Source: Armatimonadota bacterium
Lineage (GTDB): Bacteria > Armatimonadota > SYMT01
Length of the DNA stretch: 30,194 nt
Reading direction: 5' to 3'
NCBI GenBank assembly: GCA_046292385.1
Contig: JBKBRF010000067.1
Span: 1 to 30,194, forward strand
Both the position numbers and the translations under genes were made by a program. Within the stretch, counting starts at the first letter, position 1; each line of letters begins with the position of its first letter. This document shows, piece after piece, positions 1-30,194 of this stretch. Under the pieces are notes generated by a model, which was not told the DNA's origin, did not search any database, and saw only the letters and a list, made by a program, of their open reading frames with translations.

Positions 1-71
1 CGCGGTAATCTCTTTCATGGCGGTGTTTCCTTCCTTTGCCGAGTTGGCCCTCGGCTGCTTCTAGTCTCTAG
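1..71. repeat. Inverted repeat copy A (truncated by window edge); partner at 3780-3850
   Basis: 1-71 matches the reverse complement of 3780-3850 at 66/71 positions. On the minus strand it reads hairpin GCCGAG-N6-CTCGGC, GAAGGA RBS, then ATG AAA GAG ATT ACC GCG (MKEITA) running off the window. Confidence 0.9.
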
Positions 72-122
72 AAGGAAGGTTCACCGCCTTCACCGTTTAC
101 ACACCTTCTGATGGTAGCTCCT

Positions 123-143
123 CCTTCATCCTTCATCCTTCAT
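123..143. repeat. Heptamer tandem repeat (CCTTCAT)x3
   Basis: Read directly: ccttcat ccttcat ccttcat, intergenic. Confidence 0.85.
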
Positions 144-201
144 CCGGGACAGGGAATTCCGCCTTCCGCGCGGAACGCTCTCCCGTAGGAGGTGTGGCTG
201 T

Positions 202-1263
202 ATGAACAAGGCACGGATCGCCTGCGGCGTGGCGGGAGCCGCGCTGGCGAGCGCGGTGCTCCTCGCCGTTCCGAACGGGGCGGGGGCCGCGGCGGCGCGG
301 GCGTTGGAGATCTATTTCGTCGACGTAGAGGGCGGCGCGGCGACGCTGATGGTGACGCCAGCTGGGGAGTCGATCCTGGTCGACGCGGGCTGGCCGCGGG
401 AAGATGAGCGGGACGCGAAGCGGATCGAGGAGGCGGCTCGCTATGCGGCCGGGCTCTCGCAGATCGACCACTTCGTGTGCACCCACTGGCACCTGGACCA
501 CTACGGCGCCATCGAGGCGCTCGCGAAGCGGATGCCGGTGCGCAATTTCTGGGACCGGGGCATGCCGCCGAAGCTGGATGAGGACGCGCGGAATTTCCCC
601 ACGCTGACGGCCGCCTACAAGCGCGCCGGCGGCGACAAGGCGCGTACGCTGAAGGCCGGCGACACGATCCCGCTGCGCCAGTCGGGAGCGCCGCTGGAGC
701 TGAAGGTGGTGGCCGCCTCCGGGAAGGTGATCGGTGAAGGTAAGAAGGAGTTCCCGATCTCCTGCGAGCGGCACCCGGAGAAACCGGTCGACACCTCCGA
801 TAACGCGCAGAGCATCTCGCTGCTGCTCAAGGCGGGCAAGTTCGACTTCCTGAACTGCGGCGACCTCACCTGGAACGTGGAGCACAAGCTGGTCTGCCCA
901 AAGAACCGGGTGGGCGAGGTCGACCTCTTCCAGGTGACCCATCACGGCATGGACATCTCGAACAACCCGGCCGTGTTGGAGGCGATTCAGCCGCGGTGCG
1001 CGGTGATCACCAACGGTCCGCGCAAAGGAGGAAGTGCCGCGACCTACCAGCGGCTGAAGTCGACTCCGTCGGTGCAGGGCATCTTCCAGCTCCACCGCAA
1101 CGTGGCGACGCGGCCCGAGGACAACACCCGACCGGAGCACATCGCCAACCTGGAGGAGCAGTGCTCCGGAGAGTACCTCCGCGTGCGCCTGAACGACGGC
1201 CTGACGGAATACACCGTCTCAAAGGGAACCGGCGCCCCGCTGCAGACCTTCAAAGTCCGCTAG
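202..1263 (+). CDS. Secreted metallo-beta-lactamase-fold hydrolase (ComEC/Rec2-like)
   Basis: Signal peptide; FVDVEGGAATL, LVDAG, THWHLDH (HxHxDH), CGDL and VTHHG motifs; GGAGG RBS upstream. Confidence 0.85.
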   Translation: MNKARIACGVAGAALASAVLLAVPNGAGAAAARALEIYFVDVEGGAATLMVTPAGESILVDAGWPREDERDAKRIEEAARYAAGLSQIDHFVCTHWHLDHYGAIEALAKRMPVRNFWDRGMPPKLDEDARNFPTLTAAYKRAGGDKARTLKAGDTIPLRQSGAPLELKVVAASGKVIGEGKKEFPISCERHPEKPVDTSDNAQSISLLLKAGKFDFLNCGDLTWNVEHKLVCPKNRVGEVDLFQVTHHGMDISNNPAVLEAIQPRCAVITNGPRKGGSAATYQRLKSTPSVQGIFQLHRNVATRPEDNTRPEHIANLEEQCSGEYLRVRLNDGLTEYTVSKGTGAPLQTFKVR

Positions 1264-1276
1264 CCCGTCCGAACCA

Positions 1277-1464
1277 GTGTAAGAAGGGAGATGAGGGAGA
1301 TAAAGGGGGATATGGGGATGTCTTAAGGGCAGAAGGATGAGGACGGAGTGCGGAATTCAAACTTCTCGTACGAGGCGCGCGGTCCTCTGAACTGTGTCTT
1401 CTTCACTCCGGCCTGAGTTTATCCCCCTATCCCCAACTCATCTCCCCATCCCCTTTTCTTACAC
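1277..1464. repeat. Long imperfect palindromic element (REP/MITE-like) between convergent genes
   Basis: Purine-rich left arm GTGTAAGAAGGGAGATG...GGGGAT (1277-1319) is loosely complementary to pyrimidine-rich right arm ATCCCC...TTCTTACAC (1421-1464); the 9-bp ends pair perfectly. Confidence 0.7.
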
Positions 1465-1475
1465 CTGAAACGACT

Positions 1476-2453
1476 CTACGGGCCGACGGAGTTGAGCATC
1501 CGCTGCAGCTCGCCGCGATCTGCGGAGGCGGGGGCTACCAGGGCGAGGCTCACCTGGCCGCGGGTTTCCGCGAGCACCTGCAGGCGCGCTCCCTCCGGTG
1601 GGGCGGGGGGGCGCTCGCCCATCGGGAGGGGCGGGCCCTGGAAAAGGGTGATGGTGTTCCGCTCGCCGCTGCCTTCCCACACGCTCACGAGGACCTTTCT
1701 CCCGCGGAACTCGTGGAGATAGAAGCTGCGGAAGCGGTAGCCGGAGGGGACGTGCTTCGGCTCGTGCAGGCCGCCCCACGCGCGGGCCAGCTCCCTGGCC
1801 TCGGCGGCCGGCACCGGGCGGCCGCGCCCGCGGTGCACGAAGCGCGCGGAGGCGGGCGGCTGGTAGCGGAGCTGCTGCGGACGGGGCTCGCCATCCAGGT
1901 TCAGGTGGTGGAAATAGGTGCTGACCTTGCTCCCGTCTCGCTCCGTCTCGTCCAGCCGGAGCTGCAGGTAGGTCGCCTTGTCGATCCAGATCTTGCGCGT
2001 GCCGCCGCGCCCGCCTTTAAGCTCCAGCACCCAGGCGGAGCGCCCGGCCACGGTGTCGCTGCCCACGAGCTCCGGGTTGATGCGTCCGGTGCGGACCAGC
2101 CGCTTCATGAACTCCACGTGGCGGGAGTCGAGGCGGGAGGGGCGTCGCTCCACCTCGTTCGGCTTAGGCAGGTAGAGAAGCTGCGTCTTGCCGTCGTCGA
2201 ACACCACCTGGCCGTCGCTGTAGTCGACGCGCAGGATGCTCCCCTTGCGGTAGACCCGCTGGAACATCTTGCGTCGCTCCTTCGGGCGCTTCCCTTCGGT
2301 CTTGGAGACCTGCAAACCCACGTAGGTGGTGTCGAGCGGCTCCAGGCTCTTCAGGAAGATCTCGCGGGCGTCCTCCGCAAAAGCCGGCGTGGCGCCCAGG
2401 GCGAGCACGGCGGCGAGGAAGAGGCGAGAGCACGCAGGGGTGCGGCGGTACAT
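1476..2453 (-). CDS. Periplasmic LolA-fold protein, MucB/RseB-like sigmaE regulator
   Basis: Signal peptide (AFA-E); VAGRSAWVLEL and RKIWIDKATYLQLR are typical of LolA/RseB-like proteins; third gene of the ECF-anti-sigma operon. Confidence 0.7.
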   Translation of the reverse strand: MYRRTPACSRLFLAAVLALGATPAFAEDAREIFLKSLEPLDTTYVGLQVSKTEGKRPKERRKMFQRVYRKGSILRVDYSDGQVVFDDGKTQLLYLPKPNEVERRPSRLDSRHVEFMKRLVRTGRINPELVGSDTVAGRSAWVLELKGGRGGTRKIWIDKATYLQLRLDETERDGSKVSTYFHHLNLDGEPRPQQLRYQPPASARFVHRGRGRPVPAAEARELARAWGGLHEPKHVPSGYRFRSFYLHEFRGRKVLVSVWEGSGERNTITLFQGPPLPMGERPPAPPEGARLQVLAETRGQVSLALVAPASADRGELQRMLNSVGP

Positions 2454-2466
2454 CGGGCAGGCAGCC

Positions 2467-2991
2467 TTAGTTGGCGCCGGCCTGGTAGCTCACCAGGTCG
2501 ATGCCCGTGTTCAGATCGATGCTTACGTCGGTGGCGTCCCACTCCACCGGCGGCCGAGCGTTCTCGATCTGGAGATGACGCTCCATGGCGGACGCCAGGA
2601 ACTGGCGCTCCGACGGCGCCGGTGCCCGCTCTTCGCCCAGGTGCGGCAGCAGGAACGCCCCCAGGACCCCGGCGGCCACCGCGGCGGCGGTCATCATCGC
2701 CGGAGCGCGCAGGCGCCAGTCGAACTGCAGCCGGAAGCGCTGCCACCAGGCGACCGGCGCGGGGGCGGGCGTCGTCTCCCGGATGGCCGCCATGAGCCGC
2801 TCGTCGAACGAGTCGCTCAAGGTGCGTTGCGGCAGGCCGCGCAGGAGGCTGACAAGCTGTCGGGCGTCCGCCAGGGCGCGATCGCAGCCGGAGCACTCGG
2901 AGACGTGCTGCTCCACCAGCGCTCGCTCGGAGGGCGAGAGCGTGCCGTCCACATATTTCTGGATCAGTCGCTCAATTCTTCCGCACTTCAT
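2467..2991 (-). CDS. Anti-sigma factor with zf-HC2 (ZAS) domain and one TM helix
   Basis: MKCGRIERLIQKYVDG...HVSECSGC (Hx3Cx2C); TM AAAAVAAGVLGAFLL. Start 2991 overlaps the sigma stop (TAATG); the ORF-track start 3288 is too far upstream. Confidence 0.85.
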   Translation of the reverse strand: MKCGRIERLIQKYVDGTLSPSERALVEQHVSECSGCDRALADARQLVSLLRGLPQRTLSDSFDERLMAAIRETTPAPAPVAWWQRFRLQFDWRLRAPAMMTAAAVAAGVLGAFLLPHLGEERAPAPSERQFLASAMERHLQIENARPPVEWDATDVSIDLNTGIDLVSYQAGAN

Positions 2992-3566
2992 TACTTCATC
3001 TCCATAAAGTGCTGGAGCTTGCGTCGCAGCAGCGCTCGGGCGTTGAAGAGTCTCGACTTCACCGTCCCGACAGGACAACCAAGGGTTTCTGCCACTTCCT
3101 CGTAGGAGAGTCCTTCCATGTCGTGCAGAACCACCACGGCCCGCAGCTTGGGCGGCAGGGAGTGGATCGATCTCTGCACCTGGCTCTGCAGCTCGCCGAG
3201 CTGCGTCCGCGCCTGCGGATCTCCCTCGCGGCTCGTGGCGGGCAGCTCGCGGACCTTTTCCTCGGTCTCGCCTTCTACCGGCACCCACTGCGGCGCGCGG
3301 CGCTCTCGCCGGAAGCGGTCGATCACCAGATTCGTGGCAATCCGGTACAGCCAGGTATCCACGGCCGCGTCGTGACGGAACGCCCGCATCGACTGGTAGG
3401 CGCGGATGAAGACCTCTTGCGTGAGATCCTCCGCGTCCGGACTGTCGTTGGTCAGCCGGCAGATATAGCTGTAGATCCGGTTCTTGTGCTCCTGAACCAG
3501 ACCATCGAAGCTACGCTGCACGCCGACTGACACGCTGTTGATTGCCACGGCAGAGACGCCCGCCAT
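2991..3566 (-). CDS. ECF sigma factor (RpoE/SigW-like)
   Basis: DAEDLTQEVFIRAY, TWLYRIATN (region 2) and LSYEEVAETLGCPVGTVKSRLFNAR (region 4). Confidence 0.92.
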   Translation of the reverse strand: MAGVSAVAINSVSVGVQRSFDGLVQEHKNRIYSYICRLTNDSPDAEDLTQEVFIRAYQSMRAFRHDAAVDTWLYRIATNLVIDRFRRERRAPQWVPVEGETEEKVRELPATSREGDPQARTQLGELQSQVQRSIHSLPPKLRAVVVLHDMEGLSYEEVAETLGCPVGTVKSRLFNARALLRRKLQHFMEMK

Positions 3567-3601
3567 CTGCGCTCCCCTGCGAAATCGCTGCTTCCGAGCA
3601 C

Positions 3602-3629
3602 TCAGACGCAGGCGCGGGGGTAGGGTTCA
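3602..3629 (-). promoter_or_regulatory. Probable autoregulatory sigmaE/AlgU-type promoter
   Basis: Minus strand TGAACCC-N16-TCTGA, close to the AlgU consensus GAACTT-N16/17-TCTGA, about 35 nt upstream of the ECF start. Confidence 0.65.
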
Positions 3630-3717
3630 GTCTAGTTTCGGCGGGAGAATTCCTTCCTGCTACCCCGACACGCCGGGTCAGGAGGGGCCGGTGCTGCCGG
3701 GGGCGGGGAAGAAGCGG

Positions 3718-3743
3718 CAGGGCGACTGGACCAGAAGCTGCGG
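3718..3743 (-). other. Degenerate direct copy of the tRNA-Trp 3' end (possible relic att site)
   Basis: cagggcgactggaccagaagctgcgg versus caggggcgacaggactcgaacctgcgg (16692-16718): 22/27 columns match, with one gap. Confidence 0.4.
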
Positions 3744-3779
3744 AGCGCCTTCACGCCCGCTCCTGACGGAGCGCGCTAG

Positions 3780-3850
3780 CTAGAGACTAGAAGCAGCCGA
3801 GCGCCAACTCGGCGAGCGAAGGAAACACCGGCATGAAAGAGATTACCGCG
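3780..3850 (+). repeat. Inverted repeat copy B (leader hairpin + RBS + MKEITA start)
   Basis: Reverse complement of 1-71 with 5 mismatches; begins CTAGAGACTAG. Confidence 0.9.
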
Positions 3851-3953
3851 CGTGCCACCTCGCCGTCCCAAAGAACCACCGCATCGCGCCTCTTGCCGGT
3901 CGGTTTCCAGGCGGTCCGGAAACCGCAGCGACATCGCTCCAACTCCTCCGCGC

Positions 3954-3979
3954 GAATCCTTTCAACTGCTGCCCGTATC
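3954..3979 (+). promoter_or_regulatory. ECF-type promoter motif copy 1 (GAATCC-N14-CGTATC)
   Basis: gaatcc tttcaactgctgcc cgtatc, 56 nt upstream of the rhodanese start. Confidence 0.8.
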
Positions 3980-4035
3980 CGTCCTGATGTCCGGCGAAAA
4001 CAGGCCGGAGCGGGGGACGGAAACGGAGAGAAGCG

Positions 4036-4578
4036 ATGAGCGCGGTAAAGACCTGCTCGGTGCAGGAGTTGAAGGGACGGCTGGAGCGCGGCTCCAGCAC
4101 CGTAGTCGACGTTCGGGTGTATCCGGAGTACGCGGAAGCGCACCTGCCCGGAAGCCGGCTGGTGCCGCTGGATGAGCTGAAGCGCCACCCCGAGCTGGCC
4201 GGAGACGGAGAGATCCTGCTCCTCTGCCGCAGCGGGCGCCGGGCCGGGGAGGCCGGGGCGCTGCTGGCGAGCCGGCCCGGCGTGCAGCCGGTGGTGGTCG
4301 AAGGCGGCATCGACGCGTGGAAGCGGGCCGGCTTCCCCACACGCCAGGAGCGGGGACCGATCTCCCTGGAGCGGCAGGTCCGCATCGCCGCCGGGACGCT
4401 GGTCCTGACGGGCCTGCTGCTGGACAGCTTTCTTCCGGGTGCCCGGTTCCTCAGCTACTTCGTGGCGGCGGGACTGGTGTTCGCGGGAGTGACGGACACC
4501 TGCGCGATGGGGATGCTCCTCGCGAGGCTGCCCTGGAACCGCCCCCGGACCGGCGCTGCCTGCCCGGCCGGGCGCTAG
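4036..4578 (+). CDS. Rhodanese domain + DUF2892 membrane protein (YgaP-like sulfurtransferase)
   Basis: VDVRVYPEY..HLPGS, active-site loop CRSGRR, then ISLERQVRIAAG...FAGVTDTCAMGMLLARLPWN. Confidence 0.88.
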   Translation: MSAVKTCSVQELKGRLERGSSTVVDVRVYPEYAEAHLPGSRLVPLDELKRHPELAGDGEILLLCRSGRRAGEAGALLASRPGVQPVVVEGGIDAWKRAGFPTRQERGPISLERQVRIAAGTLVLTGLLLDSFLPGARFLSYFVAAGLVFAGVTDTCAMGMLLARLPWNRPRTGAACPAGR

Positions 4579-4587
4579 GAGACCGCC

Positions 4588-5364
4588 ATGTGGACCGCGG
4601 GAGTGATCGTCGCCCTGGTCCTCAGCGCCGCCATCGGGCTGTCGCTAGGCCTGGTCGGCGGCGGCGGCTCCATCATCACGGTGCCCATCCTGGTCTACGT
4701 GGCGGGTCTGCCGGTGCCGCGGGCGGTAGCGCTCTCGCTGGCGATCGTGGGCGCGACTTCGGCGGTCGGAGCCGTACTTCAGGCGCGGGAAGGGCAGGTG
4801 CATCTCAAGGCGGCGGCGGTCTTCGCGGTGACCGGGATGGTGGGGGCGCTCGGCGGAGCCAGGCTGACGCCGCTGGTGCCGGCCCCGTTGTTGATGGGGC
4901 TCTTTGCCCTGCTGATGATCGCCGTGGGGCTCCGCATGGTCCGAGGCCAGGACGAGGCGGAGATGCCCGCGCGCGCTGAGTGCCGCCTCTGGAAGTGCGG
5001 GCTCGCCGGCCTCGGCCTGGGAGTGCTGACCGGGTTCCTCGGCGTCGGCGGAGGGTTCCTGATCGTTCCCGCGCTGCTCCGGTTCGCGAAGCTTTCCATG
5101 CGCCAGGCGGTGGCCACGTCACTGCTCATCATCGCGGCCAACAGCGCGTCCGGCTTCCTGGTCCACCTGGGTGAGCTCCAGGGCACGCTCGCGCTGGGGG
5201 CAGCGTTCATCGCGGTGGCGATCGCCGGAATGTTGGGGGGGCTCGCCCTGGCGCGGCGGACGCGCCCCGCCGGACTGAAGGTCGCGTTCGGCCGGCTGTC
5301 GCTGGCGGTCGCCGCCTTCCTGCTGGTGATGAACGCGGGACCGCTCTGGCGCTTGCTGACGTAA
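4588..5364 (+). CDS. Sulfite exporter TauE/SafE family protein
   Basis: Two GLVGGGGS / GFLGVGGG repeats, about 8 TM helices, AVATSL. Confidence 0.88.
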   Translation: MWTAGVIVALVLSAAIGLSLGLVGGGGSIITVPILVYVAGLPVPRAVALSLAIVGATSAVGAVLQAREGQVHLKAAAVFAVTGMVGALGGARLTPLVPAPLLMGLFALLMIAVGLRMVRGQDEAEMPARAECRLWKCGLAGLGLGVLTGFLGVGGGFLIVPALLRFAKLSMRQAVATSLLIIAANSASGFLVHLGELQGTLALGAAFIAVAIAGMLGGLALARRTRPAGLKVAFGRLSLAVAAFLLVMNAGPLWRLLT

Positions 5365-5374
5365 GCCCCGCGTC

Positions 5375-5400
5375 GAATCCTTTCGTCACTCAACCGTATC
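5375..5400 (+). promoter_or_regulatory. ECF-type promoter motif copy 2
   Basis: gaatcc tttcgtcactcaac cgtatc. Confidence 0.8.
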
Positions 5401-5479
5401 CATGAAACCGGGGCGAATGACACCCCCCGGAGCGCAGCCGCCACTGGGGGAATCTCACGCTCCTGGAGAGGAAGACAAG

Positions 5480-6889
5480 ATGTTCGTCGGGCGTTTCTTT
5501 GTGGAGGGACTGGCCCACGCCTCCTACCTGTTCGGGCGGGACGGCGAGGCAGCCGTCGTGGATCCCAAGCGGGACGTGGAGGACTACCTCGCGACCGCAG
5601 CCGGGCGGGGGGTGAAGATCGTGGCGATCTTCGAGACCCATCCGCATGCAGACTTCGTCTCCGGTCACCTGGAGCTGGCGGAGCGGACCGGAGCGCCGAT
5701 TTACGTCTCCGAGAGCTACCCGGCCCAGTTCCCTCATCAGGCACTGCGGCACGAGGAGCAGGTCACGATCGGCGGGATGCCGGTAACCGCCCTGCACACG
5801 CCGGGACATTCGCCGGACTCGATGTCGTTCTACGCGGAGGACGGAGAGGAGCGGGTCGTCTTCAGCGGCGATATCCTCTTCGTCGGCGACGTGGGGAGGC
5901 CGGACCTGCGGGATATGCACAGCGATCCGCGAGCGATGGCGGAGGCGCTCTACGACACCCTGCACCAGGTCTTCTGGAAGCTGCCGGAAGACACCGTGGT
6001 CTACCCGGCGCACGGAGCGGGCTCCCTGTGCGGGCGGCGGCTGGGCTCCGCGCCGAGCTCGACGATCGGCGCCGAGAAGCGGTGGAACTGGGTGAACCAG
6101 CTCCGAACCCGGGAAGCGTTCGTGGAGGCGATGCTGTCCAATCTGCCCGACCGGCCGATCTTCTTCCGCCGGAGCCCCTTCGCGAACCTGGCGGGAGCAC
6201 TTCCCCTGGCGGAAGTGCCGAAGCCGGAGCGGCTGGAGCCGCAGGCGCTGCGCGAACGGTATCCCGAGGCGCTGATCCTCGACACCCGCGGCGTGGAGGC
6301 CTACGGAGCGGGGCACCTGGCGGGCAGCCTGAACGTGGGGCTGCAGCTTCCGGTCTTCTCCACCTGGGTAGGGACCTTCGTCGAGCCGCACCAGCCGCTG
6401 GTGCTGGTGGTCGAAGAGCCGGAGGAGGCGGAGAAGGCCTGGCTGGAGCTGGCCCGGATCGGCTACGAACGGGCCGTCGCCTATCTCGTCGCCGACGCGG
6501 CGGCCTGGAGGGCGGCGGGCCTGGAAGTGCGGGAGACGCCGCAGCTGGAGGTGTGCTGCGTAGACCAGTGGCTGCAGGAAGGCAGGAAGCTGCTGGACGC
6601 CCGGACCCCCGGTGAGTGGAACGCGGGCGCGGTGAGCGGAGCGGCCTGGATCCCGCTCTCCAGGCTGCCGGAGCGCCTGGAGGAGGTGCCCGAGGGGCCA
6701 CTGGCAGTCATGTGCGGCAGCGGCTACCGCTCCTCCAGCGGAGCCAGCCTGCTGGAGCGGGCGGGGCGTGCGGACGTGGTGAACGTCCGGGGCGGCTGGT
6801 CCGCCTACAGCCAGCGGCAGTGCGCGGAGCCGGATAGCCGGGACCTGTTCTGTCAGGAGCTGTTCGACCGGATGCCGGTGGCGGCGTGA
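5480..6889 (+). CDS. MBL-fold persulfide dioxygenase fused to two rhodanese domains (CstB-like)
   Basis: LAHASY, ETHPHADFVSGH, HTPGHS, GDVGRPDL, PAHGAGSLCG; C-terminal rhodanese loop CGSGYRS. Start 5480 follows GGAGAGGA; the ATG at 5402 abuts the -10 motif and is unlikely to be used. Confidence 0.88.
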   Translation: MFVGRFFVEGLAHASYLFGRDGEAAVVDPKRDVEDYLATAAGRGVKIVAIFETHPHADFVSGHLELAERTGAPIYVSESYPAQFPHQALRHEEQVTIGGMPVTALHTPGHSPDSMSFYAEDGEERVVFSGDILFVGDVGRPDLRDMHSDPRAMAEALYDTLHQVFWKLPEDTVVYPAHGAGSLCGRRLGSAPSSTIGAEKRWNWVNQLRTREAFVEAMLSNLPDRPIFFRRSPFANLAGALPLAEVPKPERLEPQALRERYPEALILDTRGVEAYGAGHLAGSLNVGLQLPVFSTWVGTFVEPHQPLVLVVEEPEEAEKAWLELARIGYERAVAYLVADAAAWRAAGLEVRETPQLEVCCVDQWLQEGRKLLDARTPGEWNAGAVSGAAWIPLSRLPERLEEVPEGPLAVMCGSGYRSSSGASLLERAGRADVVNVRGGWSAYSQRQCAEPDSRDLFCQELFDRMPVAA

Positions 6890-6928
6890 CCGCCGCCGCG
6901 ACACCACCGGAGCAAGAGAGCCTGAAGC

Positions 6929-6965
6929 GCCGGGCCTCGCCACCGTGCGACGCCCGGCTTTCTTC
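6929..6965 (+). terminator. Intrinsic terminator
   Basis: GCCGGGC...GCCCGGC stem followed by TTTCTTC. Confidence 0.6.
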
Positions 6966-7003
6966 GTAGCTGTCCTCCGCCGAGCCTCGCTGCTCGGGAG
7001 TCT

Positions 7004-7029
7004 GAATCCATTCGGCCTGGTGCCGTATC
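7004..7029 (+). promoter_or_regulatory. ECF-type promoter motif copy 3
   Basis: gaatcc attcggcctggtgc cgtatc. Confidence 0.8.
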
Positions 7030-7089
7030 GATCCGGATAGGGCGAGGCCTGCAGCGGGCAGGCGCTGATCGCCCGAAAGGCAGGGAGTT

Positions 7090-7827
7090 GTGACACGTCA
7101 CAGGATGATCGGACCGAGCCTCGCCCTGGCTGTTCTCGCTCTCGCGGCGAGCCCCGGGGCGGCGGCACCCATGGCACACGGCGGAGCCGCCTGTCCCATG
7201 CGCGGGATGCCCTCGGGCGCTATGCAGGCAGGCATGGGCCAGCCCGGGATGATGCGTCGAGGCATGGGCATGATGCCGGGAATGCGGAGGCAGCAGATGC
7301 GGCTCCGCGGGATGCAGCCCGGCGGCATGGGTGGGATGCAGCACCGGATGATGGGCCACGGGATGATGGGCGGTAGTCACGCCAGGGGCGGGATGCAGCC
7401 CGGCATGAGCGGCAACATGGCCGACATGCAGCAGATCCACACGCTCCTCGCAAACCACGACGCCATCCAGCGGACGGTGCGGCTTCTTCCGAACGGGGTT
7501 GAAACCGTCACCACGTCACCCGATCCGCGGCTTGCCGCGCTGCTGCCACAGCACGTGGAGGCGATGTACGCCCGCCTGAAGGAGGGCCGGCTGATCCGCG
7601 GCTTCGACCCGCTGTTCGTGGAGCTGTTCCGGCACGCAGGGAAGATCGATCTGAAGCTGGAGAAGGTGCCGTCGGGGGTGCGGGTGGTCGAGACCTCGAC
7701 GGACCCCTACGCCGTCCGGCTCATCCAGGCTCACGCCCAGGCGGTCGACGGCTTCGTGCAGGACGGCATGGGCGCGATGCACCGCACCCATCCGGTACCG
7801 GCGCCACCCGCTTCCGAGCACCATTAA
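7090..7827 (+). CDS. Exported Met/Gly-rich protein with a globular His-containing C-terminal domain, function unknown
   Basis: Signal peptide, CPM motif, ~80-aa M/G-rich tract, then DMQQIHTLLANHDAIQRTVRLLPNGVETVTTS...IQAHAQAV. Start is 7090 (GTG) or 7105 (ATG). Confidence 0.7.
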   Translation: MTRHRMIGPSLALAVLALAASPGAAAPMAHGGAACPMRGMPSGAMQAGMGQPGMMRRGMGMMPGMRRQQMRLRGMQPGGMGGMQHRMMGHGMMGGSHARGGMQPGMSGNMADMQQIHTLLANHDAIQRTVRLLPNGVETVTTSPDPRLAALLPQHVEAMYARLKEGRLIRGFDPLFVELFRHAGKIDLKLEKVPSGVRVVETSTDPYAVRLIQAHAQAVDGFVQDGMGAMHRTHPVPAPPASEHH

Positions 7828-7857
7828 CGCTCGCTGGAGGGTACTGGGGCGAGAGGG

Positions 7858-7889
7858 AAGCCGGAGATCCGCTTCGGGCTCCGGCTTTC
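7858..7889 (+). terminator. Hairpin, probable terminator
   Basis: AAGCCGGAG...CTCCGGCTT followed by TC; short U tract. Confidence 0.5.
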
Positions 7890-7984
7890 GGTCGCTCTCC
7901 CAATTCCTTTCCAGCGTGACTTCGTCCATCAGACCCTACCACGCCGACCTGAGGCCGCCTCGACCCAAGGAGGGATCTGCCCGC

Positions 7985-9583
7985 ATGTGGCATCGAAAAG
8001 GCATCTTCGTCCTGGCTGCTGCTGCAGCCGCCGCTCTGGCCTCGCTGGCCGTCTCTGCCGCGCAGGCCTCGAAGGCTCGCAGCGTCTCGCTGGTCTACTT
8101 TGCCGATCTGCACGCGCAGTTGGAACCCCACCCGGAACTGTTCTGGCACGACGGCCGGGAAGAGATCGCCTCCGCGGGAGGCGTGTCGCGGATCGCCGCG
8201 GCGGTGGAGGAGATCCGCCGGGAGCGCCCGGGACAGGTCCTCTTCATGGATGCGGGCGACACGATTCAGGGCGCGGGGCCTGCGGCCTGGACGGAAGGCA
8301 AGGCGGTGGTGTCACCCCTCAACGCGCTGGGACTTGACCTCGGCGTTCCGGGCAACTGGGAGGTGGTCTACGGCACCCCTGCCCTGCGGGCCCGCGCCCG
8401 GGAGCTGAAGCATCCGCTGGTGGCGGCGAACGTCTACGACGCGGCGACCGGAGCCCGGCTTTTCGCTCCCTATCTGATGCGGGAGGTAAATGGAGTCCGC
8501 ATCGCCGTGATCGGCTACACCGATCCCGACGTGCCCCTGCGGCAGCCGCCGACCTACAGTGCGGGGCTGCGGTATACCGGCGCCGAAGAGCTTCCGCCCC
8601 TCATCCGGGAAGTGCGCGCAGAGCAGCAGGCCGACCTGGTGGTGCTGCTCACTCACATCGGTCTGGCCAAGGCGGTACGCCTGGCGGAGAAGGTGCCGGG
8701 GGTGGACGTGCTCCTCTCCAGCGACACGCACGAGCGGACCTACGAGCCGATCGTGCGGGGGAACACCTGGATCGTCGAGCCGGGGAGCTTCGGCTCCTTC
8801 CTCGGCCGGCTCGACGTCACCGTCCGGGACGGCGAGGTAGTTAACCGCCAGTGGGAGCTGATCGAGCTCCGCGCCGACCGGTTCCCCGAGGAGCCCCGGG
8901 TCCAGCGGCTGGTGGAGCAGGCGCTCCGGCCGCACCGGGAGCGGCTGGACCGCGTGGTGGGAGAGACCCGGGCGCCGCTGCTGCGGTACGCCGTGGCGGA
9001 GACGGCGCTCGACGCCGTGCTCGCGGACGCGCTCCGCGAAGCAGCCGGCACGGAGATCGCGCTCTCCAACGGCTTCCGCTTCGCGGCGCCGATCCCCGCC
9101 GGCCCGATCCGGGAAGCGGACCTCTGGAACGCCTACCCGGTGGTGACGCGCGTCAAGACCGCCGAGGTGACCGGCAAGCAGCTCCGCGAGTTCTGGGAGA
9201 AGGAGCTGGAGAACGTCTTCTCGGCCGATCCGGAGAAGCTCTTCGGCGGCTGGCTGCCGAGGCCGTCCGGAATGACGCTGCGCTTCCGGGCGCGAGCGCC
9301 GTTCGGACAGCGGGTCCGGGAGATCCGCGTCCACGGGAAGCCACTCGAGGAGGACCGGCTCTATACCGTGGCCGCCTGCGAGCGCGAGGGCGACACGGAG
9401 GATATGCTCTGCCGCATCAAGGGCTGCCACCTACCACAAGTGCTCTCCTTCGATGCCCACGAAGCGGTACGCCGCTACCTGACGCGGCACTCACCGCTCG
9501 CCGCGCCGGCTCCGCGCCGCGTGGTGGCGGAGGATCTGCCGCCGGTGCTGCGCTCGCAGGTGCTCGCGGAAGCGCAGCCCTGA
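7985..9583 (+). CDS. Exported metallophosphoesterase/5'-nucleotidase family protein, SoxB-like (paralog 1)
   Basis: Signal peptide; DLHAQL, DAGDT, PGNWE, THIG, SSDTHE; 5'-nucleotidase C-domain with SNGFRF and FWEKELENVFS.DP...GGW, resembling SoxB. Start 7985 follows AAGGAGG. Confidence 0.8.
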   Translation: MWHRKGIFVLAAAAAAALASLAVSAAQASKARSVSLVYFADLHAQLEPHPELFWHDGREEIASAGGVSRIAAAVEEIRRERPGQVLFMDAGDTIQGAGPAAWTEGKAVVSPLNALGLDLGVPGNWEVVYGTPALRARARELKHPLVAANVYDAATGARLFAPYLMREVNGVRIAVIGYTDPDVPLRQPPTYSAGLRYTGAEELPPLIREVRAEQQADLVVLLTHIGLAKAVRLAEKVPGVDVLLSSDTHERTYEPIVRGNTWIVEPGSFGSFLGRLDVTVRDGEVVNRQWELIELRADRFPEEPRVQRLVEQALRPHRERLDRVVGETRAPLLRYAVAETALDAVLADALREAAGTEIALSNGFRFAAPIPAGPIREADLWNAYPVVTRVKTAEVTGKQLREFWEKELENVFSADPEKLFGGWLPRPSGMTLRFRARAPFGQRVREIRVHGKPLEEDRLYTVAACEREGDTEDMLCRIKGCHLPQVLSFDAHEAVRRYLTRHSPLAAPAPRRVVAEDLPPVLRSQVLAEAQP

Positions 9584-9607
9584 ATCCTTTCCGCCGCTCG
9601 CCGTATC
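9582..9607 (+). promoter_or_regulatory. ECF-type promoter motif copy 4
   Basis: gaatcc tttccgccgctcgc cgtatc, overlapping the stop of the upstream gene. Confidence 0.8.
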
Positions 9608-9652
9608 AATCCGGAGGAGGCGAGCCGGCTCGCTCGCCCGGGAGGAGCTGGA

Positions 9653-10087
9653 ATGGATCGACGAGGATCGCTGCTGGCGCTCGTCACCGGCGCCGCGGCG
9701 CTGCTGACGGGGCGCCGCGCCACTGCCGAGGGAAGGAACCACCGGGCGGTGTTCGACCTGACGGCGGACAGCCCTGACCAGTGGGACGCCGCGCTGCGGA
9801 ACGTGGAGAACCTCCGCCGCGCTTTCGGTACCGAGCAGGTGGAGGCGCAGCTAGTGGTCCACGGCAAGACCTATCCGCTGCTGCAGCAGACCAACACCGC
9901 CATGGAAGCGCGGCTGAGGGAGCTGCAGCAGGGCGGGGTGCGGCTCTCCCTCTGCCGGAACACGATGAAGCGGTTCCAGGTCTCCCCGGAGAGCCTGTTC
10001 CCGTTCGCCGACACGGTCGACTCGGCGGTGGCGGAGCTGGTCCGCCAGCAGGAAGCCGGCTTCGCGTACCTGAAGGTCGGCGGCTGA
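9653..10087 (+). CDS. DsrE family protein with Tat-like signal
   Basis: MDRRGSLLAL; HRAVFD, ALRNVEN, LVVHG, LCRNTM, SAVAELVRQQEAGFAYLK. Confidence 0.85.
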   Translation: MDRRGSLLALVTGAAALLTGRRATAEGRNHRAVFDLTADSPDQWDAALRNVENLRRAFGTEQVEAQLVVHGKTYPLLQQTNTAMEARLRELQQGGVRLSLCRNTMKRFQVSPESLFPFADTVDSAVAELVRQQEAGFAYLKVGG

Positions 10088-10128
10088 TGCCGGCCCGGGT
10101 GGCGAGGAGATTAGGAAGGAGCTTACGG

Positions 10129-10305
10129 ATGCCGGACTACGTCCTGCCGCTGCTGCTGGTGGCGGCCTATGTGATCCTGATGCGCTGGATCCTGCCCAGC
10201 TTCGGAGTGCCCACCTGAATGGCGAGCACCTGCCGCGTCGAGTCTCGACGCGACCAGCCGGAAGCCCCGATGGAACCGGAGCCCCCGAGCCGTCCCCGCC
10301 CGTAG
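10129..10305 (+). CDS. Candidate 58-aa single-TM selenoprotein (UGA at 10216-10218 read as Sec; U-x4-C)
   Basis: AGGAAGGAG RBS; MPDYVLPLLLVAAYVILMRWILPSFGVPT-UGA-MASTCRVESRRDQPEAPMEPEPPSRPRP-TAG; SECIS-like hairpin downstream of the UGA. If the UGA is a stop, the product is 29 aa (10129-10218). Confidence 0.65.
10234..10252 (+). promoter_or_regulatory. Putative bacterial SECIS element
   Basis: Perfect 8-bp stem CGCGTCGA/TCGACGCG with a GTC loop (G first); 23 nt lie between the UGA and the loop. Confidence 0.6.
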
Positions 10306-10363
10306 GGGACTGTTGAACCTGTAACACCGCGGGCGCAGCCCGCTTGATCATAGAGGAAGACTG

Positions 10364-10855
10364 ATGCGACAACTAGAGAACTGGAAGGTAGCGGTGGCCG
10401 CCGGGCTGCTGGCGTTGGGAGGTCTCGGCGCCGGACGACTACTCGCCGGCGACCGACTGGAAGCGAGCTCCGCGGGTGCTCCCGCCGCGACACAGGCTAC
10501 AAAAGAGAGCTCGATCCGTTGGAGCGCAAGCTATGCCGCGGCGCAGGCGGAGGCGCGGAAGACCGGACGGCCCGTGCTGGTGGAGTTCTACGCGGACTGG
10601 TGCCCGCCATGCCACCTGATGGAGCGGACCACCTTCCGGGACCGGCAGGTGGTGGAGACGACCCGGAAACTGGTGCCGGTGCGGGTCGACGTCGACGCGA
10701 ATGAGAAGCTGGCGGGCCAGTACGGCGTGAGCAGCATCCCCCAGGCGTTCGTCGTCGCTCCCTCCGGCAAGATCCTGGCACGGGCCGAGGGGTACCAGGA
10801 TGCGAAGCAGTTCACCGCCTTCCTCCATGACGGGCTGAAGAAGGGGGGCCGCTGA
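10364..10855 (+). CDS. Exported or membrane-anchored thioredoxin-fold protein (SoxW-like)
   Basis: N-terminal hydrophobic segment; VEFYADWCPPCHLM; cis-Pro motif SSIP. Confidence 0.85.
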   Translation: MRQLENWKVAVAAGLLALGGLGAGRLLAGDRLEASSAGAPAATQATKESSIRWSASYAAAQAEARKTGRPVLVEFYADWCPPCHLMERTTFRDRQVVETTRKLVPVRVDVDANEKLAGQYGVSSIPQAFVVAPSGKILARAEGYQDAKQFTAFLHDGLKKGGR

Positions 10856-12489
10856 TGCGGTTCGCCGAATCCTTACGGACGCTCCCCGCCGCCGGCCTCG
10901 CCCTGCTCGCCACCGCGGGAAGTGTCGCAGCGGTTCACGGTGCGGTCTCGACGGAGCCGCGGGAGCAGCCGCGTGACCGCACCGTCACGGTGCTCCACAT
11001 GTCGGACACGCACGCCGCCCTCGACGTGCATCCGGAGGTCTTCTTCGACGCGAAAGACCAGCCGACGCTCCGCCGGGCGGGCGGTTTTGCGCTCCTTGCC
11101 GCCGCGGTCCAGGCGGAGCGGCAGGCCCGCCCCGGCCGGACGATGCTGGTCAACGTGGGCGATACGATCCATGGCTCCGCAGTCGCGGAGTGGACGCAGG
11201 GAAAGGCGATCGTCCCGATCGTGAACCGGCTGGGGATCGACGTCTTCGTGCCCGGCAACTGGGAGTATGCCTACGGGCCGGAGACGTTCCGAAAGCGGAT
11301 GGCGGAGCTGAACCATCCGGTCGCCGCCATCAATCTCCACGACGCGCAGACGGGCCAGCGGCTCTACGCGCCGTCGGTGGTGAAAGAGATCGACGGAGTG
11401 CGGATCGGCGTGGTCGGGATCACCTCCGTGATCGTCGACAAGAGCATGGCGCCGGACTACTCGCGGGGGCTGAAGTTCACCTTCAAGGAAGGTGTCCAGG
11501 CGGAGGTGGACCGGCTCCGGCGCGAAGGGGTAGAGGTCGTCCTGCTGGCGACGGAGCTCGGCCTGGCGCAGGAGACTCGGCTGGCGCGGGAAATCCGGAA
11601 CGTCGACTTCATCCTGGGCGGCCACACGCACGAGCGGACGGAGCGACCGATCACCGACGGGGGAATCCCGGTGGTCCAGTCCGGCTCCGAGGGCTCCTTC
11701 CTGACGCGCCTCACCTTCCGCGTGCGGGACGGCAAGGTCGCCGGCTACGAGCATCAGCTGCTGGAGGTGACGCCGGAGCGGTACCGCCCCGATCCGGAAG
11801 TGCAGCGGCTGGTCGAGGCGGCGCAGGCCCCCTTTGCCGGCAAGTTGAAGCAGGTGGTCGGTCACACGGAGACCCACCTTTACCGCAAGGGCGTCCTGGA
11901 GAGCTCGATGGACAACCTGATCGCGGACGCGGTGCGCGAGGCGACGGGGGCCGACATCGGCATGACCAACGGCTTCCGGTTCTCCTACCCGGTTCCGGCC
12001 GGGCCGATCACGGAGGAGGACCTGCTGAACATCTTCCCCATGCACGCACCGGTAAAGGTGGGGACCATGACCGGCAGGCAGCTTCGGGAGTTCTGGGAGG
12101 AGAGCCTGGAGCAGGTCTTCGCCAGCGACGCCTATGGTCAGCGCGGCGGCTGGGGACCCCGGCCCAGCGGGATGGAGGTGCGGGTCCGGATCGGCGCCCC
12201 GCAAGGCCAGCGCGTAGTCTGGATGAAGGTGAACGGCAGGCCGGTGCGGGAGGACGACCGGTTCACGGTCGCTACCTGCGACCGACCCGGGGACCCGAAG
12301 GAGATGCTCTGCCGTTACCACGGCGCCGCGGAAACTCAGGTGCTGGAGATGGGCATCCACGACGCCATGCGTCAGTACCTGCGGCGGCACCGGACCATCT
12401 CGCCGCGGGTGGAGGGGCGGATCTCCGCGGAGGATGCGAGCGGGACCGTCTTCAGCCAGTACGAGCTGCAGAAGGCGGCGAAGCCGTAA
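10855..12489 (+). CDS. Exported metallophosphoesterase/5'-nucleotidase family protein, SoxB-like (paralog 2)
   Basis: SDTHA, NVGDT, PGNWE, TELG, GGHTHE, TNGFRF, FWEESLEQVF...GGW; TGATG-coupled to the thioredoxin gene. Confidence 0.8.
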   Translation: MRFAESLRTLPAAGLALLATAGSVAAVHGAVSTEPREQPRDRTVTVLHMSDTHAALDVHPEVFFDAKDQPTLRRAGGFALLAAAVQAERQARPGRTMLVNVGDTIHGSAVAEWTQGKAIVPIVNRLGIDVFVPGNWEYAYGPETFRKRMAELNHPVAAINLHDAQTGQRLYAPSVVKEIDGVRIGVVGITSVIVDKSMAPDYSRGLKFTFKEGVQAEVDRLRREGVEVVLLATELGLAQETRLAREIRNVDFILGGHTHERTERPITDGGIPVVQSGSEGSFLTRLTFRVRDGKVAGYEHQLLEVTPERYRPDPEVQRLVEAAQAPFAGKLKQVVGHTETHLYRKGVLESSMDNLIADAVREATGADIGMTNGFRFSYPVPAGPITEEDLLNIFPMHAPVKVGTMTGRQLREFWEESLEQVFASDAYGQRGGWGPRPSGMEVRVRIGAPQGQRVVWMKVNGRPVREDDRFTVATCDRPGDPKEMLCRYHGAAETQVLEMGIHDAMRQYLRRHRTISPRVEGRISAEDASGTVFSQYELQKAAKP

Positions 12490-12502
12490 ATGCCCCGCGG
12501 GT

Positions 12503-12528
12503 GAATCCTTCTGCCTCCTCGAGGTATC
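12503..12528 (+). promoter_or_regulatory. ECF-type promoter motif copy 5 (one mismatch)
   Basis: gaatcc ttctgcctcctcga ggtatc; no protein-coding start downstream on this strand before the terminator. Confidence 0.65.
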
Positions 12529-12533
12529 TGACG

Positions 12534-12644
12534 CAGTAAGGGAGACGCCGCAGATCTCCCAGCAAACGGCCGGAGCCTCCGAGCCGGCCGAAACCAGAAG
12601 CTTCCGGAACGACGGGGCCGCAGCAGCGGCCCCGCTTTTTCTTT
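12534..12644 (+). ncRNA. Candidate ~110-nt small RNA
   Basis: Lies between motif copy 5 and a U-tailed terminator; hairpins GGGAGA/TCTCCC (12540-12560) and CGGCCGG/CCGGCCG (12567-12590). The 5' end is estimated. Confidence 0.5.
12613..12644 (+). terminator. Intrinsic terminator
   Basis: CGGGGCCGC-AGCA-GCGGCCCCG followed by CTTTTTCTTT. Confidence 0.8.
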
Positions 12645-13239
12645 ACGTGTCCTGCAGGAAGTAGGCGTTGAGCCGCTCCCGGAGCCGGGTGCGGGCGCGA
12701 TGGAGACGGGCCTTGACCGCGGCCACGGTGAGTCCCGTCCTCTCGGCCGTCTCTGCCGTGGAGAGCTGCTCGATGTCACGCAGGCGGAGCACGGTCTGGT
12801 CCGGCTCCGGTAGCTCCGCCACCGCCGCGCGGATCTTGCGCTTCATCTCCGCCTGGATGGCGCTCTGCTCCGGGGTGGGAGTCGGGGCCGGCGGGGTCCG
12901 CTCCGGCCGTCCTTCTTCCTGGTGCATCCGCTCTTCCAGCGACTCCGTCGGAACTTCCGCCTTTTCCCGCCGCCGGAAACAGAGGTTGGTGGCGATGCGA
13001 CCGAGCCACGTGACGAACGAGGAGCGTCCCTCGAACTGGGAGAGCCGCTCGTATGCCCGGACGAATGCCTCGGAAGCGACCTCTTCGGCGTCATCCGGGT
13101 GGTGGCAGGCCCGGACCATCAGACGGTACAGGTACTCCTGATACTGGTCGACCAGCCGGTCGAACGCCGCCGCGTCCCCCGCCTGAGCGGCCTGGATCAG
13201 CTCCATCTCTCCGGGATTACGGGTCGGTGGCTGTTTCAC
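12643..13239 (-). CDS. ECF sigma factor, orphan (no adjacent anti-sigma)
   Basis: AQAGDAAAFDRLV, DAEEVASEAF, FEGRSSFVTWLGRIATN, LSTAETAERTGLTVAAVKARLHRAR. Start is 13239 (GTG) or 13206 (ATG). Confidence 0.9.
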   Translation of the reverse strand: MKQPPTRNPGEMELIQAAQAGDAAAFDRLVDQYQEYLYRLMVRACHHPDDAEEVASEAFVRAYERLSQFEGRSSFVTWLGRIATNLCFRRREKAEVPTESLEERMHQEEGRPERTPPAPTPTPEQSAIQAEMKRKIRAAVAELPEPDQTVLRLRDIEQLSTAETAERTGLTVAAVKARLHRARTRLRERLNAYFLQDT

Positions 13240-13448
13240 GTGGGCGACCCCGCTGTTCTCGCGTCCCGACGCCGCGCAAGAGCCCGGCTCATCGTCACCG
13301 AGCCTCGTCAGTCGCGGTGGGAGTAGTACTCGACTCAAGCTTACTTACGCTTCACCTTCGACGACATGAGGTCCGCACAGAGCGCCGCCGGAGGCGAGGG
13401 ATGCGCATGGCGGGTTTCAAACGGAGCGTCGTCTCGGGGTTGGACCAG

Positions 13449-13494
13449 AAAAACGCGCGTCCTCACGTCCCCCCTGCGGAGGAGCGTGAGGACG
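13449..13494 (-). terminator. Intrinsic terminator after the FixH/YtkA-like gene
   Basis: CGTCCTCACG...CGTGAGGACG stem; on the minus strand it is followed by CGCGTTTTT. Confidence 0.7.
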
Positions 13495-13563
13495 AACCAG
13501 GCTCTGTTCCGGAACGACGGACGCAAACGTTTGGAGGTTCTCCGCTTGGATCGCGAGCGGCGG

Positions 13564-14016
13564 CTACTTCGTAAAGCTGAAGACCTGCTTCACCGTTTCG
13601 CCGCCGGAGGTCTTCACGGCGACCTCGGCGCGGTAGTTGCCGGACATCCCCAGGCGGTTGCTCTTCGCGACGTACTTGCCGTGGCTTTCGTGCTTTAGCG
13701 TAATCGGCTTGCCGCCGTGCTTGTGATCGGGCATGGAGAGCGCGACCGTCACCTTCGCGTTGGTGACCGGCTGCTTCTGCTTGTCCTGCACGTGCGCGAC
13801 GATCTTGCCGGCACCGAGCTTAGGGTTCTCCAGATCGACGTTCAGGCCGATCAGGTAGTCGCCCACCTGGGCGCAGCTCATCTTCGCCTGGCACTCCTCG
13901 CACATGAGGATTGACTGGGACTTCGTGCCCGCAGTCCTCACCTTCATCGGGGCCGCAAACGCCGCGCCAGCCAGGATCGCCGTTGCGGCCAGCGCCACGA
14001 TGTTCACGTACCTCAT
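13564..14016 (-). CDS. Exported FixH/YtkA-like Ig-fold protein with a CxxCx5C motif
   Basis: Signal peptide; CEECQAKMSC; VQDKQKQPVTNAKVTVALSMPDHKHG...GKY...GMSGNYRAEV resembles YtkA-like domains. Confidence 0.7.
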   Translation of the reverse strand: MRYVNIVALAATAILAGAAFAAPMKVRTAGTKSQSILMCEECQAKMSCAQVGDYLIGLNVDLENPKLGAGKIVAHVQDKQKQPVTNAKVTVALSMPDHKHGGKPITLKHESHGKYVAKSNRLGMSGNYRAEVAVKTSGGETVKQVFSFTK

Positions 14017-14126
14017 CTCGTCCTCGGGTTTTCGACATTCGCTGGTGTCAGCTTCAGGGTGCCCGGTTTAGACGATATGAAACGAAGTGCTGTGAAACAA
14101 TCCCTCTGGGCGCCTCTGGCAGTCTC

Positions 14127-15701
14127 TCAATGCTGGTGCCCGGGCGTCTCTGTTCCGTGCCGCGGCTGCTCGTGCCGCATCCGTCCAGGGCGGAGCCGCA
14201 GGAAGACGTGGACCCCTACCGGGAAGTCGCCGTAGGCGTTCCGCAGCTCGGACGACACCCCGTAAAAGGTCGCCGAGGCGCCGGCCAGGGCATCCAGTCC
14301 TCCTATCCGGCCGATCTCCCGCTGGTATCCCAGCGTGAAGGCATTTACCGTAAAGAGCCGCTCCGCGAGCGGGCCGCGCTCGAACAGCCCATCGCGGTCG
14401 AGGCGCTCTACCCGACCGAACAGGTAGTTCCGGTCGGCCCAGTTGTAGACCGCTTCCAGGCCGAACGAGTCCTCGGTCCGCGGCCCATGCTCGTCGTGCC
14501 CATCCTCGTCGTTGCGTCCCCAGAGGAACGAGGCCGACCAGTAGCCGCGGGATAGCTCCCGTACGTAGGTGGCGGAGGCGGTGGTGCGGCGGAGGTCGCC
14601 CGGCTCGTCCTGCTCCGGGGACTTGAGCCAGCCGCGGGAGACCTGGAAGCTCCAGTTTTGGCTCGGGTTGTACCAGAGGCGGACCGAGGGCGAGTTCAAT
14701 CGCATCGGATCGAACGCCCAGCGCTTCGAGTCCGGCTCCCGGGCGTTGAACCAGGAGCCCTCCAGCTTCCACCGCTCGCCCTGGAGGCCGGCGGTGATCA
14801 CCCCGTAGGCGATGTGGGTGGAGTCCTGCAAGTGGTGGGCCAGCGGCGTCTGCGGATTGTCCCAGGCGCTGATCCGGTGCGGGTAGGCGACCGGTCCGAG
14901 CGCCGGCTCTCCCACCGGAGCCAGGTAGAGCGACCACGCCAGGTTCCGGTTGAGCCGGTGGGTATACTGCGCGGCGATCTCCATGAACAGGTCGTGCGGG
15001 TGCTGCCGGTCGATCAGCCCCTCTCCGGTCTGGAAGAGCTCCGGCACGCCGTTGTCGCCTACCGTCGCCGGCTCCAGGCTCAGCATTAGCCTGAGCATCA
15101 GGTCGCCCCGGCTGCCGATCCGCCGGTTCGCCATGCCCATCGCCCAGTTCTGGCTCACGATTCGGTCGAACCCGCGCGGGCCGCCCTGCGCCGCGTAGTC
15201 GAGGAACGCGTTCCCCATCAGCATCAGGTCCCAGCTCCGGCGGGGCCAGTGGAGCATGAACATCGGGGAGGCGTCCGGCTGCCAGGAGGTGCCGGAGCCC
15301 ATGCGCCGGTTCATCAGGAGCCCGGGGATGCGGGTCTCCTGGAGCGCTCCCGCCGCCCCGTGTTCGGCTTCGTGCCCGGCGCCGTGTCCCTCGTGTCCCT
15401 GTCCGGGCATCCGCTGCGGCTCGGGAGGCGGCGCAGAACGTCCTTCAGGAGGCATCGACGGCTCAGGCTGCGGATGCGCTGGATGCGGCGGCTGGGTGGT
15501 GCCTTCGGCGCCCTGAGCGCGTTCGACCCCGCCGGCCTCTGCATCCACGCGGTCAGCAGCGCCAACGCCCACTGCAGCCGTCGGGGTTTGGGGCAGCAGC
15601 CCCTCCTCGATCGAGCAGTCTTCGCCCTGAGCGGCTGCCGGTCCGGCCAGGAACAGCAGCAGGGTCGCTGGTAAGAGCAGGCGACAGTGAAAGTGAATCA
15701 C
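14127..15701 (-). CDS. Probable outer-membrane beta-barrel protein with His/Met-rich N-terminus (metal-related, uncharacterised)
   Basis: Signal peptide from GTG 15701; GHEGHGAGHEAEH; GSGTSWQPDASPM, DRQHPHDLFME, HHLQDSTHI; amphipathic strands ending VHVFLRLRP. Confidence 0.7.
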   Translation of the reverse strand: MIHFHCRLLLPATLLLFLAGPAAAQGEDCSIEEGLLPQTPTAAVGVGAADRVDAEAGGVERAQGAEGTTQPPHPAHPQPEPSMPPEGRSAPPPEPQRMPGQGHEGHGAGHEAEHGAAGALQETRIPGLLMNRRMGSGTSWQPDASPMFMLHWPRRSWDLMLMGNAFLDYAAQGGPRGFDRIVSQNWAMGMANRRIGSRGDLMLRLMLSLEPATVGDNGVPELFQTGEGLIDRQHPHDLFMEIAAQYTHRLNRNLAWSLYLAPVGEPALGPVAYPHRISAWDNPQTPLAHHLQDSTHIAYGVITAGLQGERWKLEGSWFNAREPDSKRWAFDPMRLNSPSVRLWYNPSQNWSFQVSRGWLKSPEQDEPGDLRRTTASATYVRELSRGYWSASFLWGRNDEDGHDEHGPRTEDSFGLEAVYNWADRNYLFGRVERLDRDGLFERGPLAERLFTVNAFTLGYQREIGRIGGLDALAGASATFYGVSSELRNAYGDFPVGVHVFLRLRPGRMRHEQPRHGTETPGHQH

Positions 15702-15927
15702 GGGGGAGGGCTCCGTCAGGGAAGATGCGGCGCTTCTCCCTACCCTCACCCAGAAGACGAGGAAACGTCCCCGTAGTCGTTCGCTTGAAGCGGGCGGCGT
15801 GCAAACAGTGATGCTTAATGGCGACAACCGGAAGGCCGCCGGAGCCGTGGGACCAAGACGCGGCGGACGAAGTAGTGCGGAGGTAGACTCTCCCCGGAGA
15901 AGAGTGCGGGTTGTGGCGCGGCTTCGC

Positions 15928-15960
15928 GCAGCCGCGCACTACCACGGGGTGCGCGGCTGC
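15928..15960. terminator. Strong hairpin downstream of the 15996-16373 gene
   Basis: 12-bp perfect stem GCAGCCGCGCAC/GTGCGCGGCTGC; no U tract. Confidence 0.45.
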
Positions 15961-15995
15961 TCAGTCCGACGGCATCGCGTTACCTGGGTCTGCTT

Positions 15996-16373
15996 TCAAT
16001 GATGCTCCTCGTGTCCGCCGGCGGTGCCGCCGTGCGACATCGGAGGCGCAGGCAGCTCGGTCCGCGTCTGCAGCCTCAGGTTGCGGTCGTACTTGTAGAG
16101 GGTGCCGCCCCGAAGGGCGTAGACCGTCCCGTCCGACGCCGCGGTCAGGCTGCCGGGCATCATCATCTGCTGCATGCGGGCCATCATCTGCGGGTCCATC
16201 ATGCCCATGCCGCGCAGGCCCCTCATCCCCTCCTGGCCCATCATCCGCCCGCACATGGGGCAGCCTTGCTGCTGCGCCGGCATTGCGGCCGGGGTGCGAG
16301 TCGGCTTCTGGGCCGCGGCCGCCACTGAAAGCGTCGCGGCCAATAGCCCGGTCAACACGATTGGGGTTCGCAT
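15996..16373 (-). CDS. Small exported Met/His-rich protein with CPMC motif
   Basis: GGAG RBS, signal peptide, GCPMCGRMMG, M-rich tract, C-terminal HGGTAGGHEEHH. Confidence 0.7.
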   Translation of the reverse strand: MRTPIVLTGLLAATLSVAAAAQKPTRTPAAMPAQQQGCPMCGRMMGQEGMRGLRGMGMMDPQMMARMQQMMMPGSLTAASDGTVYALRGGTLYKYDRNLRLQTRTELPAPPMSHGGTAGGHEEHH

Positions 16374-16652
16374 CTCCCCACTCCTCTCCCCTTGAAGTTC
16401 ACCGTCTCCGGTCTCGCGAGGGAGCTCGTCTGGGTCATGCGGCCGCGACCAGATCCCTCAGCCGGGTTTTCCCCGGGCCGCGACGTATCGAAGCTCCACG
16501 CGAGAAGGAGATGTCGCGTTGTGCGGCGGCCGGGCGGAGCGGCTATCCCAGGGGTGGAGCTTGGGAGCGGATCGCTCAGCTCCGCTCGGTGCTGCGGTGG
16601 ATCCAGCGCTCGGCCAGCTCGAGTGGCCCGCGTCAGTCCGAGAGGGGGGCAG

Positions 16653-16685
16653 AAAACAACAATCCCCGCACGTAGGTGCGGGGAT
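16653..16685 (-). terminator. Intrinsic terminator directly after tRNA-Trp
   Basis: ATCCCCGCAC-CTAC-GTGCGGGGAT followed by TGTTGTTTT on the minus strand. Confidence 0.8.
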
Positions 16686-16691
16686 GGGGGA

Positions 16692-16764
16692 CAGGGGCGA
16701 CAGGACTCGAACCTGCGGCCTGCGGTTTTGGAGACCGCTGCTCTACCAACTGAGCTACACCCCT
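16692..16764 (-). tRNA. tRNA-Trp(CCA)
   Basis: AGGGGTGTAGCTCAGTTGGTAGAGC..GCGGT-CTCCAAA-ACCGC..GGTTCGAGTCC..CGCCCCTG; 3' CCA not encoded. Confidence 0.97.
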
Positions 16765-16791
16765 AAACGGCTCCCGGAGGAGCCACTGCCA

Positions 16792-16953
16792 CTACTTGGT
16801 CTCCCGGTGGGCGGTATGCTTGCCGCAGCGCGGACAGAACTTGCGGAGCTCCAGCCGGTCCGGGTCGTTGCGCTTGTTCTTGCTGGTGTGATAATTGCGC
16901 TCTTTGCAATCCTGGCACGCCAGCCCGATGATGATGCGATCTTCCTTAGCCAT
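16792..16953 (-). CDS. rpmG: 50S ribosomal protein L33 (zinc-binding, two CxxC)
   Basis: Manual translation [53 protein letters not shown] (53 aa, not in the ORF track). Confidence 0.97.
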
Positions 16954-16981
16954 CTCAATTCCTGACGAACGTCTCTGCCGA

Positions 16982-17053
16982 AGCCTCCCACCGGATTCGA
17001 ACCGGTGACCCCGTTCTTACCAAGAACGTGCGCTACCACTGCGCCAGGGAGGC
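16982..17053 (-). tRNA. tRNA-Thr(GGT)
   Basis: GCCTCCC acceptor, CGTTC-TTGGTAA-GAACG anticodon arm, GGTTCGAATCC T-arm. Confidence 0.96.
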
Positions 17054-17100
17054 ATGGTTCCGGAGCAGCGCTCCGGATCTCGTATTCAGTTTTTCGGAAG

Positions 17101-17181
17101 TGGGCAGGAAAGGATTCGAACCTTTGAAGCTTCCGCAGCAGATTTACAGTCTGCCCCCTTTGGCCACTCGGGAACCTGCCC
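17101..17181 (-). tRNA. tRNA-Tyr(GTA)
   Basis: GGGCAGG acceptor, GCAGA-CTGTAAA-TCTGC, long variable arm, GGTTCGAATCC. Confidence 0.96.
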
Positions 17182-17193
17182 AGGAACCGTCAC

Positions 17194-17221
17194 ATCGTAT
17201 CACGTTCGCGCGCGGTGTCAA
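17194..17221 (-). promoter_or_regulatory. Housekeeping-sigma promoter inside the tRNA cluster
   Basis: TTGACA-N16-TACGAT with TGn extension, just upstream of tRNA-Tyr. Confidence 0.65.
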
Positions 17222-17224
17222 GAG

Positions 17225-17296
17225 AGCCGGCGAGAGGAATCGAACCCCCAACCAACGGTTTACAAAACCGTCGCTCTACCATTGAGCTACGCCGGC
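17225..17296 (-). tRNA. tRNA-Thr(TGT)
   Basis: GCCGGCG acceptor, ACGGT-TTTGTAA-ACCGT, GGTTCGATTCC. Confidence 0.96.
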
Positions 17297-17339
17297 CGAC
17301 ACCCTGCGGGACCGCCTGCCCGAGCCCGGCTCCGGCCGC

Positions 17340-17975
17340 CTAGTCTTGCCCGCGGCTCAGATGGCTCCAGATCTTCCGCCGCGCCCGCTGCAGCGCGTTG
17401 TCCACGCACTTGGGTCGGCAGTGCAGCTCCTGGGCTACCTGCTCGTAGGTCTTCCCCTCCAGGCGACCGCGAATGGCGTGGTTCTCCAGCTCGCTCAGCT
17501 CCGAGGACGCGTGACGGGCGAGATACTCCTCCAGACGGGCGTCCAGGTCGGAGCGGTCGTCGTCGAAACGGACCTCTACGCAGAGCTCGCGGGGGAGGCA
17601 CTGCTCCTCGCCGGCGGGGCGCTCAATGGGGACGTACCGGTTCAGCGGAAGGTGCTTGCGCCGCGAGGCGGTTTTCACCGCGGAGATGATCTGGCGGGTG
17701 ACGCAGACTTCCGCGAACGAGCGGAACCGGACGAGGCGCCCGGCCTGGAAGTCCCGGATCGCCTTGTACAGGCCGATCATGCCTTCCTGGACCACGTCCT
17801 CGTGCTCCGCCCCGCTCAGGAAGTAGCTCCGCGCTTTGCCTTCCACGAGGTACCGGTAGCGCCCGAGAAGGATCTCGGTTGCCGCGCGGCTTCCCCGCTG
17901 AGCCAGCGCGATCGCTTCCTCATCGGTGAGACAGGACAGCCGGTACGGGGCCGACTGGTGCACTCCTACGATCAT
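17340..17975 (-). CDS. sigH: RNA polymerase sigma factor SigH (Spo0H-type)
   Basis: KARSYFLSGAEHEDVVQEGMIGLYKAIRDF, FRSFAEVCVTRQIISAVKTASRRKHLPLN, VDNALQR; GGAGG RBS; upstream of rpmG as in Bacillota. Confidence 0.9.
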   Translation of the reverse strand: MIVGVHQSAPYRLSCLTDEEAIALAQRGSRAATEILLGRYRYLVEGKARSYFLSGAEHEDVVQEGMIGLYKAIRDFQAGRLVRFRSFAEVCVTRQIISAVKTASRRKHLPLNRYVPIERPAGEEQCLPRELCVEVRFDDDRSDLDARLEEYLARHASSELSELENHAIRGRLEGKTYEQVAQELHCRPKCVDNALQRARRKIWSHLSRGQD

Positions 17976-18044
17976 CGCGACGCCTCCGCAGACGTCCCTG
18001 ACCGCTATTCGCTTTTCAACGCGCCCGTGAACGGGACGACCGTC

Positions 18045-18073
18045 ATTATAGGAACAGCGGTAGAACCTGTCAA
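18045..18073 (-). promoter_or_regulatory. Consensus sigma70/sigmaA promoter for sigH
   Basis: TTGACA-N17-TATAAT on the minus strand. Confidence 0.85.
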
Positions 18074-18216
18074 GCGCGCCGGCAGCGTCCGAGTCACGAC
18101 GTTGAAGGATGAGGGGATGAGGGCACGAGTGACGGCCGGCCCCCTTAACTACCCACCTCTTAACGCCCTTTAAGCGTGCAATCAGCCGGAGTGCGTTCTC
18201 TCTCCTCACTGGCCGG

Positions 18217-19602
18217 CTACTCGCCCCGGAACACCCGCTCCCAGGCGCGCGCGATGCGGAGCACCGTCTCCTCTTCCCAGGCCCGCCCGGCGATCTGCAG
18301 GCCCACCGGCATCCCCTCCGCGGCACCGCAGGGGACACTCACCGCCGGGGTGCCGGTCATGTTGAAGACGAACGTGTTCCGCACCATATAGAACTGCGCG
18401 GGGGCCACCCCGTCGTGCACGGCAACGTACTCCTGGTCGAGCCGGGGCGCGGGAATCGGCACGGCGGGCGTGAGCAGCGCGTCGACCTCCTGGAAGACGC
18501 GGGAGAAGTCGTCCCGCAGGAGCTGGCGCGCCTGGAGCGCGTTCAGGTAGTCGGCCGCCTCCACGCAGAGCCCTTCCGCCAGGCGCATCCGCACGCGGCT
18601 GCCGTAGTCGCCGGAGCGGGTCGCCAGCCACTCCCGGTGGTAGGCAGCCGCCTCCGCCAGAATGAGGCAGCCCTGGACCGTCGCCGCGTAGTCGAGCGAG
18701 GGGAGCGAGACCTCGCGGATCTCCGCGCCTTCCCGCCGCAGCAGCTCGATCGCCTCGCGCACCCGGAGCTCCACCTCGGAGTGGCACCAGCTCCAGAAGA
18801 GCTCGCGCGGTATGCCCACGCGCAGGCCGCGCACGCCGCCCTCCAGCCGCGCCGCGTAGGGCGGGACCGGCCGCGTGGAGGAGGTCGGGTCGGCCGGGTC
18901 GTGGCCGGCCAGCGCCTCCAGCAGGAGCGCGGCGTCGGTGACGGTGCGCGCCATCGGGCCGAGGTGGTCGAGCGACCACGCCAGCGGCACCGCGCCGTGG
19001 CGGGAGACGCGGCCGTAGGTCGGCTTCAGGCCGACGATGCCGCAGAGCGCAGCGGGGCAGCGGATGGAGCCGCCGGTGTCGGAGCCGACCGAGCCGTAGC
19101 AGAGCCCGGCCGCCACCGCCGCGCCGGAGCCGCTGCTGGAGCCGCCGGTGCCGCGGGCGGGGTCGTGCGGGTTGCGGACCGGTCCGTAGTGCGGGTTGTC
19201 CGAGGTGGCGCCGAAGGCAAACTCGTACATGTTGAGCTTACCGAGGGAGACCGCTCCCGCGTTCCGGAGCCGGCGGACGACGGTGGCATCCGCGTCCGGG
19301 ACCCAGTCGCGCAGCAGCGCGGAGCCGGCGGTGGTGCGGATGCCGGCGGTCTGCAGCAGGTCCTTCAGGCCGAGCGGGACGCCGTGCAGCGGGCCGCGCC
19401 AGCGGCCGTCGGCCAGCTCCCGGTCGCGCTCCGCCGCCTCCGCCCGCGCCTCGTCGGCGCAGAGGGTCCGGAAGCTGTTGAGCAGCTCGTCTCGCTCCGC
19501 GATGCGCTGGAGGCAGGCTTCCGTCGCCTCTATCGAGGTGACGCGGCGGGCGCGCAGCTCCCGGGAAAGCTCCGCCAGGGAGAGATCGGCGAGCCCGCTC
19601 AT
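18217..19602 (-). CDS. Amidase signature family protein (GatA/AtzE-like)
   Basis: GPLHGVPLGLKD, GGSSSGS, GSDTGGSIRCPA, GLKPTYGRVS. Confidence 0.9.
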   Translation of the reverse strand: MSGLADLSLAELSRELRARRVTSIEATEACLQRIAERDELLNSFRTLCADEARAEAAERDRELADGRWRGPLHGVPLGLKDLLQTAGIRTTAGSALLRDWVPDADATVVRRLRNAGAVSLGKLNMYEFAFGATSDNPHYGPVRNPHDPARGTGGSSSGSGAAVAAGLCYGSVGSDTGGSIRCPAALCGIVGLKPTYGRVSRHGAVPLAWSLDHLGPMARTVTDAALLLEALAGHDPADPTSSTRPVPPYAARLEGGVRGLRVGIPRELFWSWCHSEVELRVREAIELLRREGAEIREVSLPSLDYAATVQGCLILAEAAAYHREWLATRSGDYGSRVRMRLAEGLCVEAADYLNALQARQLLRDDFSRVFQEVDALLTPAVPIPAPRLDQEYVAVHDGVAPAQFYMVRNTFVFNMTGTPAVSVPCGAAEGMPVGLQIAGRAWEEETVLRIARAWERVFRGE

Positions 19603-19778
19603 TCGCGCCCGGCCTCGACCGGCCCGAAGGCGGGGTCGACCTCCCGCAGCGGCAGCTCGCAGAGCCGGGCGGCCTGCTGCCGGAGGAACCCCACGCGCTC
19701 CGCGATCTCTGCCAGCTCCTCGGGGGAGAGGGGGTCGGACAGAGCGTCCCGCAGGCGCCGCTCGATCTCCGCTCTCAT
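19599..19778 (-). CDS. 59-aa protein, possible GatC/AtzG-like amidase partner
   Basis: Manual translation MRAEIERRLRDALSDPLSPEELAEIAERVGFLRQQAARLCELPLREVDPAFGPVEAGRE; ATGA overlaps with both accA and the amidase. Confidence 0.7.
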   Translation of the reverse strand: MRAEIERRLRDALSDPLSPEELAEIAERVGFLRQQAARLCELPLREVDPAFGPVEAGRE

Positions 19779-20734
19779 CGCTCGTCGAAGACGCCGAGCT
19801 TGCGGAAATGCCGATACCGCGCGTCGAGCAGCGCGCGCGTCTCCAGGCCTTCCAGCTCGCCCAGGTGGCGCTCCAGGCTCTCCCGCAGGGTCCGTGCCGC
19901 GGCGTCGTAGTCCCGGTGCGCGCCGCCGAGCGGCTCCGGCACGATCTCGTGGACGGCGCCCATCTTCAGCGCGTGGCCCGCGGTCAGCTTGAGCGCCTCC
20001 GCCGCGTCCGCGCCCCGGTTCGGGTCGCGCCAGAGGATCGAGGCGCAGCCTTCCGGCGGGATCACGGAGTAGATCGCGTGCTCCAGCATCAGGATCCGGT
20101 CGCCGACCGCGATCCCGAGCGCGCCGCCGCTGCCCCCTTCGCCGGTGATCGCCACCACCACGGGGACCTTCAGCAGGAACATGTCGCGGATGTTGCGGGC
20201 GATCGCCTCGCTGATGCCGCGCTCCTCGCTCGGGACGGACGGGTCCGCCGCGGGGGTGTCGACGAGACAGACGATCGGCCGGCCGAACTTCTCCGAGAGC
20301 CGCATCAGCCGCAGCGCCTTGCGGTAGCCTTCAGGCTTCGCGTAGCCGAAGTTGCGCTGGTGCCGCTCCGCGGCGTCCCGCCCTTTCTGGTGCCCCACGA
20401 CGGTGACCCAGCGGTCGCCCAGCCGCGCCAGGCCGCCCACGATGGCGCCGTCGTCCGCGAAGGAGCGGTCGCCGTGCAGCTCCGTGAACTCCTGGAACAT
20501 GAGGCGGATCCAGTCGAGCGTCAGCGGGCGCTTGGGGTTGCGCGCCACGCGCGTCTTGTCCCACGACGTCAGGTTGCTGTAGCGCTCGCCGAGCAGCCGG
20601 TCCTTCTGCTCTTCCAGCTCCCGCACCTCCGCGGCGCGGTCGACTCCCTGCTCCCGGGTAAGGCGCTTCACCAGCTCGATCTGCGCTTCCAGCTCGCTGA
20701 TGGCGCGCTCGAAATCTTCGATACTAGCCGACAT
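19775..20734 (-). CDS. accA: Acetyl-CoA carboxylase carboxyltransferase alpha subunit
   Basis: ELHGDR, GHQKGRD, RNFG, PEGYRKALR, GEGGSGGAL, YSVIPPEGCASILW. Confidence 0.96.
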   Translation of the reverse strand: MSASIEDFERAISELEAQIELVKRLTREQGVDRAAEVRELEEQKDRLLGERYSNLTSWDKTRVARNPKRPLTLDWIRLMFQEFTELHGDRSFADDGAIVGGLARLGDRWVTVVGHQKGRDAAERHQRNFGYAKPEGYRKALRLMRLSEKFGRPIVCLVDTPAADPSVPSEERGISEAIARNIRDMFLLKVPVVVAITGEGGSGGALGIAVGDRILMLEHAIYSVIPPEGCASILWRDPNRGADAAEALKLTAGHALKMGAVHEIVPEPLGGAHRDYDAAARTLRESLERHLGELEGLETRALLDARYRHFRKLGVFDER

Positions 20735-21599
20735 TCACGCTCTCCCCCGTCTCACCCGCGACCGTCTCCACCGGCGCGCCCGCAAACCGGAAGATGCGGG
20801 CCAGCGTCTCTTTCAGCTCCTTGCGCGGCACCACCCGGTCGATCTGACCGTGCGCCCGGTGGAACTCCGCCGTCTGGAAGTCGGCCGGGATCTTGCCGAC
20901 GTTCGCCTGCTGCGCCACCCGCAGGCCGGCGAAGCCGATGGTGGCCCCGGGCTCCGCCAGGTTCAGGTCGCCCAGGGAGCCCCAGCTCGCGGTGACCCCA
21001 CCCATCGTCGGGTCGGTCAGCAGCACCACCGCCAGCAGGCCGGCGTCCTGGTGCCGGGCGAGGGCGGCGGAGGTCTTGGCCATCTGCATCAGCGCCAGCA
21101 GCCCCTCGTGCATCCGGGCGCCGCCGCCGGTGCCGGAGACGAGCAGCACCGGCGTGCCCCGCTCCGTGGCGCGCTCGATGGAGCGGGTGATCCGCTCTCC
21201 CACCACGCTCCCCATGCTGCCCATCATGAAGCGCCGGTCGGTGACCGCCAGGGAGAACGGGTGGCCGGAGAGCAGGCCGTCGCCGCTCAGGCAGGCGTCG
21301 GTGAGGCCGGTTGCCTTGCCGTGCCGCTCCAGCGTCTCCGCGTAGGAGGGGAAGTTGAGGGGGTTGGTCGAGACGAGCCCGGCGTCCTGCTCCTGGAACG
21401 TGCCGGGATCGGTCAGCAGCTCCACGCGCTCGCGCGCGGAGATCGGAAAATGGAACCCGCACTTCTGGCAGACCTTGAGGTTGCGCTCCCACTCCCGGGT
21501 GAAGAGCAGCTCCTTGCACTTGGGGCAGGGAGTCATCAGGCCTTCCGGAACTTCCGGGGGCATCTCCGGCTTCCTCTTGCGGAACCAGCCGTTCGGCAT
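20724..21599 (-). CDS. accD: Acetyl-CoA carboxylase carboxyltransferase beta subunit
   Basis: CPKC...CQKC zinc finger, FMMGSMGSVVGERI, GGARMHEG, AEPGATIGFAG, FQTAEF. Confidence 0.96.
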   Translation of the reverse strand: MPNGWFRKRKPEMPPEVPEGLMTPCPKCKELLFTREWERNLKVCQKCGFHFPISARERVELLTDPGTFQEQDAGLVSTNPLNFPSYAETLERHGKATGLTDACLSGDGLLSGHPFSLAVTDRRFMMGSMGSVVGERITRSIERATERGTPVLLVSGTGGGARMHEGLLALMQMAKTSAALARHQDAGLLAVVLLTDPTMGGVTASWGSLGDLNLAEPGATIGFAGLRVAQQANVGKIPADFQTAEFHRAHGQIDRVVPRKELKETLARIFRFAGAPVETVAGETGESVNVG

Positions 21600-21830
21600 C
21601 TATGCTTGCTCCTGAAATCGCCGCGCTGTGCTCGCCGCCGGTCGTGCCGGCCCGCTCCCGCGGGAGCGGAGCGCCGGGCACCGGGCAGCGAGGAAAGAGC
21701 GGTGCGGCTGCTGAACGTCCGAAGCGGCCCGCCCGCACACACCCCGTCGATTTTACTCCATTCCGCACGGTAACGATCTGCCGCTCCTACCGGGAGCGCC
21801 CGTGCGGCTGCTGAAAGATCCGTTCGACCC

Positions 21831-22907
21831 ATGGAAATCGAGAAGCACCGTCGTCGCATCGACGAGCTGGACGGCGAGATCGTCCGGCTGCTGAACGAGC
21901 GCGCCACCTGTGCCCGCCGCATCGGTGAGGCGAAGCACCTGACCGACGCCCCCACCTACGTCCCGGAGCGGGAGCGCCAGGTGCTGGACAAGGTGGCCGG
22001 GCTCAACCCCGGCCCGCTGCCGGACGCGGCGATCCAGGGGATCTACCGGGAAGTGATCTCCGCCTGCCGCACGCTGGAGCGGCCGTTCACCATCGCCTAC
22101 TGGGGCCCGCCCGCCAGCAACACGCACGTGGCGGCCCGCCAGCGGTTCGGCAGCCAGGCCTGCTTCCTGGAATCCGGCTCCGTGGCGGAGGTCTTTAGCG
22201 AGGTGGAGCACGACCGCGCCGACTTCGGCGTGGTCCCGGTGGAGAACTCCACCCAGGGGGTGGTCGCCACCAGCCTGGACCAGTTCCTGATGCACGGCGA
22301 TCTCACGATCTGCTCCGAGATCTACGTGCCGATCCATCACAACCTGCTCTCTCGCGCAGAGAGCGTCTCCGAGCTGAAGCGGGTCTACACGATGTACCAG
22401 GCGACGGCGCAGTGCCGCGAGTGGCTGAGCCGCCACCTCTCGCACGTGCAGCTCGTGGAGACCACCACCACCGCCCGCGGTGCCGCCCTGGCGGCGGAAG
22501 ACCCGGAGGCGGGCGCCATCGCCAACCTCGCCGCGGCGCAGGAGTACGGCCTCAAGGTGCTGGTGGAGAACATCGAGGACAACCCGCGCAACCGGACCCG
22601 GTTCTGGACCATTGGCCGCCTCCGCCCGAAGCCGTCCGGCAAGGACAAGACGAGCCTGCTCTTCTCCGTGCCGCATCAGCCCGGAGCGCTCGGCCGTGCC
22701 CTGAGTGCCTTCGCGGAGCACGGGGTTTCGCTCACCTTCATCGAGAGCCGGCCCACCCGCCAGACGCCGTGGGAGTATGTCTTCTTCGTCGATCTGCAGG
22801 GCCACGTGGAGGAAGGGGCCGATGCTCCGCTCGCCCGCTCCCTGGAGCTGCTGCGGGAGCGGTGCCTCTTCGTGCGCGTGCTCGGCTCGTATCCGGAAGC
22901 GGAATAA
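21831..22907 (+). CDS. pheA: Chorismate mutase / prephenate dehydratase (P-protein)
   Basis: RRRIDELD chorismate mutase domain, PVENSTQG, NRTRF, ACT domain with IESRP. Confidence 0.94.
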   Translation: MEIEKHRRRIDELDGEIVRLLNERATCARRIGEAKHLTDAPTYVPERERQVLDKVAGLNPGPLPDAAIQGIYREVISACRTLERPFTIAYWGPPASNTHVAARQRFGSQACFLESGSVAEVFSEVEHDRADFGVVPVENSTQGVVATSLDQFLMHGDLTICSEIYVPIHHNLLSRAESVSELKRVYTMYQATAQCREWLSRHLSHVQLVETTTTARGAALAAEDPEAGAIANLAAAQEYGLKVLVENIEDNPRNRTRFWTIGRLRPKPSGKDKTSLLFSVPHQPGALGRALSAFAEHGVSLTFIESRPTRQTPWEYVFFVDLQGHVEEGADAPLARSLELLRERCLFVRVLGSYPEAE

Positions 22908-22923
22908 CCGGTCGGAAGCGGCG

Positions 22924-23460
22924 ATGACTCTCGAGCTGCAGCCGTTTACGGCCGACCGCGCGGAGATCCTGATCCGCTGGGCGGTCTCGGAGGCGTTCCT
23001 GCTCCAGTGGGTCGGCACCACGTTCCGCTACCCGCTAACCCGGGAGCAGATCGAGGAGCACCTGGAGGCGGCGCGAGGGGAGGCGCCGACCATCCTGCCG
23101 TTCGCCGTAGTAGACACCGAGGCGGGAGCGATGGTCGGCTACCTGGAGCTGTGCGACCTCAATCAGGTCCACCGCTCCGCCACCATCGGCCGCGTGATCG
23201 TGGGCGAACCGGCGTACCAGGGCCGCGGCGTTGCCACCTGGATGGTGCGCGAGGTGACGCGCCGCGGCTTCGAGGAGCTCGGCCTCCACCGCATCGCCCT
23301 GGTGGTGTTCGACTTCAACCACGCCGCGATCCGCTGCTACGAGCGCGTCGGCTTCCGCAAGGAAGGCCACCTCCGGGACGCCCGCCGCAGCGGCGACGAG
23401 TACTGGAGCCTCTACACTATGGCGCTACTTGAAGACGAGTGGCGCGCACCGTCATCGTAG
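22924..23460 (+). CDS. GNAT N-acetyltransferase (RimJ/RimL-like)
   Basis: YQGRGVA, LGLHRIALVVFDFNHAAIRCYERVGFRKEG. Confidence 0.88.
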   Translation: MTLELQPFTADRAEILIRWAVSEAFLLQWVGTTFRYPLTREQIEEHLEAARGEAPTILPFAVVDTEAGAMVGYLELCDLNQVHRSATIGRVIVGEPAYQGRGVATWMVREVTRRGFEELGLHRIALVVFDFNHAAIRCYERVGFRKEGHLRDARRSGDEYWSLYTMALLEDEWRAPSS

Positions 23461-23502
23461 TCGCGGCAGGCACGCCGCACTGCGCCCTGCCTGGCCAAAG
23501 AA

Positions 23503-23955
23503 GTCATCCTGAGCCGCAGGCACGGCGCAGGCCGGCCACCCCTGAAGAAACGGGATGGTCGCCCCACCGAGCACGGTCCTCCACTCCGATCAAGGTGCCT
23601 TTCACCGAATTTGTCATTCTGAACGTAGTGAAGAATCTCGGCAGCCGTGTAGCTCCCGGAGCACGCATTCCCGTGACGGGGGATCGGCCTGGTGGGGCGC
23701 TCCCGAACGCAGGGCTCGTCGTGCTCCCGGAGACTTGAGTGACGTAGATCCTTCCCTGCGGTCAGGATGACCACCGGGGGCGGAGCTGTGCTCACGGTGG
23801 GTTGACGCCGCTCCGATGGCGCTGGATCGCGGCGGGAGTTTCTTGAGAACGAAGCGAAGGATCTACGTCGCTCCGCCATGTAGGAGCACGGGGAGCCCAC
23901 TGCTCGGGAGCGCCTCGCCAGGCTGACTCCTCGTGACCCGCAGGCGTGCTCCGGA
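23503..23955. repeat. Cluster of nested REP-like palindromes (GTCATCCTGA...GAAGGATCT type)
   Basis: GTCATCCTGAGCCGCAGG (23503), GTCATTCTGAACGTAGTGAAGAATCT (23613), AGATCCTTCCCTGCGGTCAGGATGAC (23746-23771); about 23655-23760 is inversely repeated at about 23850-23955. Confidence 0.8.
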
Positions 23956-23982
23956 CCAGACTGCTTTGCCGGGGCGGGACTC

Positions 23983-25314
23983 TCACCGGAGCACCGCTTC
24001 CGCCATGCTGACCACCAGGTCTCTTCCGAAGCGCAGGCGGTCGTCAACGGACGGACGGCGCCCGAGCTTCGCGCTGGTGCCGATTCGCAGCTCCATCAAC
24101 AGGACGGGAATGCGCTTCTCCTGGTAGAGCGAGTTGGTCGTCCCCCGGCCGGTGCCAAAGGTAGGCGGACGGCTGGGATCGAAGCTGCTCCGGTTCACGA
24201 GCGATTGCTGGAACCGCTCTACCAGGGCGCGGGAGGCAGGGTCGTCCGCCAGGGTATCGACGTATTCCGCGGTCTCGGTGTTGTGCATGTTCACCATCAA
24301 GTCGATGGCGCGCCCGGCATCGACCTCCGCCAGGAGGAGCTTCTTCGTGTACCAGATCTCCGGCATGCTGGCCAGCAGATCTTTCGCGCGCAGATCGACC
24401 TCATCCCAATGGCGGTTCACGTCGTAGCCGTTCGCATTGAAGCGCACCTTGCCGCGGGCGCTGCCGTCCGGGTCTCCCATCGGAAGGAACCGAAAGACAA
24501 GCTTCCGCCGCAGCTCCCGAGCCCGCTCGTCTTCGGACGTGAGAAAGCGCAGCGCTCCCTCGAGCACGTACGACGTGCCGGCTTCCCAGGCGTGCTGCCG
24601 GGCCTGAAGCCAGACGGTCCGCTTTCCGGCGTCAGGGACGTGGAAGTCCGTTACGGTCACCAGGTGAAGGTCCCGTCCCTGTACCGTCTTCCCGATCACC
24701 TCGATCCGCGCCGCGGGCGAGCGGTCGATCTCCCGCAGCAGGCGGAGCAGGTCGCTGTGGGTGTACGGCGGCACGTGGGCGATCCAGATCGTGTCCGCCG
24801 CGGGACGGAAGCGGAGCGTCGCCTCCTTGGCCCGGTCATCCCATTCCATCTGGGGGAAGTGCCGCCACGTCAGCCCATCTTCGCTGTACACCGGAATCGT
24901 GTCGGCGCTCATCGGCACGGCCCCCGGACGGTCGTTATACTCGCCCACCAGGTCGGTCAGGGTCAGGGTGAGGTGCCGCCCGCGCACCCGGTCCATCCGG
25001 AAGTAGTACCAGGTGGCCTGGCGGTTCCGCCCGCGCTCGTCGTACTGCCCTTCCACGGAGCAGCGGAACCGCGTCTCGCCCAGCTTCTCGACCTTCCCCA
25101 GAGAAGCGCCTTCGAAGCTGGTGTTGAACGTAATCGCCGGGAGCGCCGGCCCGGCCGGGGCGGAAGGCGGCCGGCGGTCGGTGAGGGGCGTCCGAGCCTC
25201 TCCCCCGGCGGTGGCGCCTGCGATCAGCAAGAGCGGCAGGCTGGCTGCCGCGGCCAATCTCCAGCGCCGCCAGCCGAGAGCGGCATGATCCACCCACTTG
25301 CTGCGCTGCTTCAT
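23983..25314 (-). CDS. M14 family zinc carboxypeptidase (cytosolic-carboxypeptidase-like) with an N-terminal export signal
   Basis: FEGASLG, WYYF, HVPPYT, ARQHAWE (HxxE), GDPDG, NANGYDVNRHW, NMH, LMEL. Confidence 0.85.
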   Translation of the reverse strand: MKQRSKWVDHAALGWRRWRLAAAASLPLLLIAGATAGGEARTPLTDRRPPSAPAGPALPAITFNTSFEGASLGKVEKLGETRFRCSVEGQYDERGRNRQATWYYFRMDRVRGRHLTLTLTDLVGEYNDRPGAVPMSADTIPVYSEDGLTWRHFPQMEWDDRAKEATLRFRPAADTIWIAHVPPYTHSDLLRLLREIDRSPAARIEVIGKTVQGRDLHLVTVTDFHVPDAGKRTVWLQARQHAWEAGTSYVLEGALRFLTSEDERARELRRKLVFRFLPMGDPDGSARGKVRFNANGYDVNRHWDEVDLRAKDLLASMPEIWYTKKLLLAEVDAGRAIDLMVNMHNTETAEYVDTLADDPASRALVERFQQSLVNRSSFDPSRPPTFGTGRGTTNSLYQEKRIPVLLMELRIGTSAKLGRRPSVDDRLRFGRDLVVSMAEAVLR

Positions 25315-25499
25315 CGTCTTCGCTCCCGCCCCCGCGGAGCGCCTTCGGCATCCTGTGGCGCGCGTCCGGGAGGGTCCGCCCGCTCGTGCTTCCGCCCGGA
25401 GTCTTCGCCGCGAAGCCGTCCCTACGTACGCGCGTAAGGACGGCTTGGCGGCAGCAGCGACGCAGCGGTGCGCCGCAGTACTCCTGAATCCGTCGGAGA

Positions 25500-26501
25500 T
25501 TACGACCGCGACTTCGGCCGGGCGATGGCGCCGGTGCGAGCCGACTCGTAGATCGCGTCCATCAGCTCGCTCTGGTTGATGCCGTTCTGCGGGGTGGTCT
25601 GCGGCTCCGCGCGGCCCAGGATCGCGTCGATGAAGTTGTCGTTCGGGGTCTGGGCCTTGCCCTGCAGGTCGGGCTGGATCTCGCCTTCGCCGCCGCGGAA
25701 GACCTTGATCCAGGTCCCGCTCCAGCCGTCGACCTCCACCCGGCCGTTCTCGAAGATCAGCGACATCCCGATGCCGTTCACGGGGCAGTTGCCGCTGATG
25801 GTGATGGTGGCGAGGGTGCCGTCCGCGAAGCGGATGTTCGCGGTGCCATTGATGTCGACCGGCATGCCGTGGTTGTCGACGAACGCCTGCACCTCGCTGA
25901 CCGGCTGCTCCACGGTCCAGACCAGGCTGTTGAAGAGGTGCGCGCCGCTGTCATACATCTGGCCGCCGCCGGAGAGCTCCGGCTGCTGCCGCCAGGTGCC
26001 CGCGGTGGCCCGCATCCAGTTCTGCGCGAGCCAGCCGGAGACGAGCTCCAGCTTCCCCAGCTCTTTGGTGCGGACCACCTCTCGCAGGTAGCGGAAGGCC
26101 GGCGTGCACGGGGTGTTGTAGCCGATGACGAAGATCTTGCCGGTCTCCTTCACCTTCTCGGCCAGCTTGTAAGCCTGGTCCGAGTCGGTCACCATCGGCT
26201 TCTCCATCAGCACGTGGCAGCCGGCTTCCAGCGCCTGGACACCGTGGTCGTAGTGGAGCGTGTGCGGCGTTACGATCACCACCGCGTCCGGCTTTGCCTC
26301 CGCGTACATCTGCGCGGCGTCGGTGAAGAGCGCCGGCTTCGGCTCGTAGTCAGCCAGGTTCTCCTCTACGAAGGCGTTCAGGCACTCTTTGCTGACGTCG
26401 GAGAGAGCCACGATCCGTGCGTCCGGATTGTCCTTGAACCGGCGGGCGTGCACCCCCGCCATCCCCCCACAGCCCAGGATTGCCACGCGTACAGGCGCCA
26501 T
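25500..26501 (-). CDS. Gfo/Idh/MocA family oxidoreductase
   Basis: ILGCGGMA, VTPHTLH, MEKPM, GGGQMYDSGAH. Confidence 0.92.
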   Translation of the reverse strand: MAPVRVAILGCGGMAGVHARRFKDNPDARIVALSDVSKECLNAFVEENLADYEPKPALFTDAAQMYAEAKPDAVVIVTPHTLHYDHGVQALEAGCHVLMEKPMVTDSDQAYKLAEKVKETGKIFVIGYNTPCTPAFRYLREVVRTKELGKLELVSGWLAQNWMRATAGTWRQQPELSGGGQMYDSGAHLFNSLVWTVEQPVSEVQAFVDNHGMPVDINGTANIRFADGTLATITISGNCPVNGIGMSLIFENGRVEVDGWSGTWIKVFRGGEGEIQPDLQGKAQTPNDNFIDAILGRAEPQTTPQNGINQSELMDAIYESARTGAIARPKSRS

Positions 26502-26683
26502 GACGTGCGTCGTCTCCCACGATCGGACGGGTCCCCGAGCAAGCGCCCGAGCGGCGCGGCGGGGAAGGAAGAAGGAGGGGCGTTGCTGCCCCGTGGTACC
26601 GCCGTCCTTATATCACCGGGGATACCGGGCCACCGGGCGGTTGAAACCACGGCAACGACGGCACGAAGTGCCCCTGCGGGCAC

Positions 26684-27751
26684 TCAGCGGAGCCCGGTTC
26701 CGGCGTCCGGAGGACGCGTGGCCGGAGGCCGTCCAGCGAGGTAGTTCAATGCCTCGCGGCCCTGCGGGTGCCTCGCCCCTGACCGGCTGTACTCCCACGG
26801 AGGCGCGGCGAGCTGAAACGGTAGACACAGGACCGGTGCGGGGACGCGACACCAGCGGAGCGAACACGTCCACCGCACCGGCATAGACGTATCGACGCGA
26901 AGTCTGCGGCGCTTAAGTACGCTCCTCGGAAGGTTTTGGATCGGCAGGGCGCCCTGGGTCTCTACCACCTCCGGCAGGGCCAGGTTCATCAGCGCGGCGA
27001 GCTGGTCCGCGTTCACCCCCGCCTTCCCCTCGTAGTGGTTGTTGAAGAAGACGTAGGTCTTCTCGGTCTGCGCGGCGACCGCTTCGATCTTCGGCACCCA
27101 CTCCTGCAGCTCTTCCGCGCTGTAGAGATAGTTGTAGCGCTCCCACGCGTGCTCGTGCTTCCACCACTTCGCCGCATTGCGGCCGTGGAAGCGGACGTAT
27201 CCCACCGTCGAGGTGGCGGCGGCGAGCGGCGGCATCAGGCCCTTCAGGCGCGGCTCGTCGACGCAGCAGTAGCCGAGCCCGAGCGCGCGGAGCTGCTCGA
27301 AGGTCGCCTCGCTCACCCACTCGGAGTTGCGGAGCTCCACCACCACGGGGGTCTCCGGCAGCTCGTCGCGGAGCCGCTTCAGGTAGTCCCGGTTCTCCGG
27401 CGTCTGCTTGAACGCCCACGGGAACTGCGCCAGCACGCAGCCGAGCATGCCCGCCTCCCGCAGCGGCGCCAGCATCTGCCGGAACTCCTCGAAGACCTCC
27501 TGGCGGAAGTCGCCCCCGTGCGTCATGTCGCGGTGCGCCTTCACCGCGAACTCGAATCCGGCCGGCACCCGGCGGGTCATCTGCTCCGTGGCAGCGGGCT
27601 GCGGGATGCCGTAGTAGGTGGTATTCAGCTCCACGGTATGGAAGCGCCGCGCGTAGTAGCCGAGCATGTCGGCCGACTTGATGTCGCGCGGGTAGAAGTG
27701 GCCCTTCCAGTCCGCGTAGCTGTAGCCCGAGGTGCCGATCCGGATCTCCAC
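26684..27751 (-). CDS. DUF72 family protein (C-terminal ~80 aa look like non-conserved extension)
   Basis: GTG start, IGTSGYSYADW, VELNTTYY, LAQFP, YVRFHGRN, YLYS, FFNNH. Confidence 0.85.
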   Translation of the reverse strand: MEIRIGTSGYSYADWKGHFYPRDIKSADMLGYYARRFHTVELNTTYYGIPQPAATEQMTRRVPAGFEFAVKAHRDMTHGGDFRQEVFEEFRQMLAPLREAGMLGCVLAQFPWAFKQTPENRDYLKRLRDELPETPVVVELRNSEWVSEATFEQLRALGLGYCCVDEPRLKGLMPPLAAATSTVGYVRFHGRNAAKWWKHEHAWERYNYLYSAEELQEWVPKIEAVAAQTEKTYVFFNNHYEGKAGVNADQLAALMNLALPEVVETQGALPIQNLPRSVLKRRRLRVDTSMPVRWTCSLRWCRVPAPVLCLPFQLAAPPWEYSRSGARHPQGREALNYLAGRPPATRPPDAGTGLR

Positions 27752-27765
27752 CGTCTCTCTCCGCT

Positions 27766-28251
27766 CTACTCGCCGTCGCCGTCCTGCAGCCGCATCACGT
27801 AGTGGATCTGGCGCGCCACCTCGCGGAAGCCGAAGCGGGGATACAGCGCCTGCCCCCGCTCGTTCTGCTCCAGGGTCTCGATCTTGGCGAGGGCGAGGCC
27901 CTGCTCTCGCATCCACTCCAGCGCGTGCTCGATCAACCGGGAGCCGATTCCCTGGGCTCGGTATTCCGGCGCCACCGCCAGGTTCGGGATGCGCCCGATG
28001 CCGGTGAAGCGGTCGATCCGGGTAGTGATATACCCCGCGACCGCCTCGTCCACCTCGGCGACGAAGACCCCTTCCGGCTGGACCTCGCAGTCGGTGGTGA
28101 CGTCTCGGGCCTTCCGCTCGCGCCAGTCCCGTCCCGCTACGAGCCCGAAGTCGCGCTCGATGTTCCGGTCGATCGAGACGCCTTCGAAGCTCTCGACCGT
28201 GATCCGCTGGATGTGCGGTAAGTCGTGCGGGGTGTAGGTGCGGATCAACAT
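27766..28251 (-). CDS. GNAT N-acetyltransferase
   Basis: LAVAPEYRAQGIGSRL, NERGQALYPRFGF; start MLIRTY at 28251. Confidence 0.88.
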   Translation of the reverse strand: MLIRTYTPHDLPHIQRITVESFEGVSIDRNIERDFGLVAGRDWRERKARDVTTDCEVQPEGVFVAEVDEAVAGYITTRIDRFTGIGRIPNLAVAPEYRAQGIGSRLIEHALEWMREQGLALAKIETLEQNERGQALYPRFGFREVARQIHYVMRLQDGDGE

Positions 28252-28439
28252 CGGGATGGGGGTTCCGATAAGCGGGCGTGAGTGCGGCTTACGTAGGACA
28301 GGTTCTCTCCACGATGCCCCGGCCCCTGTGCCGATCTTCCCGGCCGGCACTCCAGCCGGAAGGAAGGCGAGCAGGCCGGGCTTAACTAGGCGGGAAGCTA
28401 CTGCCCGTGTGAGCGCCGTCACCCCCGGAGGTCTGGTTC

Positions 28440-29486
28440 GTGCTTTCCCCGTCCGACTACCGCCCCACCGCCCCCGAGCGCAGCGACTACGGCATCGGCA
28501 TCGTCGGCTGCGGCGGCATCGTGCGTCACGCGCATCTGCCCGCCTATCGCCAGTTCGGCTACCGCGTCACCGGCTGCTGCGACATCGACCCGGCGGCCGT
28601 CCGCGCCGTGCAGGAACAGTTCGACGTCCCGTTCGGCACCACGCAGGTGGAGGAGCTGATCTACCGGAACGACGTGGAGATCATCGACCTGGCGGTCCAC
28701 GCCAGCGTCCGGCGCGAGGTGATGGAGGTCGTCTCCCGCGCCGGCAAGCCGATCCTGAGCCAGAAGCCGTTCGCGATGAGCTGGGACGACGCGGCGGCGA
28801 TGGTGCGGACCTGCCGGGAGCGCGGCGTGAAGCTGATGGTGAACCAGCAGGCGCGCTGGGCGCCGGTCCACCGGGCGATCCGGCAGGTGATCGAGAGCGG
28901 CGTGCTGGGGCCCGTCTACAGCGTCGTCCACTTCGCCCGCGGATTTCAGGACGAGCCCGGTTCCTGGTTCGTCAACCTGGTCGACTTCAACATCGTCGAC
29001 CACGGCATCCACTACATCGACCTGGTCCGCTACTTCACCGGCAGGACTCCGCTCCGCGTAAAGGCGACCGCCGCGATGGTGCCGGGCCAGGTGGCGGTTT
29101 CGCCGATGCACCACGCGATCCTGATGGAGTTCGAGCCCGACGCGCACCTCACGGCGATGAGCCACTTCAACAACATCGTCCAGACCCGGGCGCTGCACGG
29201 CTACGACTGGTACATCGACGGCACCGAGGGAAGCGTCCACGGCACCTGGTCCGAGGTAGCCCTGAGCCTCAAGGCCGCGCCGGAGGTGAAACAGGTCTTC
29301 GCCATTAAGGGCCAGTGGTTCCCGGACGCCTTCGGCGGCAGCATGGGCGAGCTGATGCGCGCGATTCAGGAAGACCGGGAGCCGAGCACCTCCGGCCAGG
29401 ACAACCTGAACAGCATCAAGATCGCCTACGCGGCGGTCCGCTCCGCCGAGACGGGCCGGGCGGTGGAGTTGGCGGAGATCGGGTGA
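28440..29486 (+). CDS. Gfo/Idh/MocA family oxidoreductase
   Basis: IVGCGGIV..AHLPAY, SQKPFA, VNQQARW, DHGIHYID; GGAGG RBS. Confidence 0.92.
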   Translation: MLSPSDYRPTAPERSDYGIGIVGCGGIVRHAHLPAYRQFGYRVTGCCDIDPAAVRAVQEQFDVPFGTTQVEELIYRNDVEIIDLAVHASVRREVMEVVSRAGKPILSQKPFAMSWDDAAAMVRTCRERGVKLMVNQQARWAPVHRAIRQVIESGVLGPVYSVVHFARGFQDEPGSWFVNLVDFNIVDHGIHYIDLVRYFTGRTPLRVKATAAMVPGQVAVSPMHHAILMEFEPDAHLTAMSHFNNIVQTRALHGYDWYIDGTEGSVHGTWSEVALSLKAAPEVKQVFAIKGQWFPDAFGGSMGELMRAIQEDREPSTSGQDNLNSIKIAYAAVRSAETGRAVELAEIG

Positions 29487-29502
29487 TTATTCCGAGCCTG
29501 AA

Positions 29503-29747
29503 TCACCGCGGAGCACGCGAAGGACGCAGAGAGGACGCAGAGAGGACGCAGAGAGGACGCAGAGAGGACGCAGAGAGGACGCAGAGAGGGGAATCCAAGG
29601 GGAGAGGGGGACTGCCTGATCCGCCTCACGAGTCCCAGACAGCGGCCCCGGTTAACGACAGCGCCTGGTCCCTCTTGGCATTCTTGGCGTCTTGGCGGTT
29701 CAATTCCGGTTCGGGTTCTCTCCGCGTGCTCCCCGTCTCTGCGGTGA
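29503..29747. repeat. Palindromic element containing an 11-bp tandem repeat (AGGACGCAGAG)x6
   Basis: Six exact units at 29521-29586; flanks TCACCGC/GCGGTGA and GGAGCACGCG/CGCGTGCTCC; TCTTGGC three times near 29673-29696. Confidence 0.85.
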
Positions 29748-29766
29748 ATCCCTTAAGGAGCCTGCA

Positions 29767-30021
29767 ATGCGATTTATCGAGGTGGTTCAGAAGTGTAAGG
29801 GCGAGCGCGTCATCGTGAACGGCGCCGACGAGCGGCTGCTGGTCGACGTGGACGAGGACTTCCTGGTGCTGCAGGGCGGCAACCAGCAGGTGCGCATCAT
29901 GGAGTTCGTCAGCGTGGCGCACGTGGTGCGCCTCACCCGGCTGGAGTCGAACGCGGGCAGCACCATCGGCCTGGACATCGCGGTCTCCGTGACCGACCAG
30001 CAGCGCTACGCCCCGCGTTAG
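29767..30021 (+). CDS. 84-aa hypothetical protein
   Basis: AAGGAG RBS, strong GC3 codon bias, MRFIEVVQKCKGERVIVNGADERLLVDVDEDFLVL... Confidence 0.75.
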   Translation: MRFIEVVQKCKGERVIVNGADERLLVDVDEDFLVLQGGNQQVRIMEFVSVAHVVRLTRLESNAGSTIGLDIAVSVTDQQRYAPR

Positions 30022-30194
30022 CGATGTATTTAGGCGGGTAGTGCGGCGGGCTGCCCGCGTTGCGGCGAGGGAATGATGGGAATAAAGTAAAAGAGCGTGT
30101 ATAATTGTTTCAAATGACACGATTGTCTGTAGGCCATCCTACCGAGCGGTCTTCCCGTGGCCGCCCCATGCGCCCGCTGCTCCTGACGGACGAG

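Follow-up and report, generated by a model that had tools for sequence, protein, structure and literature searches.

A stretch of Armatimonadota DNA of 30,194 nucleotides (contig JBKBRF010000067.1; hereafter, the window) contains, between a DsrE-like and a thioredoxin-like gene, a hydrophobic ORF of 29 codons that ends in TGA, after which the frame stays open for nearly as many codons again. The locus thus raises the question of whether this TGA terminates a micropeptide or encodes selenocysteine (Sec) inside a longer gene, as proposed in a preliminary description made from the sequence alone. Unless otherwise noted, all the features given here are on the forward strand. The 29 codons starting at the ATG at 10129 (MPDY...GVPT) lead to the in-frame TGA (10216..10218), and a further 28 codons (MASTC...RPRP) lead to a TAG stop (10303-10305), both parts of the frame being present where they had been described; translation with TGA as U gives a gene of 58 codons plus the stop (10129..10305), for which homologues were found. 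By direct reading of the sequence, the Shine-Dalgarno-like motif AGGAAGGAG (10113..10121) lies 7 nt 5′ of the ATG, in agreement with the strong ribosome binding site noticed previously. The 58-residue product comprises one N-terminal membrane helix, predicted at codons 5-24 (10141..10200) from an AlphaFold2 model and the residue composition, followed by the conserved motif L-P-x-x-G-V-P-T-U-M-x-x-x-C at codons 22-35 (10192..10233; column counts over 170 loci) and by a hydrophilic tail that is not conserved and abounds in Pro, Glu and Arg (10253..10302; alignments, model and differences among relatives). Within the motif, the TGA is read as Sec at residue 30, and a TGC codon (10231..10233), conserved at the codon level in the alignment, encodes Cys35, the putative resolving partner in a U-x4-C pair. 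The TGA of the 29-codon membrane ORF almost certainly encodes Sec and, leaving its function aside, it is highly probable that 10129-10305 is a real gene whose UGA is read in this way; the core of the preliminary description, a 58-residue protein with a single transmembrane helix followed by Sec and Cys, is supported by the homologues, the SECIS element and the Sec machinery.

The in-frame TGA was retained in all eight significant matches from a search of 41 related genomes. Among 401 genomes of the same phylum, 55 contained homologous matches, with the TGA form in 57 of 58 matches and Cys in the remaining one. A scan of GTDB species genomes with a degenerate DNA pattern, neutral between TGA and TGY, identified at least 120 loci from many phyla and, among the matches listed, there were 110 with TGA and 10 with TGY (Cys), i.e., Sec occurs in roughly nine of ten of the members listed. 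The differently named record titles of the matches listed indicate at least 10 carrier lineages, including Armatimonadota, Planctomycetota, Acidobacteriota, deltaproteobacterial groups, Haliangiales, Verrucomicrobiota, Obscuribacterales, Gemmatimonadetes, Leptospirales and Fibrobacteraceae. Ca. Kuenenia stuttgartiensis and relatives of Syntrophobacter, Desulfomonile and Thermogutta are also named in these titles. These locus counts overstate the support, because genomes of close kin are not independent.

For column counts, the 120 loci from the pattern scan were pooled with 50 found by an HMM search. Over these 170 loci, P and G of the motif were invariant (170 each), T was present in 168, the Sec column contained U in 159 (TGA) and C in 11 (TGY), and a Cys occurred at +5 in 140; the W, L, P, G, T and TGH columns are biased, because the pattern that selected 120 of the loci fixes them, and the same motif was found in the 50 loci from the HMM search. 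Conservation extends on both sides of the TGA, from -14 to +5 relative to the Sec column, and the U-x4-C spacing is kept in 129 of the 159 Sec forms. In a gapless alignment of 127 sequences (A2), the first two bases of the second Cys codon are invariably TG (columns 22-23) and the third is C or T (column 24). Close relatives from other samples did not show, among the differences listed, any change in 10171-10262, while their tails diverge.

An exhaustive profile search of database proteins was needed to find homologous proteins, as a word-indexed protein search did not return any candidate homologue. The profile search retrieved 807 proteins at E ≤ 1e-3, among them full-length Cys proteins whose uninterrupted frame contains ...GVPTCMSGAC..., calls in which W or G occupies the Sec column, and calls of 29 residues ending in GVPT (P0088, P0099, P0102 and others); the latter bear out the earlier expectation that gene callers would truncate this gene. 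The homologues therefore keep TGA at the aligned column and are conserved past it, including the Cys five residues on, and Cys forms exist both in 11 of the 170 loci and in many database proteins. The preliminary description had named the absence of selABC, homologues ending in TAA or TAG without downstream conservation, and a lack of Cys homologues as observations that would speak against a selenoprotein, and none of these was made. Separately, a natural Cys homologue used as query in the ESM Atlas gave one unnamed Planctomycetota cluster (score 0.86), which is a lead at best.

Immediately after the Cys35 codon there is a hairpin (10234..10252) with a perfect 8-bp stem (10234-10241 with 10245-10252) and a 3-nt loop, GUC (10242-10244), with a folding energy of -13.2 kcal/mol. 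The stem starts 15 nt, and the loop 23 nt, after the UGA; the perfect stem and G-first loop described before are thus confirmed. Published criteria for bSECIS elements are a loop of 3-9 nt with a G among its first two nucleotides, a stem of 4-16 bp, a distance of 16-37 nt between the UGA and the loop, and a minimum free energy ≤ -7.5 kcal/mol (PMC13188914), and the window hairpin lies within all four constraints quoted in that work. Taken alone, its fold is unexceptional (z -1.4 against dinucleotide shuffles) and is equalled by 27 % of synonymous recodings; since the window hairpin is not statistically unusual, the case for a SECIS rests on the family, in which the hairpin is well beyond chance. 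A strict test requiring a perfect bSECIS stem was passed by 119 of 157 Sec forms, and failed by the other 38, versus 1 of 11 Cys forms; likewise, the hairpin was better than 95 % of synonymous recodings in 74 of 157 Sec forms versus 1 of 11 Cys forms. The commonest loops were GUC, GGA, GGUC and GGC, starting 16-24 nt after the UGA in most cases. Since the register of the stem differs by one codon between clades, RNAalifold did not find a consensus structure for the gapless alignment A2, and pairs were then counted for two explicit registers. In this codon-anchored alignment, each register was ahead of all 500 shuffles and of every slid control, both in paired cells and in covariation score, the structures tested being derived from two of the aligned sequences.

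Decoding of UGA as Sec would also require the corresponding machinery, and selA, selB, selC and selD are all present in the host genome. Gene selD contains its own in-frame TGA, and the tRNA-Sec scored 66.6 bits, with anticodon tca (ARAGORN). Across the phylum, SelA was found in 52 of the 54 genomes with the TGA form, the two others being 63 % and 72 % complete, and in 175 of 346 genomes lacking the micro-gene; the only genome with a Cys form (88 % complete) did not yield a SelA match.

An AlphaFold2 model built from an 80-sequence alignment contained one helix (residues 5-24, mean pLDDT 75) and otherwise only coil, with lower pLDDT in the tail. Basic residues are distributed very unevenly around this helix: over the 170 loci, the mean number of K plus R was 0.15 in the N flank versus 2.4 in the 15 residues after U, and the C flank was the more basic one in 156 of 170. 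By the positive-inside rule, the U-x4-C pair is predicted to be on the cytoplasmic side of the membrane, and the tiny acidic N-terminus would face outward.

The micro-gene belongs to a same-strand cluster coding for a TauE/SafE sulfite-exporter family protein (4588..5364; PF01925, E 1.5e-41), a persulfide-dioxygenase-like fusion of metallo-beta-lactamase and rhodanese domains (5402..6889; PF00753, PF00581), a SoxB-like metallophosphoesterase/5′-nucleotidase-C protein (7916..9583; TIGR04486, 297 bits, below the cut-off of 550; PF02872), a DsrE-like protein (9653..10087; PF02635, E 1.2e-6), a thioredoxin-like protein with an N-terminal hydrophobic segment (10364..10855; PF13899, PF00085) and a second SoxB-like protein (10855..12489; TIGR04486, 303 bits, also below cut-off; PF00149, PF02872). 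The placement between DsrE and thioredoxin genes given in the preliminary description is thus correct. The best NCBIfam matches of the thioredoxin-like protein were to the C-terminal domains of TsoB and DsbD, below their cut-offs (60.8 bits on the C-terminal part of the TsoB model, cut-off 805). Read by eye, the N-terminal segments of the DsrE-like and thioredoxin-like proteins look like export signals and, given the predicted cytoplasmic location of the U/C pair, these two neighbours may not be its direct partners. An RNA-library contig from a relative with ca. 91 % identity spans 9600-10898; it does not show transcription, and was not counted as evidence of expression.

Neighbours at the other loci were assigned by Pfam scans of the nearest same-strand ORFs; single-linkage clustering of neighbour ORFs was rejected, as it chained unrelated pieces via shared rhodanese domains and antisense frames. 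An immediate same-strand neighbour from a list of sulfur, thiol and regulator groups was found in 43 of 170 loci, the other 127 having none. The list comprised thioredoxin or redoxin; DUF302; Pyr_redox (CoA-disulfide-reductase-like); rhodanese, YgaP-like TM, TauE, YeeE or DUF442; ArsR-type regulators; zf-HC2 anti-sigma factors; and OsmC or MsrA, in one locus each.

These contexts are consistent with the persulfide carrier or redox sensor suggested in the preliminary description, and the selenol/thiol pair may participate, at the cytoplasmic face of the membrane, in the handling of reactive sulfur or in thiol redox reactions. In the mechanism that we propose, SelB and tRNA-Sec would recode the UGA at codon 30, guided by the in-frame bSECIS that starts right after the Cys35 codon. 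A basic interfacial segment following the helix would end in GVPT-U-M-x-x-x-C at the cytoplasmic face, with the disordered tail after it. The selenol/thiol pair would then cycle between the reduced state and a selenenylsulfide or Se-S(n) adduct. Tethered to the membrane, the protein would accept, relay or sense sulfane sulfur or thiol oxidants, and thioredoxin or a CoA-disulfide-reductase-like flavoprotein would reduce the pair again, beside sulfur-anion transporters and persulfide enzymes. The cycling, the sulfane-sulfur or thiol-oxidant role and the re-reduction form one joint reading, to which we give somewhat less than an even chance.

In general chemical terms, a selenolate/thiolate pair at a membrane face is well suited to binding soft metals. 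In another conceivable role of a real selenoprotein, the Sec/Cys pair would bind a soft metal or metalloid (Hg, Cu, Cd, As, Se) and the protein would be a membrane chaperone or an accessory to uptake or efflux. Metal-handling selenoproteins, including those of MerT type, are known and appear in the current selenoprotein table (PMC13188914); a Met/His/Gly-rich protein is encoded upstream of the micro-gene (7090-7827, from the ORF list), and 123 upstream same-strand neighbours include five of the ArsR family, one cation-efflux protein and one ZnuA. However, Pfam scans of the window protein (E ≤ 1) and of 18 Cys forms (E ≤ 10) did not give any match to MerT, MerF, MerE or HMA domains, the flavoprotein neighbours scored 463-472 bits as CoA-disulfide reductases versus 100-115 bits on the MerA model, and it is sulfur and thiol enzymes, not metal pumps, that recur next to the gene. 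Metal binding is therefore, in our estimation, unlikely as the main role.

Equally unlikely is that this selenoprotein acts mainly as a redox sensor or signal transducer and not in sulfur carriage, with oxidation of the U/C pair modulating an ECF sigma factor with its ZAS anti-sigma, or an ArsR-type repressor. This role would agree with the short zf-HC2 anti-sigma genes that make up eight of the 123 upstream neighbours, as well as with the five ArsR-type HTH regulators among them; at locus L120, the ORF just upstream of the anti-sigma gene carries sigma-70 region 4/ECF domains, and the window itself contains an ECF sigma gene on the reverse strand (12643-13338). Nevertheless, only part of the family has regulator neighbours, those with zf-HC2 being Planctomycetota-type loci and mostly Cys forms, and most loci have no adjacent regulator.

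Considerably less probable, and indeed very improbable, is that the UGA is a true stop, that the product is a hydrophobic micropeptide of 29 residues and that the hairpin, instead of being a SECIS, serves the regulation or stability of the operon mRNA. Gene callers emit exactly such 29-residue products; the conservation of the downstream peptide ("VE.R") for the most part reflects the RNA stem, and Cys forms do not show it; the tail past ca. residue 42 lacks conserved columns (alignments A1 and A3); and the total open length past the UGA (median 27 codons) does not exceed that of frame +1 (median 28). Against this, the ORF of Cys forms runs uninterrupted through the same T-C-M-S-x-x-C, and a second Cys codon is conserved as a codon five positions past the UGA. 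The frame is also protected from stops through the hairpin, with a stop within 12 codons of the UGA in only 1 of 144 loci, versus 43 and 54 in the other two frames. Moreover, the hairpin, which Cys forms lack, has SECIS geometry and G-first loops, TGA forms track SelA, and no terminator-like element was found in 9500-11000. That the locus is a functionless, decaying pseudogene of a Cys gene, for which a single base change from TGY to TGA would suffice, is negligibly probable given that 159 of the 170 loci, from many phyla, have TGA at this column, that a co-varying hairpin follows it and that close relatives do not show, among the differences listed, any change in 10171-10262 while the tail diverges.

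Other explanations considered for the TGA and the hairpin were rejected. An intrinsic terminator was discarded from the same examination of 9500-11000; stop-start coupling at TGAATG, because the continuous Cys forms also keep the Met that follows the Sec column; and an alternative genetic code, because the DsrE-like gene just upstream ends in TGA.

The family is very widespread, is cut short by gene callers and is absent from selenoprotein lists. Selenoprotein inventories rest on Cys/Sec pairs in called proteins and on known domains and, since callers end this 58-codon gene at codon 29, it escapes both routes. With TGA forms in 54 of the 401 genomes searched within a single phylum, and with loci in the many phyla of the GTDB scan, the use of selenium by soil, sediment and anaerobic bacteria is probably underestimated. 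Among the matches listed from that codon-neutral scan, Sec is used almost exclusively, which argues for a demanding chemistry at this residue. Sec chemistry anchored to the membrane beside persulfide, sulfite and thiosulfate genes offers a testable handle on how reactive sulfur is handled there, and one small profile combined with a SECIS check could allow annotation pipelines to recover thousands of truncated or missing genes.

Comparison with known families did not reveal a relative: the window protein had no NCBIfam match (E ≤ 10) and no Pfam match (E ≤ 1), and the 18 Cys forms gave only chance-level matches to both libraries (E ≥ 0.03), none above cut-off. Nothing similar appears among the 119 prokaryotic selenoprotein families and subfamilies of the May 2026 table (PMC13188914), and the supplementary data of PMC12013277 (Table S2), as well as those of the GOS and Olavius papers, could in principle include an identical family, unnamed and labelled "hypothetical". 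The gene resembles canonical SelB-decoded genes in its in-frame UGA, downstream hairpin with a G-first loop, Cys homologues and accompanying selA, selB, selC and selD (PMC13188914); it shows the UGA at a Cys column, the bSECIS geometry and the Sec machinery, three of the features that mark a bacterial SelB/bSECIS-decoded gene, of which selenium incorporated at the UGA would be the fourth. It differs from the usual selenoproteins in that its motif is U-x4-C, and not UxxC or CxxU, and in the lack of a thioredoxin fold. With the YgaP-like TM domain (PF11127, formerly DUF2892) it shares a small size, the membrane location and a Cys near a hydrophobic ...W.L..LG...C end, and in 5 of 118 loci the next gene downstream is a PF11127 gene, in one case with a rhodanese fusion; however, the micro-protein has one helix and PF11127 two, and homology was not supported, as there was no Pfam match and hhalign gave a probability of 2 % over 14 columns.

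TsoA (LULAXC-motif; NF045695) and TsoB (rhodanese/DsbD fusion; NF045694) are listed selenoproteins (PMC13188914, Table 1) and, as in the micro-protein, their Sec and Cys (or second Sec) are separated by 3-4 residues rather than 2, in a sulfur-transfer context. The micro-protein did not match either model at E ≤ 10.

SELENOK and SELENOS are eukaryotic single-pass membrane selenoproteins, small, with one N-terminal helix and with Sec in a disordered, charged, Pro-rich cytosolic tail. Likeness to them is of architecture only (a small protein, one N-terminal helix, and Sec on the side of a disordered, charged, Pro-rich tail), and the sequences are unrelated: the micro-protein did not match any Pfam family at all, the models for SELENOK and SELENOS presumably being present in the library searched. 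In contrast to these proteins, the Sec of the micro-protein is situated six residues after the helix, with the Cys five residues on, and not near the C-terminus, and it is decoded by a bacterial SECIS within the ORF. We tentatively propose, with roughly one chance in three that all of its parts hold, that this is among the most widespread unrecognised families of bacterial selenoproteins, an architectural prokaryotic counterpart of selenoproteins K and S, and a dedicated acceptor, relay or sensor of sulfane sulfur (persulfide, polysulfide, thiosulfate) at the cytoplasmic face, which would couple sulfur-anion transporters and persulfide enzymes to reductants of the thioredoxin or CoA-disulfide-reductase type.

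The micro-gene (10129-10305, + strand) opens with an ATG at 10129, with AGGAAGGAG at 10113-10121, 7 nt 5′ of this codon as read from the sequence, and translation of its frame with TGA as U yields 58 residues. In the product, the short acidic N-terminus (MPDY) leads into hydrophobic residues that end in ILPSFGVPT, followed by a predicted Sec (U, codon 30; TGA, 10216-10218, + strand) and a C-terminal part that begins with MASTC and continues as a Pro/Glu/Arg-rich tail up to a TAG at 10303-10305. The ribosome binding site, the 29-codon hydrophobic ORF, the in-frame UGA and the further open frame from MASTC claimed in the preliminary description are all present in the sequence, as is the perfect 8-bp stem with a G-first loop (10234-10252), in which folding of the window sequence pairs 10234-10241 with 10245-10252 around the loop GUC. 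We consider that the gene is real and that its UGA very probably encodes Sec, by an ordinary decoding mechanism. Taken alone, the fold of the window is unremarkable (z-score of -1.4 against dinucleotide shuffles, with equally good folds in 27 % of synonymous recodings of the window peptide), and the evidential weight comes from its relatives.

A six-frame search of 41 related genomes identified 8 matches at E ≤ 7.5e-8, the window's own included, each with exactly one in-frame TGA; residues W20, L22, P23, G26, V27, T29, U30, E38 and R40 were invariant in the 8 aligned read-through peptides. A profile built from these matches found 58 in 55 of 401 genomes of the same phylum, and 57 of them had the in-frame TGA. 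The other one, the sole Cys form among them (L061; G094:C465, 1304-1453, - strand), has TGT, encoding Cys, at the aligned Sec column and retains a 9-bp hairpin 3′ of this codon; it looks like a recent Sec-to-Cys conversion following loss of the Sec trait. Scanning one genome per GTDB species with a DNA pattern (W.LP..G[VI].T, TGA or TGY, then [ML]) gave at least 120 loci; the 120 listed all contained the full micro-protein, 110 with TGA and 10 with TGY. All 170 loci of the analysis matched the profile. Titles among the 80 matches listed included Planctomycetota, Acidobacteriota, several deltaproteobacterial groups, Haliangiales, Verrucomicrobiota, Obscuribacterales, Gemmatimonadetes, Leptospirales, Fibrobacteraceae and Ca. 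Kuenenia, and the titled Cys forms among the matches listed were all of Planctomycetota type (8/8). Three loci (L081, L166 and L192, one titled Haliangiales) form a variant subfamily, ...T-U-MAPPRRS..., without Cys at +5 and with a Cys immediately before a further in-frame TGA, some 19-20 residues downstream, which could be a second Sec codon or the true stop.

Among called proteins, a word-indexed search returned no homologues, and an exhaustive profile search returned 807 at E ≤ 1e-3 and 44 at E ≤ 1e-10. Most of the 46 protein sequences fetched were full-length Cys forms (GVPTCMSGAC...). Some had W or G at the Sec column, which we take as TGA read under another genetic code by the gene caller, and several stopped at GVPT, either as 29-residue products or as longer calls, which is the pattern expected of a selenoprotein truncated by gene callers. 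The protein clusters were named only 'hypothetical protein'. The preliminary description had proposed looking for homologues with Cys aligned to the UGA and conservation beyond it, and both were found. The micro-selenoprotein family is widespread and uncatalogued.

Translation appears to continue past the UGA. The second Cys lies exactly 5 residues after U in 129 of the 159 Sec forms, and 6 after in another 14, with C-x4-C in 10 of the 11 Cys forms; in a gapless DNA alignment of 127 sequences, the TG of this second Cys codon is invariant and its third base is C or T. A stop within 12 codons after the UGA occurred in frame in 1 of 144 loci, versus 43 and 54 in the other frames, and within 16 codons in 4, versus 51 and 72. 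The total length of the open tail was no greater than in frame +1, the alignments revealed no conserved columns in it, and the tail beyond the protected stretch is unconstrained. TGAATG as a stop-start junction was ruled out, because the Met after U is also conserved within the continuous Cys forms.

Contigs from three DNA runs and one RNA-library run were aligned to 9600-10900. The RNA-library contig covered this entire region with 111 differences, its presence in such a library not showing transcription, and a 988-base DNA contig had 43. Among the differences listed (80 further rows lie outside the list), those in the micro-gene were a Leu-to-Val change at 10153, a synonymous one at 10170 and seven in the tail (10263-10291), with none in 10171-10262, an interval that runs from the motif and the UGA through the Cys codon to the hairpin. 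This is no more than suggestive of a motif-to-hairpin stretch that stays unchanged in close relatives while the tail diverges.

PMC13188914 gives as bSECIS constraints a 3-9 nt loop with G in its first two positions, a 4-16 bp stem, a UGA-to-loop distance of 16-37 nt and an MFE ≤ -7.5 kcal/mol. With a GUC loop 23 nt from the UGA, an 8-bp stem and -13.2 kcal/mol, the window hairpin lies within every one of them, as do those of most Sec forms, which bears out the SECIS-like character first attributed to it. Searching strictly for perfect stems in the 48 nt that follow the Sec/Cys codon gave, for 157 Sec forms, best hairpins with a median of -10.5 kcal/mol, stems of at least 6 bp in 81 % and loops starting mostly 16-24 nt past the UGA, 23 being the commonest distance and GUC (25), GGA (23), GGUC (18) and GGC (11) the commonest loops. 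In the 11 Cys forms, the median was -6.4 kcal/mol and the hairpins were located elsewhere. All the bSECIS constraints were satisfied in 119/157 Sec forms versus 1/11 Cys forms; among synonymous recodings keeping the peptide, 74/157 versus 1/11 ranked in the best 5 %, and 33/157 versus 0/11 in the best 1 %.

RNAalifold found no single consensus structure, because clades set the stem in registers one codon apart. Pairs were counted in the window's register and in a second one, using an alignment that follows the reading frame and takes no account of structure. Paired cells amounted to 53.4 % and 62.8 %, respectively, versus 40.2 % and 54.3 % in shuffles, with covariation scores of 0.311 and 0.341 versus 0.154 and 0.216. 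In each case the observed value was reached by 0/500 shuffles and every slid control was lower. Both tested structures come from sequences of family members, an origin that alone gives them an edge over the slid controls. Clades differ widely in the peptide that the stem encodes (for example VESR, VGSR, VEPR, TGSR, LPAAG) with pairing maintained, and the 'VE.R' motif is absent from the Cys forms, indicating that conservation in the stem region is mostly at the RNA level. No terminator-like site was found within 9500-11000.

The window's genome (7.04 Mb in 91 contigs; completeness 98 %) contains selA, selB, selD and a tRNA-Sec of 66.6 bits, called tRNA-SeC with anticodon tca by ARAGORN; the four genes selA to selD singled out in the preliminary description were hence all found. 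The selD gene has one in-frame TGA and is itself a predicted selenoprotein gene. On another contig of this genome (G000:C11:87438-89894; loci L001, L002 and L011), selA, the TGA-bearing selD, tRNA-SeC and a tRNA-Ala are grouped on one strand. In the window, 17225-17297 (- strand) weakly matches the tRNA-Sec model, at 38.8 bits where the gathering score is 47, and probably represents an ordinary tRNA gene. TGA is also an ordinary stop in this genome, ending the DsrE-like gene just upstream of the micro-gene. A SelA match was present in 52 of the 54 phylum genomes carrying a TGA form, the two exceptions having a completeness of 63 % and 72 %, and in 175 of the 346 without the micro-gene, and was absent from the lone Cys-form genome (G094, 88 % complete); these counts carry no test statistic because related genomes are not independent.

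AlphaFold2, run with 80 sequences, predicted one helix (residues 5-24) followed by coil, with a mean pLDDT of 75. Over the 170 loci, the N flank averages 0.15 K+R and 0.82 D+E, and the 15 residues after U average 2.4 K+R, with two more basic positions at -11 and -6; in 156/170, basic residues are more frequent on the C side than on the N side. According to the positive-inside rule, the basic flank of a membrane helix is on the cytoplasmic side. The micro-protein is accordingly predicted to be N-out, C-in, and the Sec/Cys pair would thus lie at the cytoplasmic membrane face.

The micro-gene sits within a run of + strand genes (4588-12489) for TauE (4588-5364), a metallo-beta-lactamase-rhodanese fusion (5402-6889), a Met-rich protein (7090-7827), a SoxB-like protein (7916-9583), a DsrE-like protein (9653-10087), a thioredoxin-like protein (10364-10855) and a second SoxB-like protein (10855-12489), confirming the location between DsrE and a thioredoxin in a sulfur cluster. 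The two SoxB-like paralogues flank the DsrE-like/micro-gene/thioredoxin trio and, at about 300 bits, fall well short of the TIGR04486 cut-off of 550. The Met-rich protein (245 residues) had no Pfam or NCBIfam match; Met, Gly and His abound in its first half (GMxxGM-type runs), and by eye its N-terminus resembles a signal peptide. The window also contains ORFs for a zf-HC2 anti-sigma-like protein (2467-3288), an ECF sigma (12643-13338) and a second sigma-70-family protein (17340-18338), all on the - strand, so that several sigma and anti-sigma genes surround the sulfur cluster.

For the 170 loci, we examined the closest ORFs on the same strand, up to 250 nt away (Pfam, E ≤ 1e-6; 123 upstream and 118 downstream ORFs, with 40 loci having only 300-nt flanks). 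Upstream, they corresponded to zf-HC2 anti-sigma (8/123), DUF302 (7), thioredoxin/redoxin (6), ArsR-type HTH (5), Pyr_redox_2 (4, one with rhodanese) and DUF442, MBL-rhodanese, YeeE, OsmC and MsrA (1 each); downstream, to DUF302 (6/118), thioredoxin/redoxin (6), YgaP-like TM (5, one fused to rhodanese), TauE (2), DUF442 (1) and a CoA-disulfide-reductase-like Pyr_redox_2 (1). The union of these families covers 43/170 loci, other neighbours being mostly unrelated. The highest scores of the flavoprotein neighbours came from the CoA-disulfide reductase model (463-472 bits, still under its cut-off of 579), with MerA far behind. DUF302 genes, of unknown function, are noted within sox clusters of sulfur oxidisers in PMC5037610. 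In eight Planctomycetota-type loci, mostly Cys forms (L082, L083, L085, L098, L120, L141, L154 and L156), the micro-gene directly follows a short zf-HC2 anti-sigma gene (about 80-100 residues); the ORF upstream of the latter has ECF sigma domains in L120, and a cytochrome-bd-subunit-I-like gene lies downstream in L082 and L085. What recurs among the neighbours is the handling of thiols and reactive sulfur, together with its regulation; no partner is obligate. From context and chemistry only, we tentatively propose that the micro-protein might act at the inner face of the membrane as a relay or sensor in reactive-sulfur or thiol redox processes.

Neither the window protein nor 18 Cys forms matched any Pfam or NCBIfam model. 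Table 1 of PMC13188914, in its available text, comprises 119 selenoprotein families or subfamilies, all but a handful with model accessions; it contains no single-helix U-x4-C protein, and none of its families was matched in our scans. Nothing similar is described in the available portions of the deep-Sep study (PMC12013277) or of preprint 10.1101/2022.07.06.499078. Full-text literature searches of main articles yielded no publication describing a protein of this kind. A resemblance to the end of the YgaP-like TM domain was tested by profile-profile comparison and was not supported (probability 2 %). The closest analogy is in architecture, with the eukaryotic SELENOK and SELENOS, which have no homology to the micro-protein but which we take to resemble it in their overall arrangement.
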